Shown in pieces: positions 1 through 64,000 of a stretch of DNA of 64,000 bases. The DNA is from an uncultured Methylomirabilota bacterium (GTDB taxonomy: Bacteria; Methylomirabilota; Methylomirabilia; Methylomirabilales; 2-02-FULL-66-22): the NCBI GenBank assembly GCA_963714585.1, contig CAVQPC010000044.1, positions 20,250 through 84,249 on the forward strand. The letters are read 5' to 3'. The notes below the pieces were generated by a model. That model worked only from the letters and a program-made list of their open reading frames with translations, made no database searches and was not told the DNA's origin. A program made the translations under genes and the position numbers. Numbering within the stretch: position 1 is the first letter of the stretch; each line of letters starts with the position of its first letter.

Positions 1-2
1 TC

Positions 3-542
3 GCCCCGCCGCGGAGCGGTGCCATCCGGTTCCAGGACCAGGGGATCGCGGGCACCGCGCCCGAGGGGATCGGACGTCTGGGGGTCGGCCTGGTGCCCCA
101 GGGCCGCCGCATCTTCCCCAACCTCACCGTGCTGGAGAATCTCCTCATCGCCCGGCGCAACGGGAAGGGTCGATGGGACGTGGCCTCGGTCTTTCGACTA
201 TTCCCAAAGCTCGAGCAGCTCACGGGCCGGCGGGGCGAGAACCTGAGCGGCGGCGAGCTGCAGATGCTGGCGATCGCCCGGGCCCTCATGGGCAATCCGC
301 ACCTCCTGCTGCTGGACGAGCCCTTCGAGGGGCTGGCGCCTGCCGTGGTGGAGGACGTGTGGCGCGCGCTGGCCGAGATCCGAGGCAGCATGACGCTCCT
401 GCTGGTGGAGCAGAACGCCGACTTGGCCCTGGCCCTCGGGGATCGGGCCTACGTGATCAACAATGGGGCCATCGAGTACACCGGCTTCAGCCAGACCCTG
501 CTCCACGATTATGACCTCCGCAAGAGGCTGCTGGGCGTGTAG
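3..542 (+). CDS. livF: Branched-chain amino acid ABC transporter ATP-binding protein (LivF-like), 5' end cut by window edge
   Basis: Frame-3 translation from base 3: ...GVGLVPQGRRIFPNLTVLENL...LSGGELQMLAIARALMGNPHLLLLDEPFEGLAP...LLVEQN. It has the ABC signature LSGGE, Walker B LLLLDEP and a LivF-type C-terminus. Confidence 0.85.
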   Translation, partial: APPRSGAIRFQDQGIAGTAPEGIGRLGVGLVPQGRRIFPNLTVLENLLIARRNGKGRWDVASVFRLFPKLEQLTGRRGENLSGGELQMLAIARALMGNPHLLLLDEPFEGLAPAVVEDVWRALAEIRGSMTLLLVEQNADLALALGDRAYVINNGAIEYTGFSQTLLHDYDLRKRLLGV

Positions 543-711
543 TTCAGGCGCCGACTCCTGTTGGCCGGCAGGTGGCTGCAACTTCCCTCCACCATATCGG
601 ACCCCAGCGTCGTAAATCGTGACGATCGGACGTTGAACCGCGGTGGACTGGAGATGCTCAGGCAGTGGCTGGTGCGGCCGGTGGCCGAGCCTGGAGCAGA
701 GATGGATCGCC

Positions 712-1698
712 ATGGCCTGCGCTGATCAGCGCCGACCGGATGACGCCCTCGGCCGGACCTACGTCCTCCTCCTGTTGGCCATCCTGCTCTGGGGGGGGTC
801 GCCGGTGGCGGGGAAGCTGGCGGTCCGCGAGATCCCGCCCGTCACCGTGGGCGTGTTGCGCTACGGCTCGTCGGCGGCCATCCTCATCGCCCTCTTCTGG
901 AGCCGGCTGCCGGACCGGCGGAGACTGCGCCGGCGGGACTGGTGGCTGCTCACGACGGTGGGGATGCTGGGGACGTTTCTCAACCACATCTTCTTTTACT
1001 GGGGACTGGTCCTGGCGCCGGCCTCCCACGCGGCGATCCTCTCTCCCACCACGAGCCCCATCTGGACGATGTTGTTCGCGGCATGGCTTGCAGGCGAGCG
1101 AATCACGCGCAGCCAGGTCGTGGGGGCGTTCTTGTGCGTGCTGGGCGTGATCCTCGTGGCGCAGTCCGACGTCTTGGCCCCCCTCCGGGGAGGACGGGAG
1201 GTGCTGGGAGACGGGCTGCTCCTCCTGAGCGGCCTCGCCTGGGGCCTTTACTCCTTCGTGTCCAAGCTCGCCATGCGGCACCTGAGCGCGGTCGCCACGC
1301 TGGCCTACGGGATGGCGATCGGCACCCTGTGCCTGGTCCCCGTGGCGCTTCTGGAACAGCCGTGGAGGGCGCTCCGCGCCGCCTCTCCCGAAGCCTGGCT
1401 CTCGGTCGCCTATGTCACCCTGGCATGCACGGTCCTGGCCTCGTTCTGGTGGAACCTGGCCATCCAGCGGATCGGGGCCGGGAAGACGGCGATCTTCGGT
1501 AACCTCACCCCGGTCGTGGGGGTGTTCCTGGCGTGGTGGGTCCTCGGCGACCAGTTGGCGGCCGTTCAGCTCTTCGGCGGCCTCCTGACGGTCGCCGGAG
1601 TCTGGGTCTGCCAGGGGCCGGGCATGCTTCGCGCGGCGTTCGGACGAGCCAGATTCACCTACGAAGGCGTCGCGGGAGGAAGCGGCGGGAAGCGATGA
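712..1698 (+). CDS. EamA/DMT-superfamily transporter
   Basis: ORF 643..1698. The internal ATG at 712 precedes about 10 hydrophobic segments with a duplicated EamA-like layout (LLLLAILLWGGSPVAGK...; LLLLSGLAWGLYSFVSK...). Start choice is uncertain. Confidence 0.8.
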   Translation: MACADQRRPDDALGRTYVLLLLAILLWGGSPVAGKLAVREIPPVTVGVLRYGSSAAILIALFWSRLPDRRRLRRRDWWLLTTVGMLGTFLNHIFFYWGLVLAPASHAAILSPTTSPIWTMLFAAWLAGERITRSQVVGAFLCVLGVILVAQSDVLAPLRGGREVLGDGLLLLSGLAWGLYSFVSKLAMRHLSAVATLAYGMAIGTLCLVPVALLEQPWRALRAASPEAWLSVAYVTLACTVLASFWWNLAIQRIGAGKTAIFGNLTPVVGVFLAWWVLGDQLAAVQLFGGLLTVAGVWVCQGPGMLRAAFGRARFTYEGVAGGSGGKR

Positions 1699-1786
1699 CG
1701 GATGGGCAGGCTGCGTACTGTTCAATGGGCTCAACCAGACCGAGCCGCTGCCGTTCGGCCTGCCTGAGGGGAAAGGATAGACGAGG

Positions 1787-4700
1787 ATGCCGTCAAACAT
1801 TGCCGGGGGATTCTCATCCCTCCACGATCCGTACTGGAACGCCGAGGATTACGTCCGCTGTGTGGATCACCCCTCGCCGGATGTTCGCCAGTGGGCCCTG
1901 GAGCGCCTGGAGGAACTCGGGCTGGAGATCCCTGAAGAGATCCTCCGGCGGCGGCTCGATGATCCGGCGGAGCCTGTGGCGCACCTGACCGCCCTTCTGG
2001 CTGGCCGCCTGGAGGCGACGAGCCTCACCGATGCCTTGCTGGCCCGTCTAGAGCGGGCCGAGGATGCCGTCGGGGCTGCCTGCGCGGAGAGCCTCGCCCG
2101 CCTGGGGGACCAGCGGATTGTGAGTCTGATTCGCCGGCGGAGCCATCTCCCCGTGGAGGGCCGTCACCCGAGGATCTGGTGGGCCCTCTCCGAGTTGAAA
2201 GGATCCGAGGCGCAGGACCTCCTCCTGGAGGCCTTCGGCAGGCTCTCTTCAGAGGCCAGCGCCCCCACGGTGTCCATCTTATCCGAGGCCCTGGTGCTCG
2301 CCGACCCAGCGCGAGGGATCCCACAGGTCGTACGCCGGTGGGCGGGGCAGGCGGATGGTGCCCAGGCCGACGCCCTCCTGCACGGACTGCTGCTGCTCTG
2401 CGCCTTCCCCGAGGGACCGGACGCGCTCCGCGACGCGCTGGAACCTGACCAGGAGTCGCCGGATGTCGCACTTCCCGAGGAAATCCTGGATGACCTCTCC
2501 GATCTGCTGCCCCTCGGCCCACTCCGCGACATCCGCACATTCTGTCGTCGCCGCAAGTGGGCCCGGGCCATGGCGGCCCTCATTCCCCTGGCAGAGCCGC
2601 TGGCTTCGCGCGCCCCTCAGGAGGGCGATGCGGCACTCGCGCTACGTCTCAGTCGAGCGCTGGCGGAGTCTGCGGAGAGCATCCGCCGCACCGAGGAAAA
2701 GTGCCGCGATGCCGTGGGGCTGCTGCTCCTGGCGCTGGATCAAATTGCCCGGGCCGGCAGGGAGGCGGGCCTGGCCCTCCCGGAAAGTCTGGACGGCCAG
2801 CTCCGGTGGCTCCTGAGCGATGCCGCCCTTCCCCATCCGGAGGGCCAGGCCGCAGTTGTGAGCCGGCTCGTGGCGGCGGGCCCGGCTGAAGGCTGGGAGC
2901 GGATGTGCATTCAATCCGTCGACCGGCGGGCTGCCCAGGGGGCCATGGCCGCCAGCCTCCTGGGGGCCTGGCGGTCGGAGGAGGCGATCCCCACCCTCGT
3001 GGGCGCCCTGACCGCCGGCGAGGACGCGGAACTGCCGGCCGCGGCGGGAGAGGCCCTGGTAAACATCGGAGGGCCTGCCACGGAGGGGGTCTTACAGGCG
3101 CTGACCTCGGCGCAGGATCCCCGCGTCCTCGAGGAATGTCTCGACGTGTGCATCCGGCTGCCCTCACGGCGGGTCGTCACAGCGATCGCCCGGCGGTTCG
3201 CGGACCTGTTCATCCTGATTCCCGAGGCGCTCTTGGATGCGGTGGGGCGGATCGGCGCCCGGGAGTTCGTGGAACCCCTGCGCGCGGAGGTCCGGGAGGG
3301 CGAGCGGCAGGCCGAGGATACCTTCGCCTTCCTGTGCGACCTGCATGGAATTTCCGATGATCGCTTGCCCGCCATCCGCGAGCGACAGAAGAAGGAGGCG
3401 TCCCGCGCGGCGGCGAGCGAGGAGGCCCTGCCGGAGTTCGCCGCGGACCACATCGACCTGGCCCTGCAGTGCAACGGCTGTCGCCGAACGTACACCTACG
3501 CCGTGCGGGAGGTGTACGTGGATCCCGAGGCACCGGAGGGCGAAGCGCTCCAGCCCTTCATCAAGGATTCCATCCGCTGCAAGGGCTGCGGGCGCGAGGA
3601 CGACCATGTCTTGGCCCCCGCGGCGCAGCTTGCGCTCATGGGGCGGCTCCTCTGGCTCTTGGCCCGGATCGAGAAAGAAGGTCCCGGAGCCGGAGCCGAG
3701 GGCCCTTTGTTTCTCATGCGGATGGGGTTGACCGACGGGCGGCGGATGGGCCCGCGGGAGGCGCGGCGCGACTACGAGGCGCGCCTCGCCGAGCGTCCCG
3801 ACGACCCGGGCCTTCACATCGGCTACGGGAACATTCTGCGATTCCTGGAGGAGACGGAGCGGGCCGAGGCGGCGTATCGGCGCGCCCTGGAACTGGACCC
3901 CCAGGCCGTCGAGGCCCATGCCAGCCTGGGGGATCTGGACGAGGCGCGGGAAGATCTGGCCGCGGCGAGACGCGCATTCCAGACCTGCCTTGCCCTCGGG
4001 CGGCGGGCCCGCTTCTATCACGTCGAGGACCGCCGCGCATTCGTTCAGACGATAGAGCAGAGGCTGGAGAGCGTCGAGGGGTCGATGGCGATGCGACCTG
4101 CGGAGCCGGCGCCGGCCAAGGCGCGACTCGATGCCCTCATCGCCCAGGACCAGGCCAAGCCGAAGGTTGGCCGCAACGACCCCTGCCCGTGCGGGAGCGG
4201 GAAGAAGTACAAGAAGTGCTGCCTCCTCAAACAGTCGGCCGCACCCGCCGCGAGCCGGCCGAGCGGCCCGGATTCTCGCCTCCAAGAGCGCCTCCACGCT
4301 TACCTCGAACACTCGCTGCCCAAATCCGAAGTCTATCGCGCCATGCGGGAGTACTTCGGACAGCGTCTGGACGCGGACGAGGGGACGCTGGAGTTCGCCC
4401 CGGAGGCGCTCGATGCAGAGTGGCCGGCGTTTATGGAATGGTTTCTCTACGACTTCCGCCTGTCCGGCGGGCAGACCCCCATCGCGAGATTCCTGGCCGA
4501 GCGGGGCCACAGTCTCCCTCCCGATGAACGGGCGATCCTGGCGGAGTGGCAGGAGGCCGCGGTCGGCCTCCAGGAAGTGGTGGGCCTGGATCCGGGGAAG
4601 AGCTTGACCCTCCGGGACGTCTTCACCGGGGAGACGGTCCAGGTCCGGGAGGTTCGGGGCTCCCTGTCCGCCGCACGATGGGACCTGCTCAGCAATCGGC

Positions 4701-5630
4701 TGATCCGGGTCCAGGGGCAGCCGCAGCTCGCCGGGGCGGGCATCCTGTTCCGCCCGTCCGACCGGGCAGGGCTGGTGCAGCACGTCACGGCGCGGTACGA
4801 GACCTTCCGACGCGAGCACCCCGAGGCCTCCTGGCGGGAGTTCTTCCGGGCGGAACCCGCTCATCTTCCGCCGCTACGCCGACCAGTTGGCGCGCGAGTA
4901 TCGCCCTCCCGCGCTGTACACGCCCGAGGGGCATGCCGTCGTCCTGGGCAGGCTGCGCTATGCGGTGCGGGACAGCAGCCGGCTGCGGGCAGCCCTCTCG
5001 GCGGCCCCGGACTTCGAGGAGACGACGCAGGCCGGTGATCCGGCGGGCACCCGGCACTACGCCTGGCTGCGCACGGGCCCGGCGGAGGGCTACGTCACTG
5101 AGGCCCCGCGCTCAGAAGACGGGATGACACTCACCAGCCAGAGGATCGAGGGGTCTGGGAGGCCGGGGCCCGCGGGGCTGGCCAGCTTGACGCTCACCCA
5201 CGACGAATTGACGGTCGAGGCTCTGTCGGCCCAGCGACTGGCCTGGGCCAAGGCCCGTTTGGCCGACTTGGCCGGCGACGCCCTCAGCCTGCGGGCCGAC
5301 GTGGTGGAGGATGTGTGGCGGAAGGTCGAAGCGTCGGCAAAGAGCGGGCGCATGGAGAAACCAGCCTCGGAGATCCCTCCCGAGGTGCAGAGCCGCCTCC
5401 TCGGACAGACCCTGCACCGCCACTTCAAGACCTGGCTGGACGAGGGGATCCCGGCTCTGGAGGGCCGGACGCCGAGGGCCGCAGCGAAAGATCCCCGCCT
5501 TCGCCCGGAGCTGATCCAACTGCTGCGCGAGATCGAGAACCACCAGGATCAGGCCCGCCAGCAAGGGCAGGCCTGGTACGACATCGCCTGGATGTGGGAG
5601 GAGCTGGGAATCAGCCGCACGGAGGCCTGA
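1787..5630 (+). CDS. Large HEAT-repeat / TPR / SEC-C-motif protein, reading frame broken near 4859
   Basis: The 1083-aa ORF (1787..5038) and the 247-aa ORF (4887..5630) join as ...WREFFRAEP | LIFRRYADQLAREYRPPALY... if one base near 4859 is ignored. N-terminus has HEAT-like helical repeats. A TPR-like segment reads YRRALELDPQAVEAHASLGDL. The SEC-C motif is GRNDPCPCGSGKKYKKCC. The tail reads WLDEGIPALEGRTPRAAAKDPRLRPELIQLLREIE. Confidence 0.6.
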
Positions 5631-5707
5631 CGCGATGGCCTGGCAATGGCCGGATCCCCATCTCCGTCTCACTGGAATCAAGCGACGATAAGCCTCTCTT
5701 CATCATG

Positions 5708-5736
5708 TTGACACTGTGTACACATTCTGCTAGGGT
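5708..5736 (+). promoter_or_regulatory. Sigma70-like promoter TTGACA-17-TAGGGT with embedded 10-bp palindrome TGTGTACACA (candidate antitoxin operator)
   Basis: TTGACA at 5708-5713, 17-nt spacer, TAGGGT at 5731-5736. A perfect palindrome TGTGTACACA lies at 5715-5724 inside the spacer. GGAGG lies about 8 nt before the Phd ATG at 5758. Confidence 0.5.
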
Positions 5737-5757
5737 GCCATGCTGGAGGGATCGAAC

Positions 5758-6051
5758 ATGGCGAAAGCGAGTGTGCTCGGGGTGCGGGAAGCGCGGGCGC
5801 GGTTCTCAGAGCTGGTAGAGAGCGCTCAGTTTCGTGGTCAGGAGTTCCTGATTGAGCGGGCTGGCAAGCCATTCGCCGTCATCATCGGGGCCGATCGGTA
5901 TGCCGAGATGCAGAGCGAGTTGGCCACGCTACAGGAAGAGCGGAGCGCGGATGGGCGGAAGCGGCTCCGCCGAGCCAAGGCGGACATCGAGGCCGGCCGA
6001 CTCACCCCGCATGACGTGATCTTCCAGCGACTGGCGACGAAGAAAAAGTAG
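5758..6051 (+). CDS. Type II antitoxin, Phd/YefM family
   Basis: MAKASVLGVREARARFSELVESAQFRGQEFLIERAGKPFAVIIGADRYAEM... is a typical Phd/YefM N-terminal fold signature. The stop abuts the start of the downstream toxin ORF. Confidence 0.85.
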   Translation: MAKASVLGVREARARFSELVESAQFRGQEFLIERAGKPFAVIIGADRYAEMQSELATLQEERSADGRKRLRRAKADIEAGRLTPHDVIFQRLATKKK

Positions 6052-6313
6052 ATGCCGCGGATCTACTGGACCTCGGAGGCATCCGGCCAGCTTGCGGAGC
6101 TGGACGTGCGCAGCCAGCAGGCCATCCGGCGCCGCGTGGACATTCTGGCCGACTTTCCGTATGCCGGGGTTGCCTTGAAGCGAGAGCTGGGAGGGATTCC
6201 GAAAGCTTTCCGCGGCCCCACTCCCCTGGATCATCATCTACACGGTGCGCGACCCGGACACGGTGATCATCGGCTACCTCCGCCACGCTCGCAGTCTGTG
6301 GGAATCTCGTTGA
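6052..6313 (+). pseudogene. ParE/RelE-family toxin with a +1 frame break (about 6215-6227)
   Basis: Frame 1 reads MPRIYWTSEASGQLAELDVRSQQAIRRRVDILADFPYAGVALKRELGGIPKAFRGP.... The conserved C-terminus WIIIYTVRDPDTVIIGYLRHARSLWESR* continues in frame 2, with stop at 6311-6313. Confidence 0.7.
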
Positions 6314-7456
6314 CGCTGTGTGCTCCTCTTTATCCAAGAATCCGGTAGGCCCCTCGTTCGGAGGGCGGCTCCCCATCGGTGTTGTGTTGGGCGACGACGA
6401 TGCCAAGCATCGCAAGTCCCGTTGGCGTGCCTTCTCGGGTGGACGGTTCATGCGGTAACTTGACGTACTTGGCAACGCAACCCGCGCGAACCCCTTCGGG
6501 CTCACGGCCTGAGTGCCGCGGGCCTGGTGGCGGAGAAGAAATGGAATGTTTCATAACCTACCTACGTCCCTTTCTATAAAGCGCTCTCGCCATTTGGCGA
6601 TCTTGGCCCGTTCCTGAGCGAGGAACTTTGCGAGCCCCGTTGCGTTCTCATCCAAAAGCTTGGTCGAAGACTTCAAAATTGAATCCGCCGATCAGCCGAC
6701 CTTCTGCGTAGGGGGGCGCGTCAGTCGCTCCCGCCAATAGGCGATTGCCCTCTCTCCGACCTTGGTCGCGGCCGCGGTTCGAGGCATCGCTCCTCCCGCC
6801 GATGCGCCCAGAGAGGACCCCGGGCCAAGGCCTCGGGGAGGGCCTCTTCCCGTCGCGAACGGTAGGCCGGGGAACTGGGACCAGCAGTCCTAGCATGAGC
6901 TGAGAACGGCACGCAATCCAGGGATTCTCATCCACCCCGCCCCTCCCTGATTCAATCCGTTCCATCCCCCTCCCACCAAAGGTCCTGTACTCCCCACCCC
7001 CCGTGTTACCGAAACGGGGCCTTCCTGCACCGCCTGGCGAAATAAGTGCGGCCGGCTGCCGGCGTGATTACCCTCCGGGCCGCTGGCAACCTCCGAAGGA
7101 TTGGACGCCGTTCAAAAACTGGGGGGCGGCAAGGGTCCTTCCCCCTTGACAGCACCGACCACCGGGGTCAGATCCAACCAGATCGCAGGTACAATCTCTA
7201 CTTGATACCGTCACACAACCAAACACCTGCCCCCGGGGGAGGTTGCAGCCATCTTGAATCCCGACAGTCTCCGCGTAGCCGCGAACCTGACCGCCAAGTC
7301 GCAGGACCCTTCCAAGCCAAGACCCAAGGCTTCCAGGCCCAGGCCACTTTCCACATCTCCACGGCCACTCACCCGCAAGCGCCCATCTGTGCGACCGCGG
7401 TGGAGGTAACAGAACCCAAAACCTTCCGACGTACCTAAGAACTACCGGAGCTTCTG

Positions 7457-7828
7457 ATGAAGGAAGCGACCGCCATAGCCCTTGCACTTCTTGCCGTCTT
7501 CCTATCCAGCCGGGTCGGTACCTTTAGGTTCCTTCTTCAAAGCCTAAATCACCGGTCGAAGTGCCCCTCCAACTACCTCATTCCCAACTTGCGGTTCCTC
7601 TTCTATCACCTTCCGCTCTTCCTGCTTCTTCTCGGATCAACACTCCTCATCGAGCGTTGGGCCTCCCGCTTCGCCGTCATCGGGCTCGTGCTGCTTGCAT
7701 TCCGCTATGGTGTCTACCATGCTCGCCGCGAAGCTATTCACTCGATGGCTGCCCATCTCGTCCACACGGAAGGTCTGACCGCGCAGCTGCGCTCATCGAA
7801 GCCAAGCACATCATTAAGACGACCGTAG
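7457..7828 (+). CDS. Hypothetical small membrane protein
   Basis: The 123-aa ORF has three hydrophobic stretches, and GGAG lies 6 nt before the ATG. It sits in a more A/T-rich, otherwise non-coding-looking stretch. No recognisable family. Confidence 0.3.
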   Translation: MKEATAIALALLAVFLSSRVGTFRFLLQSLNHRSKCPSNYLIPNLRFLFYHLPLFLLLLGSTLLIERWASRFAVIGLVLLAFRYGVYHARREAIHSMAAHLVHTEGLTAQLRSSKPSTSLRRP

Positions 7829-7993
7829 AAACGAACCGGTATCTTAGGCGAACCGGTTGCTGAAATGGAGGCCAGACCACGGAGGAGTGGACCACAATGG
7901 GAACACTGAGATGGTTCGATGGCGTTGAGTCCGTTAGGTAACCCCCCGGCTCTGCCGGGCGACTCCCAGAGTTTGACAGTTCCGGGAAAATAC

Positions 7994-8561
7994 GAAAGCC
8001 TCTCGGGCCGTGAACCGCTCAAAGCTCACGCAGTCCCAAGAGGCTTTCATGGACGACAGCGAGAGCTTAGCCCACACCAAGTGGGAGTGCAAGTACCATG
8101 TCGTGTGGATTCCCAAGTATCGGCGGAAAGCCCTGTATGCCGAGCTCCGCAAGTACCTGGGGCCGGTGTTCCGCGACCTCACCCAGCAACGCGAGTGTAC
8201 GGTGGAGGAGGGGCACCTCCAGGTGGACCACGTCCACATGTTGATCGCACTTCCCCCGAAGTATGCCGTGGCCCAAGTGATCGGGTACGTGAAGGGCAAG
8301 AGTGCCATTCACATTGCCCGGACGTACTTGGGCCGCCGGCAGAACTTCACGGGCCAGAGCTTTTGGGCCCGAGGATACTACGTCTCCACGGTGGGCCGCG
8401 ATGAGGCCACGATCCGGGAGTACATCAAGAAGCAAGAGGCGGAGGACCAGCGCCTCGACCAACTCAATATCTTCGCGCGGTAACGCCACCTTCAGGTGGC
8501 GGTAGGTTGTCCAACCGCTTTGAGCGGTTCACATCTTTCAAGCCACCGGCTTTGCCGGTGG
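7994..8561 (+). mobile_element. IS200/IS605-family element (tnpA only) with flanking hairpins
   Basis: A Y1-transposase gene is bracketed by a 13-bp inverted pair: GAACCGCTCAAAG (8012-8024) and CTTTGAGCGGTTC (8518-8530). The stem GAAAGCCTCT (7994-8003) / AGAGGCTTTC (8039-8048) ends at the ATG. Three hairpins follow the stop: GCCACC-ttca-GGTGGC 8485-8500, AACCGC-tttga-GCGGTT 8513-8529, CCACCGGC-ttt-GCCGGTGG 8543-8561. Exact element ends are not determined. Confidence 0.7.
8049..8483 (+). CDS. tnpA: IS200/IS605-family transposase TnpA (Y1 / HUH transposase)
   Basis: MDDSESLAHTKWECKYHVVWIPKYRRKALYAELRKYLGPVFRDLTQQRECTVEEGHLQVDHVHMLIALPPKYAVAQVIGYVKGKSAIHIAR...FWARGYYVSTVG carries the HUH motif (HVHML) and the catalytic-Tyr region typical of IS200 TnpA. 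Confidence 0.9.
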   Translation: MDDSESLAHTKWECKYHVVWIPKYRRKALYAELRKYLGPVFRDLTQQRECTVEEGHLQVDHVHMLIALPPKYAVAQVIGYVKGKSAIHIARTYLGRRQNFTGQSFWARGYYVSTVGRDEATIREYIKKQEAEDQRLDQLNIFAR

Positions 8562-8926
8562 TAATTTGACTGTTCACGTTGCAGTTTGCCGCTGTTCTTC
8601 CATGAAGATACCAGCGGCGGTCGCACCTTATACGCACCGGCTGCCCCACTGGTGATTCGGTGTACTAACCCTAAGTGCGGCCACGAACAGGACTATTACG
8701 GCCGCGCGCACAAGAAGTTCAGTGTGAAGTCGCAGTGACGCGGAACAGACTGCGCCGAGCCCGAAAAGCTCCAGCCCCATGGGCTGGAGATCGCCGATTA
8801 CGTCCCGAGGGAACTCCGCCCACTAGCGGAGCGTAGGCTCCCCGTGCTCACCCGCTCGCCCCCCAGAGTTAGGGCGCAATTCGATTACGCAAGCGAAAGC
8901 TTCACATTCCTGTGCCCAGACTCGCC

Positions 8927-9127
8927 CTAGCCGTTACACAAAGGTGTTGATGGTCTGATTGTCAAGAGGCATGGCAGCCCAATCTCTGCCTTCGGTTAGA
9001 TTGCTTTCGCACCACGACATGTTTGCAGAAGATTTCTTCCCTGGCCAGCTACTCCCATCCGAGCAAGCAAATCCGTGGATTACCGACGAAGTGAAGATGG
9101 TCGTCAACACCTTTGTGTAACGGCTAG
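8927..9127 (-). repeat. Inverted-repeat element, copy 1 (201 bp, perfect 24-bp terminal arms, 9-bp flanking duplication)
   Basis: Left arm CTAGCCGTTACACAAAGGTGTTGA (8927-8950) is the exact reverse complement of the right arm (9104-9127). It is flanked by AGACTCGCC at 8918-8926 and 9128-9136. Confidence 0.8.
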
Positions 9128-9554
9128 AGACTCGCCCTTCTTGGGGAGCCATTCTGGTCCGAACATCGACCCGCGTCTCCGGTCCCTGCGCACCCGTGGG
9201 GTGCGACTCCCTCCGATCCTCACCTGTCCACTAGTTCGCTCGCCGATGGGGTCCGACTTGCCCGCGCGCGCTCCTCTCCACATCCCTACCGTCTCCCTTC
9301 GTTTCGTCCGCGCACCAGGTGCATGGCCTTGCCTCCTGGGTCGGTCGGTCGCGCTCGGGCGCTCGTCCCCCCCGCGCCCTCGCTCCCCGTTTTCCGGTAC
9401 AAGCTGGGGTTTCCCGTTCACAAGCTCGAAACCCGCCGTCCAAGCTGCCCCAGGTTGCCCCGATCTTCCCTCCCCCCTGCCTGGGCTACATCCTTTTTTC
9501 GGCCCGGAACCCCACCTCATCGGTTTTGTATTTGTAGCCCCCCGTGTTACTGTG

Positions 9555-9828
9555 CTAGCCGTTCACCAAAGGTGTTGATGTCGCTCGGCGAATCGGGGGT
9601 AACCCGTGGATCTGCCTACCAGAAGAGGAATGATCAGTCTGGGGGAATATCTTCCGTAGCGTTGCCGGCACAGCGGAGTGACGCAACCCTTGGAAATGAA
9701 GGCGCAGACCCCCGGCCGTACCCCTTGACATTCTGGTGTATCAACACCCTTGGTGAACGGCTCCGTTCTCCCCAGGAACGATCCACACTATTCTGCGATA
9801 GCAGCGCCGGTCTTTCCATATGGTCTAG
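9555..9828 (+). repeat. Inverted-repeat element, copy 2 (opposite orientation; arms at 9555-9578 and 9741-9762, extra 66 bp, 9-bp flanking duplication)
   Basis: CTAGCCGTTCACCAAAGGTGTTGA (9555-9578) pairs with TCAACACCCTTGGTGAACGGCT (9741-9762). GTTACTGTG abuts CTAG on both sides (9546-9554 and 9829-9837, after a second CTAG at 9825-9828). The first ~75 internal nt are homologous to the reverse complement of copies 1 and 3. Confidence 0.7.
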
Positions 9829-9989
9829 GTTACTGTGACGGAGGCACTAGGCGGTTCGCACGTCGATTCTACTTCCCAAGTCACACGCCACTGACAATAA
9901 TGCGCTTAAGTCGCCGCTCAGGAGGCACTTCGCTCTACTTGCAAGAAACATCCAACGAGCGTCGAGAACGCGGCCGTGAAGGAGATCAC

Positions 9990-10766
9990 ATGGAACACAC
10001 CGTTGTGGCACCGTCGAAGGCGTTGAAGGCGAGGGTGCGTAGCCAGAAATTCTGGGATGCTCTCCGGCAGTGGTGGATCCGACTCGCCGTCGCGCCGGTC
10101 CGTGGCGTGCGGAACAGTAGTCTCCGTGGACTTGAACGCAGGGTCTGCTATGTGCTCGTCTGGCTCAGGCGAACGTCACTTCATTACGCGATTGTCGAGT
10201 GCTTCCCGGCTGATGGGCGTCAGCAACGGAAGCGGCGCGACTTCGTGGTGGAGTTTTTGGTGATTTGCCAGTTTGCCATTACTATTGTTGCCGTTTGGAT
10301 TCCTGACGCATGGTTGCGCGCGGCAGTGGGCGCCACGGCTTACCTGCTATTCGTGCTTTATCTAAGTCTCCTCAACATTCTCTTCCTGACCAACGTGCCG
10401 GCAGTCAATGCACCCACAACCTCCGTCTCGCGATCACTGCTCCTGTTGTTTATTAACCTGTTGCAGGTGGTCATCGGTTGCAGTGTCTTCTACCGCTCCG
10501 CCCTGGGTCTCTGTCCTTGGCAAGCGATCTTCGGAGCTTTCCTGGTTTTAGGCACCCTCGGTCGTCCAGACAACCCGTCTGCCAGCCATACCCTGCTTGT
10601 GCCGCTCCAAGTGCTCCTCGATGTAGTGTTGTTAGTTTTTGTTGTCAGCATCTTCGCCGGCCGTTTCCCACTTCGCCTGCAAGAACGAAAACGCCGACGA
10701 GCTGAACGACGGGGGAATTATCGCCAGGATCGCCGGTTAGCTCGCATCGTTAGCTCCTCACGCTAG
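9990..10766 (+). CDS. Hypothetical multi-pass membrane protein (noticeably more A/T-rich than neighbours)
   Basis: The in-frame ATG at 9990 is preceded by GAAGGAG. The 258 aa contain several long hydrophobic segments (FVVEFLVICQFAITIVAVWI..., LLLLFINLLQVVIGCSVFY..., LLVPLQVLLDVVLLVFVVSIFAG). No recognisable family. Confidence 0.5.
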   Translation: MEHTVVAPSKALKARVRSQKFWDALRQWWIRLAVAPVRGVRNSSLRGLERRVCYVLVWLRRTSLHYAIVECFPADGRQQRKRRDFVVEFLVICQFAITIVAVWIPDAWLRAAVGATAYLLFVLYLSLLNILFLTNVPAVNAPTTSVSRSLLLLFINLLQVVIGCSVFYRSALGLCPWQAIFGAFLVLGTLGRPDNPSASHTLLVPLQVLLDVVLLVFVVSIFAGRFPLRLQERKRRRAERRGNYRQDRRLARIVSSSR

Positions 10767-10799
10767 CGTAAGCCTCTCGTTCCAGTGCCCAGATTCGCC

Positions 10800-11008
10800 C
10801 TAGGCGTTGCACAAAGGTGTTGATACTCGAAGCTGAAGACGTGCGTTCTGGGGATTTTCGCAATCAGTATCACGGGTTACATCTCTCCCGGGCGACGGGA
10901 AAACTGCGGGAGAGTTTTCCCCTGACTGACCGTTCCCCTTTTGGTAAGCAGATCGCGGCCTTACCCGCGAATCGCAGATCAAGATCAACACCTTTGTGCA
11001 ACGGCTAG
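10800..11008 (-). repeat. Inverted-repeat element, copy 3 (209 bp, 23/24 arms, 9-bp flanking duplication)
   Basis: CTAGGCGTTGCACAAAGGTGTTGA (10800-10823) pairs with TCAACACCTTTGTGCAACGGCTAG (10985-11008). It is flanked by AGATTCGCC at 10791-10799 and 11009-11017. The outer flanks are homologous to those of copy 1. Confidence 0.8.
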
Positions 11009-11112
11009 AGATTCGCCCCTCTTGGGGAGCCAAGCAGGGCTCGAACTCCGGGTCTCATCTGAGGCGTGTGCCTGAAGAGCCTTCCCCTGGACGGCACGAT
11101 GCGGCGGTTGGA

Positions 11113-12129
11113 TTACAGCCGTCGGCCGGCCGCCTGGACGAACGGGGCGATCTCCTGCATCAACTGCTGGAACATGGCGGGCTTCAGCGATTGGATGCCG
11201 TCGCTCACGGCCATTTCGGGGCGGACGTGGACCTCGACCATGAGGCCGTCGGCGCCGCAGGCGATCCCGGCCTTGGCCATGGGGATCACGTAATCCCAGT
11301 GGCCGGTCCCATGGCTGGGGTCCACGATCACCGGAAGGTGGCTGAGCTTCTTGATAACCGGAACAGCATTCAGGTCCAAGGTGAAGCGGGTCGCCGTTTC
11401 GAAGGTCCGGATGCCCCGCTCGCACAGGACGACGTTGTAGTTCCCCTCTGAGAGGATGTACTCGGCCGCCATCAGGAACTCCTGAATGGTCGAGGCCATG
11501 CCCCGCTTCAAGAGCACCGGCTTCCCCGTCTCTCCCACGCGCTTCAGCAGGGCGAAGTTCTGCATGTTGCGGGCGCCGACCTGGAGCATGTCGGCGGTCT
11601 CGGCCACGAGGTCCACGTCCTCCGGCTTCAAGACCTCCGTGACGATCGGAAGCCCCGTCTCGTCACGGGCGGCGGCCAGAAGCCGCAGGCCCTCCTCGCC
11701 CAAGCCCTGAAACGCATAGGGGGAGGTGCGGGGTTTGAACGCCCCGCCCCGCAGCATGCTGGCCCCCGCCTCCTTCACGAACTTGGCGGTTTCCTGGAGT
11801 TGGCCGTGGTTCTCCACGGTGCAGGGGCCCGCCATGATGACGACGCGCTCGCCGCCGATCTCCACATCCCGAACTCTGACCAGCGTGGGGGCGGGTTTGA
11901 ACTCACGGCTGGCCAGCTTGAAGGGCTGGAGGATGGGGACGACGCTCTCGACGCCCGGCATGACCTCGAGGGACTGGAGGCGGGCCTTGCCGCGCTCATC
12001 CCCCACGGCGCCGATCACCGTGCGCTGCTTGCCCCAGATCACGTGAGACTGATAGCCGAGCTCCTCCACGGTCCGGATGACATCGTGCACCTGTTCTTTC
12101 GGAGCGGTCCCCTTCATAACGATGATCAT
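11113..12129 (-). CDS. aroF: 3-deoxy-7-phosphoheptulonate (DAHP) synthase, class I-beta with N-terminal regulatory (ACT/FL-like) domain
   Basis: [33 protein letters not shown]...[51 protein letters not shown]...[38 protein letters not shown]...[10 protein letters not shown]. The start is taken at the internal ATG 12129 of ORF 11113..12387. Confidence 0.92.
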
Positions 12130-12171
12130 GTTCTCCCTCCATGGGCAGCAACCGGCCACGGGCCGCCGTGA

Positions 12172-12216
12172 TCCGAAAAACAAAAGGGCCACGAGGCATC
12201 GTCTGCCCCGTGGCCC
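12172..12216 (-). terminator. Intrinsic terminator (attenuator) in the aroF leader
   Basis: Minus-strand RNA reads GGGCCACGGGGCA-GACGA-UGCCUCGUGGCCC followed by UUUUGUUUUU. This is a ~13-bp GC-rich stem ending about 45 nt upstream of the aroF ATG. Confidence 0.7.
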
Positions 12217-12239
12217 TTGGTGACTGGATGCGCTGTGGT

Positions 12240-12326
12240 CTACGTCATCCGACGCCTCGAGCCGCCCGGGCAGACGCCCGTAAACCAAAAGTAAAGGGAA
12301 AAGCGGCTCGTCGAGGCGAAGGACAT
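12240..12326 (-). CDS. Candidate leader peptide [28 protein letters not shown] (28 aa; below the ORF-track cutoff)
   Basis: AGGAG lies 9 nt upstream of the ATG at 12326. Codons TTT TCC CTT TAC TTT TGG TTT give F-S-L-Y-F-W-F. The stop TAG is at 12242-12240. The ORF sits between a promoter-like site and the terminator above. Confidence 0.6.
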
Positions 12327-12358
12327 CGTCCGTGTCTCCTGTGTCCCGTGCGAGCCGT

Positions 12359-12387
12359 ATCATCCGGCTTCGGGACCGCGCTGTCAA
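12359..12387 (-). promoter_or_regulatory. Sigma70-like promoter TTGACA-17-GATGAT for the aroF leader
   Basis: On the minus strand, TTGACA is at 12387-12382, followed by a 17-nt spacer and GATGAT at 12364-12359. It lies about 30 nt upstream of the leader-peptide ATG. Confidence 0.4.
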
Positions 12388-12462
12388 GGATTTTTCCGTT
12401 TTGCATCGCCGGAAGATGATGTTAAGCTAACTCACTGATAGACAAGCCCCACGAGGTGCTTC

Positions 12463-13515
12463 ATGCCCGATGATTTCGTGACCCTGGAGTGGACCGAAGC
12501 CGGGACGGTCCGCCTGATCGATCAGACCCGGCTTCCCGCCGAAGAGGTCTATGTCGAGTGCCGGACCATCGACGAGGTGGCCCACGCCATCCGGACGATG
12601 CAGGTCCGGGGGGCGCCGGCCATCGGCGTCGCGGCGGCCATGGGGCTGGCCCTGGGGGCACAGATCCTCCGCGTGAGCAGCGTCGAGGACTTCCTCGCCG
12701 AGCTTTACAAGATGGGTGGGCTCCTGACAGCCACCCGCCCGACGGCGGTGAACCTGCGCTGGGCCGTGGACCGTCTGCTGGCGCTGGCTCGGAAGTCGCG
12801 CGACCTCTCGGTGTCCGAGATCCAAGCCGCCCTGGTGGCCGAGGCCCGCGAGATGCGTGAGGAGGACATTCGCATCAACCGGTGCATGGGGCAGCACGGG
12901 CAAGCGCTGGTCCCGGACCCGGCCCGGATCCTCACGCATTGCAACGCAGGCGGCCTGGCCACGGCAGGGTACGGAACGGCCATCGGGGTCATCCGCGCGG
13001 CCGCCCAGGCGGGGAAGCACGTCATGGTGTGGGTGGATGAGACGCGCCCCCTGCTTCAGGGGGCGCGTCTGACCGCGTGGGAGCTCCAGCAGGCGGGGAT
13101 TCCCGTCACCCTCATCACCGACAGCATGGCGGGCCACTTCATGGGCAAGGGGCAGGTGGACCTGGTGATCGTGGGCGCCGATCGGATCGCGCGAAACGGC
13201 GATGTCGCCAACAAGATCGGGACGTACAGCGTGGCGGTCCTGGCGCGGACCCACGGCATCCCCTTCTACGTGGCGGCGCCCATCTCCACCCTGGACCTGA
13301 ATCTGTCCGACGGGTCGCAGATCCCGATCGAGGAGCGGGCGCCCGAGGAGGTGACCCAGCTCGGCGGGCGCCGGGTGGCGCCCGCTGGCATCCGCGTCGC
13401 CAACCCCGCCTTCGACGTCGCACCCGCCAGCTACGTGGACGCGATCATCACCGAGCGCGGCATCGCCCGGCCGCCCTATGACGTGAGCCTTCCCCGTCTG
13501 GCAGGCGAGGAGTGA
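12463..13515 (+). CDS. mtnA: S-methyl-5-thioribose-1-phosphate isomerase
   Basis: 350 aa: ...[50 protein letters not shown]...[11 protein letters not shown]...[16 protein letters not shown]...[20 protein letters not shown]...[18 protein letters not shown]. This is the MtnA/eIF-2B-like family signature. Confidence 0.9.
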
Positions 13516-13533
13516 GGCGGGTGGGCGAGAGCA

Positions 13534-15772
13534 ATGCGAATGCGTGAGGGGATCGCGATTGGCCTGGCGCTCCTGTTCCTCGCGGCCGAAGCTGGAGCCG
13601 GCGCGTCGACAGCCATGTCTCCGGAGGCGAGCCTGTCGGCGGCGTCCCGCGAGGCGGAGTCGGGCGATCTGAAAGCGGCCACGGACATCTTGAGGGGCCT
13701 CGAGGCGGGAAGCCTCCCGGCGAGCGTTCAGCCGCGAGCCGATCTCCTCCTGGGCCTCCTCTTGGTGCGGCAGAACCAGCCGGAAGAGGCGATTGCCTGT
13801 CTGGAACGGGCCGCACTCAGCTATCCGCTGCTCGGGGATTACGCCCTGTACTTTCTTGCCCAGGCTGAGCAGGCTGCGGGACGGCACGGGATCGCGGCCG
13901 CGGTGCTCTCGCGCCTCGTGGAGCAGCACCCCGAGAGCCTCTACCTCGAGCGCGCGCGGCGCGAGCTCCCAAGAGATTGGCTGCAGGTTGGCGAGTTCAT
14001 CCAGGCGGAGGAAGCAGCCCTCCAGTACCTGGCAATCTTCCCACAGGGGCCGGGGCGCGCCCAGGTGTGGGTGACGCTGGGGGAGACACTGCTCCGCCTC
14101 GACCGGGTGGAGCGTGCGGAGGAGATTCTGCGGCGGGTCTGGATCGAGTTCCCCGGGGGGCCGGAGAGCCAGCGAGCCAAGGATCTTCTGGCCACGATCC
14201 CGGGCCTTCGGCCCTTCACCCCTGAGGAACAGTTCCGCCGGGCCCTGACGCTGTATCATCTGGGGCGCTACGGACCAGCCCTCCAGGAGCTCAAGCCGTT
14301 CGCCGCCCCCGCGTCTCCGTACGAGACGGAGGCGCGGCTCTACCTGGGGCTCGAGCGCCTTTAACCTGCGACAGTTCAGCCAGGCCATCCAGTGGCTGCA
14401 GCCGCTCCGCGATGTGGCAGGCCCGGAGCGGGCGGAGGCGATCTTCTGGCTCGGGCGCAGTCTCGGCCGGTCGGGGGACTACCCCAGCTTCGTCGAGCAG
14501 ATGACGTTCCTCCTGGATGTAGCGCCCAAGGGCCGATGGGCCGAAGAGGGTCTCTACCTCCTGGGGCGGGCGGCCGCGGACCAGGGAGACGCGGCACAAG
14601 CCCAAACGTACCTCGCGCGATTCCTGCAGGAGTATCCCAAGAGCACTTGGGCGGACGACGCCCTCTGGCTGCAGGGCTGGCTGGCGTACAAGGGGCGCGA
14701 GCCGAAAGCGGCACTGGCGGCCTGGGACCGCCTGCTCGCCGAGGATCCGGGATCCAGCTTCCGGGTGTCGGCGCTCTACTGGCGGGGGCGGGCTTTGGAG
14801 GCGCTTCACCACCCGCGCGAGGCCGTGCAGGCCTACCGGACGCTCCTGGCCACGGCGGTGGACGCCCCGTACTACCGGTTCCACGCGGAGGAGCGTCTCA
14901 AATATCTCAAGCACCCCGAGCGTCGGATCGAGCGGCCGGCGCCGGTGCCCGCAGGACGGGGCGAGAAGGGGGGCCGCACCCATGCCGAAAAGGGGCAGGC
15001 GCTCCGGGCCCTGGGCCTCCGGGATGAGGCGGTCGCGGAGTATGGCGAGCAGGTGCGGGCGCACCCCGAAGACCGGGGCGAGCTGGCCGAGGCGTGTCGG
15101 GTCTTCCTCGAGCTCCAGCGCTACGACAAGGCTGTCTGGCTGGGGAACCGGATCCTGCGCCCGCTCTACGTCCAGGAGAACGGCCGTCCCCCTATTCACG
15201 ACTTCTGGCAGTGCGTGTATCCGCTGGCGCAGTGGCCGCTGGTCCGCCAGGAGGCGAAGGCGCAGGGCGTCGATCCCTACCTGGTGACGGCCCTCATGCG
15301 AGAGGAGAGCGCCTTCGCCCCGCAGGCGGTCTCCTGGGCCGGGGCCCGGGGCCTCATGCAGCTCATGCCTGAGACGGCAGACCAGGTGGCCAAAAAATAC
15401 AGCCTACCACGGGACCCGAGCACGCCCCTGGAAACGCCGGAGGTGAACATCCGGCTCGGGACGATCCATCTGGCCGAGCTCCTGCGGGACAACGGCGGGA
15501 GTTTGAGCCTGGCTCTGGCGTCGTATAATGCGGGACGGCAGCAGGTGCGGAACTGGATTCAGCGGTTCGGGTTCACGGATGCGGAGCAGTTCACCGAGGA
15601 CATCCCGTACACCGAGACCCGGAACTACGTGAAGCGGGTCCTGGGTACCTACGAGCGGTACACGAGCCTGTACGCGCAAAAGAGCGCCGAGGGTGGAGCG
15701 CCAAGGACCAAGAGCCGAACGGCGAAAGCCGGGAGCCGATCGGCGAAGGCTGTGAGCCACAACAAGAGGTGA
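13534..15772 (+). CDS. Soluble lytic murein transglycosylase (Slt70-like: TPR-like superhelical domain + SLT domain), frame break near 14353
   Basis: ORFs 13534..14364 and 14414..15772 join as ...EARLYLGL | SAFNLRQFSQAIQWLQPLRDVAGPERAEAIFWLGR... when one base is skipped. The C-terminal catalytic region reads LVTALMREESAFAPQAVSWAGARGLMQLMPETA...LALASYNAGRQQV. Confidence 0.8.
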
Positions 15773-15819
15773 GGAGCGGCGCGGGGTGGATCCCGCGCCG
15801 AGGTTGAGGAGGCGAGGGT

Positions 15820-16634
<815 letters not shown>

Positions 16635-16638
<4 letters not shown>

Positions 16639-17526
16639 GGACGACGCCTGCCTGCCTCACCTGCGTCCTGGGAGACGTGTACGCCGCGGCCCAGCAGGTC
16701 ACGAGCCATGTGCCGACCCAGCTCACCGTGGCCCGGGACGCCATGGCGTTCCTCGCCGAGACCTTCGGCCACGAGCGGGTGCCGTCCTACTACATCACGG
16801 AGGTCCACCGGATCCTCAAGCGCGACACGGGGGTGCCGGTCCCCTTCGAGGTGAGCCGGCGCGGCTTGAACCGTGTGGCCCTGGAAATCGCCGGGAAGAT
16901 CCAGGCGGAGGCGGAGAGATTGGAGGGGGAGGCCCGCTTCCGGTACCTCGCGCTCTGGGCGCTGGCCGGCAACAGCCTGGACTCGCGGACGGTCGGGATC
17001 GGGTACAGCTTCGAGCCTGCCAAGACGCTGGCGCACCTTCAGGGGTACGCGGATCGAGGCATGGCCAAGGACCACGTGACGCGCCTCTACCAGCGCGTGC
17101 AGCAGAAGCCGAACGTGCTCTACGTCCACGACAACGTCGGCGAGATCGCCCTGGACAAGCTCTTCATCCTGGAACTGCGCCGGCTCGGCTGCCACGTCAC
17201 CTCCGCCCTGCGCGGCGGTCCCATCACCTCCGACGCCACGCTGGAGGATGGGCGCATGGTGGGGCTGGAGCAGGCCGTGGATCGACTCATCCAGGCGGGG
17301 CCCGACACGCTGGGGATCTCCTGGGAGGAGGCATCGCCCGATCTTCGCGAGGCGATCCGGACGTCTCCTGTGATCATCGCCAAGGGCCAGGCCAACTACT
17401 ACGTCCTCTCCGAGCACCGGGCGGAGATCCCGGGCGAGGTCTTCTGCCTCTTCACCATCAAGTGCCCGCCCGGTGGCGGCTGTGATCGGCGTCCAGCCCA
17501 AGCAGGCAGTGGGGATATTTCTGTGA
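16635..17526 (+). CDS. DUF89 (ARMT1-like damage-control phosphatase) family protein, frame break near 17472
   Basis: The ATG overlaps the thiD stop (ATGA). The protein reads MRTTPACLTCVLGDVYAAAQ...LYVHDNVGEIALDKLFILELRRLG...IIAKGQANYYVLSE...FCLFTIKCPP. The expected C-terminus VAAVIGVQPKQAVGIFL* continues in the +1 frame, with stop at 17524-17526. Confidence 0.75.
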
Positions 17527-17621
17527 GGCTGCCGACGAATTGTGACGGTGGATCCAGCGGGGTTCAATGCAATGAGGGAGGAGTCTACGGGCCCGAGCGA
17601 AGTTCGAGCGAGGTGAGGGTG

Positions 17622-17819
17622 ATGAAGGAGGACGAAGGCTTCGGCTTCTTCCGTGACGACGGCACTGTGATCAATCCCGATCTCATCAGAAAGCCTGGTC
17701 TGTGTGTCACGTGCCGCAAGGATGACGATCCACAGGAGGAGATTCTGTGTACCCTGACAAGAGCGGACCAACAGGGCGAAGAGCAATTCCAATGCGACGC
17801 ATTTGAGCCGAGGAGATAG
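17622..17819 (+). CDS. Small conserved Cys-containing protein (65 aa)
   Basis: MKEDEGFGFFRDDGTVINPDLIRKPGLCVTCRKDDDPQEEILCTLTRADQQGEEQFQCDAFEPRR lies in the tail of the 15786..17819 read-through ORF. It has a CxxC plus a distal Cys. It resembles small proteins I have seen in other genomes, but no name can be attached. Confidence 0.5.
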   Translation: MKEDEGFGFFRDDGTVINPDLIRKPGLCVTCRKDDDPQEEILCTLTRADQQGEEQFQCDAFEPRR

Positions 17820-17891
17820 GGAACGGAAACCGGGGCTAAGAGACCGCACCCAGGCCCCGGTTGACTTGGGCCGGTGTCAGGTCGATACTAA

Positions 17892-18468
<577 letters not shown>

Positions 18469-18610
18469 GAAGAACCACCAATCCAACCGATCCACGGGAC
18501 CGGCGGCACCAGGGCTGTTTGAAGTGGAGGGTCATTGGGTCGCCGCCCGGTGATCCCTGTCGTTAGCGCACCGACCAGAAAGAGTTCGGAAGGGCCAGAA
18601 AGCGCCGAGC

Positions 18611-18844
18611 ATGTACTTCGAGATCGTCGGGGAAATCGGCGACATCGAGATCATCGCGCAGGGTTTATCGGTGCGCGAGCGAGCCCGCCTGAAGGCGCAG
18701 TTTGGTGCGGAACGTTGGAGGAAACTTAAGGGAACGGCGACCGTTCGTCTTTCGAATGGGACGCTCTGCCGCGCCGAGGTACACTGGTACGAGGCGCACG
18801 GTGTCGGACGAAAGAAGTTCAAGATCAAGCGCTTCTTGGAGTAG
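18611..18844 (+). CDS. Small conserved hypothetical protein (77 aa), first gene of a two-gene pair
   Basis: MYFEIVGEIGDIEIIAQGLSVRERARLKAQFGAERWRKLKGTATVRLSNGTLCRAEVHWYEAHGVGRKKFKIKRFLE. It lies 3 nt upstream of the next ORF. I recall similar pairs in other genomes, always unannotated. Confidence 0.6.
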   Translation: MYFEIVGEIGDIEIIAQGLSVRERARLKAQFGAERWRKLKGTATVRLSNGTLCRAEVHWYEAHGVGRKKFKIKRFLE

Positions 18845-18847
18845 AGC

Positions 18848-19096
18848 ATGAGCAAGCCAAAGCGACGGTACGTTGTCTGCGTCCACACAGAGGGGGCGGA
18901 AGACCTCGAACTGCGGAAGCTGTATGAGGTCCGTGAGGATGAGGCCGCTGGCAGGCGAGGGTATCTTCGCGTCGTGGACGAGTCTGGCGCGGACTACCTC
19001 TACCCCAGGGAATTGTTCGCGCCGGTGGAACTGTCCGAGAACACCGAGCGCGCTCTTGCAACCGCTGGTACAACCCGGTCCAGCCGCGCTCGCTAA
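18848..19096 (+). CDS. Small conserved hypothetical protein (82 aa), second gene of the pair
   Basis: MSKPKRRYVVCVHTEGAEDLELRKLYEVREDEAAGRRGYLRVVDESGADYLYPRELFAPVELSE.... It is tightly coupled to the preceding ORF. Confidence 0.6.
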   Translation: MSKPKRRYVVCVHTEGAEDLELRKLYEVREDEAAGRRGYLRVVDESGADYLYPRELFAPVELSENTERALATAGTTRSSRAR

Positions 19097-19285
19097 CCAG
19101 GACGTATAGGTGGTCGCGGCTCCGCTACGCCGCTGACGCCCATCGTTGAGCCGCCGCCCCTGCGCTTAGGTCCGGGGCTTCGCCCTGCCGCAGGCGGCGG
19201 ATGCGGTTGAGCTGTCGCAGCGGTGGGCGACGTCGGGATGGCAGATGGTCCGGCGTGCGGCGCCCTGTCGAGTGTGGGAGTGCCC

Positions 19286-19552
19286 ATGAAGATCGACATC
19301 GATAAGCTTTCCGAGGCAGAGCTCATCGACCTCAACAACAGGATTGTTGAACGCCTGAGGTTTTTGAATCAGATGCGTGCGCACGCGCAGATGCTCGAGT
19401 TCAAGATCGGTGATCGTGTTGCGTTTCAACCAGAAGACCGTCCTGTGGTGGTTGGTATGCTGACCCGCTACAACAGGAAGACCGTCACGGTCATCACCGA
19501 CGGCGGACAGCGTTGGAACGTCGCACCCAGGTTGCTACGATCGTGCGGGTGA
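19286..19552 (+). CDS. Hypothetical protein (88 aa)
   Basis: The internal ATG at 19286 gives MKIDIDKLSEAELIDLNNRIVERLRFLNQMRAHAQMLEFKIGDRVAFQPEDRPVVVGMLTRYNRKTVTVITDGGQRWNVAPRLL. The sequence is coherent and non-shadow-like. Confidence 0.55.
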   Translation: MKIDIDKLSEAELIDLNNRIVERLRFLNQMRAHAQMLEFKIGDRVAFQPEDRPVVVGMLTRYNRKTVTVITDGGQRWNVAPRLLRSCG

Positions 19553-19637
19553 CTCGCAGAGTGGGGAAGGCCGCGACCCAAACGTGATTCAGTTGCACAG
19601 GAAGTGAGTGGGCCCACGCTGCCGAGGAGTCGAAGAG

Positions 19638-19790
19638 ATGAAAGAGAGCGCTCGATACGTGAAAATCGTCGAGTGGTCGGAAGTGGACCAGTGCTATGTG
19701 GGGAGTTCGCCGAGGTTGATTTACGGAGGGTGCAACGGAGACAATGAAAGGGAAGTCTTCGACGAACTGTGGAGGATCGTGGAAGAATGA
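19638..19790 (+). pseudogene. HicB-like antitoxin N-terminal fragment
   Basis: MKESARYVKIVEWSEVDQCYVGSSPRLIYGGCNGDNEREVFDELWRIVEE* matches the N-terminal HicB-type domain pattern (...W.EED..YVG..P.L..GG.HGD.E..V...L...V.E) but lacks a DNA-binding C-terminus. Confidence 0.45.
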
Positions 19791-19903
19791 TGGATTGCAC
19801 CGAAGGCTGGCCTCATGAGATATTCACCTCGGGCGAGGTTCGCACAATGGTTTGATGGGGGACCCGAGCGAGCAGGTCAGGGGACGGAGAACGGGGTGAG
19901 ACC

Positions 19904-21103
19904 ATGCTAACCGGCAAGCGCATCCTGCTCGGGGTCACCGGGAGCATCGCGGCGTACAAGGCGGTGGAGCTGCTGCGGGAGCTCGTGAAGCGCGGGGCCG
20001 AGGTCCAGGTGGTCATGACCGAGGCGGCGACCCGATTCGTCGCGCCCCTCACCTTCGAGACCCTCTCGCGACAGCCGGTGCTCCTGGACATGTTCTCCCT
20101 GGCCTATGACTCCCGGATCGGCCACATCGAAGCCACAGAGCGCACCCACCTGTTCGTGGTGGCGCCGGCCACGGCCCGCACCATCGCGCGACTGGCCCTG
20201 GGATTGGCGGACGACTTCCTGAGCAACATCTACCTGGCCGGTCGCTGTCCCGTGCTCATCGCGCCGGCCATGGACAGCGACATGTTCCAGCACCCCGCCC
20301 TGCAGGAGAACCTGGACCGCCTGCGGAGTCGCGGCGTCCACGTCGTGGGACCCGCCAGCGGGGAGCTGGCCTCCGGGCTGGTGGGCCCGGGCAGGCTTGC
20401 GGACCTTTCCGAGATCGTTGCGGCCGTCGAGCGGCTGCTGATTGCCGTGGGTGATCTCGCGGGTCAGGTCGTGCTGGTGACGGCCGGTCCCACGCGCGAG
20501 CCGCTGGATCCGGTGCGCTACCTCTCCAATCGCTCCTCGGGGAAGATGGGCTACGCCATCGCCGAGGCCGCGGCCGCGCGCGGCGCCACGGTGGCGCTGG
20601 TGAGCGGTCCCACGGCTCTCCCCGCGCCGGCGGGCGTGGACGTGATCCACGTGGAGACCGCGCAGGAGATGTACGACGCGGTGCTGGCCAAGCTGCCGGT
20701 GGCGACTGCGGTGATCAAGGCGGCGGCGGTATCGGATTTCCGTCCCAAGCGTGTGGCAGAGCGGAAGATCAAAAAGGAGGAGGCGGTCCCCGAGGTCACG
20801 CTGGAGCCCACGCCCGACATCCTGGCCGAGGTGGGGAAGCGGAAGGGGAACCGGATCGTGGTCGGCTTCGCCGCGGAGACCAATGATCTGCTGGCAAACG
20901 CGCAGAAGAAGCTCCAGCGAAAGCACGTGGACCTCATGGTCGCCAACGACGTCCGCCAGCCCGGCGCGGGATTCGATGCGGACACCAACCTGGTGAAGAT
21001 CCTGGACGCGCAGGGCGGCGTGGAGGAACTGCCGCTCCTGTCGAAGCGGGCGGTGGCGGACCGGATCCTGGATCGGGTGGTGGCGCTGCTCGCGAAACGC
21101 TAG
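19904..21103 (+). CDS. coaBC: Bifunctional phosphopantothenoylcysteine decarboxylase / phosphopantothenate-cysteine ligase
   Basis: [46 protein letters not shown]...[19 protein letters not shown]...[32 protein letters not shown]...KIKK. Both the flavoprotein and CoaB halves are present. Confidence 0.92.
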
Positions 21104-21190
21104 GGGTTGCGGGCATCCGACGGTTCAACCGTTCGGACGTACGGGAACAGCCGGACCGCCGAACAGCCGAACGATTTCCACGGAGAGAGA

Positions 21191-21886
21191 ATGGCACAGG
21201 ATCCCCGGGACGAATTGCGCGAGATCGCGGGCAGCGTGCGGGCGTACCTCGAAGTCCAGCAGGTCTTGGGGCTGCAGTACGTGGACGCCCGGTGGCCCGA
21301 GACGCCTGCTCCCGCCGCGGCGCCGCGGCCCACACTCGAGCAGGTCCGCGAAGAGCTGGGGGAGTGCACCCGCTGCAAGCTCCACACGGGTCGCACCCAG
21401 ATCGTCTTCGGCGTGGGGAACCCCCACGCGAAGCTGGTCTTCGTGGGCGAGGCGCCGGGCGCCGACGAGGACGCGCAGGGCGAGCCCTTCGTCGGGCGGG
21501 CCGGCCAACTCCTCACCAAGATCATCCAGGCGATGGGCATGCAGCGAGAGGACGTCTACATCTGCAATATCATCAAATGCCGGCCGCCCAACAACCGGAC
21601 GCCCGAGACGGACGAGATCCTGGCCTGCTCGCCGTTCCTCCTGAAGCAGCTCCACGCCATCGGGCCCAAGTTCATCTGCGCCCTGGGCGGGCCGGCAACT
21701 CAGACGCTACTCCAGACCAAGGAGCCCATCTCGCGCCTGCGGGGGAAGTTCTACGACTTCCACGGGATTCCTCTGCTCCCGACCTTCCACCCGGCGTTCC
21801 TGCTGCGGAACCCCCACGAGAAGAAAACGGTGTGGGAGGACATGAAGCTCCTCCTGCGTGAGATGCAAACATCCGACCCGGCGTGA
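21191..21886 (+). CDS. Uracil-DNA glycosylase, family 4
   Basis: ...[54 protein letters not shown]...[16 protein letters not shown]...CSPFL...LGGPA...[17 protein letters not shown]. The start is taken at the internal ATG 21191. Confidence 0.88.
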
Positions 21887-21935
21887 GCGGCCGAGTTCCC
21901 CTGCCAACCCATCGGATCGCGGACGTCGTGCACCC

Positions 21936-24366
21936 ATGACAGCCGACAGCCCTGCCTTTGTAGACGTGGTGTTTCCCGCCGGGGTGGAGACCGCCCTGAC
22001 GTACCGCGTGCCGGAGGAGTGGCGCGGGCTGGCAGCCCCGGGGAAGCGGGTCCTGGTCCCGCTCGGCGCTCGCACAGTGACGGGGTATGTGGTCGGCACG
22101 CGCGAGCGGTCCACCGTCGCCGGGACGAAGGAGCTGGGCGAGATCCTGGACGGCGAGCCGCTTCTGGATGCGCATCTCCTCGAGCTCACCCGCTGGGTGG
22201 CCGATTACTACCTGTGTCCCTGGGGCGAGGTGATCCGGGTGGCCCTGCCGCCCGGGATCGACAGCTTCACCCAGCAGGTGGTCCGCGTGACCGCGGCGGC
22301 GGCGGCCGCCATGGACGGCGATGGGGCGCTCCGGCCGGGCGAGCTGGAACTGCTCGCCTTCCTCCGCGTTCGGGGGGAGGCGACGCTCCCGACGCTCACG
22401 CAGCGCTGGCGGGCGGCGCGACGCCTCGCGCACAGCCTGGCGCGCCGCGGCTTGGTGGAGCTGTCCGGTGAGGTGCGGCCGGCTCGCATCCGCCCGCTGC
22501 TGCGTCTCCTTCTGTGTGCTCGCGGCCGGCGTGGACCCCGAGGCGATCCATCTCCCGCCCCAGGCCACGAAGCAGCGCGCCATCCTCCGGGCGCTGGCGG
22601 GGGCCCGGGGCGGCCTGCCCAGGGGAGAGGCGGCTGCGGGAAGCCCGGCCGCGCTGGGGGCCTTGATCAAGCAAGGCGTGGTGCAGATGCGGGAGGTGGA
22701 GCAGAGCCGGGACCCCTTCCAGCAGCCGATGGAGCCGACGGATACCCCGCGGCAGCTCACCGCGGCCCAGGCGGAGGCGGTGGCCTGCGCCTGCGCGGCA
22801 CTCGCGGAGGGGCGGTTCTTCCCGATGCTCCTGCACGGCGTCACCGGCTCGGGCAAGACGGAGGTCTACCTCCAGGCGATCGAGGCGGCCCTGGCCCAGG
22901 GGCGCCAGGCCCTGGTCCTTGTCCCCGAGATCGCCCTGACGCCCCTGACCGTTCAGCGGTTCCTGGGACGCTTTGGCGGCCGCGTGGCGGTCCTGCACAG
23001 CGGCCTGCGCGGCGGCGAGCGCTACGATGCCTGGCGGCGGGTCCGCCGGGGCGAGGCGGACATCGTGGTGGGCGCGCGCTCCGCGGTCTTCGCGCCGCTC
23101 CCACGCCTCGGCATGGTGGTGGTGGACGAGGAGCACGATCCCTCCTACAAGCAGGAGGAGAGCCCGCGATACCACGGGCGGGACGTGGCCGTCATGCGGG
23201 CGAAGGTCCTGAACATCCCCGTAATCCTGGGCTCGGCGACACCCTCCCTGGAGAGCGTGGAGCGCACCCGGGCCGGGCGCTACCGCCTGTGCCGGCTCGC
23301 GGAGCGCATCGAGGCGCGCCCCCTCCCGACGGTCGAGATCGTGGATCTGCGACACATGCAGGCGGGGGAGCGGCTGCTGTCGCCTCCGCTCTGCGCGGCT
23401 CTGGCCGACCGGTTGGGAAAACGGGAGCAGAGCCTCCTCTTCCTCAATCGCCGGGGGTTCTCGACCCTGCTCCTCTGCCAGGAGTGCGGCGCCACGGTCG
23501 GCTGCCCCCGCTGCAGCGTGTCGCTCACGTACCACGCGAGCCAGGGCCGCCTGTGCTGCCACACCTGCGACTTCCAGCGGCGCCCGCCGGAGCGCTGCCC
23601 GGCCTGCCAGGGGAATCGGATGCGCTACCTGGGCTTCGGGACGCAGCAGCTCGAGGCCGCCGTCCGGGAGCGGTTCCCCAAGGCCCGGGTCGCCCGCATG
23701 GATCGAGATACGACCCGCGATTGGCTGGCAGCGCAGCGGATTCTGGAAGAGCTGCAGCAGGGGAAGATCGACATCCTGGTGGGGACCCAGATGATCGGGA
23801 AAGGGCACGACGTGCCCAACGTGACCCTGGTGGGGGTGGTGTCAGCGGACATGGCCCTCCATCTGCCGGACTTCCGGGCGGGTGAGCGCACCTTCGCCCT
23901 GCTCACCCAGGTGGTGGGACGCGCGGGGCGCGGCGATCGTCCCGGCTTGGCCTTGATCCAGACTTTCAACCCCGATCACTACATCCTGCAGGCCGTGCAG
24001 AGGCAGGACTACGAGGCGCTGTGGGAGGCGGAGAGCCCCCTCCGGCGCGACAATAACCTGCCGCCCTACGCCCGGGCCATCCTGGCCATTGTGAGCAGCC
24101 CGCATGCACGAGGGGTGGAGGCGGCGGCGGCGGAGTTGGCCCGACTCCTGGGGGAGGCGGGGATCCGCGGCAGCGCCCTGAGCGGGCCGGCACCCGCACC
24201 GCTGTATCGCGCCCGCGAGCGCTACCGCTGGCACCTCCTGGTCCGCGGCCGGGATGCCAGGCGCCTCCATGCGGCCGTGACGGACGCGGCCCGACGCTTC
24301 CGCGCGTCTCCGGCCTCCCGCAGCGTCCGTCTGGACCTCGATGTGGACCCCGCGTCGCTCTGCTGA
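21936..24366 (+). CDS. priA: Primosomal protein N' (replication restart helicase PriA), frame break near 22515
   Basis: The N-terminus in frame 0 reads MTADSPAFVDVVFPAGVETALTYRVPEEW...YVVG...LLRLLL. The remainder in frame 1 reads VLAAGVDPEAI...LLHGVTGSGKTEVYLQAI...VPEIALTP...VVVDEEHDPSYKQ...CPRCSVSLTYH...CHTCDF...CPACQ...GTQMIGKGHDVPNVTLVGV. Walker A, DEEH and the Cys-rich zinc region are all present. Confidence 0.88.
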
Positions 24367-24459
24367 CGCGTGAGGGCTGGAAAACTGGGGCGGAAGGTCG
24401 GAAAAAGCGGGGAAGAGGGGCGAAGGCTGCGATAACGCCGAAGGACGAGAGGGACATTC

Positions 24460-25473
24460 ATGATCATCGTTCTCAAGCCAGGGGCCACCAAGAAGGACGC
24501 GGATGGCATTCTTCGACGGATCGCGACGCTGGGCCTGAAGCCTCTCTACATGCCCGGGACGGAGCGCATCGTCCTGGGGGCCATCGGCGACGAGCGCGTC
24601 CTGGGGAAGCTGCACATCGAGAACCATCCCCTCGTCGAGAAAATCTCCCCGGTCCTCACCCCGTACAAGCTGGTCAGCCGGGAGATCCATCCCAGGGATA
24701 CCATCGTCAAAATCGATGGCGTGCCCGTGGGCGGGAAGCACTTCACCGTGATTGCGGGCCCCTGTGCGGTGGAGGATCGCCGTCAGATGCTCCTCACGGC
24801 GCAGGCGGTGAAACGGGCGGGTGCCAGGTGTCTGCGGGGCGGCGCCTACAAGCCCCGGACGAGCCCATACAGCTTTCAGGGGTTGGGATTGGAAGGATTG
24901 CAGATCCTCCAGGAAGTCTCCCGGAAATTGAACATGCCGGCTGTGACGGAGGTCGTGGAGGTCAGCGACGTCGCCGCCGTCGAGCAGCATGCCGCCGCCT
25001 TCCAGGTGGGTGCACGCAACATGCAGAACTTCCGGCTCCTCAAGGCGCTGGGGCAGAGCCGGAAGCCCGTCATCCTGAAGCGGGGGATGGCGGCCTCGGT
25101 GGACGATCTCCTCCTCGCCGCCGAGTACATCCTCTCCGAGGGGAACCCCCACGTGATCCTGTGCGAGCGCGGCATCCGGACATTCGAGACCGCCACGCGC
25201 TACACGCTGGATCTGAACGCCATCCCGCACATCAAGCAGCACAGCCACCTGCCCGTCATCGTGGATCCGTCCCACGGGACGGGCGTGCGCGAGTACGTCA
25301 CGCCCATGGCCAGGGCCTCCGTCGCCTGCGGCGCCGACGGCCTCCTGGTGGAGGTCCACTACAACCCCAGGGAGGCCCTCTCCGATGGTCACCAGTCCCT
25401 CGACCCGAAAGGTTTCGCCTATCTCATGAAGACCATCCGCCCCTTCGTGGAAGCGGCAGGGCGGAGGATGTAG
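24460..25473 (+). CDS. aroF: DAHP synthase, class I-beta (second paralog)
   Basis: [33 protein letters not shown]...[50 protein letters not shown]...[38 protein letters not shown]...[10 protein letters not shown]. It is collinear with the 11113..12129 copy. Confidence 0.92.
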
Positions 25474-25625
25474 CCGAACGCAACAGAGGATCCGCGAGAA
25501 AAGCAGTGCCAGGCACTCGATATCTCGATTGGAGGCCACACTTCGGCGAGAGGCGTCGGTCGGGAGCGCACTTCCTGGAGGATTGAATCCAAGAGGGTTC
25601 ATTCCCCGCGGCTTGCCGCGAGTTC

Positions 25626-25720
25626 GTCATACCGGCCCGGTTTTCCGGGGAACCAGCCGGTATCCAGAAAGCCCGACTGGATTCCCGTATCAAGTCCAGC
25701 GTGTCAAGCACGGAATGACG
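25626..25720. repeat. REP-like double-palindrome element (GTCATACCGGC...GCCGGTATCCAG / CTGGATTCCCGT...ACGGAATGAC)
   Basis: The architecture matches the element at 26803-26871. It is additionally flanked by a ~30-bp direct repeat CCCCGCGGCTTGCCGCG..AGTTC at about 25604 and about 25741. The second copy forms the hairpin ACCCCGCGGC-tt-GCCGCGGGGT. Confidence 0.55.
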
Positions 25721-25759
25721 GACTAGAACAGAAGCCGATACCCCGCGGCTTGCCGCGGG

Positions 25760-25903
25760 GTAGTTCATTGGTCCGTCCTCGACTGGAACGAGCCGGCCAT
25801 CCGGTTCTACAAGAGCCTCGGCGCCGTTGCCATGGACGAATGGACGACCAACCGCCTCAGCGGCGAGTCCCTGGACAGGCAAGCGCAGGAGTTCGACGGG
25901 TAG
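25760..25903 (+). pseudogene. GNAT acetyltransferase C-terminal remnant
   Basis: The frame translation ...HWSVLDWNEPAIRFYKSLGAVAMDEWTTNRLSGESLDRQAQEFDG* (stop 25901-25903) matches only the last ~45 aa of a GNAT (W..LDWN.PAI.FY..LGA...). Confidence 0.5.
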
Positions 25904-25937
25904 GGCACGCGACGACCCGGCACAACGGGAGAGCAGA

Positions 25938-26732
25938 ATGACCAGCGGACAGCGTGTGGCCATTGTCACGGGGGCGACCGGAGCGATCGGGGAGGCGATC
26001 GCGCGACAGCTCGCCGCGCAACCCGGATACGAGGTTGTGCTCGTCTGTCGGAACGAGGAAAAGGCTGTGCGGGGGGTCCGAGAGATCATCCACACCACGG
26101 GAAACCTCAGGGTGCGCGCTGAGCTGGCGGACGTCTCGCGGCATGCCTCCATCCGCGGCCTGGCGGAACGATGGCGGGGGCCGCTTCATGTGCTGGTCAA
26201 CAACGCGGGTGTAACCCCACGTAGGCGGCAGGAGACGCCGGAAGGCATCGAGTTGCAGTTCGCCACCAATGTGCTGGGATACTTCTGGATGATCCAGGAG
26301 CTGAGCGACATCCTGAAGCAATCGGCTCCCGCGTGCGTGGTGAACGTCGCCAGCTACTGGGCGGGCGACCTGGACCTCTCCGATCTCGAGTTCAAGCACC
26401 GGCGGTATTCCAACGGCGAGGCGTACCGGCAGTCCAAGCAGGCGAATCGCATGCTGACCGTGGCCTTTTCCGAGCGGCTCAAGGCATTTGGGGTATCGGT
26501 GAACGCCTGCCATCCGGGCGATGTAAGTTCCACCCTGAGCAACAACCTGGGCTTCGCCGGCCATGCCTCCCCCGATGAGGCCGCCGAGACACCGGTGTGG
26601 CTCGCGACGAGTCCGGTCGGCCAAAAGGTAACCGGCGGGTTCTTCGAGCACAGGCGCCAGGCTCGCGATCCCTTCGCCGCCGACCGCAAGGCCATCGAGG
26701 CCCTCTACGCCGCCTGCGCCTCGTACCCGTAG
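25938..26732 (+). CDS. Short-chain dehydrogenase/reductase (SDR) family oxidoreductase
   Basis: MTSGQRVAIVTGATGAIGEAIARQLA... carries the TGxxxGxG motif. Also present are ...LVNNAGV... and ...YRQSKQANRML (YxxxK). Confidence 0.85.
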   Translation: MTSGQRVAIVTGATGAIGEAIARQLAAQPGYEVVLVCRNEEKAVRGVREIIHTTGNLRVRAELADVSRHASIRGLAERWRGPLHVLVNNAGVTPRRRQETPEGIELQFATNVLGYFWMIQELSDILKQSAPACVVNVASYWAGDLDLSDLEFKHRRYSNGEAYRQSKQANRMLTVAFSERLKAFGVSVNACHPGDVSSTLSNNLGFAGHASPDEAAETPVWLATSPVGQKVTGGFFEHRRQARDPFAADRKAIEALYAACASYP

Positions 26733-26802
26733 AGCCGCATCGCCTCATGCCGACGATCTATGCAGGTTGCCCGATTGTAAAAGCCGTCGACAGGTCCGAG
26801 TC

Positions 26803-26871
26803 GTCACCCCGGCGGAAGCCGGGGTCCAGCGTTCCGGGATGCCTCTGGATTCCGGCTTTCGCCGGAATGAC
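26803..26871. repeat. REP-like double-palindrome element
   Basis: GTCACCCCGGC-ggaa-GCCGGGGTCCAG ... CTGGATTCCGGC-tttc-GCCGGAATGAC. It produces the spurious peptide VTPAEAGVQ...LDSGFRRNDG in ORF 26767..27237. Confidence 0.6.
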
Positions 26872-27095
26872 GGACGAGGCCTGAGCGGTTGTTTGCGGCC
26901 CAAACTTGACTCATTTGCAACAAGTTCTGCTCTTCAAGCGGAAGCAGCGGCCCAAGTCGTCGGCAGATCATCCGCCCGCTGGTTCTCCGGGGAACGCGTC
27001 CCGAACGGTCGGCGGCGGTTGAGTTGCCGCGGGAAGTGTAGTAGGATGCCGGCGTTCCTCTCTGCTGGCGGATCCGAAGAGCTGCGGGGGCGACG

Positions 27096-27959
27096 ATGCG
27101 GCGGTTCCGGATTGCCGTGGCCCAGATCGCGCCGGCCTTGGGCGATCTGGAGAAGAATCTCGCGCTGCACGAGAAGATGGCGCGAGAGGCGATCTCCCAA
27201 TCGGTCGGTCTCCTTGTGTTCCCCGAACTCAGCCTGACCGGCTACTTCCTCAAAGACCAGGTTCCCACGATCGCCCTGCGTCCGGACGCCACCGCCCTGC
27301 AGCTCCTCCTGGAGCTGAGCCAGCGCGTGGCGATGGTGGTGGGGTTCGTGGAACAGACGCCCGAGTACCGCTTCCACAATGTCGCCGCCTACCTGGAGGG
27401 CGGGGAGATCCGCCACATCCATCGCAAGGTCTACCTGCCCACGTACGGAATCTTCGACGAGCAGCGCTACGTGGCCCCGGGGGGCCGCATCCGCGCCTTC
27501 GACACGGCCCTCGGCCGGATGGCCATCTTGATCTGCGAGGACATGTGGCATCCGGCCGCCGCGGGCATCGCGGCCTGGGACGGCGCGGGCCTGTTGCTGT
27601 GCCCCTCCGCCAGCCCGGGGCGCGGTCTCGGAGGCGCAGAGCCGTTCCAGAACGCCGCCACCTGGGAGCGCGTCATTCGCGCCTACGGGGATCTGTTCAC
27701 CTGCTACGTGGTCTATGCCAACCGGGTGGGCTACGAGGACGGGGCCTGCTTCTGGGGTGGCTCGGAGGTGGTGGACCCGACGGGGCAGACCAGCGGGAAG
27801 GCGCGCTACCTCGAAGAGCAGCTCCTCGTGGCCGAGGTGGAGCCGGGGGCGCTGCGGCGAGCCCGCTTGGCCAGCCCGCTGCTCCGGGACGAGCGGCTGG
27901 AGCTTACCCTGCAAGAGCTGGCGCGCATCATCCAGGCGCACGGGGAGGGAGCCGCGTAA
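27096..27959 (+). CDS. Carbon-nitrogen hydrolase (nitrilase superfamily), glutaminase-type partner of NadE
   Basis: MRRFRIAVAQIAPALGDLEKNLALHEKMAREA...LVFPELSLTGY...HRKVYLPTYGIFDE...ILICEDMWHP.... The E-K-C catalytic triad context is present. The stop lies 3 nt before nadE. Confidence 0.85.
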   Translation: MRRFRIAVAQIAPALGDLEKNLALHEKMAREAISQSVGLLVFPELSLTGYFLKDQVPTIALRPDATALQLLLELSQRVAMVVGFVEQTPEYRFHNVAAYLEGGEIRHIHRKVYLPTYGIFDEQRYVAPGGRIRAFDTALGRMAILICEDMWHPAAAGIAAWDGAGLLLCPSASPGRGLGGAEPFQNAATWERVIRAYGDLFTCYVVYANRVGYEDGACFWGGSEVVDPTGQTSGKARYLEEQLLVAEVEPGALRRARLASPLLRDERLELTLQELARIIQAHGEGAA

Positions 27960-27962
27960 CCC

Positions 27963-28787
27963 ATGGGGGACCTCTGCCTGAATTGCGAGATTGTCCGCCA
28001 AGTCCTCGCCGGGTTCATCGAAAACGAGGTGGGGAAGGCCGGCTTCCACCGGGTGGTGCTCGGCTTGTCGGGCGGTGTGGATTCCGCCCTGGCGGCGTTC
28101 CTGGCCGCCGGGGCCCTGGGACCGCAGAACGTTTGGGGAATCATGATGCCCTATCGCTCCTCGAGCCCGGAGAGCGCAGAGCATGCTGCGCTCGTGGTGC
28201 AGGCGACAGGCATCAACGGCCTCACGGTGGAGATCACCCCGATGATCGATGCCTACTTCGGCCTCTTCCCCGACGCCGACCAGGTGCGGCGCGGCAACAA
28301 GATGGCCCGCGAGCGAATGACGATCCTCTTCGATCACTCGGCCCGGCTCGGCGCCCTGGTGCTCGGGACGAGCAACAAGACGGAGCTGCTCCTGGGCTAC
28401 GGCACGCTGTATGGGGACATGGCCTCGGCGGTGAACCCCCTCGGGGACCTCTACAAGACGCAGGTCCGCCAGCTCGCCCGGCACATGAAAGTTCCCGATG
28501 TCATCATCCAAAAGCAACCCAGCGCCGATCTCTGGATCGGCCAGACCGACGAGGCGGAGCTGGGGTTCACCTACGAAGCGGTCGATCGGGCCCTGCACCT
28601 CCTGGTGGATCAGCGCTACGAGGTGGAGGAACTGGTCGAGCTCGGCTTCTTCGAGGAGCAATTCGTGCGGGCGGTCGCTCGCAGAATTCAGGCGTCCCAG
28701 TACAAGCGGCGGCTTCCCGTCATCGCCAAGATTTCCTCGCGGACGATCGATCGGGATTTCCGCTATGCGCGGGACTGGGGCCGCTAG
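27963..28787 (+). CDS. nadE: NAD+ synthetase (synthetase domain only)
   Basis: ...[27 protein letters not shown]... carries the SGGxDS PP-loop. Also present are ...[41 protein letters not shown]...QKQPSADLW.... Confidence 0.9.
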
Positions 28788-28943
28788 GCGGGCCGAGTTC
28801 GGCAGCGGGTCGATTCGGCGACGCGACGCACATCCATCCGAGGCAGTGTCCTGTCACCTCTTCGATTCTCCCGCCGACTATCATCATCCGATCGGCCGAA
28901 GGCATTCATACCGTGAACGCGCTGTCGTGAAGGGGATGTCCAG

Positions 28944-30059
28944 ATGATCATCGGGGTGCCGAAGGAGATCAAGGATAACGAGAGCCGCGTGGGCACCATC
29001 CCGGCGGGCGTGCAGGCCTTGGTGTCGCGCGGTCACACCGTGCTGGTCCAGAAAGGGGCTGGCGAGGGGTCGGGGCTCGGCGATGAGGCCTACGAGGCGG
29101 CCGGGGCGAAGGTCGTCGGGAGCGCCAAGCAGATCTACCGCGAGGCCGAGATGATCCAGAAGGTGAAGGAGCCGCTCGCGTCGGAGTTCGACCTCCTCCA
29201 GCCCGGCCAGATCCTCTTCACCTACCTGCATCTGGCGCCCGACCTGGAGCTCACCAAGGCGCTCCTGCGCCGGAAGATCGTCGGGATTGCGTACGAGACC
29301 GTGGAGACGGCGGACGGCCGCCTCCCCCTCCTCGAGCCGATGAGCGAGGTGGCGGGACGGATGGCGGTGCACACCGCCGCCTACTACCTGGCCAAGCCAT
29401 TCGGCGGACGGGGCGTCCTGATGGGCGGCGTGCCGGGAGTCCCGCCGGCCACGGTTGTGGTCCTCGGGGGGGGCATCGTGGGGTACAACGCGGCCAGGGT
29501 GGCCTCGGGAATGGGGGCGCGGGTCTATCTCCTGGATGTTAGTCCGCTGCGGATGCGCTACCTGGACGAAATCCTCCCCCGGAATGTCACCACGCTCATG
29601 TCCAACCGGATGAGCCTGGAGGAGTGCCTCCGACGCGCCGATGTGCTGATCGGTGCTGTCCTGATCCACGGCGCGAAGGCGCCCAAGCTGGTCACGCGCA
29701 GGATGCTGAAACTCATGCGGCCGGGCGCCGTCATCGTGGACGTGGCCGTGGATCAGGGCGGCTGCTGTGAAACCACGCACCCCACCACCCACAGCGATCC
29801 GGTGTACGTCGTGGACGGCGTCGTGCACTACTGCGTGGCCAACATGCCCGGGGCCTATGCGCGGACGTCGACGTTCGCCCTGGCCAACGTCACCACCCCC
29901 TACGCGCAGCAGATTGCCGACAAGGGCTGGCATCAGTCCGCGCGCGACAACCCCGAGATCGCGAAGGGATTGAACGTCATCCGCGGGCACGTCACGAACG
30001 ACCCCGTGGCGCTGGCCCACCACCTGCCCTATGTGCCCTGGGACAAGGTGTCGGCGTGA
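28944..30059 (+). CDS. ald: Alanine dehydrogenase
   Basis: MIIGVPKEIKDNESRVGTIPAGVQALVSRGHTVLVQKGAGEGSG...FTYLHLAP...VVVLGGGIVGYNAARVASGMGA...AVLIHGAKAPKLV...VIVDVAVDQGG is a canonical Ald signature. Confidence 0.92.
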   Translation: MIIGVPKEIKDNESRVGTIPAGVQALVSRGHTVLVQKGAGEGSGLGDEAYEAAGAKVVGSAKQIYREAEMIQKVKEPLASEFDLLQPGQILFTYLHLAPDLELTKALLRRKIVGIAYETVETADGRLPLLEPMSEVAGRMAVHTAAYYLAKPFGGRGVLMGGVPGVPPATVVVLGGGIVGYNAARVASGMGARVYLLDVSPLRMRYLDEILPRNVTTLMSNRMSLEECLRRADVLIGAVLIHGAKAPKLVTRRMLKLMRPGAVIVDVAVDQGGCCETTHPTTHSDPVYVVDGVVHYCVANMPGAYARTSTFALANVTTPYAQQIADKGWHQSARDNPEIAKGLNVIRGHVTNDPVALAHHLPYVPWDKVSA

Positions 30060-30319
30060 GTGCTCGCCCCGCCCTGGCACGCATACGAGGCGAGCAAACC
30101 GAAGCCGGGAGATTCATCTGCTGACGGGGATGGTCCCATGCCGATGCCGCCAGATGACAACCTGCGGGAACGGATGGCGAAGGCTCGACGCGCGGCTGTC
30201 CCCCCACTCACCGCCATGGCCCACGCGGTCCATCACGGCCTGGCCGGCGAGATCCTCCCGACCTTGCTCGGGCTCTCCCCCAGCCTCCAGCCCCCAATCC
30301 CCGGTCCCCAAGAACGCGC

Positions 30320-31492
30320 ATGTTCAGCATAGTCCTGGCTCCAGGCAAGGAGAGCCGCCTTCAGGCGGGCCATCTGTGGATCTACCGGAGCGAGATCACC
30401 CGCATCGAAGACGAGGGCGACCCGGGCGCCATCGCCCTCGTCAAGGACAGCCGCGGGCGGCTCTTGGGCCAGGCCACGGTGAACCTGCAGTCGCAGATCG
30501 CCGGCCGGCTCCTTACCCGGGGTGATGCGCCGGTGGATGCCGCATTCTTCGAGCGCCGCATCCGGGAGGCTGTCTCCGGCTGCGGCCGCGCCGCGAGCGG
30601 CCACGACGCCTGCAGGCTCGTCTATGGCGAGGCGGATCGTCTGCCCGGCCTCATCGTGGATCGGTACGCCGATCTCCTCGTAATCCAGCTCCTGACGGCG
30701 GGGATGGAGCGCGTGCGCGAGTACCTCATCGCCGCCTTGCGGAGCGTGGTGCAGCCACGTGCCATCTTCGAGCGGAACGACGTGCCGCCGCGGAAGCTGG
30801 AAGGCCTGGAGCTTCGCAAGGGCTTCGCCTGGGGGACGGGCGAGACAGGCGTCTGGGTCCGCGAGGGCAGTCTGGAGTTCTTCGTGGAGATCAGCGAGGG
30901 GCAGAAGACGGGCCTTTTCCTGGATCAGCGGGAGAACCGGCAGGTGTTGGCTCGCCTGGCGGGGGGCCGGGAGGTCCTGGACTGCTTCTGCTACTCGGGC
31001 GGATTCAGCCTGAGTGCGGCGGCGGGCGGGGCGAGCGCGGTGCGGGGGATCGACCTCTCGGAGCAGGCTACGGGGTGGGCCGCCAAGAGTGCCGAGCGAA
31101 ACGGCCTCGGCTCCCGGTGCCGCTTCACGGTAGGCAATGCCTTCGACGAGCTTCGCGCCCTCGACCGCGAAGGCCAACGGTTCGGCCTGGTCATCCTGGA
31201 TCCGCCGGCCTTCACGAAAGGCAAGGCCGCGCTGGAGGGTGCCCTCCGCGGCTACAAGGAGATCAACCTGCGGGCCATGAAGCTGCTGGCCCCGGATGGA
31301 ATCCTCGTGACCTGCTCCTGTTCCTACCACGTGGACGCGCCCACGTTCCTGGAGACGCTCCGGTCGGCCGCGACGGATGCCCATCGCGAGTTCCACCTCC
31401 GGGAGTTTCGGACCCAGGCCGGCGATCATCCGATCCTGCTGGCGATGCGGGAGACACAGTACCTGAAGTGCGCGGTCCTGGAAGCGGTCTAA
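30320..31492 (+). CDS. Class I SAM-dependent rRNA methyltransferase (RlmI-like, PUA + MTase)
   Basis: MFSIVLAPGKESRLQAGHLWIYRSEI...RLVYGEADRLPGLIVDRYADLLVIQ...GQKTGLFLDQRENR...VLDCFCYSGGFS...LVILDPPAF.... Confidence 0.85.
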   Translation: MFSIVLAPGKESRLQAGHLWIYRSEITRIEDEGDPGAIALVKDSRGRLLGQATVNLQSQIAGRLLTRGDAPVDAAFFERRIREAVSGCGRAASGHDACRLVYGEADRLPGLIVDRYADLLVIQLLTAGMERVREYLIAALRSVVQPRAIFERNDVPPRKLEGLELRKGFAWGTGETGVWVREGSLEFFVEISEGQKTGLFLDQRENRQVLARLAGGREVLDCFCYSGGFSLSAAAGGASAVRGIDLSEQATGWAAKSAERNGLGSRCRFTVGNAFDELRALDREGQRFGLVILDPPAFTKGKAALEGALRGYKEINLRAMKLLAPDGILVTCSCSYHVDAPTFLETLRSAATDAHREFHLREFRTQAGDHPILLAMRETQYLKCAVLEAV

Positions 31493-31500
31493 GCATCGGA

Positions 31501-31536
31501 AAACGTAACTCGTAAAACGCAATCCGAGTTACGTTT
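31501..31536 (+). terminator. A/T-rich 12-bp inverted repeat downstream of the RlmI-like gene (possible terminator)
   Basis: AAACGTAACTCG (31501-31512) pairs with CGAGTTACGTTT (31525-31536) around a 12-nt loop. It is followed by T-rich CACGTTTTACGTTTC. Confidence 0.45.
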
Positions 31537-31569
31537 CACGTTTTACGTTTCAGGGGTGGAGAGCCGACC

Positions 31570-31749
31570 GTGAGCATGGGATGGCGGTGCGGGGTCTGTC
31601 GGAAGGAGCTTCGGGGGGTGTGGGCGCTCTTGCGCGGGAAGCCGTTTCCGGTCTGCTCTTCATGCCGCCTCATGGTCCATCACGGCTGCCTGAAGCAGGT
31701 GGATCCTCCCATCTGCCGCCGCTGCGCCGAAGCCCGCCCAAAGGACTAG
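31570..31749 (+). CDS. Small Cys-rich zinc-finger-like protein (57-59 aa; below ORF-track cutoff)
   Basis: (V S) MGWRCGVCRKELRGVWALLRGKPFPVCSSCRLMVHHGCLKQVDPPICRRCAEARPKD* contains three CxxC pairs plus HH..C. Third codon positions are G/C-rich. GGAG lies 9-15 nt upstream. The overlapping listed ORF 31581..31919 looks like noise. Confidence 0.4.
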   Translation: MSMGWRCGVCRKELRGVWALLRGKPFPVCSSCRLMVHHGCLKQVDPPICRRCAEARPKD

Positions 31750-31932
31750 CCCTGTTCCGAAGAACCTTCCACCACCAAGACTCCAAGGCACCAAGAAACA
31801 GGGCCCATTCCAGTCCCAGACAGACAAATGCCCAGGGACACCCGTGGGCGTCCGGCTTTTCGGCATCCTCGCCTTGGATGGCCATTCCCATCCCTGGCGT
31901 CTTGGTGGCTTGGGGGTGAGGGAATTGTCCGA

Positions 31933-33273
31933 TCAGGCCGAGGACTTCTCTACGGCCTCTCGAATCTCGACCACGATGGCCTGGGTCAGGCGCTGCTCGA
32001 TGGCCTCCAGGCTGGCCGCGGCTACCTCCTCAAATTGCAGGCCCATGCCGAGTTCCTCCGGCCGGCTCCTCTGGGCATCCGCATTCCGCCAGATGACCCG
32101 GGCGATCAGCGTGATCCAGCTCACCTCCCCCGGAAGCTGGAAGCGAAGGACCAGGCGCTCGCCCACCTCGAAGGGCGTGGGGGTTTGAATGAAGACCCCC
32201 CGCGCCGAGAGGGTGAAGCGGCCGGATTCCTGGAGGGCGCGCAGACTCTGGTACTGGATGGGCGTCTCCGCGCTGCGGCGCGGAACGCTGCGGCGCGGCG
32301 CGGCGCCGGAGCCGGGCGGCCCGGCATTCCACCCGAGCGCCCCCGTGCGGAGCAGGCGCTGCAGGATCCTCAGGGTCATCCAAACATCCAGGGGGCTGAC
32401 GGACAGGATCCCGTCCAGGTCCCGGGTGCCGTCCAGGAGTCCAACGAGGACGGCGCACGGCGGAGAGACCTCCTGCTGGATGCCGCTGCGGAGCGCGGCG
32501 GGCACTTCCAGGAGCACCCCCGGGCCGGGGAGGCCGATCCGCAGGCCGGGAAGCTCTTCCAGGCGCCGGGCGCCCTCCCGAAGGAGATCTTCGTTGGGCC
32601 GCGTGACCTCGCCCCCTTCGAGGGGCGATCCCTCGAGCGGAGGCGACAGGTTGAATGTCCCCTCGTGCCAGGTGAGTAGTTGATAGACGGCAGCTTCCCC
32701 TCGCCGGGAGCCCTGAGTTGCGCGGGTGATCTCGCCGTTTACGAAGGTGATCTCACCCTCCTCACCGGGCCGGGAGAGAAGCAGCCGCATGTTGCGCCGC
32801 TCCATCTGCTGCCAGCGGATCAGGGTGGGCAGCGGCATGGCCTGGAGCTGGCCGCTGGCCCCGGCGGGTACAGCCGGCTCCGGTGCAGTCGGCGCGGGCG
32901 GTCGCGTGCGCCGGAGGATGGACCGGACCCGGGCCTTCAGCTCTTCTGGGTCGATGGGCTTCGACAGGTAGTCTTCGGCCCCGATGTCCAGCCCGCGGAT
33001 CTTGTGACTGGATGTCCCCAGGGCGCTGACGAACACCAGGGGAATCCCGGCCGTCTTCGGATCTTGCTTCAGGATCTCGGCGATCTGAAACCCATCCATC
33101 CCAGGCATCATGGTGTCCAGAAAGATCAGATCGGGGCGCTCGGCCTTGGCCAGCTTCAGCGCCTCGTCGCCCTCCTTGGCCTCCATGACGGTGGCCGGCA
33201 GGGTCGCGAGGGTGTCGTGCATGATCCGACGGATCAGGGAATCGTCATCCACAACCAGGATACGCGGTGTCAT
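31933..33273 (-). CDS. Response regulator: REC + DUF4388-like + PilZ-like C-terminal domain
   Basis: The REC domain reads MTPRILVVDDDSLIRRIMHDTL...PDLIFLDTMMPGMDGFQIAEILK...PLVFVSAL...DYLSKP. The middle segment LPTLIRWQQMERRNMRLLL...ITFVNGEITRATQGSRRGEAAVYQLLTW.EGTF is DUF4388-like. The C-terminus RRS...GVFIQTPTPFEVGERLVLRFQLPG is PilZ-like. Confidence 0.8.
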   Translation of the reverse strand: MTPRILVVDDDSLIRRIMHDTLATLPATVMEAKEGDEALKLAKAERPDLIFLDTMMPGMDGFQIAEILKQDPKTAGIPLVFVSALGTSSHKIRGLDIGAEDYLSKPIDPEELKARVRSILRRTRPPAPTAPEPAVPAGASGQLQAMPLPTLIRWQQMERRNMRLLLSRPGEEGEITFVNGEITRATQGSRRGEAAVYQLLTWHEGTFNLSPPLEGSPLEGGEVTRPNEDLLREGARRLEELPGLRIGLPGPGVLLEVPAALRSGIQQEVSPPCAVLVGLLDGTRDLDGILSVSPLDVWMTLRILQRLLRTGALGWNAGPPGSGAAPRRSVPRRSAETPIQYQSLRALQESGRFTLSARGVFIQTPTPFEVGERLVLRFQLPGEVSWITLIARVIWRNADAQRSRPEELGMGLQFEEVAAASLEAIEQRLTQAIVVEIREAVEKSSA

Positions 33274-33547
33274 GACGGCCTCCCTTTGGAGAGCGCCGGT
33301 CGCGGGCCCATCGGTGACCGATGGGGGGTCCGGCGGCCTCCTTGCCTGCGGCGGAAGCGCCCGTGATGCGGCATGGAATACGCAGCATCAAAACACATCC
33401 CCGGCTGCGCCGTCAAGGATGAGCTGGCAATGGCGGGGGTCAAAGGACAACCGATCGAAGCAGGTTGCGGAGCCAGGAGCCTTGCGGCCGAGGTGTTCCG
33501 CCGGAAGGGAGAGTTGAATTTGTGTCACGCACACAGGAGTGGTGGGC

Positions 33548-33781
33548 TCAGGCCAGCAGGCCAGCGACGGGGATGAGGGTCTTCCGGACCGGGTCGGGGG
33601 CGAGGCCAAACTCCTCCAGGCTGACGGCGCGCTGGAGGCTGGTTGTCAAGCCGAGCCGTGAAATGGTGTCGGGCGGAAGCATGGTCCAGGTGGTCCCGGC
33701 GTCCACGAGGAGGTCTAGGGTAACCCTGGATTCCCGGCGCTGAGGATTCGCCAGGCGTGCTGTGACAGAAAAAATGTTCAT
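33548..33781 (-). CDS. Retropepsin-like (clan AA) aspartic protease, short or internally deleted
   Basis: The internal ATG at 33781 gives MNIFSVTARLANPQRRESRVTLDLLVDAGTTWTMLPPDTISRLGL...LEEFGLAPDPVRKTLIPVAG. It has a D-A-G active-site-like motif. At 77 aa it is shorter than the ~130 aa usual for this family. Confidence 0.45.
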   Translation of the reverse strand: MNIFSVTARLANPQRRESRVTLDLLVDAGTTWTMLPPDTISRLGLTTSLQRAVSLEEFGLAPDPVRKTLIPVAGLLA

Positions 33782-33913
33782 GGGAATATCCACGCGGCCT
33801 CTACCACCGACTCCCCCACCCCTCAAGGCGAAGGTCGGCGCGCCGGCGCGTGTTTGAGGACAGTCGGCATCGCCATGCGGCCACCGTCGCTTTCCGCGCT
33901 GACCCGCGGCAGC

Positions 33914-33962
33914 ATTTCCCGTTGACAGACCCGACCCGTGAGCGATAGGCTCCCCCCGAGCC
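33914..33962 (+). promoter_or_regulatory. Promoter-like repeat, copy A (TTGACA-18-TAGGCT) upstream of the DUF433 gene
   Basis: GTTGACAgacccgacccGTGAGCGATAGGctCCCcCCGAGCC has TTGACA at 33922-33927 and TAGGCT at 33946-33951. A near-identical copy lies at 34691-34740. Confidence 0.45.
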
Positions 33963-34050
33963 AACTGGTACGTTTCCACTGTCGAGGGGGCGCCCACTTG
34001 GAAGTGTGTGCGCGCTACGGTTGCGCCGTCGGGCTGGAGGTATTAAAGTT

Positions 34051-34284
34051 TTGAACGTGCGATGGCAGGAGCGCATCAGTGTCATTCCGGAGGTTCGGGG
34101 TGGAAAGCCCTGTATCAAGGGGACCCGCATCGCTGTTTACGATATCCTTGAATATCTCGCCGGGGGCATGACTGAGATCCAGATCCTCGCTGATTTTCCC
34201 GACCTCACGGCAGAAGATATCCGCGCCTGCTTGGCCTTCGCTGCCTCTCGCGAACGCCGGCTTGCGACCTCCTCAGCGGCGTGA
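34051..34284 (+). CDS. DUF433-domain protein (antitoxin-like partner of DUF5615)
   Basis: ...RWQERISVIPEVRGGKPCIKGTRIAVYDILEYLAGGMTEIQILADFPDLTAEDIRACLAFAA shows the DUF433 hallmark (G.P.I.GTRI.V..I......G.s..EI...yP.Lt.edI.aaL.fA). The start is uncertain: TTG 34051 follows GGAGG, and the listed ORF begins at 34006. Confidence 0.75.
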   Translation: MNVRWQERISVIPEVRGGKPCIKGTRIAVYDILEYLAGGMTEIQILADFPDLTAEDIRACLAFAASRERRLATSSAA

Positions 34285-34631
34285 AGCTCCTCCTCGACGA
34301 AAACCTGAGTCCCCGGCTCGTCCAAGCTTTGGGTCAGGAGTTTCCGGGTAGCGCCCATGTTCGTACGCTCGGCCTGAGGGGGGCGACGGACGCGGCGATC
34401 TGGGAACTTGCCCGGAGAGAGACCTATGCTATCGTCTCGAAGGACAACGACTTTCGACAGCTCAGTTTCCTCCACGGTGCTCCACCCAAGGTGATCTGGC
34501 TGTCGGTCGGGAATGCCGGGACGGAGACCATCCTCCGCTTCCTGCAAAGCCAGCGCGCAGCGATCCAGGCCTTTGAGGCCGACGCCGAGGCCTCCCTGCT
34601 CGTCCTTACGCTTGTGGAGAGCGCCGGCTAA
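34281..34631 (+). CDS. DUF5615-family PIN-like protein (toxin-like partner of DUF433)
   Basis: (GTG) KLLLDENLSPRLVQALGQEFPGSAHVRTLGLRGATDAAIWELARRETYAIVSKDNDF. There is a 4-nt start/stop overlap with the DUF433 gene. Confidence 0.75.
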   Translation: MKLLLDENLSPRLVQALGQEFPGSAHVRTLGLRGATDAAIWELARRETYAIVSKDNDFRQLSFLHGAPPKVIWLSVGNAGTETILRFLQSQRAAIQAFEADAEASLLVLTLVESAG

Positions 34632-34690
34632 CGCGTCGCTGAAATGGACAGAGACGACCCGCAACGGTTCAGGGGCCGACCGTCAGTTCG

Positions 34691-34740
34691 GATTCCTGTT
34701 GACATGCCAGAGCAGTGAGCGATAGGTTCCCATCCGAGCC
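34691..34740 (+). promoter_or_regulatory. Promoter-like repeat, copy B (TTGACA-18-TAGGTT) downstream of the DUF5615 gene
   Basis: GTTGACAtgccagagcaGTGAGCGATAGGttCCCatCCGAGCC has TTGACA at 34699-34704 and TAGGTT at 34723-34728. It is a direct repeat of 33914-33962. Confidence 0.4.
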
Positions 34741-34956
34741 TCCCGGCGCCATCTACACCTTACCGGAGTGCTCGCCCACACGGTTCCCCACCGGGGACAA
34801 CGGGCCGTACAGGCTCCTGCTCCTCTTGCACTTTACCTATGCGTTCGGGGCTTCGCGGCCTGCCACGTGCCGCGTCGTCAACGACAGTGAAGAATTGGAT
34901 TCACATCTCCGCGGAATCGAAGGGTTAGAGCTCAAATGGTACCAGGTACTGTTTTA

Positions 34957-35133
34957 GTGCACCATCACAGCGGCTTGGGCCTGCTGACTCCGTTCGATGT
35001 CCATCACGGGATGGCTGAGACCAGACTCGCGGAACCGGAGGCGACCCTACGGAAAGCCTTCGCGGCGACCCCGGACCGGTTCGTCCAAGGCGTGCCCACA
35101 CCCCCGGCCCTCCCCCAAGCGGTGTGGATCAAC
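34957..35133 (+). pseudogene. C-terminal remnant of an rve-type (IS3/IS481-like) transposase
   Basis: VHHHSGLGLLTPFDVHHGMAETRLAEPEATLRKAFAATPDRFVQGVPTPPALPQAVWIN resembles the extreme C-terminus of integrase-core transposases (H..IG..TP..VH.G.A........L..A....PERF....P.PP.LP..VWIN). No upstream catalytic domain is present. Confidence 0.5.
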
Positions 35134-35347
35134 AAGCGGCGAACGGCGGGTGCGGCATTGCCGACGGCGGTGCCCAGCGATCCCCCAGACATTGAGCCCG
35201 CAGCCCGGCGAGCGCGGGGCGCGCCCAACAGTGTGGCGCAGCGCACCCGCCGAGCGGACAGTGGGGGGGGCTGCACCCCCCGTCGAGGTCGCCGAACACG
35301 TTCTCGGGTCTCGGTGAATGGCTTCATACCGAAAGGAGGTGACTGAG

Positions 35348-36559
35348 ATGGCGGACGAATCGACCTCGATGCCCTGGCGGACGGCCCACTGGTTCTGCAG
35401 TCCCCACAACTTCGATCCGAACATCCCGGTGCCGCCCCATCCGGCCGAACTTCACGACATCACGGTGCGCGACGGCGAAGAATGCGCGGACGTCGCATTC
35501 ACCGTGGAAGACAAGGTGCGGATCGCGGAGGCGCTGTCGCTGGTGGGGGTCAAGCGCATGGAGTTGTTCTTGACGGTGCCGGGCTGGCTCGAGGCGGTGC
35601 GGGCGATCCTTCAGCGCAAGCTGCCGCTGCAGCTCTACGTGACATGGCACCCGGGGCGGGTCGAGCGCGTGCTGGACCTGGGCGTGCGGCACGTCATGGT
35701 CTGGTACCGGATCCTGGAGGAGCACCAACGATACGACCTGCAGCGGTCCCGGGCCGAGCTGCTGGAACAGGCGGCGAACCAAATCGCGGCCGCCCGGCAG
35801 GCGGGCTGCGAGGTGAACTTGTTCATCGTCGAGGCCACCCGCGCCCCGCTGGATCAGTTGCAGGAGACCGTGCGCGTGGGCAAGCAGGCGGGGGCGTCCG
35901 CCGTCACCGTCGTGGACAGCTTCGGCGTGGCCCGGCCAGGCGCCGTGGCCTTCCTGGTCCGGCAGGTGCGGGAGTGGTCCGGCCTGGCCGTGGACGTCCA
36001 CTGCCACAACGACTTCGGGCTGTCCACGGCGAACGTTTTGGCAGCCTACGAGGCCGGGGCGACCGGGCTGAACGTGGCGGTCAACGGGCTAGGCTATCGG
36101 GCGGGGAACGCGGCGCTGGACGAGGTCGCGATGGCGCTGAAGGTCCTGTACGGCCTCGACACCGGGTTGCGCCTGGAGCTGCTGCCCTGGCTGAGCCACC
36201 TGGTCGAGGAGATCAGCGGCATCCCCGTGGACTACTTCAAGCCAATCGTGGGGAAAGGAGCGTTTAGCGTCGAGCAGTGGAAGACGGGGGCCGCCATGGA
36301 GGCGGGTGGGGCGCGGCCCGTGGTGTTCCCCTTCGAGCCCGAGATGGTCGGCCGCACGCCGCGCGTCGTCGTCGGCAAATGGAGCGACGTGGGTGCCGTG
36401 GCCAAGAAGCTGACGGAGTACGGTCTCACCGCCTCGCCGGAGCAGATCGGCCAGATCCTGGTAGGCTGCCAGCGCGCCGGGATCGCCCACCACCGGCCGC
36501 TCAACGACGACGAGTTCCTGGCGATCGCGTTGGCCGGGGGCGCGATGGCCAGCGAGTGA
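35348..36559 (+). CDS. HMGL-like (DRE-TIM metallolyase; isopropylmalate/homocitrate-synthase-like) family protein
   Basis: AAAGGAGG lies before the ATG at 35348. The protein has ...LHDITVRDGEECADVAFTVEDKVRIAEALSLVGVKRME...VDVHCHNDFGLSTANVLAAYEAGATGLNVAVNGLGYRAGNAALDEV.... The DRE-TIM motif context and H.H metal site are present. Substrate is unknown. Confidence 0.7.
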   Translation: MADESTSMPWRTAHWFCSPHNFDPNIPVPPHPAELHDITVRDGEECADVAFTVEDKVRIAEALSLVGVKRMELFLTVPGWLEAVRAILQRKLPLQLYVTWHPGRVERVLDLGVRHVMVWYRILEEHQRYDLQRSRAELLEQAANQIAAARQAGCEVNLFIVEATRAPLDQLQETVRVGKQAGASAVTVVDSFGVARPGAVAFLVRQVREWSGLAVDVHCHNDFGLSTANVLAAYEAGATGLNVAVNGLGYRAGNAALDEVAMALKVLYGLDTGLRLELLPWLSHLVEEISGIPVDYFKPIVGKGAFSVEQWKTGAAMEAGGARPVVFPFEPEMVGRTPRVVVGKWSDVGAVAKKLTEYGLTASPEQIGQILVGCQRAGIAHHRPLNDDEFLAIALAGGAMASE

Positions 36560-36639
36560 GAGGCTGAGCCCGGACATCGACGTGGTCGTTCGGCGCGCCG
36601 GGGTCAGTTTGCCCCCCCGGGGCACAGGAGGAGAGGACG

Positions 36640-37647
36640 ATGAAACGCTGCCTGCAATTGCTGGTCGGTTGCCTCGTCGTCGCCGTTCTAGTCGGGCTCT
36701 TCGCGGGCGCGCCGCCCCAGGCGAGCGCCGCCGTCGAGATGCGCCTGACCCATCCCGCCGACCTGACGCACCCGGTGCACCTGGCGGCCGAGCGGATGGT
36801 CAAGCGGATCGCGGAGCGGACCAAGGGCGAGGTGAAGATCACCATCTTCCCCAACAACGCCCTCGGCGCGCCGCCCGAGGCCGCGCAGCAGGTTCGCCTG
36901 GGCGTCATCGACATGATGCTGCTGAACCCCGCCAACATCGAGGCCGTCGCCCCGAATCTCGGCGTCATCAACATCCCGTACCAGTTCGACGACTATGCCC
37001 ACGCGCATCGCACCCTCGACACGACGGCCTCGGAGTGGCTGCAGGCGGAGTTCAAGAAGGCCGGTTTCCAGCAGATCGCCTACTTCGAGTGGGGTTTCCG
37101 GGCGCTGAGCAACAGCGTTCGGCCCGTGAACGTTCCCGAGGACATCAAGGGGCTGAAGATCCGTGTCCCCCCCGAGCTGGCCATCAAGGCGGCCTTCGAG
37201 GCCCTCGGGGCCGTGACGGCCACGATCGCCTATCCCGAGGTGTACATGGCGCTGGCCACCAAGACGGTTGACGGGCAGGACAACCCGATCGGGAACACCT
37301 GGGCGGCCAAGTTCTACCAGGTCCAGAAGCACGAGGCGCTCACGCGACACATCTATGCCACGATCGCCTTCGCCGCCAGCCCCAAGGCGTGGGATCGGCT
37401 GACGCCGGAGCAGCGGACGATCGTGACCGAAGAGGGGCGCCGAGCCGGAAACGAGGCGCGTGCGGAGGTCCAGCAGCAGGAAAGCGCGTACCTCGCCGAC
37501 ATGGAGAAGGCCGGGGTGCAGGTAACCCGCCCCGAGGTGGCGAAGTTCCGCGCCCTGATGGGCCCGGCCTACGCGCAGCTCAAGAAGGTGCTCGGCGACG
37601 ACACGTGGGCGGCCTGGTCGAAGCTGGTGGACGCCGCGCGGAAGTAG
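36640..37647 (+). CDS. dctP: TRAP transporter substrate-binding protein (DctP family)
   Basis: It has a signal peptide followed by ...EMRLTHPADLTHPVHLAAERMVKRIAERTKGEVKITIFPNNALG...IPYQFDDYAHA...KIRVPP... in a typical DctP layout. Confidence 0.88.
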   Translation: MKRCLQLLVGCLVVAVLVGLFAGAPPQASAAVEMRLTHPADLTHPVHLAAERMVKRIAERTKGEVKITIFPNNALGAPPEAAQQVRLGVIDMMLLNPANIEAVAPNLGVINIPYQFDDYAHAHRTLDTTASEWLQAEFKKAGFQQIAYFEWGFRALSNSVRPVNVPEDIKGLKIRVPPELAIKAAFEALGAVTATIAYPEVYMALATKTVDGQDNPIGNTWAAKFYQVQKHEALTRHIYATIAFAASPKAWDRLTPEQRTIVTEEGRRAGNEARAEVQQQESAYLADMEKAGVQVTRPEVAKFRALMGPAYAQLKKVLGDDTWAAWSKLVDAARK

Positions 37648-37651
37648 GCCC

Positions 37652-38947
37652 ATGCTCGTTCTGGCGGTTTTCGGCGGCCTCGTCCTCCTCATGCTGCTGG
37701 GGGTCCCGATCGCCCTCAGCCTCGGGCTTACGGCCATTGGGATCATGTACTGGATGGGGGGCGCCGATCTCCTCATCATGTTCGGTCAGCGCGCCTACTT
37801 CGGGACCGCCTCGTTTCCCCTCCTGGCGATCCCTTTCTTCATCCTCGCCGGCAACCTGATGAACACCGGAGGGATCACCCAGCGCATCTTCGGCGTGGCC
37901 CAGCTCTGCGTCGGCCGTATCCACGGCGGGCTGGGCCACGTCAACGTCATCGCCAGCATGATCTTCGCCGGCATGTCGGGCTCGGCGGTGGCCGATGCCG
38001 CCGGGCTCGGCGTGGTGGAGATCGCCGCCATGACCAAGGCCGGGTACAGTCGCCGCTTCTCGGCGGCAATCACCGCGGTCTCCTCCACCATTGGGCCGAT
38101 CATCCCTCCCAGCATCCCCTTCGTCATCTACGGCAGCCTGATGAACGTCTCGGTGGGCGATCTGTTCCTGGCCGGTATCATCCCCGGCTTGCTCATGGGG
38201 TTCGCGCTGATGGCGGTGATCGCCCTCGTGGCGAAGCGCCAGAATCTGCCACGGATGGCTGACCGGCCCTCCGGCCGAGAGGCCCTCCGGGTGTTGGGCG
38301 GGGCGCTGCCTGCGCTGGTCATGCCCCCCTTGATCGTGGGGGGAATCCTGAGCGGCTGGTTCACGCCGACGGAGGCCGCGGTGGCCGCCTCGATCTATGC
38401 GATGTTCCTCGGCCTCGTGCTGTACCGGGAGCTCCGCTGGGGCGACCTTCCTGCCGTCCTCTGGGACAGCGCCAAGCAGACGGTGCAGGTCATGTTCATC
38501 ATTGCGGCGGCCTCGCCGTTCGGCTGGGTGCTCATTCAGCAGCAGATTCCCAACGCGATCATCAATGCCATGCTGCACATCTCATCCACGCCCTGGGAGG
38601 TTCTCCTCATGGTGAACGTGATCCTTCTGGTCATGGGGATGTTCATCGAGGGGATCGCGATCATGATCATCACGTTTCCGATCTTCATGCCGCTGATCCA
38701 GCAGATCCATGTCGACTCCACCCACTTCGGAGTGATCGTGGTCCTGAACCTGATGATCGGCCTGGTGACACCGCCCGTGGGCATGTGTCTGTACGCTGTC
38801 TCGGCGATCAGCAACGTGTCCATGGGGGAGATGTTCGCCGAGATGTGGCCCTACGTCCTGGCCCTGATCGCGGTGCTCGCCGTCGTGACCTACTGCCCGG
38901 ACATTGTCATGTACCTGCCCCGGACCTTCGGCTTCGCGCGCGGGTGA
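37652..38947 (+). CDS. dctM: TRAP transporter large permease (DctM)
   Basis: 431 aa: ...LLAIPFFILAGNLMNTGGITQRIF...GGLGHVNVIASMIFAGMSGSAVADAA...STIGPIIPPSIPFVIYG...VLNLMIGLVTPPVG. Confidence 0.9.
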   Translation: MLVLAVFGGLVLLMLLGVPIALSLGLTAIGIMYWMGGADLLIMFGQRAYFGTASFPLLAIPFFILAGNLMNTGGITQRIFGVAQLCVGRIHGGLGHVNVIASMIFAGMSGSAVADAAGLGVVEIAAMTKAGYSRRFSAAITAVSSTIGPIIPPSIPFVIYGSLMNVSVGDLFLAGIIPGLLMGFALMAVIALVAKRQNLPRMADRPSGREALRVLGGALPALVMPPLIVGGILSGWFTPTEAAVAASIYAMFLGLVLYRELRWGDLPAVLWDSAKQTVQVMFIIAAASPFGWVLIQQQIPNAIINAMLHISSTPWEVLLMVNVILLVMGMFIEGIAIMIITFPIFMPLIQQIHVDSTHFGVIVVLNLMIGLVTPPVGMCLYAVSAISNVSMGEMFAEMWPYVLALIAVLAVVTYCPDIVMYLPRTFGFARG

Positions 38948-38955
38948 GGAAGGAG

Positions 38956-39432
38956 ATGCTCTCGTACGTCGATCGAGTCGTCCAGCGTACCGGTCGGGCG
39001 GTGGTGATCCTGGCCCTGGTGGCGATGCTGGCTCTCCTGGCTCTCGGAGTGGTCGTGCGCACCTTCCCGTTCATCCCCCTGGCGGGGTACGATGAGATCG
39101 TCGAGCTGCTGATGGCCTGGATGACGTTTCTCGGCGCCGCGGTGCTGTGGGGAGAGGGATCGCTGTACCGCGTGGACGTGCTGACTTCCCGCCTGGGGCC
39201 CAGAGCCGCGCGGCTCCTCGGCTTTGGCGTCCAGTTGATCACCCTGGTGTTCGCCTTCGTGCTGACGTTGGAGGGGTGGCGCGTCGCGGTCCTCTCAGCG
39301 GAAACCACCCCGTTCCTGCGCTTCCCCAAGAGCATCGCCTACGCCTCCATGCCCGTCGCCGGCATGGTGATGATCGCCTACACCCTAAGCGGCATCCGGC
39401 GGGCACTCTCCGAAATCTGGCGGAAGCGATGA
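38956..39432 (+). CDS. dctQ: TRAP transporter small permease (DctQ)
   Basis: The internal ATG at 38956 (AGGAG upstream) starts a 158-aa protein with four hydrophobic segments (MLSYVDRVVQRTGRAVVILALVAMLALLALGVVVR...GYDEIVELLMAWMTFLGAAV...). It lies downstream of dctM rather than between P and M. Confidence 0.85.
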   Translation: MLSYVDRVVQRTGRAVVILALVAMLALLALGVVVRTFPFIPLAGYDEIVELLMAWMTFLGAAVLWGEGSLYRVDVLTSRLGPRAARLLGFGVQLITLVFAFVLTLEGWRVAVLSAETTPFLRFPKSIAYASMPVAGMVMIAYTLSGIRRALSEIWRKR

Positions 39433-39630
39433 AGCCGGAAACTCCCGCGGCGGCAAGCATCGCTCGGCCCCTGGGAGCGACCGCCTGGCGAAATCAGGGC
39501 CGATGCCTGGCATTGGCAGGGGAGACACGTTGGGCCAGAGGGTCGGAGGACTTGGGGGGGCAAACGCAAGGTGCAAACAGGCCGGATGCTCCGCGCCATG
39601 CGGATGAGGCATCCCTCTCAAGGCTGAAAC

Positions 39631-39658
39631 TCGGGTTCGAATCCCGATAGGGCCACCA
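39631..39658 (+). other. Orphan tRNA-like 3' end (T-arm + acceptor strand + CCA) with no matching 5' half
   Basis: TCGGG-TTCGAAT-CCCGA TAGGGCC A CCA. The complementary 5' acceptor strand GGCCCTA was not found in the preceding ~500 nt. Confidence 0.5.
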
Positions 39659-39664
39659 TGAAAA

Positions 39665-39705
39665 AGAGCCTGGAATCTCAACGATTCCAGGCTCTTTGCT
39701 TTTTC
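39665..39705 (+). terminator. Rho-independent terminator
   Basis: AGAGCCTGGAATC-tcaac-GATTCCAGGCTCT forms a 13-bp perfect stem followed by TTGCTTTTT. It lies immediately after the tRNA-like end. Confidence 0.75.
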
Positions 39706-39918
39706 TCGCCACTTGGGAGGCATGTCTCAGAATCCCGCAGTATCCCCCTGCATATCTCAGCTCAGCGGCAACGGAATGGCAACACTTGTGACTTTGCGAA
39801 AGGTAGCCTGGGCTGGATCGAGGTCGGACCGTGGGACTCCCGGCTCCTGTGGTTCCCGATAACTCGCTATCCTGGGGCACTACTGTCCGTGTAGCGCATC
39901 CGGTTCCCTGGACACAAG

Positions 39919-39942
39919 GTTGTGAGTCACGTTGTGAGTCAC
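39919..39942. repeat. Tandem 12-bp duplication GTTGTGAGTCAC x2 at the end of the IS3-like remnant
   Basis: There are perfect direct tandem copies at 39919-39930 and 39931-39942. They overlap the orfB stop codon. Confidence 0.8.
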
Positions 39943-40607
39943 GCGGCCACCGGGAGCGCCGCCGAGGGCCAGGCCGCGCGGGCTTGCGCCGGGCTCCGGT
40001 AGCCGTTCTTCTCGACGAGCCAGTGAACGGTGGCGCGCATGACGAAGTCGGCAACCGCGGCCCGGACGTCGGCGGCGGTACGGAAGGTCTGCCCGTAGAT
40101 GGCCTGCTCCTTTAGCGTCCGCATGAACCGCTCCGCGACGCCGTTGGTCTCCGGCTCCGCCCCGAAGGCGAAGCGCGGGGTGATGCCCCAGAAACGGAGC
40201 TGGTTCACGAAGTGGTCCGAGAGGTACTGCGTGCCATGATCCAGCCGGACGGCCACCCCGCGGGCGACGTCGGCTCCCACGCCACCATGCAGCCGCACCA
40301 CAGCCTGAGCCAGCGGCTCCAGCGCGGCGTAGGCGTTCCTGTGCTTGGCGACATGCCAGCCCACCCACTCGGCGTTCCAGTGCTCCACGGCCACGACGGC
40401 CCAGACCCAGCCCTCGTCCAACATGTAACGCTTGGCGCCGTCCGCGGCGATGGCCGGCTTGGGCCCCCGCCGCGCCAGCGCGACAGGATGCGCCACGCGA
40501 GCCTGCCGGGCATAGACCGTGGAGCGAGCCTGCTCCCAGACCCGGCACACCCGGACAATGCCGTACGGCGTGCCGGTGCTGCCGGAGAGCGTGTGGCTCA
40601 ACGTCAT
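39939..40607 (-). pseudogene. rve integrase-core transposase OrfB, apparently internally deleted (223 aa)
   Basis: MTLSHTLSGSTGTPYGIVRVCRVWEQARSTVYARQ...RRGPKP | AIAADGAKRYMLDEGWVWAVVAVEHWNAEWVGWHVAKHRNAYAALEPL...RLDHGTQYLSDHFVNQLRFWGITPRFAFGAEPETNGVAERFMRTLKEQ.... The catalytic-core motifs are present, but about 80 aa normally found between the HTH and the first D are missing. Confidence 0.7.
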
Positions 40608-40795
40608 GACCTCCGCTTCGCCAACGGGCCGGGCTTCCGCACCCGCTGCCAGAGGAGCTCGTTCTCCATGGTGAGTGCGCCGATCCGCTGCAGGGCGGCG
40701 TCCAGGGCGGCATCGATCCCGGTCACCGCCTTCTCCCACCACTGGGCGAGCCGGTACGGCTCCACCCTTCGCTGGAAAACCGGGCTCCCTTGCTG
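40604..40795 (-). pseudogene. IS3-like OrfA C-terminal fragment
   Basis: The tail of ORF 40604..42001 reads ...VEPYRLAQWWEKAVTGIDAALDAALQRIGALTMENELLWQRVRKPGPLAKRRS*. This is a leucine-zipper-like OrfA end. Its stop overlaps the orfB ATG (ATGA). No N-terminal HTH part is present. Confidence 0.55.
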
Positions 40796-40960
40796 TTGGT
40801 TGGAAATCACAGTTGAAACAGATCGGGATCTGGACCATACTACGATCCAGCGCTTCTGGCGCGGGCCCGGGCGGTCGTGCTGCCAGCCGGACCCTGACGG
40901 TTCTCCCCGCCGCCTGAACTGCTTCAGCGGTTCGACCCCTCCACTCTGGGGAGGTGCCCG

Positions 40961-42223
40961 ATGTCGCGCCACGCATCCTGCCTTCTCCTGTCCGCGGTTC
41001 TGGTCGCGCTCGTCGGCATCAGCCCTGCGTCCGCCCAGCAGCCCCCGCCGGGCTACCAGCTCCTCACCGCGCCACAAGCGAGCGGCGGGCTCCTTCTCAG
41101 CCGACGCCAGGGGGCAGCCAGCGCGGTCCAACTCCTCCGCCAAGGCTTCCGCGAGGTGGCCCCGTTCTTCGATCGCCGCCCCGAGGCGCTCGGGGCCTAC
41201 GCGGATCTCCGGGACCAGTACGCTCAGGCCGGCTTCCTGACCACGAGCCGCCAAGCCGTCCTGAACGGGGTGGCCTTCGCGACGATCACCAGTGGCGGGG
41301 GCACGCTCGGCTTTGCCTTCGACAGTCCCCAGACCCTCAGGCAGAGCCTCCCCCGACTCCTCCAACTGGCTGGCGTTTCGGAGGGCGGTGCCGCGGCTGC
41401 TTGCGCTCCGCCGCCGCAGCGGTGGCAGGTCGTGCCCTTCCCGGACGGCAGCGGCCAGATCCAACTCCCCGAGGGCTGGCGGATCACCTCCGCCCAACAG
41501 GGCGTCGTGAGCGCGGAGGGGCCGCAGGGTCTGATTAATCGGGGCCAGCAGGTCACGCTCATGACCCGGGCGGGCGCGGCCCAGTCGTTCACGGGGGTCC
41601 CCTTCCCGGTGGTTGACCCGATCGATCCGGTCACGCCCCTCTTGGCCGCCTGGGCGCACGCGGCGGCATTCAACCGGCAACAAGGGCTCCCTCCGGCCCA
41701 GGTGAGGCGCGTCCTCACCGTGGCCCCCGCACCGCCCCCCGCGGGCTTCATTCACCACGCCCTCGTGGATCTCGAAGTCGACCTGCAGGGGCGGACGTAC
41801 CACACCCTCTCGCACATCCTTGTGAGCGCCATCATGCCTGGAGGGCTGTACCTCTACCACGAGTCGAACGGCATGGCGCCGGTCGAGTGCTTCAACGAGC
41901 ACCTCCCCACCCTCATGCAGATCCTCGGGTCTGCGCAAACGGCCAGCCATGTGGTCCGCGAGCGCCTTGAACGCGCCCGCCGCGACCAGCAAGAGGCTCA
42001 TGAGATCTGGTGGGACGCCACCCGGAACCGCAATCGCTCCCTCGACAAGATTTCCGACGACTGGACGGAAACGCGCCGGGGTACGCGCGTGATCGAGGAT
42101 ACCCAGACCGGAACGCGCAGCGATGCGGATCTGGCCTACAGTGCCGATATCGTTCGCCGGCTGAACCGGGAGGAGGGGTACGATCGGTACCGGGAGATCC
42201 CGCTGCGGGACCTGAATCAGTAG
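40961..42223 (+). CDS. Exported protein, uncharacterised paralog family, copy 1 of 4
   Basis: The signal peptide ends ...SPASA|QQPPPGYQLLTAPQ. Shared blocks include GFAFDSPQTLRQSLPRLLQL, FPDGSGQIQLPEGWRITSAQQGVVSAEGPQG and the C-terminal GTRVIEDTQTGTRSDADLAYSADIVRRLNREEGYDRYREIPLRDLNQ*. Confidence 0.8.
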   Translation: MSRHASCLLLSAVLVALVGISPASAQQPPPGYQLLTAPQASGGLLLSRRQGAASAVQLLRQGFREVAPFFDRRPEALGAYADLRDQYAQAGFLTTSRQAVLNGVAFATITSGGGTLGFAFDSPQTLRQSLPRLLQLAGVSEGGAAAACAPPPQRWQVVPFPDGSGQIQLPEGWRITSAQQGVVSAEGPQGLINRGQQVTLMTRAGAAQSFTGVPFPVVDPIDPVTPLLAAWAHAAAFNRQQGLPPAQVRRVLTVAPAPPPAGFIHHALVDLEVDLQGRTYHTLSHILVSAIMPGGLYLYHESNGMAPVECFNEHLPTLMQILGSAQTASHVVRERLERARRDQQEAHEIWWDATRNRNRSLDKISDDWTETRRGTRVIEDTQTGTRSDADLAYSADIVRRLNREEGYDRYREIPLRDLNQ

Positions 42224-42327
42224 GTCGGTGTACGGCGGGCGCTCGGTGACTCACCGGGGGGGGTGGAGGCATACGCGCAGGCTACCGTCCACATCTTTAT
42301 ACTTCCGCGAACAGAGGAGAGAGGGTC

Positions 42328-42978
42328 ATGAGCCAATTCCCGGTCCTCCGCACCACTCTGGCGCTGTTGCTGGCCGTCTCCCTGAGCCTGGCGGCCAGTC
42401 TCGCCCTCGCGCAGTGGTATCCCTCGCAGTCGCAGCCGCCCCAGGCTCCCCAGTATCCCCAGCCGCCCCAGTATCCGCCCCAGGCTCCCCAGTATCCAGG
42501 CGCCCCCCCGGCCCCGGGCCCGTCCGTCCCGGGGATGGCCCAACCTCCAATGCCGGGGGCTGTCCAACCCGGCGGGCAGATGTTCGCCGACGCATTCGGC
42601 CGCTTCCGGGTCAGTCTCCCCCAAGGCACCATGCCAGTGGGGGCCATTTACAACTTCATGAATCCCGCGTCCATGACCCAAATCAGCATCCAGACCATGG
42701 GGCAGGACCAGATGTTCCAGATGAACCTCCAGAACTTCCCCGCCATGATGCGGCAGATGGGAGCGACGGTGGACACCGAGCAGCCTCTAAATGTCCGGGG
42801 CAAGCAGGCCCGACTGGTTGCTGCCACCATGCGTGACCAAACCTCCGGCACGTCGATGCATTCTATGAACGTATTCATCTCCGAGGTCAACCTGTGGATC
42901 CAGGTGATGGGGCCGGAGCAGAATGCCGCGCAGCTCCAGCAGACGCTCCAGGCGATCCTGAACGGGCTGCAGTTCTGA
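42328..42978 (+). CDS. Exported protein with Pro/Gln-rich QYPQPP repeats and a globular C-terminal domain
   Basis: The signal peptide ends ...LALA|QWYPSQSQPPQAPQYPQPPQYPPQAPQYPGAPPAPGP.... It continues FGRFRVSLPQGTMPVGAIYNFMNP...NVRGKQARLVAATMRD...LWIQVMGPEQNAAQLQQTLQAILNGLQF, a possible PsbP/DUF1795-like fold (inference only). Confidence 0.75.
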   Translation: MSQFPVLRTTLALLLAVSLSLAASLALAQWYPSQSQPPQAPQYPQPPQYPPQAPQYPGAPPAPGPSVPGMAQPPMPGAVQPGGQMFADAFGRFRVSLPQGTMPVGAIYNFMNPASMTQISIQTMGQDQMFQMNLQNFPAMMRQMGATVDTEQPLNVRGKQARLVAATMRDQTSGTSMHSMNVFISEVNLWIQVMGPEQNAAQLQQTLQAILNGLQF

Positions 42979-43014
42979 TGGTGAATCGTCAGCACGCAAT
43001 GCGAGGAGAGGCGG

Positions 43015-43401
43015 ATGCGCGTGAGATATAGCAAGCTCGTCGGCACCGCGTGCATCGTCGCGAGCATCGTCCTCGGCGTCCTCGCGCTCTTCTCCCACAA
43101 CGTGTCGCTCGTGGGCGCGCTGACGCCGGTAGCGTTTCTTGGGTTCGGGCTATCGTTCCTCACCCGATCCTACCTGCTCGTTGATGATCAAGCACTGATC
43201 GTGCAGGCGTTGCTCGGGCCCGCCCGGGAAACTTACCGATTGGAGGCCGCGGACTCCCTTGAGTTCGACGGGAAGCACGTCTTCCTCGTCGGCAAGAGCG
43301 CGCGTCGTCGAGTGCGCGGCGTGACGGGGTGGCTAGCGGACAGGCGCGATTGGGCCGCGTTCCGGGCATGGGGGGAGCAGAGGGGCCGGCCGCGGGGGTA
43401 G
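43015..43401 (+). CDS. Small membrane protein with PH-like C-terminal region
   Basis: Two N-terminal TM segments (LVGTACIVASIVLGVLALF, LVGALTPVAFLGFGLSFL) are followed by LLVDDQALIVQALLGPARETYRLEAADSLEFDGKHVFLVGKSARRRV. The bacterial PH-like pattern is an inference. Confidence 0.55.
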   Translation: MRVRYSKLVGTACIVASIVLGVLALFSHNVSLVGALTPVAFLGFGLSFLTRSYLLVDDQALIVQALLGPARETYRLEAADSLEFDGKHVFLVGKSARRRVRGVTGWLADRRDWAAFRAWGEQRGRPRG

Positions 43402-43476
43402 GCGCACGAGGAGGTTCTCCGCGGTGCAATGGAACAGCCCCAGCCCGGCTCTTGATTTCGGCCCGAACGTACGGAT

Positions 43477-43863
43477 ATGGGGCAGATAGTTCGAGCATCG
43501 TGCCTCGAATGCGGGCAGCGCTTCGAAGAGAGTCGCGGCGGAGGCTTCACGTTCCACCTCCTCCGGTGCGATAGTTGCGGCAGGGCGACCGCCGCCAGCT
43601 TTGCCGCCCTCGGCACGCTGCATCTCCGCTATCTCAAAGGATTGCCGGGTCCGTACTGTCTCGCCACGGCGGAGCACGACGAACACGTGCGCACGAGCGT
43701 CGCTGTGGAACCGATTTCGACCGAGGAGTATCACCAGGCGGTTCAAAAGTTCGCTGGGAGGTGCCGATGCGGCGGGAGCTACGCCTTCGCCGCCCCGCCC
43801 CGATGCCCTCGGTGCCGATCGACACGCATCACCGAGGGCGAGATCCTGATCTGCTATGACTGA
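43477..43863 (+). CDS. Zinc-ribbon protein (128 aa)
   Basis: MGQIVRASCLECGQRFEE...LLRCDSCGR......GRCRCGGSYAFAAPPRCPRCRS has two CxxC...CxxC-type clusters. Confidence 0.55.
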   Translation: MGQIVRASCLECGQRFEESRGGGFTFHLLRCDSCGRATAASFAALGTLHLRYLKGLPGPYCLATAEHDEHVRTSVAVEPISTEEYHQAVQKFAGRCRCGGSYAFAAPPRCPRCRSTRITEGEILICYD

Positions 43864-43929
43864 TCGCCGACCATATCCTGCTCCGTCTGCATTGGCTTAG
43901 CGGCTCGACCCTCTCCTGGGAGGCACCAG

Positions 43930-45237
43930 ATGTCGCGCTACTTGATCCGCTTCCTCCTGCCCGCGGTAATGGTCTCGCTCGTCACGATCAATCCGGTATC
44001 CGCCCAGCAGCCCCCACCGGGTTACCAGCTCCTCACCGCCCCCCAGACCAGCGGCGGCCTCCTCCTCAATCAGCGTCAAGGTGTGGCGAGCGCGACTCAA
44101 CTTCTGTTCTCCGGGTTCCGCGAGGTCGCGACCTTCTTCGACACCCGCCCCCAAGCAGTGGGTGGCTTCCGGGATGCACGCGACGAGTATGCCGAGGCCG
44201 GGTTTCAGGGGACGATTCGTCGTGCGCCGGTGAGTGGCGTAACGTTCGCGGTGACGGCAGGGGGAACGGCAACAATTGGCTTCGCCTTCGACACGCCCAA
44301 TACGCTCCCGCAAAGCCTCCGTCGGCTTCTCGCACTGGTGGGATTCCAGGGGCTGGCGGCCCCGAGCAACTGCCCGCCGCCTGGCGAAAACTGGCAAGCC
44401 GTGCCGTATCCTGACGGGAGCGGGCAGATGGCCCTTCCGGCGGGCTGGCGGATCACATCCGCCAACCAGGGGATGGCCACGGCGGAAGGGCCGCACGGGG
44501 CGGTCAACGCGGCCCGGTGGGCTCCGGTTATCACCCGGGCCGGCGCCTCGCAGAACCTCGCCTCACAGCGCCAGCTCTCAGCGTATTTGGGCGTCCCGTT
44601 ACCGCAGCCCGAGATGCTCGTGGGTGATCCCACCAATCCGGCGTCGGCCTTGGTCGATGTGTATGCCGGCCTCTCTGCAGCGTTGAGGCAGTTGGGTCTG
44701 CCCCCGATCCGGATTCTGCGGGTGATTCGGGCCCGACCCGTGCCGGTGCAGGGGTTCGGCCTCGCGCAAGCCGGACTCGTCCACGTCGAGCTCGAGGAGG
44801 GTGGGGTGGTGAAGCAAGGCCTTGCGTACGTGATTCTGGGAACCGTCGATGCCGACGGGCAGTGGCTCTATTTCGAGACGAGCGTTAGTGCCGAGGCCAC
44901 CTGCTTCGCCCAAAACGTGCCCACCCTGGTCCGGATCGCGACCTCTGCCCAAACCGCCAACCACGTGCTCCAGGGTCGCCTGGAGCACGCCGCCCAGGTC
45001 GCCCGGGAAATTGAGGACATGGTGAACTCCGGACACCAGAACCGCAGCCGGATCCACGACCGGATGGACGAGAAATATCGTGAGCAACACGTGGGCACGC
45101 GCGTCATCGAGGACATGGCCACCGGCACCCGGACGACCGTAGATCTGGCCCACAGTGCCGATATCGTCCGCCGCTTGAATCAACAGTACGGCTCAGATCG
45201 CTACCGGGAGATTCCAGCCGGGGCCCTCAACCAGTAG
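43930..45237 (+). CDS. Exported protein, uncharacterised paralog family, copy 2 of 4
   Basis: ...NPVSA|QQPPPGYQLLTAPQ...GFAFDTPNTLPQSLRRLLAL...YPDGSGQMALPAGWRITSANQGMATAEGPHG...GTRVIEDMATGTRTTVDLAHSADIVRRLNQQYGSDRYREIPAGALNQ*. About 40 nt of 5' UTR including the GGGAGG RBS is homologous to that of copy 1. Confidence 0.8.
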   Translation: MSRYLIRFLLPAVMVSLVTINPVSAQQPPPGYQLLTAPQTSGGLLLNQRQGVASATQLLFSGFREVATFFDTRPQAVGGFRDARDEYAEAGFQGTIRRAPVSGVTFAVTAGGTATIGFAFDTPNTLPQSLRRLLALVGFQGLAAPSNCPPPGENWQAVPYPDGSGQMALPAGWRITSANQGMATAEGPHGAVNAARWAPVITRAGASQNLASQRQLSAYLGVPLPQPEMLVGDPTNPASALVDVYAGLSAALRQLGLPPIRILRVIRARPVPVQGFGLAQAGLVHVELEEGGVVKQGLAYVILGTVDADGQWLYFETSVSAEATCFAQNVPTLVRIATSAQTANHVLQGRLEHAAQVAREIEDMVNSGHQNRSRIHDRMDEKYREQHVGTRVIEDMATGTRTTVDLAHSADIVRRLNQQYGSDRYREIPAGALNQ

Positions 45238-45332
45238 AGGAGACACCCTGAGATGCGTTGGCTGGCGACAACTGTGACGGGGCGGAGCCCCGGAGATGTC
45301 AGCGAATCCTCTTCCGCGATACGAGGTGCGCC

Positions 45333-46610
45333 ATGGCCTTGAGAGGTCTTGTCCATCACGCGCTACTCGTGCTTCTTCTCTGCCTCGCAGCGTGTGATCT
45401 CGCCTTCGCCCAGCAAGGGCTGCCGCCGGGTTATCGACTCCTGACCGATCCGCACGTGTCAGGCGGAATCCTGGTCGCGCAAGGGCCGGCGCAGAGTGCG
45501 ACATCGCTCTTGATTCAGGCGCTCGGCGATGTGACGCCATTCTTCGACCGCCGGCCAGGTGTCTTCACGGCATTTCGGGACGCGTACGATCAACGGGCGG
45601 AGGCTGGTTTCCAGGGCACGATCCGCCGTGCGCCCGTGCAGGGGGTTGCCTTCGCAACGGTTCGCTCCGGCGTCGGAACGATCGGCTTTGCATTCGACAG
45701 CCCTCAGACGATCGCTCACACCCTGCCCCGCCTCCGGCAACTCGCTGCGCCGCTCGTCGGGCCCGGTCAGGATCCCACAGGCGCCCTCAATTGGCGGATC
45801 GTGCCTTTTCCCGATGGCAGCGGCCAGATGGAATTGCCGGACGGGTGGCAGTTCACCTTCGCGCAGAAGGGCATGGTGGCCGCCATGGGTCCCCAGGGGA
45901 TCATCGAACGAGCGGTCGCGAGCCGGATCATGTCCCGGGCCGGCGCGGCTCAGATGGCTGCCATGTACCCGACCCTGCCCTGGCCCGGCCCCGTCCTGGA
46001 TCCCACCGACCCTGTCTCGGCCTTCGTCGAGTTCTCCGCCCAGATCGCCGCGGGTATTGCCCGGCGGTCAGGGCAGCCGCCCGATCGCCTGCTCCGGGTA
46101 ATCGAGGCGTCGCCCGTCGCACTGCGAGCCCCCGGGCTCACCCAGGCAGCGTACATCGATTACGAGGTCCAGCGGGCGGAGGGAGTGTGGCGCGGGTTGA
46201 GGCTCGTCATCCTCGGCTCGATCATGTCGGACGGATCGTGGTTGCTCTACCAGACGTACGTCTCGTCGCCGACGCAGTCCTTCGCCCAGAACCTCCCCGT
46301 GCTCGTGCGAATCTGGAACTCGGCGCTGACCGCGCAGCACGTCATCCAGGAGCGGCTGGATAATGCCTTGAACAGCCTCCGTGAGGCGGGCGAGATCTGG
46401 CGCCAGAGCACCCAGAACCGCCAGCAGGCCGAGCAGCGGATGGCCGACGACTGGACCGAGGTCTTCCGCGGGACGCGGGTGATCGAAGACACGCGCACTG
46501 GTACGCGGGTGGACGCGAGTATCGGGTACAGTACCGAGATCGTTGATCTGCTGAACCGGCAAAGCCCCGGGCGTTACCGGGAGATTCCGCTGCGGGAGCT
46601 CAATCGTTAG
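45333..46610 (+). CDS. Exported protein (possible lipoprotein), uncharacterised paralog family, copy 3 of 4
   Basis: The internal ATG at 45333 gives MALRGLVHHALLVLLLCLAACDLAFAQQGLPPGYRLLTDPH..., with a lipobox-like LAAC. Shared blocks include ...FPDGSGQMELPDGWQFTFAQKGMVAAMGPQG...GTRVIEDTRTGTRVDASIGYSTEIVDLLNRQSPGRYREIPLRELNR*. Confidence 0.8.
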   Translation: MALRGLVHHALLVLLLCLAACDLAFAQQGLPPGYRLLTDPHVSGGILVAQGPAQSATSLLIQALGDVTPFFDRRPGVFTAFRDAYDQRAEAGFQGTIRRAPVQGVAFATVRSGVGTIGFAFDSPQTIAHTLPRLRQLAAPLVGPGQDPTGALNWRIVPFPDGSGQMELPDGWQFTFAQKGMVAAMGPQGIIERAVASRIMSRAGAAQMAAMYPTLPWPGPVLDPTDPVSAFVEFSAQIAAGIARRSGQPPDRLLRVIEASPVALRAPGLTQAAYIDYEVQRAEGVWRGLRLVILGSIMSDGSWLLYQTYVSSPTQSFAQNLPVLVRIWNSALTAQHVIQERLDNALNSLREAGEIWRQSTQNRQQAEQRMADDWTEVFRGTRVIEDTRTGTRVDASIGYSTEIVDLLNRQSPGRYREIPLRELNR

Positions 46611-46661
46611 GGGCACCTGGTAAAATTCTCGAGGCATGATCACCTGCGGGAGGTCGCGGCC

Positions 46662-48025
46662 ATGGCTAGTCAACGGCTGACCTGTGTCGCTGCAATCGCG
46701 GTGCTCCAGATCGCGTTGGGCGCCTGGGGGGTTGTGTCCGGCCAGGCGGCCATGCTTGCCGAATGGCCGACCCGGATCGAATCAGAACAACTCATCGTCC
46801 AGTACGACCCGGCGACCTGGGCGAAGGACAGCGTCCGCATCAGCCCCGACGGAAAACGCTTTGCGGTGATCCTCCAGGCCGAGAACAAGGCCCGCGCCAC
46901 GATCGACGGTCGGGACGGGAAGGCCTATGCGTGGGTCCGCGACATCACGTTCAGCGGGGACAGTCGCCACGTCGCCTACGTGGCGACGATCGACGGTCAG
47001 GACCTCCAGGTCGTCGACGACCGGGAGGGAGCCTTTCGGGGCGAGATCTGGGGCGGGACACGTAGCCCGGGCGGGACGCTCCGTCTCAACACCGACGGCA
47101 CGCGTGTCGCCTTCATTGCCCGGAAGGCCAACACACCGGCCTTCGGCGTGGTCGCGGACGGCGTCATGGAGCCCGCCAACGTCGACCCAAATGACGGCGC
47201 TCCGGTCTTCAGCCCGGACGGCAAGCGCCTCGCTTACATCGCCCAAGAAGGCGCGCAGCGGTTCGTGGTCCTCGACGGGAAACCGGGCACGCGGTCGACA
47301 CCGTGTACAAGGGGACGCTCACGTTCAGCCCGGACGGCAAGCGCCTCGCTTACCTCGCCGGGAAGGGCGACAAGTGGACGGTCGTCGTGGACGGAGTCGA
47401 GGGGAGGCCGCACGCGAATGTGGTCGTCACGACACTACGCTTCAGCCCGGACGGAACGAAGCTGGCCTACGCGGCGGAGGTCGAGCCGGGCAAGTGGGCT
47501 GTCGTGGTCAATGGGGAAGCGGGCAAGACCTACGATTACATCGGTCCCTTCACCGGCCTCAACTGGAGTCCCGATAGCACGCGGCTGGCGTATGCCGTGC
47601 AGCTCGGCACGCAGTGGGCGATCGTCCTCGACGGTGAGGGGAGAGCCTACGATGCGGTGGCGGACGTGGTCTTCAGCCCCGACAGCAGGCGCGCTGCCTT
47701 CTGCGCGCAGGTCGCCGGTACGTGGGTGGCCGTCATAAGCGACCGGGAGGCCGGGACGTTTCAGTCTGTCCTGAAGTCCGAATCTGTCCTGAACGAGACC
47801 TTGACTTTCAGCCCCGACGGCAAGCACCTGCTCTATGGTGCCTTGACGCCCGACGGGCGGCCGCACATGGTCGTGGACGGGAAGGCGGCTCAGTCCTTCT
47901 ACGAGGCCATCTGGAACATCCAGGGTGGCCGCGTCGTCTCCGACACGCCCACGAGTTTCTCGTACATCGCTCAGAAGGGCGGGAAGATCTACCTCGTGCG
48001 CGAGGCTCTGGTCCAGGCCCCGTGA
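46662..48025 (+). CDS. Exported PD40/TolB-like beta-propeller repeat protein, frame break near 47286
   Basis: ORF 46662.. reads ...VFSPDGKRLAYIAQEGAQRFVVLDGKPG. ORF 47303..48025 reads HAVDTVYKGTLTFSPDGKRLAYLAGKGDKWTVVVDG...LRFSPDGTKLAYAAE...NWSPDSTRLAYAVQ...VFSPDSRRAAF...TFSPDGKHLLYG. The two join if one base is added. The FSPDG.+LAY motif recurs. Confidence 0.75.
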
Positions 48026-48128
48026 GGGGAGCCGTCAACCCTCAGCCTTCCGCGCCTCACTGCTCGTTCGCTCTCTGCAGACACTGTGACTGCAGGCGAC
48101 CACGCGAATGAGCCGGCGAACCGGACGC

Positions 48129-50368
48129 CTACCGCTGTGCGGGCGATGGCGCCTCGCGCAGGCCGCCGCTCAACCACGCCAGCAGGCGGGCGTGGGCGGT
48201 CGCCTGCCACAGGTAGGCGAGGGCCGTGAGCTTGTCCTCCGCCGTGCCTTCGCGCAAGGACCGCGCGGCCTCGTAGTACAGGGTCGCGAAGATGGGATCG
48301 GTGCCGCCCTGCTTGGCCAGCGCGACGCTCTCGCGCGTGTTCTGCACGGCGAGATCCAGCATGTTGATCAGCGCCTTCTCCATCCCCACTGTTCGATCGT
48401 CCCGGCCTCACCGATGTCGGCACTCAGGGAATAGTACTTGGCGACGAGCGAGGAAGCGGTCGCATACAGCACCATGGAGGGGCCGAGCGTGGCGTAGGGC
48501 GATGCACTGAGAGGGGCTTGATTCAGCGCCAGGTAGGCGGCGTAGGCCAGGGCGTACTCGAGGTCCTGCGCCATGAAGGCCCAGCGGAAAAGCGCCAGGC
48601 TCACGCCGGCCTCTGTCGCCTTGTCCTGCAGGACCACCCCGTCCAGGTAGTTCATCACGGCGTCCGCGCTCGTGCGAAAGAGTTGGGCCGACTTGGCGAG
48701 CGCCGCGGCCGGTGGCGCGGGCGCGCCGCCGAGCCCGAGGCCGACGGCCAGCCGATCCTCGGCGAGGTCGAGCAGCAGATCGGCCACCCGGAGGAAGAAG
48801 CCCGCTTCGTAGAGCTTCTGCCCGATCTGTTCCGCCGCCTTCGCCGGGAGCGCCGGCGCAGCCGGTGCGGCAGCGGGCGCCGTGCCTCCCTCCATCACGA
48901 GGGGCGCGAGCAGCGTCCTGCCACCCCGACCGACGAGGACGTTCAATGGTATTCCGGGCGGCGCGTTGTCGATCCATTGCTGGAACGTGGCGGCGTTCGG
49001 CACGTTCACACCGTTGAGCTGGAGGAGCAGATCACCGGCGCGAAGCCCCGACCGCTCTGCGGGACTCCCCCGGCCCACACCGCTCACCGTCACGCCGTTG
49101 GGGCTGTCCACGATCTGCGCCCCGAACGGGGGCCGGGCAGCCGGCGCGGCTGGCGCCGAGGGCGCCGGGGCCTGGCGATTCTGCTCCCTCACCTGCTTGA
49201 GCAAGACTGTCATTTCCTGTTCTCGTATCTGGCTGAGCAGCAGACTCCCCGCCGCCTGCGTGGCCATGCCGTAGGCCTCCGCCAGCGCTGCGCCGTCTGC
49301 CAGGGTCTGAGGGTTCGTCTGATCGAGTCGCTTGACGAGGGCTTCCAGCTTGGTCGCGGCGGGCTTTCGCAGTGCCTCGAGGTACCGTCGCCCGCCCACC
49401 TCGCCGCCCTCGCGAAGCGCCCGGCCAATGTCCAGCCCGAGCACCACCGACTCCCCCAGCACGGTGGCGGTGACCATCCGGTCGTACGCCACCGCGAACA
49501 GCCCCTGGATGAATGCCTGGACGGCGAGGGCCTGGGCCCGCTCGGCCTGGCCGGCCATCCCCTGGAGGGCCGGGTCGAGCTGGCCGGCCGCCTTGACCTT
49601 CGCCGCGAGGGCCTGATACCGACGCACGAGGGCCTGGGCCCGCTCGCGCACCTTGGCTTGCACGGCGGGGGGGATGTCTGGCTGGGGGTCGCCACTCGGT
49701 TTGGCCAGCGGGAGCGCGCGGCCCGTCAGGGTGGCGTAGGCTTCGGCCAGGTTGCGCACCTCCCGCACCTCGACGCCCCGGGCGCGGCCGCGCTCCACCA
49801 GATCGACCGGCTGCTTGAGCTTCAGATCCATATCGAAGCGCTGGCCGTACGGGATGAGGATCAGCTTCTTCCCTTGCGCCGCCGCCCCATCGATCTTGTG
49901 CGGGATGCCGCCGACCGGGCCGATGGTGCCGTCCGGGTTGATGATCCCGGTCATGGTGGCCTCGGGGCGAACCGTGTCCCCGAGCAGCGCCGCCAGGAGC
50001 GCGGTCGTCATGAGGCCGCCGGCACTCGGCCCGTCGATCCGCCCGGCGACGTCGAAGGAGATCCGATACTCGGACAGATCGACGCCGAGCGTCAGGAAGG
50101 CGAGGACCGAGGCCATCCAGCCTGAGGCCCGCCAGGTGGCCCCGCTGCCCCCGGCCACGCTCTCGTAGAATCCCACCCGCACGCTGTGCCGCGGGTTGGG
50201 CTCCACGCCGACGATCACCGGACTGGTGCCGCCCTGCACCGCGTCCCCCTGCATGGCAAACCAGAGGGCATCGACCCGCACCTCGTGAGGTGCCTGCGCC
50301 GTCGCCGGCGCCGCGAGAGCGGTCAGGCAGAGGACGAGGCCAAAGCCGGACGTGATCAGCCGTCTCAT
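48129..50368 (-). CDS. Exported Lon-like S16 serine protease domain + PDZ domain protein (no AAA+ module); possible frame break near 48389
   Basis: The signal peptide ends ...APATA|QAP. The S16 core reads GRIDGPSAGGLMTTALLAALLGD...TGIINPDGTIGPVGGIPHKIDGAA (Ser-Lys dyad context). The PDZ reads VSGVGRGSPAERSGLRAGDLLLQLNGVNV. The listed ORF ends at 48368. The 86-aa ORF 48129..48389 would continue it (...GTIEQ|VGMEKALINML...) with a 1-nt correction. Confidence 0.75.
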
Positions 50369-50413
50369 TGTGCCCTCCAGGGCCCGAAGTCTGGTGAAAC
50401 CCTGCGCTCCCCC

Positions 50414-51709
50414 CTACTGATTCAGGTCGCGAAGCGGGATCTCCCGATACCGGGGGTAACCCTCTCGCTCGTTGAGCCTGCGGACGGTGTCCGCACTGTA
50501 CGCCAGATCGACGTCATGCCACCGGCCGGTCCGGGTATCCTCCACGATGCGGGTTCCGCGGAACGCTTCGGTCCAGTTCGCGTTCATCCGGTCCTGCGCC
50601 TGATTTCGGTTCTGGGTCGTCTGCCACCAAATGTCCCGTGCCTCGCGGAGGCTCTGGGCCGCCCCTTGCATGCGCTCCTGCAGGACATGACCCGCCGTCT
50701 GCGCAGAGTCCAGGATGCGCACGAGGGTCGGCAGGTGCTGCGCGAAGCACTCGGTCCGGGTATTGCCCATCGATTCGTAGTACAAGTAGGTGCCGTCCAT
50801 CCCCACGGTCCCGAGGATGAGCTGCGCGAGGCCGCGGTGCAGCGCCCGCTCGTACTCGAATTCGACGACGAGCAGGGTGACGCTGCTGAGGCCGGGGGCG
50901 ACCGGCTGAGGCGCCGTCTCAAGAATTCGCGTGAGCTGCATCGCCGGCTTGCCCTGCCGTCGCATCTGCGCCGCAGTCTTTTCCCATTTCGCCCGGAAGA
51001 CCGCGATGGGGTCCGTCGGCTGCGCCACTGTACGGTCCGTGGAGGGGTCAACCCCCGGCAGTAAGCGCGCGATGTACGCCGCCCCCGCCGGGGTGAGTGC
51101 GGTCTCCCAGAGCGCGCTGTACAGGGAACCCTGGGGGCCCTTGGCGCTGACCATGCCCTTGTGGGCTCCGGTGATCTGCCAGCCCGGCGGCAACTGGAGC
51201 TGCCCGCTGCCATCCGGATAGGCGACGGTCTGCCAGGTGTCCGGTGCCGGCGGCGGCGCGCATCCCGCCGCCGCACCTCCCGCTGAACCGGCGCCCAACT
51301 GCAGGAGGCGCGGCAGCGTCTGGGCGATCGTCTGGGGACTGTCGAAGGCGAACCCGACCGTCCCGGTCCCTCCCCGGACGGTAGCAATGGCCACGCCGGC
51401 CAACGGGGCCCGCTGGATGGTCGCCTGGAACCCCACTTCCGCCTGCTGGTCAGCGGCATCCCGGACGCCACCGATGGCCCGAGGGCGGCCATCGAAGAAG
51501 GTCGCCACCTCGGTGAATCCGTATCGCAGGAGCGGGGTCGCGCCGGGGACGCCCTGCCGCTGGGCGATCAGCAGCCCGCCGGACATGTGTGGATCGGTGA
51601 GGAGCTGATAGCCGGGCGGAACTCCCTGCTGAGCAAATCCCGGGTGAGAGATGGCGAGGGCTAGGACGGTAAGAACAAGGAGCAGGAGCACGGTGCCTGT
51701 CCGAGCCAT
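50414..51709 (-). CDS. Exported protein, uncharacterised paralog family, copy 4 of 4
   Basis: ...HPGFA|QQGVPPGYQLLTDPH...GFAFDSPQTIAQTLPRLLQL...YPDGSGQLQLPPGWQITGAHKGMVSAKGPQG...GTRIVEDTRTGRWHDVDLAYSADTVRRLNEREGYPRYREIPLRDLNQ*. Its stop lies 45 nt upstream of the S16-PDZ protease start on the same strand. Confidence 0.8.
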   Translation of the reverse strand: MARTGTVLLLLVLTVLALAISHPGFAQQGVPPGYQLLTDPHMSGGLLIAQRQGVPGATPLLRYGFTEVATFFDGRPRAIGGVRDAADQQAEVGFQATIQRAPLAGVAIATVRGGTGTVGFAFDSPQTIAQTLPRLLQLGAGSAGGAAAGCAPPPAPDTWQTVAYPDGSGQLQLPPGWQITGAHKGMVSAKGPQGSLYSALWETALTPAGAAYIARLLPGVDPSTDRTVAQPTDPIAVFRAKWEKTAAQMRRQGKPAMQLTRILETAPQPVAPGLSSVTLLVVEFEYERALHRGLAQLILGTVGMDGTYLYYESMGNTRTECFAQHLPTLVRILDSAQTAGHVLQERMQGAAQSLREARDIWWQTTQNRNQAQDRMNANWTEAFRGTRIVEDTRTGRWHDVDLAYSADTVRRLNEREGYPRYREIPLRDLNQ

Positions 51710-52337
51710 GGGTCACCTCCGCGGCCGACAGTCATCGGCAAAGGTATGCTTCGAACGGAGACACCCTACCCGGTATGGCCGAAACCTGCGTGTGCCGTCG
51801 TCTGGAACATATAGCACCAAAGGATTTCGGCGGGCAATGAGAAATTTAAAGCCCTCTCGTCGCCGACTCTGAGCCAGGCGCGCTCGGAAAGCAGCCTGCG
51901 CTGACCTCACGGGTCTCGCCACCTGCAGCGGCTACGCGGCCCGCGTTCCCCCGCCGGCGCTTCCAAGCAACAACCGTAGGAAGCGCGAGGAAATCGCGTG
52001 GGAGCAGCTTCCTGCCCGCGCGAGAAACGCGGCGCTTCGAGCCGGTAGCGTGAGCCGAGTCCGCGAGGCGACTCCACGGTCTGTGGGGAGGATCGCGATC
52101 AGCGTCGGCGGGACGTTGGCGCGAGAGGCAAGACCCGGGGGCCTCCTGGTGGTGTCCCGAACCATTTGGAAGCTAACCCAGGGTGCGTCTGGGGAGCCTG
52201 CCCTCTGAGTTCGACCTCCTTCACTGAGCGCGCAACGAGCTCGTCCGATGCGAAGTCGGCGAGGTGGCCGTAGGCGTTTCGATAGGCGCCGTGCAACCGT
52301 TTATCGAGTTTCCCCCCTGATCTTAAAGTCCCTGCGC

Positions 52338-52724
52338 TTAGAATAAGGGCAGCCTTGAACTTGTCCCTTGATGCTGGTAGTTCGGATTCCGCTCGAAGGT
52401 GACGCGGGCGCCCGCCTGCTGGCTCGTGAGCATGAGCCGGTACCCGCGCGGGCCACCGCATCCCCCCGGCGGGGCTCCGCCCCGCCCGCTGAGGCACCGT
52501 GGCTGGCGGTCCTCGGGCGCGCCTCCTGCAAGATCAAGCACCCAGATCTCCCACTCCCACAAGTCCAGCGTATCAGCGAGGTAGCGGAATTTCTCATGAG
52601 GATGGAGTTGAAACTCGCTGGGGTGCTGGAATCGTGGCTGGTGGCGGGACTTGGTGTACTCTTGGCCGTGAATCCGGAAGGAATATCCGTGGTCCAGATT
52701 CCACCCCAGGGGAGCTGAGACCAT
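52338..52724 (-). pseudogene. pRiA4b ORF-3-like (PF07929-type) domain remnant, N-terminally truncated and frame-disrupted
   Basis: ...APLGWNLDHGYSFRIHGQEY...FRYLADTLDLWEWEIWVLDL...GGAPPGGCGGPRGY... resembles GW...HL..F.I.G..Y / YDFGD.WEHEI / CPPEDCGG..GY. The likely continuation lies in another frame (52099..52497). Confidence 0.35.
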
Positions 52725-54258
52725 GGTGCCACGCAGGGCTGGGGGCCGGCGTCATGGCTGGGCGGATCAGGCGGTCGGTTTTTCTTGGCTCGTAGTGTCC
52801 GGTGCGGAGCAGGCTTCCAAGCACACGCCACGCAGCCCGGGTGGCCAGCAGCCAGTACCGGTGGCACCGAAAAGTGCTGAGGAACCACTCCGTGCACCCC
52901 TTGCGGCGGAGGTCCACCGCATGCGGAAAACACGGAATGAGGTCCTGAAGCGCTGCGTGCGTGCTGACCCCGCCGACCCAGATGCTCAGGAAGAGCGAGA
53001 GAGTCGGCAGTGCTATTGAAAACACAAACAGGGTCCGCGCCTCCGGGTAGAAACGCCACAGTTGTCCGCAGAGGAGGCCGGCCACCGGGTAGAGAAGGGC
53101 GGCAATGGGCCACTCGACGGCCTTGTTGCCTGCATGGCGGATAAGCTGGACCAGATTGAAGGGGGACGGGTCCTTCTGCCAAGCTCGCCAGAGGTGGACG
53201 GTGTCATCGAGCACCCCCTTGTACCACCGCGCATTCTGCTGGATCACCTTCTCTGGGGTCTCGGGGAGCTCGCAGAGCTCCACCATGGGCATCGGTTGGA
53301 TCAGGATGCCATGGAGGCCCAGGGTGTATCCCAGCGTGGAGTCCTCGGTTGCCCCCGTCACCGGGAATCCACCCACCAATTGCAGGGTATCGAGCCGCAC
53401 GAACTGGTTGTGCCCGAGGAGAATGTGCGAGCGGCGGAGCATCGCGTTGAGCACCGGTCGCAGCGCCGAACCGGCTCCCGGAAAACGAGCACAGAGTCGG
53501 GAGAGGAGGCGCATCCGCGCCAGCTCGCTCAGGAGGCGGGGGATGGAAATGCGGAGGAAGATCGACGACTGCTGGACGGCGGAGATCTTTCCCAGGCGGT
53601 CAAGCGTCGCGTAGTTCGCCAAGGAGAGGCTGACCCCCTGATACGCGCACATGCCCTGGCCGGTCAGCTCCCGATGCGCGATCCACCGGAAGGTGTCGGG
53701 GTGGGGCCGCGAATCGGCGTCGCTCACGCCGACGAAGACGCATGCCGGATCCACCCCGTCACCGAGGATCTCGCGGAGCGTTTCGGGACGAAGCGCCCAG
53801 TTGAGTTGATGCGCCTTCCGACCGGGCCCCGGCATGGTGAGGATGTGCAACTGTTCTTGCTGGGGACGCGGGAGAGTGTCTCTCAGCCGGCGGACCACCT
53901 CGGCGGTGCTCACCTCCATGGAGGGGTGAGGGGCCCGCTCCTCGTCCTCCTTGGTGATCACCACGACGTGGAGCTTCGCCCGCGCATACCGGGAGGCGAG
54001 CAGGGCCCTCACGGTTCCAGCGATTCCCGGTTCCTGATAGGCCGCGACGAGGTGCAGGAAGATAGGGGCGCGAGGCTGCCCTACGAGGTCCCCCTCACTC
54101 GGTAACTCGCCAAGCTGTCTGCAGGATTCCCGCACGAAGTTGACAGCGGATCGCATCCGTATCCAATCGGCCAAGAGCTTCCCGATCGCCCGGATGCTGA
54201 CGCACATCAAGAACCAGACGATGAAGATCGCAAGGCTTTCCATCGGCGCTCCGTGCAC
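52594..54258 (-). CDS. Membrane glycosyltransferase family 2 (processive type, QxxRW motif)
   Basis: An N-terminal TM segment is followed by ...HVVVITKEDEE... and ...VGVSDADSRPHPDTF... (DxD context). ...VIQQNARWYKG... supplies the Q..RW motif, followed by C-terminal TM segments. The last ~60 aa (Pro/Ser-rich) may be read-through. Confidence 0.8.
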   Translation of the reverse strand: MHGAPMESLAIFIVWFLMCVSIRAIGKLLADWIRMRSAVNFVRESCRQLGELPSEGDLVGQPRAPIFLHLVAAYQEPGIAGTVRALLASRYARAKLHVVVITKEDEERAPHPSMEVSTAEVVRRLRDTLPRPQQEQLHILTMPGPGRKAHQLNWALRPETLREILGDGVDPACVFVGVSDADSRPHPDTFRWIAHRELTGQGMCAYQGVSLSLANYATLDRLGKISAVQQSSIFLRISIPRLLSELARMRLLSRLCARFPGAGSALRPVLNAMLRRSHILLGHNQFVRLDTLQLVGGFPVTGATEDSTLGYTLGLHGILIQPMPMVELCELPETPEKVIQQNARWYKGVLDDTVHLWRAWQKDPSPFNLVQLIRHAGNKAVEWPIAALLYPVAGLLCGQLWRFYPEARTLFVFSIALPTLSLFLSIWVGGVSTHAALQDLIPCFPHAVDLRRKGCTEWFLSTFRCHRYWLLATRAAWRVLGSLLRTGHYEPRKTDRLIRPAMTPAPSPAWHHGLSSPGVESGPRIFLPDSRPRVHQVPPPATIPAPQRVSTPSS

Positions 54259-54487
54259 TGACTGTCTTTCTGGGGTGAATCTTAAGTCCCTACAAGGGGA
54301 CGTGAACTTTCACAGCAATTCCCGCAACACCTGACGGCGAAGCGCATCCGGCCATTTGGCCCCCCAATCTTGGCTTGCTCAGAAAGTCAAGCGTGAGGGC
54401 TTGCTCCTTCGAAAATCAGGCCTCCATCTCCCGAGCTACATCGCAGCGTCTCGGCCATTCAGGTCTTGACGTACGGCACGAGGAGGG

Positions 54488-55426
54488 CTACAGACCGGCT
54501 CGCCAGAGCTCCTGGGCTCGGCGCACCACCTGCCGCGAAGGAGACGGTCCTTCTACCGCCCTGACGATCCCGTCTACCTGCTCGGGGCGGTTGAGGCCGA
54601 CGACAAGGCTGGCCACGACCGGCTCAGCCAAGGCGAAGCGGATCGCAAACGCCGTCATGGATTCGCCGATCTCGTCGCGGAAGGCTTCCGCGATTTCCCG
54701 TCGCCTGGCAAGGGCGGGCGCATGCTCCGGGTCTGTAAAGCGATCGCCGTCCCGCGGCGTCGCGCGTTCGTCCGTCAGGATCCCCTCGTACAGCGGACGA
54801 ATCGCAATGAATCCCATTTTTCGCCGTTCCAGGTCACCGAAGAGGTCTGCCATTTCCATTTCAGCGAGGTTGTAGTAGGCGATCAGCCCAGCAAACTTGC
54901 CCGTCTGGACCGCCGCCTGCGCGGTCGCGACGGTATAGGGGAAAGTCATCAGATAGCCGACTTTCCCTTCGTCGCACATCTTCTCGAAGACCGCGACCAC
55001 ATCGTCAAGGATGCGTCCCAGCAGCGGGAGCCGTCGCTCGTCGTTGTTGGGATCGGAGCGCCACATCCATTGCAGCACGGCAATGCGATCTGCATGAAGC
55101 TCGCGCAGCGCCTCCTCGATGCGCAGGCGGAACTTCGCCTGGTCGAACCGATCGCCATCCGTGAAGTCCGGCACGGGGACCTTGATGACGTGGTGGAGGT
55201 CGGCACGCTTCGGATGATCCTTCAACACTCGGCCCATCATCCAGCGCGTGCCGTACTCATAGCTGGAGTGGAGGAAGTTCACACCGAGGTCGAGTGCGCT
55301 GCGCAGGGCGCGTTCGCCGGCGCTGGATTTCTCGTCGGTACCCGGCTCCTTCGCCGCCGCCCTCATCGGTCCAAGACAAATCACCGATACATCCAGGTCC
55401 GTCCCGCCGAGTCTGCGATACTTCAT
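54488..55426 (-). CDS. Aldo/keto reductase family oxidoreductase
   Basis: The internal ATG at 55426 gives MKYRRLGGTDLDVSVICLGPMRAAA...ALDLGVNFLHSSYEYG...ADLHHVIK...LQWMW..., a typical AKR N-terminus and layout. Confidence 0.85.
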   Translation of the reverse strand: MKYRRLGGTDLDVSVICLGPMRAAAKEPGTDEKSSAGERALRSALDLGVNFLHSSYEYGTRWMMGRVLKDHPKRADLHHVIKVPVPDFTDGDRFDQAKFRLRIEEALRELHADRIAVLQWMWRSDPNNDERRLPLLGRILDDVVAVFEKMCDEGKVGYLMTFPYTVATAQAAVQTGKFAGLIAYYNLAEMEMADLFGDLERRKMGFIAIRPLYEGILTDERATPRDGDRFTDPEHAPALARRREIAEAFRDEIGESMTAFAIRFALAEPVVASLVVGLNRPEQVDGIVRAVEGPSPSRQVVRRAQELWRAGL

Positions 55427-56071
55427 GGTTGTTCGCCCCCGAAAGGCTGATTGGAATCTGATCTCACGGACAGAGCGGCGATTTCTGCGGGCCGCGTCCA
55501 CGGCCTCAACACCTCGTCCGGTCCCCCTGGGTCCGGACTCCGGTAGCGGAATGTACGACGGCTCACATGGCAAGGTCAAGCAGTAATGGTGCAAGACTCC
55601 GGGTTAAGGAGCCCCGCAAGCGCGTCCCGGACGCCCGCAAACGCCACAAGACCCGCCGACAGATGCCTCCAGGCTCAGAAGTGCGGTGAATACACGCCGG
55701 GAAATGGACGACGCGCGTTGGATGCACCTCAATCATTATTAAGGGGAAAGTGCGGAGATTGCGTCGCGGTGCCGGGGGAGCGGCACCCACATTGTGTGCA
55801 TGGTGGCGATTGGGCAGACTTGTTAGCCTGGAAGGAAGAGCTTCCGCTGTGCTTCTGATGAGCTAGCTCTGAATTCCACTTCAGGATCTCGATTGACACC
55901 CTTGTCCAGATTACGCCGTGAAGGATACCTGACAGATTTCTTTGGACCACAGGGGGCATGCTGCAAGGATCGATCTCCATGCGGGCCTCCTTGGCGGTGC
56001 GTATTCGAGGGCTTCCCCGATAGTAGCAGGAGCCGGGGAGCGGACGCGGATCGCCCGTGCGCGAGGCCCCC

Positions 56072-56335
56072 TCAGTGCGTGGCCGGCAGGCTCCCGAGCG
56101 TGTGCAGCAGCGGCTGTAACGCCTTGAGGGCCAGGAGGCCGACGGCGTCGATCGCCAGGTGGGCTGCGATGGCCGGCCAGAGGCTCTTGCGCCAGACCGT
56201 CAGCGCCCCCAGCGCGATGCCGGCCCCTGTTGTTTGAAGGACGCCCAGCACGCCCTGGTAGCCGTGGCCGGCGCCGAAGCAGAGCGCCGTGAGCCCCACG
56301 GCGAGCTCGTCGCGTCGACGGGCGCAGAAGCGCAC
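56072..56335 (-). pseudogene. CPBP-family intramembrane protease, C-terminal fragment
   Basis: ...LTALCFGAGHGYQGVLGVLQTTGAGIALGALTVWRKSLWPAIAAHLAIDAVGLL retains the F...H and H...D/N motifs. The N-terminal EExxxR motif region is absent. Confidence 0.5.
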
Positions 56336-56367
56336 CCGGACCGCTCTTGCCTCAGCGGCTCCCAGGG

Positions 56368-56878
56368 CTAGCGTGTCCGGTCGTCCTCAAGCAACTTCTC
56401 CATGACCAGCACATCCACCCATCGCCCGTCGAGCTGGCCCTGTTCGCGGTAGACGCTGACCGTCGTAAAGCCAAGCCGCTGGTAGAGGGTCAGGCCGGCA
56501 GCGTTGAAGGGAAAGGTGGCCAGAACCATCTTGTGGTAGCCCAGGTCCCGCGCCAGCGCCATGAGTCGCTCCAGCAACTGGCGCCCGACCCCGCCCGCGC
56601 CAGTCACGGCGCACATACAGCGAGAAGTCGGCCACGAAGTCGTAGGCGGGGCGGGGGGTGAACGGGTTGAGGCTGCCGCAACCGACTATCTGGCCGTCGT
56701 GCTCCGCCACGATCACCGGGTGGCGCGGCCCTCGCATCACCAACCACTGGCGGCGCTCTGCCGGCGAGCGGAGGTCCGTCTCCAGGATGGCGATGCGGTC
56801 CTCGATGCCTTGATTGTAGATGGTACAGACAGCCTCGGCGTCATCGGGTCGGGCGAGGCGGATCGAGATGTCGGCCAT
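56368..56878 (-). CDS. GNAT N-acetyltransferase (phosphinothricin-acetyltransferase-like), frame break near 56590
   Basis: MADISIRLARPDDAEAVCTIYNQGIEDRIAILETDLRSPAERRQWL...VAEHDGQIVGCGSLNPFTPRPAYDFVADFSLYVRRDWRGRG joins VGRQLLERLMALARDLGYHKMVLATFPFNAAGLTLYQRLGFTTVSVYREQGQLDGRWVDVLVMEKLL. The break sits in a C-run (56589-56592). Confidence 0.75.
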
Positions 56879-57167
56879 GGGCGCTCCTCCAGCCCTCACC
56901 TATACGCCGCCGCGGCCGCTGGGAAAAATGAATTGCAGAATGCTGACGATAGGGAATATTTTGGGATCGATGCGTGTCAACCTCCTCCCTGTCCGCGCCC
57001 TGCAGGCGGGGCGACGCCGCAGGTCGCCATGGACCTCGGCTATGCGGAAGCCATCATCAAGCCGGGGGGCGCTGGTCAGGGGCTCTCAATCGGCCCGGCG
57101 ATGGCCGCAAAGGACGAGATGCGGCTGTCCAACCCGCGCCGTGCGTATCTCCTGTGGGTGGCTGACC

Positions 57168-58061
57168 ATGCGCGACGCCAAGTACGTTCTGGGGCCCATG
57201 CGGCTCCCGTTTCTGGTGCTCACCCCGGCCTGTGTCCTCGTGGGGATCGGGGCCGCGCTTCGCACCTCCGGCAGGGTGAACGCTCTGGAGGTGATCCTGG
57301 TCCTCGTTGGAGGCGTGGCGGCCCACACCAGCGTCAATGCCTTCAACGAGTACTGCGACTTCCGGAGCGGCCTGGACGCTCGCACCGTGCGCACGCCCTT
57401 CAGCGGCGGGAGCGGCACTCTGCCCGCGAAGCCCGAAATGGCGGGGTGGGCGTTGCTGACTGCCGGACTGGCCTTGGGGGTCACGGCGGGGATCGGCGTG
57501 TACTTTGTCCTGCTCCGCGGGCTCGGGCTCCTACCCGTGGGGCTCCTCGGATTACTCGTCATTGTGGCGTATACGCCCTGGCTCACGCATCACCCGGTCC
57601 TGTGCCTCCTGGCCCCCGGCGTGGGCTTCGGGCCCTTCATGGTCCTGGGAACGCAGTTCGCCCTCACCGGAGGGTATTCGTGGAGCGCCTTCGTGGCCTC
57701 GCTGGTGCCCTTCTTCCTGGTCAGCAACTTGCTCCTGTTGAATCAGTTCCCGGACGTCGACCCCGACCGGAGCGTGGGGCGCCGGCATGTACTGATTGTC
57801 CTGGGGTCCCGCGGGGGCAGCCTGATCTACGGCCTCTTTCTCCTCTTGACCTACCTGGCGATCCTCGGTGGCGTCGCCTGGAGGTATTTGCCCGCAATGT
57901 GCTATCTCGGGCTCACCACCCTCGGCCTCGCCCTTCCCGCGGCGATCGGCGCATTCCGGCATGCCGAGACGATCGAGAAGCTGATCCCGTACCTGGCATT
58001 GAACGTGATCCTCACGCTTGCCACGCCGGTATTGGTCGCCATTGGACTCTTTATTGGATAA
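57168..58061 (+). CDS. UbiA-family prenyltransferase
   Basis: The in-frame ATG at 57168 gives MRDAKYVLGPMRLPFLVLTPACVLVG...AAHTSVNAFNEYCDFRSGLD... (NxxxDxxxD motif). About 8 TM segments follow. Confidence 0.8.
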   Translation: MRDAKYVLGPMRLPFLVLTPACVLVGIGAALRTSGRVNALEVILVLVGGVAAHTSVNAFNEYCDFRSGLDARTVRTPFSGGSGTLPAKPEMAGWALLTAGLALGVTAGIGVYFVLLRGLGLLPVGLLGLLVIVAYTPWLTHHPVLCLLAPGVGFGPFMVLGTQFALTGGYSWSAFVASLVPFFLVSNLLLLNQFPDVDPDRSVGRRHVLIVLGSRGGSLIYGLFLLLTYLAILGGVAWRYLPAMCYLGLTTLGLALPAAIGAFRHAETIEKLIPYLALNVILTLATPVLVAIGLFIG

Positions 58062-58438
58062 CGATGGGGCGTGCTCTTGGCGGAAGGTCAGTGCCTGAGA
58101 TACTCCATGTAAGGCCAAGATACCAGAAGGGGGATGTTTGACGGAAGGCGGGCTTGACCCGGAATACGCGTTGGTCATGGCGGACGTCCCCTGTTCGCAG
58201 GCAGAGGGCTCTGGGCCACCACAGACTGGGCCGAAAGAAAGGGGTTGCCGCCAGCGCGGGGGAGGCGATAAAACTATATGCCGACAGTCCCCACGAGGAC
58301 TCCGGCGTAGGATGGAGGCTGCCGACCCGCCGACGCTCCCGGTCAGCCGCCGCCTTGAAATGCCCTCCCAAAATGATGGGGCGAGGCGGCCGGCGCGGAC
58401 ATTACGGCCCGCAGCCTCTCCACGAAAGCGAGGCGTCA

Positions 58439-59443
58439 GTGAATCCGCTTGAGCGACTCCTGCGTATCCTGAATCGGCAGCCGGTGGATCGTGCCGCCGT
58501 GGTGGGCGTGACCAGTGTAGTGACCATCGACCTCATGCGCCAGGTGGGGACGCGGTGGCCGGACGCACACCACGACCCCGAGCAGATGGCCCGTGCCGGC
58601 GCGGCGGCGCACGTCGTCTGCGGCTTGGAGTCAGTGAAGGTGCCGTTCGACCTGGCAGTGGAGGCGGAGGCCCTGGGGGCAGATGTCGATTTCGGGGGCG
58701 AGACGACCTTGCCCAAGCTCCGGACGCCGCCCTTCGGCGCGCCGGAGGAGTTCACGTTCGGAGACGATCTCTTGGCCCGCCGGCGTTTCCCGGTGGTCCT
58801 GGAGGCCATCCGGATCGCCCGGGGACAGTTCGGCGAGCGCGTGCCGGTGGTCGCCTCGATGCTCGGCCCCTTCACGCTCGCCGGCTGTCTCTTTGGCGTC
58901 GAGACCCTGTTGGTGTGGATGCTCGAGGAGCCGGAAAAGGTGCGGGCGGTGGTGGCGACCGCCACACGCCTCGTTGCGCGGTACATTGAGGCGCAGTTCG
59001 CGGCCGGGGCCCACGTCGTCCAGGTGGCGGACCCCACGGCCTCCGGAGACCTCATCTCCCCGGCCCAATACTTGGAGCACGTCGCCCCCTCCCACCGCCA
59101 ACTGACGGGCGGCATCGCCCGCCCGCTCATCACCCACATCTGCGGCAACCTGACTCGGCACTTGCCACACCTGGCGGCAGCCGGATTTCGCGGCGTCAGC
59201 TTCGATGCGAAGACCGACATCGGGGCGGCCCGCACGCATCTCAAGGGCAAGGCGGCCCTGATCGGGTATTTGTCGACCTCGCTCCTCCGCGACGGCTCAC
59301 CCGAAGACGTGGGCGCGGCGGCCAGGCACTGCCTCGCCGAAGGCGTGGATGCCCTCAATGCCGGATGCGCCGTCGCACCGGACACGCCCGTGGAGAACAT
59401 CCAGGCCATGATCGAGGCCGGGCAGGCACCCCGGAAGGAATAG
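58439..59443 (+). CDS. Uroporphyrinogen-decarboxylase-family protein (MtaA/CmuA-like methyltransferase fold)
   Basis: (GTG 58439) VNPLERLLRILNRQPVDRAAVVGVTSVVTIDLMRQVG..WPDAHHDPEQMARAG...VPFDLAVEAEALGADVDFG...LGPFTLAGCLFGVETLLVWM...VADPTASGDLISP...ITHICGN.... The start is uncertain. The listed ORF begins at 58154. Confidence 0.7.
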   Translation: MNPLERLLRILNRQPVDRAAVVGVTSVVTIDLMRQVGTRWPDAHHDPEQMARAGAAAHVVCGLESVKVPFDLAVEAEALGADVDFGGETTLPKLRTPPFGAPEEFTFGDDLLARRRFPVVLEAIRIARGQFGERVPVVASMLGPFTLAGCLFGVETLLVWMLEEPEKVRAVVATATRLVARYIEAQFAAGAHVVQVADPTASGDLISPAQYLEHVAPSHRQLTGGIARPLITHICGNLTRHLPHLAAAGFRGVSFDAKTDIGAARTHLKGKAALIGYLSTSLLRDGSPEDVGAAARHCLAEGVDALNAGCAVAPDTPVENIQAMIEAGQAPRKE

Positions 59444-59506
59444 GCGGCGGGGCGAGGAACGCGATGCCCACGACGCCGGAGGGCGTCGTCGTGGGGGCCG
59501 GCACGA

Positions 59507-60160
59507 TTACCAGCGGCCGTACTTCTTGAAGACCTCCTCCATGCTCTTGCCTGCCCGCAGTTCCTCTTTCATGCTCCGCTCGGCCTGATAGCAGCCCTCG
59601 GCGGCCACCAGCACCTCCTCCACCAGCGGCCGCGGCACCACAACCACCCCGTCGATGTCGCCGAGGACCAGGTCGCCGGGCCGGATCTCGACGCCCTGGA
59701 AGAGGATTGGGTGTCCGGCGTGCACCGGCCGCCACCGCCCCACGGAGGAGACCGGCCAGAAGCCGATGTGGAAGATCTGGAAGCCTGCCTGCACGATCAT
59801 CTCCGCGTCCCGGATCGTCCCGTCCACGACCACGCCGCGGCAGCCGTTGTTTCGCGCCACCAGCGCCATGAACTCGCCCCACGCCGCGCAGACCTTCTCG
59901 CTGCCCGGGTCGAACACCACCATCGAGTCCGCGGGAATCCCGGCCAGGAACTTCAGGATCTCGGGGCGGCAGTCGTAGCCCACGTCCGCGCACGCCTCGC
60001 CGAGGGCCGGATAGGCGAATCCTGCCGCCCGCTTGCCCGACAAGAGCGGACGGAACTCCTTGCCGAGGCACTGGCGTCGGAATCCCTTCTCGTCCAGGAT
60101 GTCGGCGACGGCCCCCGTGTACAACTGCTCATACCGCTCGCAGATCTCTCGCGAATGCAT
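59507..60160 (-). CDS. RraA-family protein (RNase E regulator / HMG-CHA aldolase-like)
   Basis: ...YTGAVADILDEKG...VVFDPGSEKVCAAWGEFMALVARNNGCRGVVVDGTIRDAEMIVQAGFQIFHIGFWP...GDLVLGDIDGVVVVP is a typical RraA pattern. Confidence 0.85.
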   Translation of the reverse strand: MHSREICERYEQLYTGAVADILDEKGFRRQCLGKEFRPLLSGKRAAGFAYPALGEACADVGYDCRPEILKFLAGIPADSMVVFDPGSEKVCAAWGEFMALVARNNGCRGVVVDGTIRDAEMIVQAGFQIFHIGFWPVSSVGRWRPVHAGHPILFQGVEIRPGDLVLGDIDGVVVVPRPLVEEVLVAAEGCYQAERSMKEELRAGKSMEEVFKKYGRW

Positions 60161-60602
60161 ATGGCGACCTCCCGTGACATCGGAGTTGAGAGCCGCTCTC
60201 GCATATCACAGCTCGCCCCCCGGTGACAATGACTTTCTCCAGCGGCCGCCGTTCCCTGCGCGGGGGAGCGTGTTGGGGGAGGAGCTGAGGCAGACAGAAT
60301 CAAACAGCGGCTCTCCATGCCATGCAGGACACCGGCTGGTATGTGACGGCTCCCAGAGGACCCTTATTCGTGAACGATGACAGCGCACCCTCGTTCGGCG
60401 TTAGAACCGCATTTTCCGATGTTAGGATCGCCGGCAATGGGCCTGGGTACCGCAGGACAGGCCGACCAGGCCCGGGGTGGATCAGTGGGCGTCCAGAAGC
60501 GGGCGCGCCAGTGACACGAGTCCCCGGGGGAGCCAGCGCAGTGAGCGAGCGGATGAGGGGATCGGGATGGGGTTAACCGCGACCTCGCCGTGCTCCGGGC
60601 AT

Positions 60603-61244
60603 ATGCTCCGGCTGGCCGTCCGGAAGTGGCGCTGGCTGCGCCGGGAGCCCTGCATCGAGATGCTCCCGGAGACCGGGCCGCGGGAACAGGAATTGATGGA
60701 GACGGAGGAGGCAAAGCTCCGGCCGGTCTGCTCGGGCGCCTTGTGGACCATCATCCAGGCCGCGATCTTCACCGGCAGGCGCGAAGGGGAACTCCTCGCT
60801 CTGACATGGCCCCAGGGGGACCTCGCCGGCCGCGTGATCGACTTCCCGCCGACCAAGCGCGGGCGCAAGCGGCCCATGCCGATCGCGGAGCCCCTGCGCC
60901 TGTACTACGTCCTGGCCCGGCTCAAGGCTGGGCAAGGCCATTCGAATGGACATGCTCCCGCGGATCGTGTATTCTTGCGCCCCGATGGCCGGCCGTGGTC
61001 CAAGTGGACGCTCGAGGCGCATTTCAAGAAGGCCCTCACCGCGGCCGAGATCACCACGCCTCTCCGGCTCCATGATCTTCGCCACACCTGCGCCTCGCGG
61101 CTGCAGCGGGTGGGGGTGCACGAGATGGAGATCCAGCAACTGCTTGGGCACAAGACCCTGCGGACCACCCGGGGATACATCAACATCAGGTCGGAGGAGT
61201 TCCGGCGGGCCGTGAATTTCCTCCGGAGCACAAGAACAGCATAA
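60603..61244 (+). pseudogene. Tyrosine recombinase/integrase, catalytic domain only (N-terminal core-binding domain missing)
   Basis: ...TEEAKLRPVCSGALWTIIQAAIFTGRREGELLALTWPQGDL...VFLRPDGRPW...LRLHDLRHTCASRLQRVGVHEMEIQQLLGHKTLRTTRGYINI has the R...HxxR...Y catalytic residues in the usual order. It ends 52 nt upstream of tRNA-Sec. Confidence 0.75.
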
Positions 61245-61295
61245 GCGATGGATGTCGAAATCAGCCTCTCTGGTAACTGAGCGTAAACACGACTT

Positions 61296-61390
61296 GGAGG
61301 CGGAGTGGGCCTGGTGGCCCTCCTGGTCTTCAAAACCAGCGTGGCGCCTAACCCGCGCTAGGTGGGTTCGATTCCCACACGCCTCCGCCA
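61296..61390 (+). tRNA. selC: tRNA-Sec (anticodon UCA)
   Basis: The 95-nt gene is GGAGGCGG AG TGGGCC-TGGT-GGCCC.. CTGGT-CTTCAAA-ACCAG [long variable arm TGGCGC-CTAACCC-GCGCTA] GTGGG-TTCGATT-CCCAC ACGCCTCC G CCA. It has a UCA anticodon, an extended D-stem with a 4-nt loop, a long extra arm and a 7(+1)/5 acceptor/T stack. Confidence 0.85.
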
Positions 61391-61600
61391 ACTATTCAAA
61401 TCAGCATTTTATCCGGTATAATCAAGGCAATTAGCAGCCATACCGATTACCTCTTCCCAAATGCATCTTGCCAGCCGAGGACAGCAAATGACAGGTGATG
61501 ACGCCTGATGTTGACCAAAATATGAACCAAATTTCTTGGCGGGCGGCGAGGGGCGCCGGGAGCATTCACGGAGGAAGGCCAAGGGCGGGGAGGCGAGTCC

Positions 61601-61830
61601 TTGAATCGGCTCAAAGCGGCGTACTGGGATATGAGGGCGACGGCACCCTGGGCCATGGACCCCTTCCGCATGGAGGACCGGCCAAAGAACGCCCGCTTGC
61701 TCACCACAGCCGAGCTCCGTCCCGGGGTGAGTGTCCTCGAGCCGGGGTGCGGGACCTGCCGCCCGACCGCAATCCGCTCGAACGGGGTCGGTTCTGCCGT
61801 TCGGGTCATTGCCCTGGACATCAGTGGCGC
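61601..61830 (+). pseudogene. Class I SAM-dependent methyltransferase N-terminal remnant
   Basis: LNRLKAAYWDMRA...LLTTAELRPGVSVLEPGCGTCRPT...VRVIALDISGAE resembles motif I (VLEPGCGTG). The sequence then degenerates into A/T-rich non-coding-looking DNA. Confidence 0.35.
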
Positions 61831-62037
61831 AGAGTCATTACTTTTCGGGTGGTATCACTTGGCCGTATCAGTCTCAAGGAGGCTGTGGGCCGAGGAGGGG
61901 GCCAAACGGATGTTTCCGGTTGACGCGGTCGCACGTCAATTACATCCTAAGTATTTAGTATTTATATATAGTGAGTGAATAAATCTTGACAAGTAACTTT
62001 CCCACGACGATCCCTGGCCCAGGACGAGGGCCAAATC

Positions 62038-62541
62038 GTGCCAAGACCAAAGATCGCCGCCGAACCCGATCAGTCATCCGTTCCTGTGGCCCGCGAGGCC
62101 ATCCTCCACGCCCTCGCGAAGCGCGGGTTCCAGGTCCGCAAGGAGGCTGTGCCGCTCCCGGCAGAAGGCCTGCGGCGCGGCCCCGTGCTGGATTTCCTCC
62201 TGGTGCGCCAGCGGCGCCAGTTCGGCGTAGAAATCAAGGCCGCGCGCGAGCTCGCGGATTGGCTCTTCCAGTGGCTGGCCCGGCCGATCCTCGTGTTCCA
62301 GGCGGCGCACCGCCTCGAGGGCTGGGAGCCGCTCCTGGCCTTGCATGTGGAGGGTCTCGATCCGCGAGGGGTGCGCCGGTTCAAGGCGCAGGTGGCGCTG
62401 TACGCACCCGGGCTCTGGTGGTTCATCCTGGACAGCCGGGGCAATCTCGCGGCCCATCTCCCCGGGGGGGACGAGGAGGCGATCGAGGACCGCGCTGAAC
62501 GCGCGGTCTGGCTGTCCCATGAGTGGGAGATCGCCGTCTGA
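62038..62541 (+). CDS. Hypothetical protein with PD-(D/E)xK-nuclease-like motif
   Basis: 167 aa: ...AILHALAKRGFQVRKEAVPLP......VLDFLLVRQRRQFGVEIKAA... has D-x12-E-x-K spacing, as in restriction-endonuclease-fold proteins. The assignment is an inference from the motif only. Confidence 0.45.
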   Translation: MPRPKIAAEPDQSSVPVAREAILHALAKRGFQVRKEAVPLPAEGLRRGPVLDFLLVRQRRQFGVEIKAARELADWLFQWLARPILVFQAAHRLEGWEPLLALHVEGLDPRGVRRFKAQVALYAPGLWWFILDSRGNLAAHLPGGDEEAIEDRAERAVWLSHEWEIAV

Positions 62542-63292
62542 CTTGTCTCGGCCCGGCTACGCCTCCGCCCGCCTTTCGTTCGGCGATCTGGATCAGCGGC
62601 TCCTCAAGGTCCTGCTCTTCAGTCGGTCGCAGGGGAACGAGTGGGGCGGGCCCCGAGGTGCCATCCGGAATCTGGCCCAGCTCGCCAGGCTTGCTGCGGT
62701 TGCCCCACCCTTAGTGTATCGCTGGGCGGCCGCGATGGAACGCAGCGGGTATTTAGCCAAGGCCATGGGCCGAATCCCCGTGCTGCAGGAGGGGGAGCGC
62801 CTCCTGACCGAGTGGCGCGGCCGGTACCGCATCAGCGACAACGAGACCCTCGCCTGCGTCCCGGTCTTCGGCGAGCAGATCGACGCGAAGTTCCTTGCGG
62901 AGTTCCTGGACCGCCTTCGCCGCCTCCCGCCGGACGCGCCCGCGTTTGCCCTCACGGGCCACCAGGCCTGCCGCCTCTTCCGTCTGAAGCACTCCGATGC
63001 CCGCTCGATCCATCTGTACGTGTCCGGCGACCTTGCGAACCTGATGGAGCGGCTCCAACTGGTCCCGAGCGGACGCGCACAGGCGTCGGTCGTCCTCCTC
63101 CGACCCAAGCACCCCCGAAGCGTGTTCGGGGGCGTGGTGCGTCTGGATGGCGTCCCTGCGTGCGACCTCTGTCAGGTGCACCTCGACCTTTACCACCTTC
63201 TGGATCGCGGCCGCGAGCAGGCCGACTTCCTGTACGAGCGGGCGCTCGGGACCGTGCTCCGGGCCGCCTCGGAGCTTCCCGATGCCCGTTGA
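62519..63292 (+). CDS. Hypothetical protein with N-terminal wHTH-like segment
   Basis: The internal ATG at 62519 gives ...RNLAQLARLAAVAPPLVYRWAAAMERSGYLAK...TEWRGRY...ALTGHQACRLFRLKHSDARSIHLYV.... The layout is reminiscent of AbiEi-like antitoxins, with low certainty. Confidence 0.45.
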   Translation: MSGRSPSDLSRPGYASARLSFGDLDQRLLKVLLFSRSQGNEWGGPRGAIRNLAQLARLAAVAPPLVYRWAAAMERSGYLAKAMGRIPVLQEGERLLTEWRGRYRISDNETLACVPVFGEQIDAKFLAEFLDRLRRLPPDAPAFALTGHQACRLFRLKHSDARSIHLYVSGDLANLMERLQLVPSGRAQASVVLLRPKHPRSVFGGVVRLDGVPACDLCQVHLDLYHLLDRGREQADFLYERALGTVLRAASELPDAR

Positions 63293-63605
63293 GTCGCCGG
63301 ATGCGTTCCTGGCCCATGTCCTTCAGGTCTTGCGACCGTACCTGGACCGGCTGGTCCTGGTCGGGGGCTTCGCCGCCCGCCTGTATGCGCTGCATCCGCA
63401 GGCGGTGTTATTGCTCTCCCAGTCTGTGGAGGACAAGGGAGGAAACCCCCTCGCGGACTTGGTGGTCAAGCTCCGTGAGGGGGGGTTTTGTTTGTTTCCC
63501 ATACAAAGCGTGATCAAGATCGGAAGGCAGACCCTCGGAAAGCTCGCTTACTGTGACCTGGTGCAGAGAACGAGCCGTTCGCCGCCTCGGGCCCAGCCAG
63601 CTTGA
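63282..63605 (+). CDS. Hypothetical protein, possibly a truncated nucleotidyltransferase-like partner
   Basis: The ATG overlaps the stop of the previous ORF. MPVESPDAFLAHVLQVLRPYLDRLVLVGGFAARLYALHP... (LVGG.A..LY is seen at the N-termini of AbiEii/NTase-like proteins). The sequence becomes A/T-richer and uninformative after about 40 aa. Confidence 0.3.
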   Translation: MPVESPDAFLAHVLQVLRPYLDRLVLVGGFAARLYALHPQAVLLLSQSVEDKGGNPLADLVVKLREGGFCLFPIQSVIKIGRQTLGKLAYCDLVQRTSRSPPRAQPA

Positions 63606-63713
63606 AGACCAGAGAGGCCGGAACTCCTCCGTGATTGGGAGATTCCTGGACACGCCAAAGCACTTTCTGTTACAAGGTTCCGCCCACTGAGAGGCACATA
63701 CGCGAGGAGAGGA

Positions 63714-64000
63714 ATGCGCTCCCGTATCTTCTACGGCTGGATCGTCGTGGCCGCGGCCTTCAGCGCCTATGCCATCTCGATCGGGCCGCGCCAGTCCTTC
63801 TCGATTTTCCTGCTGGCCTTTCTCGGGGAGTTCGGGGGCAGCCGCAGCCGGATCGCGGCCGTCTTCTCGTTCCATATCATCATCTACGGCCTCGGCGGCT
63901 GGGGCCTGGGCATCCTGCTCGATCGGGTCGGCCCGCGCCGGATCATCATCTGGAGCACCGCCCTCTGGGCGCTCACGCTCCTCGCCTGCAGCAGGATCAC
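63714..64000 (+). CDS. MFS transporter (oxalate/formate-antiporter-like), 3' end cut by window edge
   Basis: The frame is open to the window end. It is not in the ORF track because no stop is reached. MRSRIFYGWIVVAAAFSAYAISIGPRQSFSIFLLAFLGEFGGSRSRIAAVFSFHIIIYGLGGWGLGILLDRVGPRRIIIWSTALWALTLL is a typical MFS N-terminus (G.L.DR.GPR). Confidence 0.7.
   Translation, partial: MRSRIFYGWIVVAAAFSAYAISIGPRQSFSIFLLAFLGEFGGSRSRIAAVFSFHIIIYGLGGWGLGILLDRVGPRRIIIWSTALWALTLLACSRI

Follow-up and report, generated by a model that had tools for sequence, protein, structure and literature searches.

The region between positions 8,918 and 11,017 of the window (the whole 64-kb stretch of Methylomirabilota DNA analysed here) holds three short elements closed by long inverted arms, and these arms differ between copies in such a way that a change in one arm recurs in its partner. 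Are these elements RNAs or single-stranded DNA hairpins in which selection preserves the closing helix, or are they mobile elements whose two ends resemble each other for reasons of descent? The elements and the direct repeats around them are arranged as follows, strands being assigned to the copies by their colinearity with the left, transposase-proximal end of the full-length insertion sequences (IS) described below:

8927 to 9127, minus strand: copy 1, a probable MITE of 201 bp with the ACA arm variant; arms at 8927-8950 and 9104-9127, 24/24 complementary.
8918 to 8926 (left) and 9128 to 9136 (right), no strand: 9-bp target duplication of copy 1, AGACTCGCC, 9/9 match.
9555 to 9762, plus strand: body of copy 2, a probable MITE of 208 bp (plus 62 foreign) with the CAC arm variant; arms at 9555-9578 and 9741-9762.
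9763 to 9824, minus strand: foreign 62-bp piece inside copy 2, a remnant of an IS110-family element (its transposase-upstream end).
9825 to 9828, no strand: displaced terminal CTAG of copy 2, as read from the sequence.
9546 to 9554 (left) and 9829 to 9837 (right), no strand: 9-bp target duplication of copy 2, GTTACTGTG, 9/9 match.
10800 to 11008, minus strand: copy 3, a probable MITE of 209 bp with the GCA arm variant; arms at 10800-10823 and 10985-11008, mismatched once, at arm position 5.
10791 to 10799 (left) and 11009 to 11017 (right), no strand: 9-bp target duplication of copy 3, AGATTCGCC, 9/9 match.

Much of this architecture had been described in a first-pass annotation made from the sequence alone. 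Its account of fully complementary arms in copy 1 (8927-9127), of an A-to-G change at position 10 of both arms of copy 3, of an ACAC-to-CACC exchange mirrored in both arms of copy 2, of exact 9-bp direct repeats around all three copies, and of the inversion of copy 2 relative to copies 1 and 3, which agree in orientation, is borne out by our analysis. The arms of copy 3 match at 24/25 aligned positions (96%) and are complementary at 23/24, position 5 being the sole mismatch, while both arms of copy 2 read TTCACC and are complementary at 22-23/24 positions. With up to 3 mismatches allowed, the arm 24-mer occurs five times in the window, whereas shuffles give an expectation of 0. Conservation is far stronger in the arms than in the interiors, the latter being 60-69% alike. 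Copies 2 and 3 are 72% identical over 159 nt; between copies 1 and 3, the identity of the interiors does not exceed about 62%. Three arm-variant lineages, with ACA, GCA or CAC at positions 10-12, are present within 2 kb. As had also been noticed, no transposase with matching ends lies in the window, and a tblastn search of these 64 kb with the family transposase returned neither a homologue nor a full-length copy (nothing below E=0.5).

Full-length elements of the same family are found in genomes of NC10/Methylomirabilota and of proteobacteria, as well as in metagenomes. They measure 1.9-2.3 kb, carry one transposase ORF of ∼570 aa (about 570-625 aa), are flanked by 9-bp duplications and end in TIRs of 24-25 bp with the pattern CTAGCCGTT-NNN-CAAAGGTGTTGA. 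The element at L026:60-2018 has ACA arms identical to those of copy 1 at 24/24 positions, and the one at L022:1511-3421 has GCA arms as in copy 3; both have 9/9 duplications, as do additional full-length elements with such ends in L037 and L066. Others, in L081 (ACA) and in L082 and L084 (CAC, the variant of copy 2), were located through their protein alone. Every arm variant of the window consequently has a full-length partner, and all of these partners come from other genomes.

The family, with both its full-length and its short members, is also numerous outside the window. Across 80 genome loci, perfect 9-bp duplications surround 32 of the 39 two-armed elements, and one family of 201-bp elements is present in no fewer than 18 copies in a single NC10 genome (OY970067.1), so that a search for further copies and further duplications, as proposed at first pass, yielded both. 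A MAFFT alignment shows the left ∼110 nt of the MITEs to be colinear, through short conserved blocks, with the left ends of the IS, which comprise the 5' leader and the first codons; one such block, ..GGGG.AA..TCTTCYGYAG.., is shared by MITE and IS left ends and extends across the beginning of the transposase gene. When MITE interiors were compared with full-length IS by BLAST, similarity did not continue past the arms, and in the alignment nothing in the right ends of the sampled IS corresponded to the right ∼60 nt of the MITEs. The first-pass annotation had taken TIRs and 9-bp duplications as the signature of cut-and-paste insertion, which our data support, and had added that an autonomous IS with identical ends would make these elements ordinary MITEs. 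Since such IS exist, we conclude, with a probability of roughly 90%, that the three elements are ordinary MITEs, i.e. non-autonomous deletion derivatives of one insertion-sequence family that generates 9-bp duplications.

A useful point of comparison is MITEAba12, an element of 113 bp with 16-bp TIRs and a 9-bp target duplication, for which ISAba12 has been proposed as the parent (PMC6382973). Like it, the elements studied here are short, lack a transposase gene, have TIRs in common with full-length IS, duplicate 9 bp and occur in several copies per genome. Unlike it, they are ∼200-220 bp long with 24-bp arms and strongly diverged interiors, they represent three lineages within 2 kb, and their parent belongs to a different, uncurated IS family; their mobility, moreover, is deduced from sequence rather than observed.

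How, then, did changes come to be mirrored between arms? The first-pass annotation had considered that this pattern fits selection for pairing at least as well as conserved transposase binding sites. The elements would then be functional structured RNAs or ssDNA hairpins, with a selected closing helix of 22-24 bp and truly compensatory changes. In a set of 14 distinct short elements, pairing does hold in 93.8% of arm cells, and 17 cells are double-sided against 7.2 in shuffles (0/500 shuffles reach 17). The stronger conservation of the arms relative to the interiors also speaks for this reading. However, the double-sided changes fall at just 4 of the 24 pairs (positions 2, 10, 11 and 12), 21 cells are uncompensated and remain unpaired (position 5 is broken in 6/14 elements and position 16 in 3), and the most prolific family, that of OY970067.1, has two unpaired arm positions. 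The copies also lie in unrelated contexts, with target duplications, and no relevant Rfam family was matched, either by the window at the gathering threshold or, at E values up to 10, by positions 8700-11200 and by an uninterrupted copy of the repeat T1 described below.

The full-length elements bear on the same question, for their arms lie ∼1.9 kb apart and flank a protein gene, and yet their changes are mirrored. Among 22 distinct full-length end pairs, ascertained through the protein, 86 departures from the consensus are identical in both arms, as opposed to 24 present in one arm and 4 that differ between arms. Left and right arms are 94.7% identical within an element, against 75% among the left arms of different elements, and the more alike two transposases are, the more alike are their arms (Spearman 0.59, permutation p=0.001). 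In our first collection, mirrored changes appeared restricted to positions 10-12, partly because the scan pattern left only positions 5 and 10-12 of the arms free to vary; once this bias was removed by a protein-based scan, they were seen at positions 2, 5, 8 and 10-18. Selection for an RNA or ssDNA hairpin is largely refuted by these full-length elements, and we regard it as very improbable. The seemingly compensatory pattern is lineage inheritance from different parents: differences between the copies of the window are mirrored because the copies belong to three full-length lineages.

Copies 1 and 3 resemble each other in their flanks as well, and this directs attention to the sites at which the MITEs are inserted. 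Two repeats of the host sequence, here called T1 and T2, are involved:

8876 to 8926, with the rest at about 9128-9185, minus strand: target repeat T1 around copy 1 (approximate limits).
10748 to 10799, with the rest at about 11009-11065, minus strand: target repeat T1 around copy 3 (approximate limits).
9520 to 9554, continuing at 9838-9850, plus strand: target repeat T2 at copy 2, reading ..TGTATTTGTAGCCCCCCGT, then the duplicated GTTACTGTG, then ACGGAGG..
6980 to 7025, plus strand: an uninterrupted paralogous T2, CCCCCCGTGTTACCGAAACGGGGC, corresponding to an empty target of the copy-2 lineage.

T1 is a repeated sequence of ∼100 nt, and an uninterrupted, paralogous T1 is present at L022:5348-5418; together with the T2 at 6980-7025, it provides the empty target sites that the first-pass annotation had suggested looking for, in paralogous form. 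The sequences that flank copies 1 and 3 show homology over 65 nt at 86% and over 41 nt at 83%. Two explanations had been left side by side for this homology, either a target that is itself a repeat or a joint duplication of the element with its ∼80-bp flanks, and the first of them stands. A segmental duplication of a single element would agree with the common orientation of the two copies, with their homologous flanks and with target duplications only one base apart (AGACTCGCC versus AGATTCGCC). It sits poorly with interiors that are so much more diverged than flanks of 83-86% identity and with arm variants that differ (ACA versus GCA), each matching a different full-length IS; nor does it agree with the uninterrupted T1 or with the finding that, in other genomes, further members of the family occupy the identical 9 bp of T1. 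These occupants are full-length elements in L022, L026 and L081 and MITEs in L023, L024, L036, L059, L061 and L078. We consequently see little likelihood in a segmental duplication: copies 1 and 3 share their flanks because both struck the same 9 bp of T1, which is an insertion hot spot used in other genomes by several lineages.

The nature of T1 itself was explored along several lines. Its tRNA- or tmRNA-like look (GTTCGAGTCC...CCA) received no support from ARAGORN, which was empty in 7 loci, and a T-stem cannot be drawn. As a candidate structured RNA it gave 8 weak pairs and no covariation in RNAalifold, and as a candidate integron attC-like site it showed, by inspection, the wrong order of the GTT.../...AAC motifs and no extended pairing. 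With regard to the idea that T1 lies 3' of genes, a same-strand ORF was found upstream in only about half of the cases.

A broader preference emerges from the target sites taken together. At 28 of 34 unique sites, which are not fully independent given that several T1 and T2 sites are paralogous, the duplication has CCC on its left and GGG on its right, each no more than 16 nt away; the same holds for 6.2% of control positions (p=1.5e-28). Proteobacterial insertions lie at the centre of terminator-like hairpins, and the position is fixed in T1 and T2. Many NC10 sites share just the CCC..[9 bp]..GGG dyad, with no full hairpin, and a test of hairpin targets based on contiguous stems was not significant (p=0.076). 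Targeting of palindromes is known from IS1397 and ISKpn1, which insert in the loops of REP/BIME sequences. The family described here resembles them in its use of one fixed position in short host repeats, and differs in its transposase family, in the 9-bp length of its duplication and in the many NC10 sites that offer a dyad only.

Copy 2 has an odd right end. The first-pass annotation had drawn it as a 274-bp helix-closed element from 9555 to 9828; the terminal CTAG and the duplication stand, while the helix closes at 9555-9762/9764. The right arm ends in ..AACGGCT and is followed by CC instead of AG, and the terminal CTAG and the duplication are found 62 bp beyond, at 9825-9837. The intervening insert (9763-9824) is 81-85% identical to L031:5624-5691, the upstream end of a complete element (L031:4100-5687) whose ORF matches PF01548 and PF02371 (DEDD IS110 transposase). 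In L031 this IS110-family element likewise interrupts the terminal CTAG of a MITE of the CAC lineage, at the same point, and the other arm carries a 17-bp remnant at the mirror position. The odd right end of copy 2 is what is left, 62 bp, of an IS110-family element that entered its terminal CTAG. IS110-family elements of the IS4321/IS5075 type use the terminal inverted repeats of other transposons as insertion sites. The situation is alike here, with an IS110-family element within a TIR of another mobile element (complete in L031, a remnant in copy 2), the comparison with IS4321/IS5075 relying on two loci and on sequence position.

To which family does the parent belong? The transposase has at least 955 homologues, with relatives on Pseudomonas, Polaromonas and Rhizobium plasmids; another relative, 24% identical, adjoins dfrG in Enterococcus and Staphylococcus. 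It is mostly annotated as "hypothetical protein", and we found no description of the family in the literature on ISMhu11, on Methylomirabilis MITEs and on the dfrG-linked "insertion element protein".

IS10 and IS50, of the IS4 family, have CT termini and a 9-bp duplication, and on the strength of these two features the first-pass annotation had proposed an IS4-like parent. This proposal did not survive the recovery of the protein. The full-length transposase has no IS4-type Pfam domain, and a search of Pfam and NCBIfam transposase families at E values up to 1 gave no IS4/Tn5-type match, the only IS family matched being IS1, at the N-terminus alone. An IS4-family parent is thus hardly credible.

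The N-terminus aligned with E. coli IS1 InsA in hhalign (probability 83.6%, E 8e-6, aa 104-168), matched the NCBIfam model transpos_IS1 (E 2.5e-8, model positions 12-85, 33-34 bits against a cut-off of 100) and passed the cut-off of IS1_IS1595_Zn (28.7 bits versus 28). In distant plasmid relatives the transpos_IS1 match reaches only model positions 109-115. No hhalign match to IS1 InsB was found, a PDB profile search returned only C2H2 zinc fingers and no transposase, and the AlphaFold2 model, built on a 24-sequence alignment, was unusable (mean pLDDT 47.5). These profile matches indicate an InsA-like N-terminus (zinc finger and helix-turn-helix), the remainder matching no curated family. Within that remainder, conservation and the predicted order of strands and helices suggest D202, D360 or D362, and D488 (numbering of transposase P0001) as conjectural acidic residues of a catalytic site.

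IS1 elements generate 9-bp (8-9-bp) target duplications, have TIRs of ∼23-24 bp and ends that begin with GGT.., and express insA and insB joined by a frameshift. IS1A of E. coli K-12 is 768 bp long, with two overlapping genes, insA1 and insB1. The parent is like IS1 in its 9-bp duplication, in TIRs of similar length (24-25 bp) and in its homologous InsA-type zinc finger and helix-turn-helix. It differs in its size of 1.9-2.3 kb with one ORF of ∼570 aa, in the lack of detectable similarity to InsB and a transpos_IS1 score far under the family cut-off, and in its CTAG/CAAG.. ends.

One may go further and propose a new IS family, a deep branch tied to IS1 only by its DNA-binding N-terminus, with a ∼570-aa transposase for whose catalytic part there is no curated model, and site-specific for dyad or hairpin targets, T1 and T2 included. 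The variable triplet, in arms that are otherwise invariant, would act as a specificity code. It would evolve in step with the transposase and bar cross-mobilisation between lineages and their MITEs in one genome, and an IS110-type element would hunt the arms. We consider this extended proposal possible but rather doubtful.

The probable history of the locus can be outlined. Each MITE has retained both arms and ∼110 nt colinear with the transposase-proximal end of the IS. We infer mobilisation in trans, in which the transposase of a full-length source copy elsewhere in the genome would bind both arms; the IS1 InsA-like N-terminus, with its zinc finger and helix-turn-helix, is the part that probably does so. 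As for the catalytic chemistry, cuts staggered by 9 bp would insert the element. The preferred sites have a C-run to the left of the 9 bp and a G-run to the right, a preference that turns T1, T2 and the loops of proteobacterial terminator-like hairpins into hot spots. The three copies stand for three lineages, their arm triplets being those of three full-length lineages, and at a later time an IS110-family element struck copy 2 within the terminal CTAG, leaving 62 bp behind.

Little is at stake in the finding itself, which takes one candidate off the list of structured RNAs and classes the elements as MITEs. Its by-products have some value. One is a widespread transposase family that Pfam and NCBIfam do not recognise and that is clearly specific in where it inserts, namely in short host repeats and terminator-like hairpins. 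Another is a clean data set in which mirrored changes in the inverted repeats of mobile elements imitate RNA covariation, a caution for covariation-based RNA discovery. Finally, the identification of these elements helps to annotate the genomes of NC10/Methylomirabilota, where such repeats break assemblies and adjoin genes.

An exact 9-bp direct repeat flanks each of the three ~200-bp elements in the window (copies 1, 2 and 3), which end in 24-bp terminal inverted repeats (arms). With up to 3 mismatches allowed, the arm sequence occurs 5 times in the 64 kb and not at all in 100 shuffles. Copies 1 and 3 agree in orientation and copy 2 is inverted relative to them. The first-pass annotation had the arms, orientations and 9-bp repeats right; the right arm of copy 2, however, ends at 9762 and not at 9828, and the terminal CTAG and the second GTTACTGTG are displaced 62 bp beyond that end. 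The interiors are only 60-69% identical, both mutually and to anything else retrieved.

Features of the window (strand in the orientation colinear with the full-length insertion sequences)
8927-9127 (-): copy 1, arms CTAGCCGTTACACAAAGGTGTTGA, complementary 24/24
10800-11008 (-): copy 3, copy 1 arms but with G at position 10 in both; single mismatch, position 5
Right arm ending at 9762 (..AACGGCT) (+): copy 2, TTCACC in both arms
8951-8975 and 9722-9740: right ends with TTGACA, copies 1 and 2
8876-8926 and 9128-9185: target repeat T1 around copy 1
10748-10799 and 11009-11065: T1 around copy 3
6980-7025: empty, uninterrupted T2 hairpin repeat (CCCCCCGTGTTACCGAAACGGGGC), paralogue of the copy 2 site
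5740-6348: Phd/YefM antitoxin gene, then a 98-aa ORF without Pfam match
8010-8483: IS200-type Y1 transposase gene

An arm pattern variable only at positions 5 and 10-12 was scanned against one genome per prokaryotic species and returned at least 80 loci, strongly enriched in NC10/Methylomirabilota MAGs and also including beta- and zetaproteobacteria; a single 5.6-Mb genome (OY970067.1) supplied more than 25. These loci held 39 two-armed elements, 32 of them with a perfect 9-bp duplication. Most measured 176-222 bp, and several were 1.9-2.3 kb with one long ORF. Among the latter, L026:60-2018 carries the ACA arms of copy 1 (24/24 on both sides) and L022:1511-3421 the GCA arms of copy 3. Metagenomes were then scanned with a protein alignment as the sole query, the ends being located afterwards without the arm pattern; this yielded more full-length elements, including L081, with ACA arms, and L082 and L084, with the CAC arms of copy 2. 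All arm variants of the window therefore have an autonomous counterpart, the very observation that the first-pass annotation had said would make these ordinary MITEs. The three elements are thus MITEs, short non-coding derivatives of a known kind, and the more exciting reading of the finding fails. In L022, a second, 72% identical IS copy (3431-5345) abuts the first and shares its 9-bp duplication; it lacks a right arm and is followed by ~65 nt and a complete T1. L002 and L025, too, lack the right arm while retaining the left arm and an intact gene.

The left 110 nt of the MITEs, read as copy 1(-), copy 2(+) and copy 3(-), are colinear with the transposase-proximal IS ends: the arm is followed by the segment that in the IS folds into a conserved hairpin (ACAATCCCCTT..AAGGGGATTGT), and then by the block ..GGGG.AA..TCTTCYGYAG.., which in the IS covers the beginning of the transposase ORF. 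The first ~75 nt, noticed earlier as conserved, correspond to this colinear part. The derivation of the MITEs from the IS is old; left-end similarity is too weak to be detected by BLAST of MITE against IS, and the right ~60 nt have no counterpart in the sampled IS. The IS hairpin, ACAATCCCCTT-N10-12-AAGGGGATTGT (L026:85-135, L022:1550-1600, L037, L066 and the left ends of L081-L113), lies just upstream of or overlaps the likely ribosome-binding site and start codon, shows compensatory differences between lineages and is degenerate in the MITEs; it probably controls transposase translation. Several MITE lineages keep a TTGACA hexamer ~15-17 nt inside the right arm (CCTCTTGACAATCAG..), which could be an outward-facing -35 box; no matching -10 is evident.

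Changes mirrored from arm to arm had been taken to fit selection for pairing. Over 14 distinct short elements, pairing holds for 93.8% of arm cells, and changes on both sides affect 17 cells, at positions 2, 10, 11 and 12 only; 21 cells are unpaired, with position 5 broken in 6/14, and the most prolific family (201 bp, 18 copies in OY970067.1) has two unpaired arm positions. Because the arm-pattern scan fixed all but positions 5 and 10-12, its set alone overstates the confinement to the triplet 10-12; in the protein-based set, positions 2, 5, 8 and 10-18 all vary in mirrored fashion. Full-length IS behave in the same mirrored way although their arms lie ~1.9 kb apart and flank a protein gene: across 22 distinct protein-ascertained end pairs, departures from the consensus were identical in both arms in 86 cases, restricted to one arm in 24 and differing in 4. 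Left and right arms are 94.7% identical within an element, against 75% between left arms of different elements, and elements with more similar transposases have more similar arms (Spearman 0.59, permutation p=0.001). The mirrored differences among the window copies were therefore inherited from three IS lineages and are uninformative on any hairpin in the MITE, and selection for pairing is not borne out.

Copies 1 and 3 are inserted at the identical 9 bp of a repeated ~100-nt sequence, T1 (..GTTCGAGTCCTGCATGGCTCCCCAAGAGGGGCGAATCT/GGGCACTGGGAGGAGAGG...). Insertions at this site in other genomes include both full-length IS (L022, L026, L081) and MITEs from several lineages (L023, L024, L036, L059, L061, L078), and T1 is uninterrupted at L022:5348-5418 and L081:439-510, in agreement with the earlier suggestion that the target is itself a repeat. 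Under segmental duplication, element and flanks would have been copied together, but between copies 1 and 3 the interiors have diverged much further than the flanks, and the two sets of arms come from different lineages; we therefore prefer two independent hits at a hot spot. T1 is a ~75-130-nt repeat kept across NC10 genomes and metagenomes, an insertion hot spot whose copies are often spaced 1-4 kb apart in tandem orientation. It is not a tRNA, matches no Rfam family and shows no conserved RNA structure. The CAC lineage (copy 2, L031, L032, L054, L055, L057) is inserted into the loop of another repeat, T2, CCCCCCGT/GTTACTGNG/ACGGGGG. At 28/34 unique sites, versus 6.2% of control positions, the duplication has CCC on its left and GGG on its right, each within 16 nt, and the proteobacterial copies are located in terminator-like hairpins; a stricter contiguous-stem test of target sites was not significant.

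The sequence beyond the right arm of copy 2 (9763-9824) matches, at 81-85% identity, DNA upstream of an IS110-family transposase gene in L031. There, a complete IS110-type element (L031:4100-5687) separates ..AACGGCT from the terminal AG of a CAC-lineage MITE, precisely the position affected in copy 2, and the T2 duplication GTTACTGCG flanks the composite as a whole. It follows that copy 2 is a MITE hit in its terminus by an IS110-type, apparently arm-targeting element that was later mostly deleted. In the other arm of the L031 MITE, the mirror position holds a 17-bp IS110-type remnant (region 2592-2611). The IS110-family element has its own inverted ends, ATATGGAAAGnCGGCC, and takes the same terminal-CTAG position in CAC-lineage MITEs from two genomes; apparently, it targets the arms of the parent IS family. 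In sitting in the terminal repeats of another mobile element family it resembles IS4321/IS5075, which target Tn21-type repeats.

For the transposase of the parent IS (568-625 aa), the protein collection contains at least 955 homologues, named "hypothetical" or "transposase-like" and none with a Pfam domain; a Pfam search gave nothing significant. NCBIfam matches were limited to the IS1/IS1595 zinc-binding N-terminus and the IS1 model (positions 12-85, 34 bits against a cut-off of 100). Profile comparison matched E. coli InsA (probability 83.6%, E 8e-6) and did not match InsB, a PDB profile search returned C2H2 zinc fingers only, and the AlphaFold model was too poor for use. Contrary to the earlier proposal, the parent is not IS4-like. 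It resembles IS1 in the DNA-binding part of its transposase, the 9-bp duplication and the arm length, but its size, gene structure and catalytic-domain similarity place it outside IS1. Relatives on plasmids carry the annotation "hypothetical protein" or "insertion element protein". One with the latter annotation, a distant 650-aa relative (L162, CP156024.1 9069-11021; 24% identity), directly adjoins the trimethoprim-resistance gene dfrG, and this arrangement is present in about 100 Enterococcus/Staphylococcus plasmids.

All three copies are located in a stretch of lower G+C (about 6000-11100) that contains the Phd/YefM antitoxin gene, the IS200-type TnpA and small unassigned ORFs, and adjoins a DAHP synthase gene. 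The 98-aa ORF is possibly a toxin; the TnpA has no role in these elements. An 88-nt tRNA-Arg(tct) called by ARAGORN within the DAHP synthase ORF (11624-11711, minus strand) lacks Rfam support and so is probably a false positive; tRNA-Sec at 61296-61390 has such support (76.8 bits).

The remaining interest lies in the uncurated IS1-related parent family, in its insertion at specific sites of host repeats and hairpins, and in the T1 repeat itself.

Follow-up and report, generated by a model that had tools for sequence, protein, structure and literature searches.

We propose that aroF, a type I-beta DAHP synthase gene of this Methylomirabilota (NC10) bacterium, is controlled by a ribosome-mediated (leader-peptide) transcription attenuator, a reading to which we give a probability of roughly 80%. 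The leader element lies on the minus strand of the window (the whole 64-kb stretch of DNA that was analysed), in the gap that separates aroF (12129-11113) from a divergent mtnA-like gene. The aroF product matches the Pfam families DAHP_synth_1 (5e-82) and DAHP_snth_FXD (7.5e-22), and its orthologues, which are 83-98% identical, are labelled NC10 or Methylomirabilis by their sources. The features of the locus are as follows.

12359-12387, minus strand: promoter-like site, comprising a -35 TTGACA (12387-12382), a 17-nt spacer and GATGAT (12364-12359); from a promoter search and conservation.
12336-12340, minus strand: Shine-Dalgarno sequence AGGAG of the leader ORF, 9 nt 5' of its ATG; read from the sequence.
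12240-12326, minus strand: leader ORF, 28 codons plus TAG; from the sequence and homologous ORFs in relatives.
12303-12317, minus strand: tentative candidate segment 1, GCCUCGACGAGCCGC, with partner GCGGCUCGAGGC (12266-12255) in the ribosome-free leader; from folds.
12282-12302, minus strand: putative regulatory codon run F9-S-L-Y12-F13-W14-F15 (UUU UCC CUU UAC UUU UGG UUU); from conservation.
12255-12279, minus strand: segment 2, the predicted antiterminator 5' strands, GGGCGUCUGCCC including CGUCUGCCC (12276-12268), plus GGCUC (12263-12259); from conservation and folds.
12200-12216, minus strand: segment 3, the terminator 5' arm GGGCCACGGGGCA and part of the loop; from conservation and folds.
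12176-12218, minus strand: predicted intrinsic terminator, stem 12218-12184 and U-tract UUUUGUUUUU (12185-12176); from the fold and conservation.
11113-12129, minus strand: aroF, encoding a 338-aa type I-beta DAHP synthase whose N-terminal domain is ferredoxin-like; from Pfam matches.

An earlier note on this DNA had described a TTGACA-17-GATGAT promoter-like site, a 28-codon ORF preceded by AGGAG (12326-12240), an aromatic-rich run F-S-L-Y-F-W-F (five of seven codons) and a GC-rich hairpin of about 13 bp with a T-tract some 45 nt before the aroF start, and each of these parts lies on the minus strand where that note had placed it. The promoter-like site is the single sigma-70-like match in 4 kb, where 0.4 would be expected. 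It overlaps a block, (A/G)TG(G/A)TAC, that is conserved family-wide, and TTGAC[AG] followed by TG(G/A)TA at a fixed distance is found in 55 of 56 distinct relatives. Similarly, the alignment consensus carries a GGAG/GAGG block at the position matching the leader Shine-Dalgarno. The hairpin has a GC-rich stem of 13-15 bp (5' arm 12216-12204, loop 12203-12199 and 3' arm 12198-12186 in its core; 15 pairs, ten of them G-C, and a 5-nt loop at full count), and the T-tract ends 45 nt 5' of the aroF ATG at 12129.

How widely is this element shared? Close relatives were taken from a metagenome scan with an AroF N-terminal fragment, while a full-length AroF scan of genome contigs, in which distant phyla predominated among the matches listed, was used for the cross-phylum view. 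Leaders were extracted with the terminator arm as anchor; GTCTGCCC was rejected for this purpose, as at several loci it falls in an Fe-S gene further upstream (C-x-R-V-C-P motif). A covariance model, R1, was built from 56 distinct relatives with the window sequence among the training set. R1 matches the window once, at the aroF leader (12176-12341, 158.3 bits, E = 1e-34), as a training member must by construction, and the real support for the family is therefore not the window match but 73 other loci: R1 scores at least 57 bits (range 57-170) 5' of orthologous aroF in 73 of 83 Methylomirabilota metagenome loci. The leader is absent from L085, L106 and L164. In relatives the element always immediately precedes aroF in the same orientation, and its own upstream neighbour varies (IF-2B/mtnA-like, Band_7, a gene without a Pfam match, or an Fe-S-type gene). 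A search of 12176-12390 against all families of Rfam 15, with E up to 10, returned no amino-acid leader, T-box or riboswitch match, and 17 related loci likewise matched no leader, T-box or riboswitch family. At gathering score, nothing but a tRNA-Sec, elsewhere in the window, was found.

Conservation of the leader ORF follows the identity of its codons as a class. ORFs homologous to it precede orthologous aroF in about 60 of the 66 loci with enough upstream sequence, so that the alignment of relatives proposed in the earlier note finds the short ORF conserved along with its aromatic codons. All 56 distinct leaders contain Phe, 55 contain Tyr and 47 contain Trp, in varying order; for example, the runs read YYFWFSF, FWFYFYF, WSFYFCF, FSFYFYF and WRFYF, which differ in sequence and keep their aromatic character. 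The residues flanking the run are variable and the N-terminal codons drift freely, while the Shine-Dalgarno, start codon, in-frame aromatic run and stop codon are preserved in essentially all members. A reverse-complement control for conserved enrichment of end-product codons gave 0 of 79, and a short ORF with at least four aromatic codons in seven followed by a terminator occurs once on the two strands of the 64-kb window, as the aroF leader. Phe is encoded by UUU 157 times and by UUC 12 times in the 56 leaders (93% UUU); the corresponding counts in seven long genes of the window are 9 and 86 (9.5% UUU). Given the Trp codons in 47 of the 56 leaders, it is plausible from the sequences that the leader senses all three aromatic amino acids. 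Finally, frame-shifted leader variants ending in ARGDG and the stop retain identical nucleotides, so that the constraint on the 3' half of the ORF must act on the RNA, in keeping with what segment 2 would require.

The terminator is conserved across the family. Its hairpin alone folds at -30.4 kcal/mol, 99.3% of its cells are paired across the 56 sequences, the basal G-C pair is replaced by A-U in a compensatory manner in seven of them, and a canonical U-tract follows in nearly all members. The distance from terminator to aroF reaches 200-380 nt in some relatives (L090, L110 and L120). The whole 231-nt leader folds at z = -4.66 relative to dinucleotide shuffles.

An energetically competitive alternative to this hairpin is conserved as well. 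The earlier note had proposed an antiterminator in which CGTCTGCCC (12276-12268) pairs with GGGCAGACG (12208-12200). The two are exactly complementary, and an all-column scan identifies CGUCUGCCC with GGGCAGACG as the only long alternative helix conserved family-wide; however, the structure as first drawn was too small, since it omitted a second helix between GGCUC (12263-12259) and GGGCC (12216-12212) that extends the antiterminator over the base of the terminator 5' arm. With this helix present, most of the 5' arm is sequestered. Segment 3 thus contributes GGGCC to the second helix and GGGCAGACG to the first. The composite antiterminator comprises 13 pairs with 96.8% of cells paired in the 56 sequences, as against 24-53% when the partner strand is slid by 1-3 columns. 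GUCUGCCC of segment 2 is invariant or almost so in all 56, and an L144-type subgroup has GGCC in place of GGCUC and retains the pairing with the base of the 5' arm. The region 12276-12200 folds at -42.9 kcal/mol (shuffles, -29.1 +/- 3.3). In minimum-energy folds of the nascent transcript, the 5' arm and loop of the terminator are paired with segment 2; the earlier note had allowed that this pairing might be energetically irrelevant, and it is not, being in the minimum-energy nascent fold of 54-55 of the 56 sequences when a ribosome is modelled on the first or second aromatic codon. Covariation is weak (three compensatory cells, with 33-37 of 500 shuffles reaching the observed score) because both strands are nearly invariant, and this near-invariance may have a cause other than pairing. 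The antiterminator is backed by conservation and thermodynamics.

We propose that these parts operate as follows. Transcription would begin a few bases 3' of the promoter-like site (12387-12359), and a ribosome would read the 28-codon leader behind the advancing RNA polymerase. A shortage of charged tRNA-Phe, tRNA-Tyr or tRNA-Trp would stall this ribosome early in F-S-L-Y-F-W-F (12302-12282), where it would cover segment 1 and leave segment 2 (GGGCGUCUGCCC...GGCUC, 12279-12259) exposed and released from 12317-12303. Segment 2 could then pair with the emerging terminator 5' arm and loop (12216-12200), so that no terminator forms and polymerase reads through into aroF. When aromatic aminoacyl-tRNAs are plentiful, the ribosome would instead traverse segment 2 and reach the UAG at 12242, leaving the 5' arm free to form the -30 kcal/mol hairpin with its U-tract, and transcription would end at about 12176. 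In this scheme we infer translation of the ORF, stalling, the timing of ribosome and polymerase, the relevant amino acids and the role of segment 1.

Modelling of the nascent transcript bears on both states of the proposed switch. A modelled ribosome at the last Phe codon of the run covers CGUCUGCCC and blocks the antiterminator. For nascent transcripts free of ribosomes, folding predicts the antiterminator in 51 of 56, and a modelled ribosome on the stop codon leaves it intact in three of four test sequences. A simple footprint model thus fails to yield the OFF state, which by these models would need the ribosome itself to occupy segment 2, or else steric exclusion. After synthesis of the 3' arm, the terminator state is more stable by about 15 kcal/mol on average. 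The terminator is thus favoured at equilibrium and the switch must be kinetic, as is the trpL switch.

Segment 1 is a tentative element. The region 12317-12251 of the window folds at -32.3 kcal/mol, and the segment 1 pairing is confined to a subgroup having 'SR' ahead of the aromatic run. Another subgroup pairs UGGUUUAGCUUUCCGG with CGGAUGAGCUAGACC, which, like the 1:2 pairing of the window, is not family-wide. An all-column scan found no family-wide segment 1:2 helix, so that subgroup-specific candidates alone remain, and the per-sequence 1:2 duplex energies are no better than those of shuffles. Two further helices were considered and set aside. In the window, GGCUCGAGGC (12263-12254) can pair with the terminator 3' arm through 10 bp and a single bulge; judged by eye this is no family feature, as the sequence in most relatives is GCCCCG or GCUCCG, with a resulting A.C mismatch. 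Likewise, a GGAUG...CAUCC hairpin at the stop codon occurs in many members and is missing from the L116, L121, L131 and L135 types.

Could the same conserved RNA be explained without a stalling ribosome? A riboswitch-, TRAP- or T-box-like switch run by a ligand or protein, with the short ORF incidental, would fit the conservation of the 3' half of the ORF as nucleotides rather than peptide, and since the antiterminator forms in so many of the ribosome-free folds, another factor could set the default. We nevertheless consider such a switch improbable. No T-box, riboswitch or leader family of Rfam reaches E = 0.1 in 12176-12390, and the Shine-Dalgarno, start, in-frame aromatic run and stop of the ORF persist while its N-terminal codons drift. 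A run that varies yet stays within Phe, Tyr and Trp points to selection on codon meaning, which an RNA-only sensor leaves unexplained, and the extreme preference for UUU suggests decoding rather than ligand binding.

Nor do we find much room for two further readings. The stretch from promoter to terminator, with its own promoter-like site and strong terminator, might be an independent gene of about 175 nt for a 28-residue peptide or a small RNA, whose terminator insulates an aroF with a promoter of its own, and the long terminator-aroF gap of L090, L110 and L120 would leave room for that second promoter. This is highly improbable, because the peptide itself is unconserved (N-termini differ, frame-shifted C-termini are tolerated and the aromatic class alone is kept), because the unit occurs once in the window and stands directly 5' of aroF in the same orientation whatever the neighbour, and because a search of 12176-12129 found no second promoter-like site. 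Control at the level of translation, in which leader translation or stalling remodels the mRNA and exposes or hides the aroF ribosome-binding site (12140-12133), we regard as very unlikely. It draws on the full-leader minimum-energy fold, where UUUUCCCUUUA in the pyrimidine-rich codons pairs with the aroF Shine-Dalgarno region GGAGGGAGAA; however, this pairing needs UCC CUU, for which relatives have other codons, so it is specific to the window, is absent from the family-wide helices and was rejected as a conserved feature. The canonical U-tract after the hairpin is, moreover, a signature of transcription termination. We therefore retain transcription attenuation by the leader peptide as the most probable explanation.

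Several known systems resemble the aroF leader in part. In Corynebacterium glutamicum, the aroR leader (Phe-Tyr-Phe) lies 5' of aroF, and according to the cited accounts stalling on it raises expression of the aroF operon, as was tested experimentally (Neshat et al. 2014, as cited in PMC11802643 and PMC7356990); the effect is there ascribed to Phe limitation alone (PMC11802643). As far as those accounts describe aroR, both systems place a short aromatic-codon leader ORF directly 5' of a DAHP synthase gene; unlike aroR, the present leader belongs to Methylomirabilota rather than Actinomycetota and has a longer run (5/7 aromatic), usually with Trp, and the two are likened by function alone. The C. 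glutamicum aroF enzyme is not known to be of the I-beta type with a ferredoxin-like domain. In Acholeplasma, uORFC-13-1 is a computationally defined uORF with a promoter, RBS, Phe codons and an adjacent intrinsic terminator, and it occurs exclusively 5' of the 3-deoxy-7-phosphoheptulonate synthase gene (PMC8632094). These same parts precede aroF here; however, uORFC-13-1 belongs to AT-rich Mollicutes and has a U-run that encodes one or more Phe residues rather than a mixture of Phe, Tyr and Trp (PMC8632094), and its RNA sequence, judged from its description, is unrelated to the Methylomirabilota leader. The novelty that the earlier note claimed was accordingly overstated, as leader-peptide control of DAHP synthase genes is known from the available accounts of aroR-aroF and predicted for uORFC-13-1 (PMC11802643, PMC7356990, PMC8632094). 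The pheL-pheA and trpL-trp leaders of Enterobacteria follow the same logic, with a run of regulatory codons in a leader ORF, a terminator and an antiterminator that exclude each other, and a U-tract ahead of the structural gene, but they sense one amino acid each, control terminal-branch genes only and belong to other RNA families, whereas the aroF leader sits at the first common step of the pathway with a run mixing three amino acids. The aroF leader is very probably a well-conserved, previously uncatalogued example of the classic mechanism.

A parallel case is found in Acidobacteriota, where loci L043 to L080 carry aromatic leaders (e.g., MFFTYAGWFSFRFWRFTPSG and MSSARFNSFRFSYWWYFTV) followed by a terminator 5' of I-beta DAHP synthase genes. 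The regulated gene family, the peptide rich in Phe, Tyr and Trp and the terminator after the leader are alike, but the RNA is unrelated: segment 2 of the Acidobacteriota leaders (GAGUGG) duplicates the terminator 3' arm in the textbook 2:3 / 3:4 scheme, and R1 scores them at chance level (14-15 bits, E 0.2-0.5). Single aromatic-leader candidates also appear in Chloroflexota and Eremiobacterota among the matches listed. Literature searches on leader peptides of Acidobacteria or Methylomirabilis returned nothing relevant; Rfam contains none of the mixed Phe/Tyr/Trp leader RNA families of these phyla, and we found no paper describing them. It is possible, at what we judge to be slightly under even odds, that mixed Phe/Tyr/Trp leaders are a general and repeatedly evolved control of I-beta DAHP synthase across several little-studied phyla of soil and groundwater. 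The attenuator would then gate the first committed step of the shikimate pathway as an OR gate with three inputs, its sensitivity tuned by near-exclusive use of the rare, wobble-read UUU.

Finally, the window encodes a second aroF paralog (24460), 57% identical to the leader-bearing copy, which comes after priA. It had been described as lacking such a leader, and the purine-rich 93-nt spacer ahead of it indeed contains neither a short ORF nor a terminator. This suggests a reason for keeping two I-beta DAHP synthases, in that one copy would answer to aromatic tRNA charging and the other apparently would not. The Methylomirabilota include nitrite-dependent methane oxidisers and their relatives; to our knowledge they have no genetic system and essentially nothing is known of their gene regulation, and the aroF leader offers a first concrete cis-regulatory handle on amino-acid biosynthesis in this phylum. 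Leader-peptide attenuation is usually described for terminal-branch genes, and the aroF leader would instead apply a mixed-codon sensor to the common entry step. Together with the parallel Acidobacteriota family, R1 could enter RNA family databases and so improve the annotation of metagenome-assembled genomes.

What kind of element stands before this aroF copy? The earlier note had proposed, from sequence alone, an attenuator controlled by an aromatic leader peptide, and the anatomy that it described (promoter-like site, AGGAG, ORF, hairpin and T-tract) is confirmed as written when read on the minus strand:

12130-12462, divergent intergenic spacer between the IF-2B-family gene (+) and aroF (-)
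start 12463, plus strand: IF-2B-family gene of the methylthioribose-1-phosphate isomerase type (mtnA-like)
12387-12382 (TTGACA) and 12364-12359 (GATGAT), minus strand: promoter-like site, spacing 17 nt
12340-12336, minus strand: AGGAG, upstream of the leader ORF
12326 (ATG) to 12242-12240 (TAG), minus strand: leader ORF of 28 codons
12216-12186, minus strand: terminator hairpin GGGCCACGGGGCA-GACGA-UGCCUCGUGGCCC, extended to 12218-12184 by two further A-U pairs
12185-12176, minus strand: T-tract UUUUGUUUUU, with the aroF ATG 45 nt further on
start 12129, minus strand: aroF, a DAHP synthase of 338 residues with Pfam domains DAHP_synth_1 and an N-terminal ferredoxin-like DAHP_snth_FXD
24460-25473: second DAHP synthase, 57% identical to the first

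The combination of DAHP_synth_1 with the N-terminal DAHP_snth_FXD domain identifies the aroF product as I-beta type. The promoter-like site is the single match in a scan of 4 kb, against 0.4 expected; the entire leader has a folding z of -4.66; and a short ORF with at least four aromatic codons in seven, followed by a terminator, occurs only once on the two strands of the 64-kb window. The aroF frame is open through the whole leader (11113-12387, minus strand), up to a TTG at 12387 that is also the TTG of the -35 hexamer, and mechanical ORF lists therefore carry a spurious 424-aa ORF; the true start is MIIVMKG (12129) in all homologues. ARAGORN calls an 88-nt tRNA-Arg (TCT) within the aroF coding sequence (11624-11711, minus strand), almost certainly a false positive, on which the Rfam tRNA model is silent at its gathering score. 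Elsewhere in the window, at 61296-61390 on the plus strand, lies a selenocysteine tRNA gene (Rfam tRNA-Sec, 76.8 bits; ARAGORN tRNA-SeC, anticodon TCA), so the organism probably makes selenoproteins.

Is the leader conserved, and does it belong to aroF? Relatives of the AroF protein number in the thousands, and those nearest to it (83-98% identity) bear the source labels candidate division NC10 or Candidatus Methylomirabilis. Upstream DNA was taken from a genome scan, which among the matches listed gave one close relative (L001) and at least 79 loci of other phyla, from look-ups of three individual proteins, and from a scan of metagenomes with 93 N-terminal AroF residues, which yielded 80 loci (71-87% identity). 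A homologous leader is present in about 60 of the 66 loci for which the upstream sequence is 250 nt or longer. A covariance model (A1, R1) trained on 56 distinct sequences scores 158 bits on the window, itself one of the training sequences, and finds no second copy there; it matches L001 only among the 80 listed loci of the genome scan, and 73 of 83 related metagenome loci at 57-170 bits. The gene upstream of the leader varies (mtnA-like, Band_7, a gene with no Pfam match, or an Fe-S-type gene) while the leader stays constant beside aroF, and it therefore belongs to aroF. The leader is absent from three close relatives: an Fe-S-type gene directly precedes aroF in L085 and in L106, which retains the post-terminator spacer, and in L164 aroF follows atpC. 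The attenuator has thus undergone loss or replacement on several occasions. Conservation extends to the promoter region, with TTGAC(A/G) and (A/G)TG(G/A)TAC at constant spacing in 55 of 56 sequences and, in the same proportion, a fuller consensus at 12359-12390, cTTGAC(A/G)-N14-15-(A/G)TG(G/A)TAC(A/C)(C/A)AT. The block resembles an extended -10 (TGnTAnnnn) more closely than it does the canonical TATAAT, and the GATGAT chosen by the scan may therefore sit 3-4 nt upstream of the true -10 hexamer.

Alignment of the regions upstream of orthologous aroF genes, the comparison that the earlier note had called for, shows the short ORF and its aromatic codons to be conserved. While the N-terminal codons drift freely, every leader has the aromatic run in variable spelling (FSLYFWF in the window; YYFWFSF, FWFYFYF, WSFYFCF, FSFYFYF or WRFYF in relatives), with Phe in all 56 distinct leaders, Tyr in 55 of them and Trp in 47. 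Phe codons in the window run (12282-12302) and its homologues (L001, L081-L161) number 157 UUU and 12 UUC, as compared with 9 and 86 in seven long genes from the GC-rich window. Rare, wobble-read UUU is thus strongly preferred in the sensor run, where it may tune stalling or else keep the run unstructured. The block 3' of the run, ...GGGCGUCUGCCC-NNN-GGCUCGAGGCGNCGGAUGAGCUAG..., is kept at the nucleotide level: in four frameshifted variants (L094, L125, L131, L140) the same bases are read as ...ARGDG*, with the UGA within GGAUGA as stop. Within the run, then, selection acts on codon meaning, and 3' of the run it acts on RNA sequence, as would be expected if the element is a leader-peptide attenuator.

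Applied to the 56 sequences, RNAalifold recovers the terminator, 99.3% paired with the basal G-C replaced by A-U in seven, along with a short helix, UGCC x GGCG. Matches of 4-5 bp aside, a scan of all column pairs for stacked helices retained in at least 88% of sequences recovers a single alternative helix, GUCUGCCC x GGGCAGAC, which is the antiterminator of the earlier note. Folds of the nascent transcript add a second helix, GGCUC (12263-12259) x GGGCC (12216-12212), at the base of the terminator 5' arm; since it extends the first, nearly the entire arm is sequestered. The 13-pair composite is 96.8% paired on the alignment; sliding the 3' partner by 1-3 columns lowers this to 24-53%. The covariation signal is weak, with three cells changed from U-A to C-G and a score that 33 of 500 shuffles reach; both strands are nearly invariant. 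In the divergent L144-type subgroup GGCC replaces GGCUC and still pairs with GGCC of the arm, a helix-level compensation that is an anecdote and not a statistic. Energetic irrelevance, which would have told against the pairing, is not found: region 12276-12200 adopts the antiterminator fold at -42.9 kcal/mol (shuffles, -29.1 +/- 3.3), the terminator hairpin by itself folding at -30.4 kcal/mol. We consider this specific pairing somewhat more likely than not. Directly behind the first terminator, one subgroup (L144, L146, L151, L153, L155-L157) carries a second hairpin and U-tract (AGCCACGG...CCGUGGCUUUUU), about 95 to 10 nt before aroF, with a CCACGG core common to both, which suggests a tandem terminator. 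At about 12170-12153 the window, too, has a hairpin of this sort, CACGG...CCGUG, but it lacks a U-tract.

How would a ribosome choose between these folds? Transcripts were folded up to the terminator loop with a footprint from 15 nt 5' to 10 nt 3' of the A-site codon. With the ribosome at the first or second aromatic codon, the minimum-energy fold has both antiterminator helices in 54-55 of 56 sequences; at the last aromatic codon the footprint hides CGUCUGCCC, and 54 of 56 sequences lose the helix. The antiterminator forms all the same in 51 of 56 without a ribosome, and in three of four sequences tested with the ribosome at the stop codon, where only about 2 nt would separate GGCUC from the edge of the modelled footprint and its steric exclusion is probable. 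After the 3' arm is made, the terminator state is more stable by about 15 kcal/mol on average, so the decision must be kinetic, as it is in the E. coli trp attenuator. We propose that the OFF state probably arises when a translating ribosome is physically on segment 2, the antiterminator 5' strands, while polymerase makes segment 3 (the terminator 5' arm and part of its loop) and segment 4. Assignment of segment 1 is tentative. In the window's ribosome-free leader, GCCUCGACGAGCCGC (12317-12303), just 5' of the aromatic run, pairs with GCGGCUCGAGGC (12266-12255) in a 1:2-type helix (region, -32.3 kcal/mol), part of which a stalled ribosome would hide; in another subgroup the codons UGGUUUAGCUUUCCGG pair instead with CGGAUGAGCUAGACC, which lies around the stop codon. 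The column-pair scan shows neither of the two throughout the family, and neither is better than shuffles.

The conserved aromatic run, the terminator and the alternative helix together support the attenuator interpretation in its essentials, and we put the probability that the element belongs to the class of ribosome-mediated leader-peptide transcription attenuators at roughly 0.8. The second paralog was correctly said to have no such leader: it lies downstream of priA, and the purine-rich 93-nt spacer between them contains neither a short ORF nor a terminator.

Similar arrangements occur in other phyla. Among the cross-phylum matches listed, at least 11 of the 19 loci labelled Acidobacteriota (L043, L053, L057, L059, L063, L067, L068, L069, L075, L078 and L080) have an aromatic-rich short ORF and then a terminator ahead of the I-beta DAHP synthase gene, about 90-280 nt upstream of where the aroF match begins (for example, peptides MFFTYAGWFSFRFWRFTPSG and MSSARFNSFRFSYWWYFTV), against 0 of 79 in the reverse-complement control. 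Directly 3' of the stop codon, GAGUGG(C) duplicates the terminator 3' arm (CCCACUC...GAGUGGG), and L059 has the same change in all three segments (GAGCGG / CCGCUC / GAGCGGG). As judged from these sequences, the Acidobacteriota leaders are predicted to form a separate, textbook attenuator of their own, absent from Rfam. The same listed matches include one case each of an aromatic-rich short ORF with a strong terminator hairpin before an I-beta gene, labelled Chloroflexi (L055, 2339-2474, peptide MHMKDAQTAGNGNYYWYMTGV) and Candidatus Aquilonibacter (L058, 2318-2464, peptide MTRFTSFTVQFRYWFSAV...). R1 does not recognise the Acidobacteriota leaders (14-15 bits, E 0.2-0.5). This looks like one solution evolved repeatedly.

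No Rfam family matches the window leader, even at E = 10, or any of 17 related loci, and a literature search for leader peptides of Methylomirabilis or Acidobacteria found nothing relevant. In Corynebacterium glutamicum, leader-peptide control of a DAHP synthase gene is established: aroR, a Phe-Tyr-Phe leader, precedes the aroF operon, and limitation for Phe alone was effective (PMC11802643, PMC7356990); in Acholeplasma, uORFC-13-1 is a predicted uORF-plus-terminator motif upstream of aroF (PMC8632094). The mechanism therefore belongs to a known kind, with precedents for this gene function. The new features are the RNA family, the phylum Methylomirabilota, the I-beta enzyme as target, and the routinely mixed F/Y/W run with its marked UUU preference. 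Sequence comparison thus points to a conserved, lineage-specific attenuator on one of two aroF paralogs, and what it would most likely sense is whether tRNA-Phe, tRNA-Tyr and, usually, tRNA-Trp are charged.
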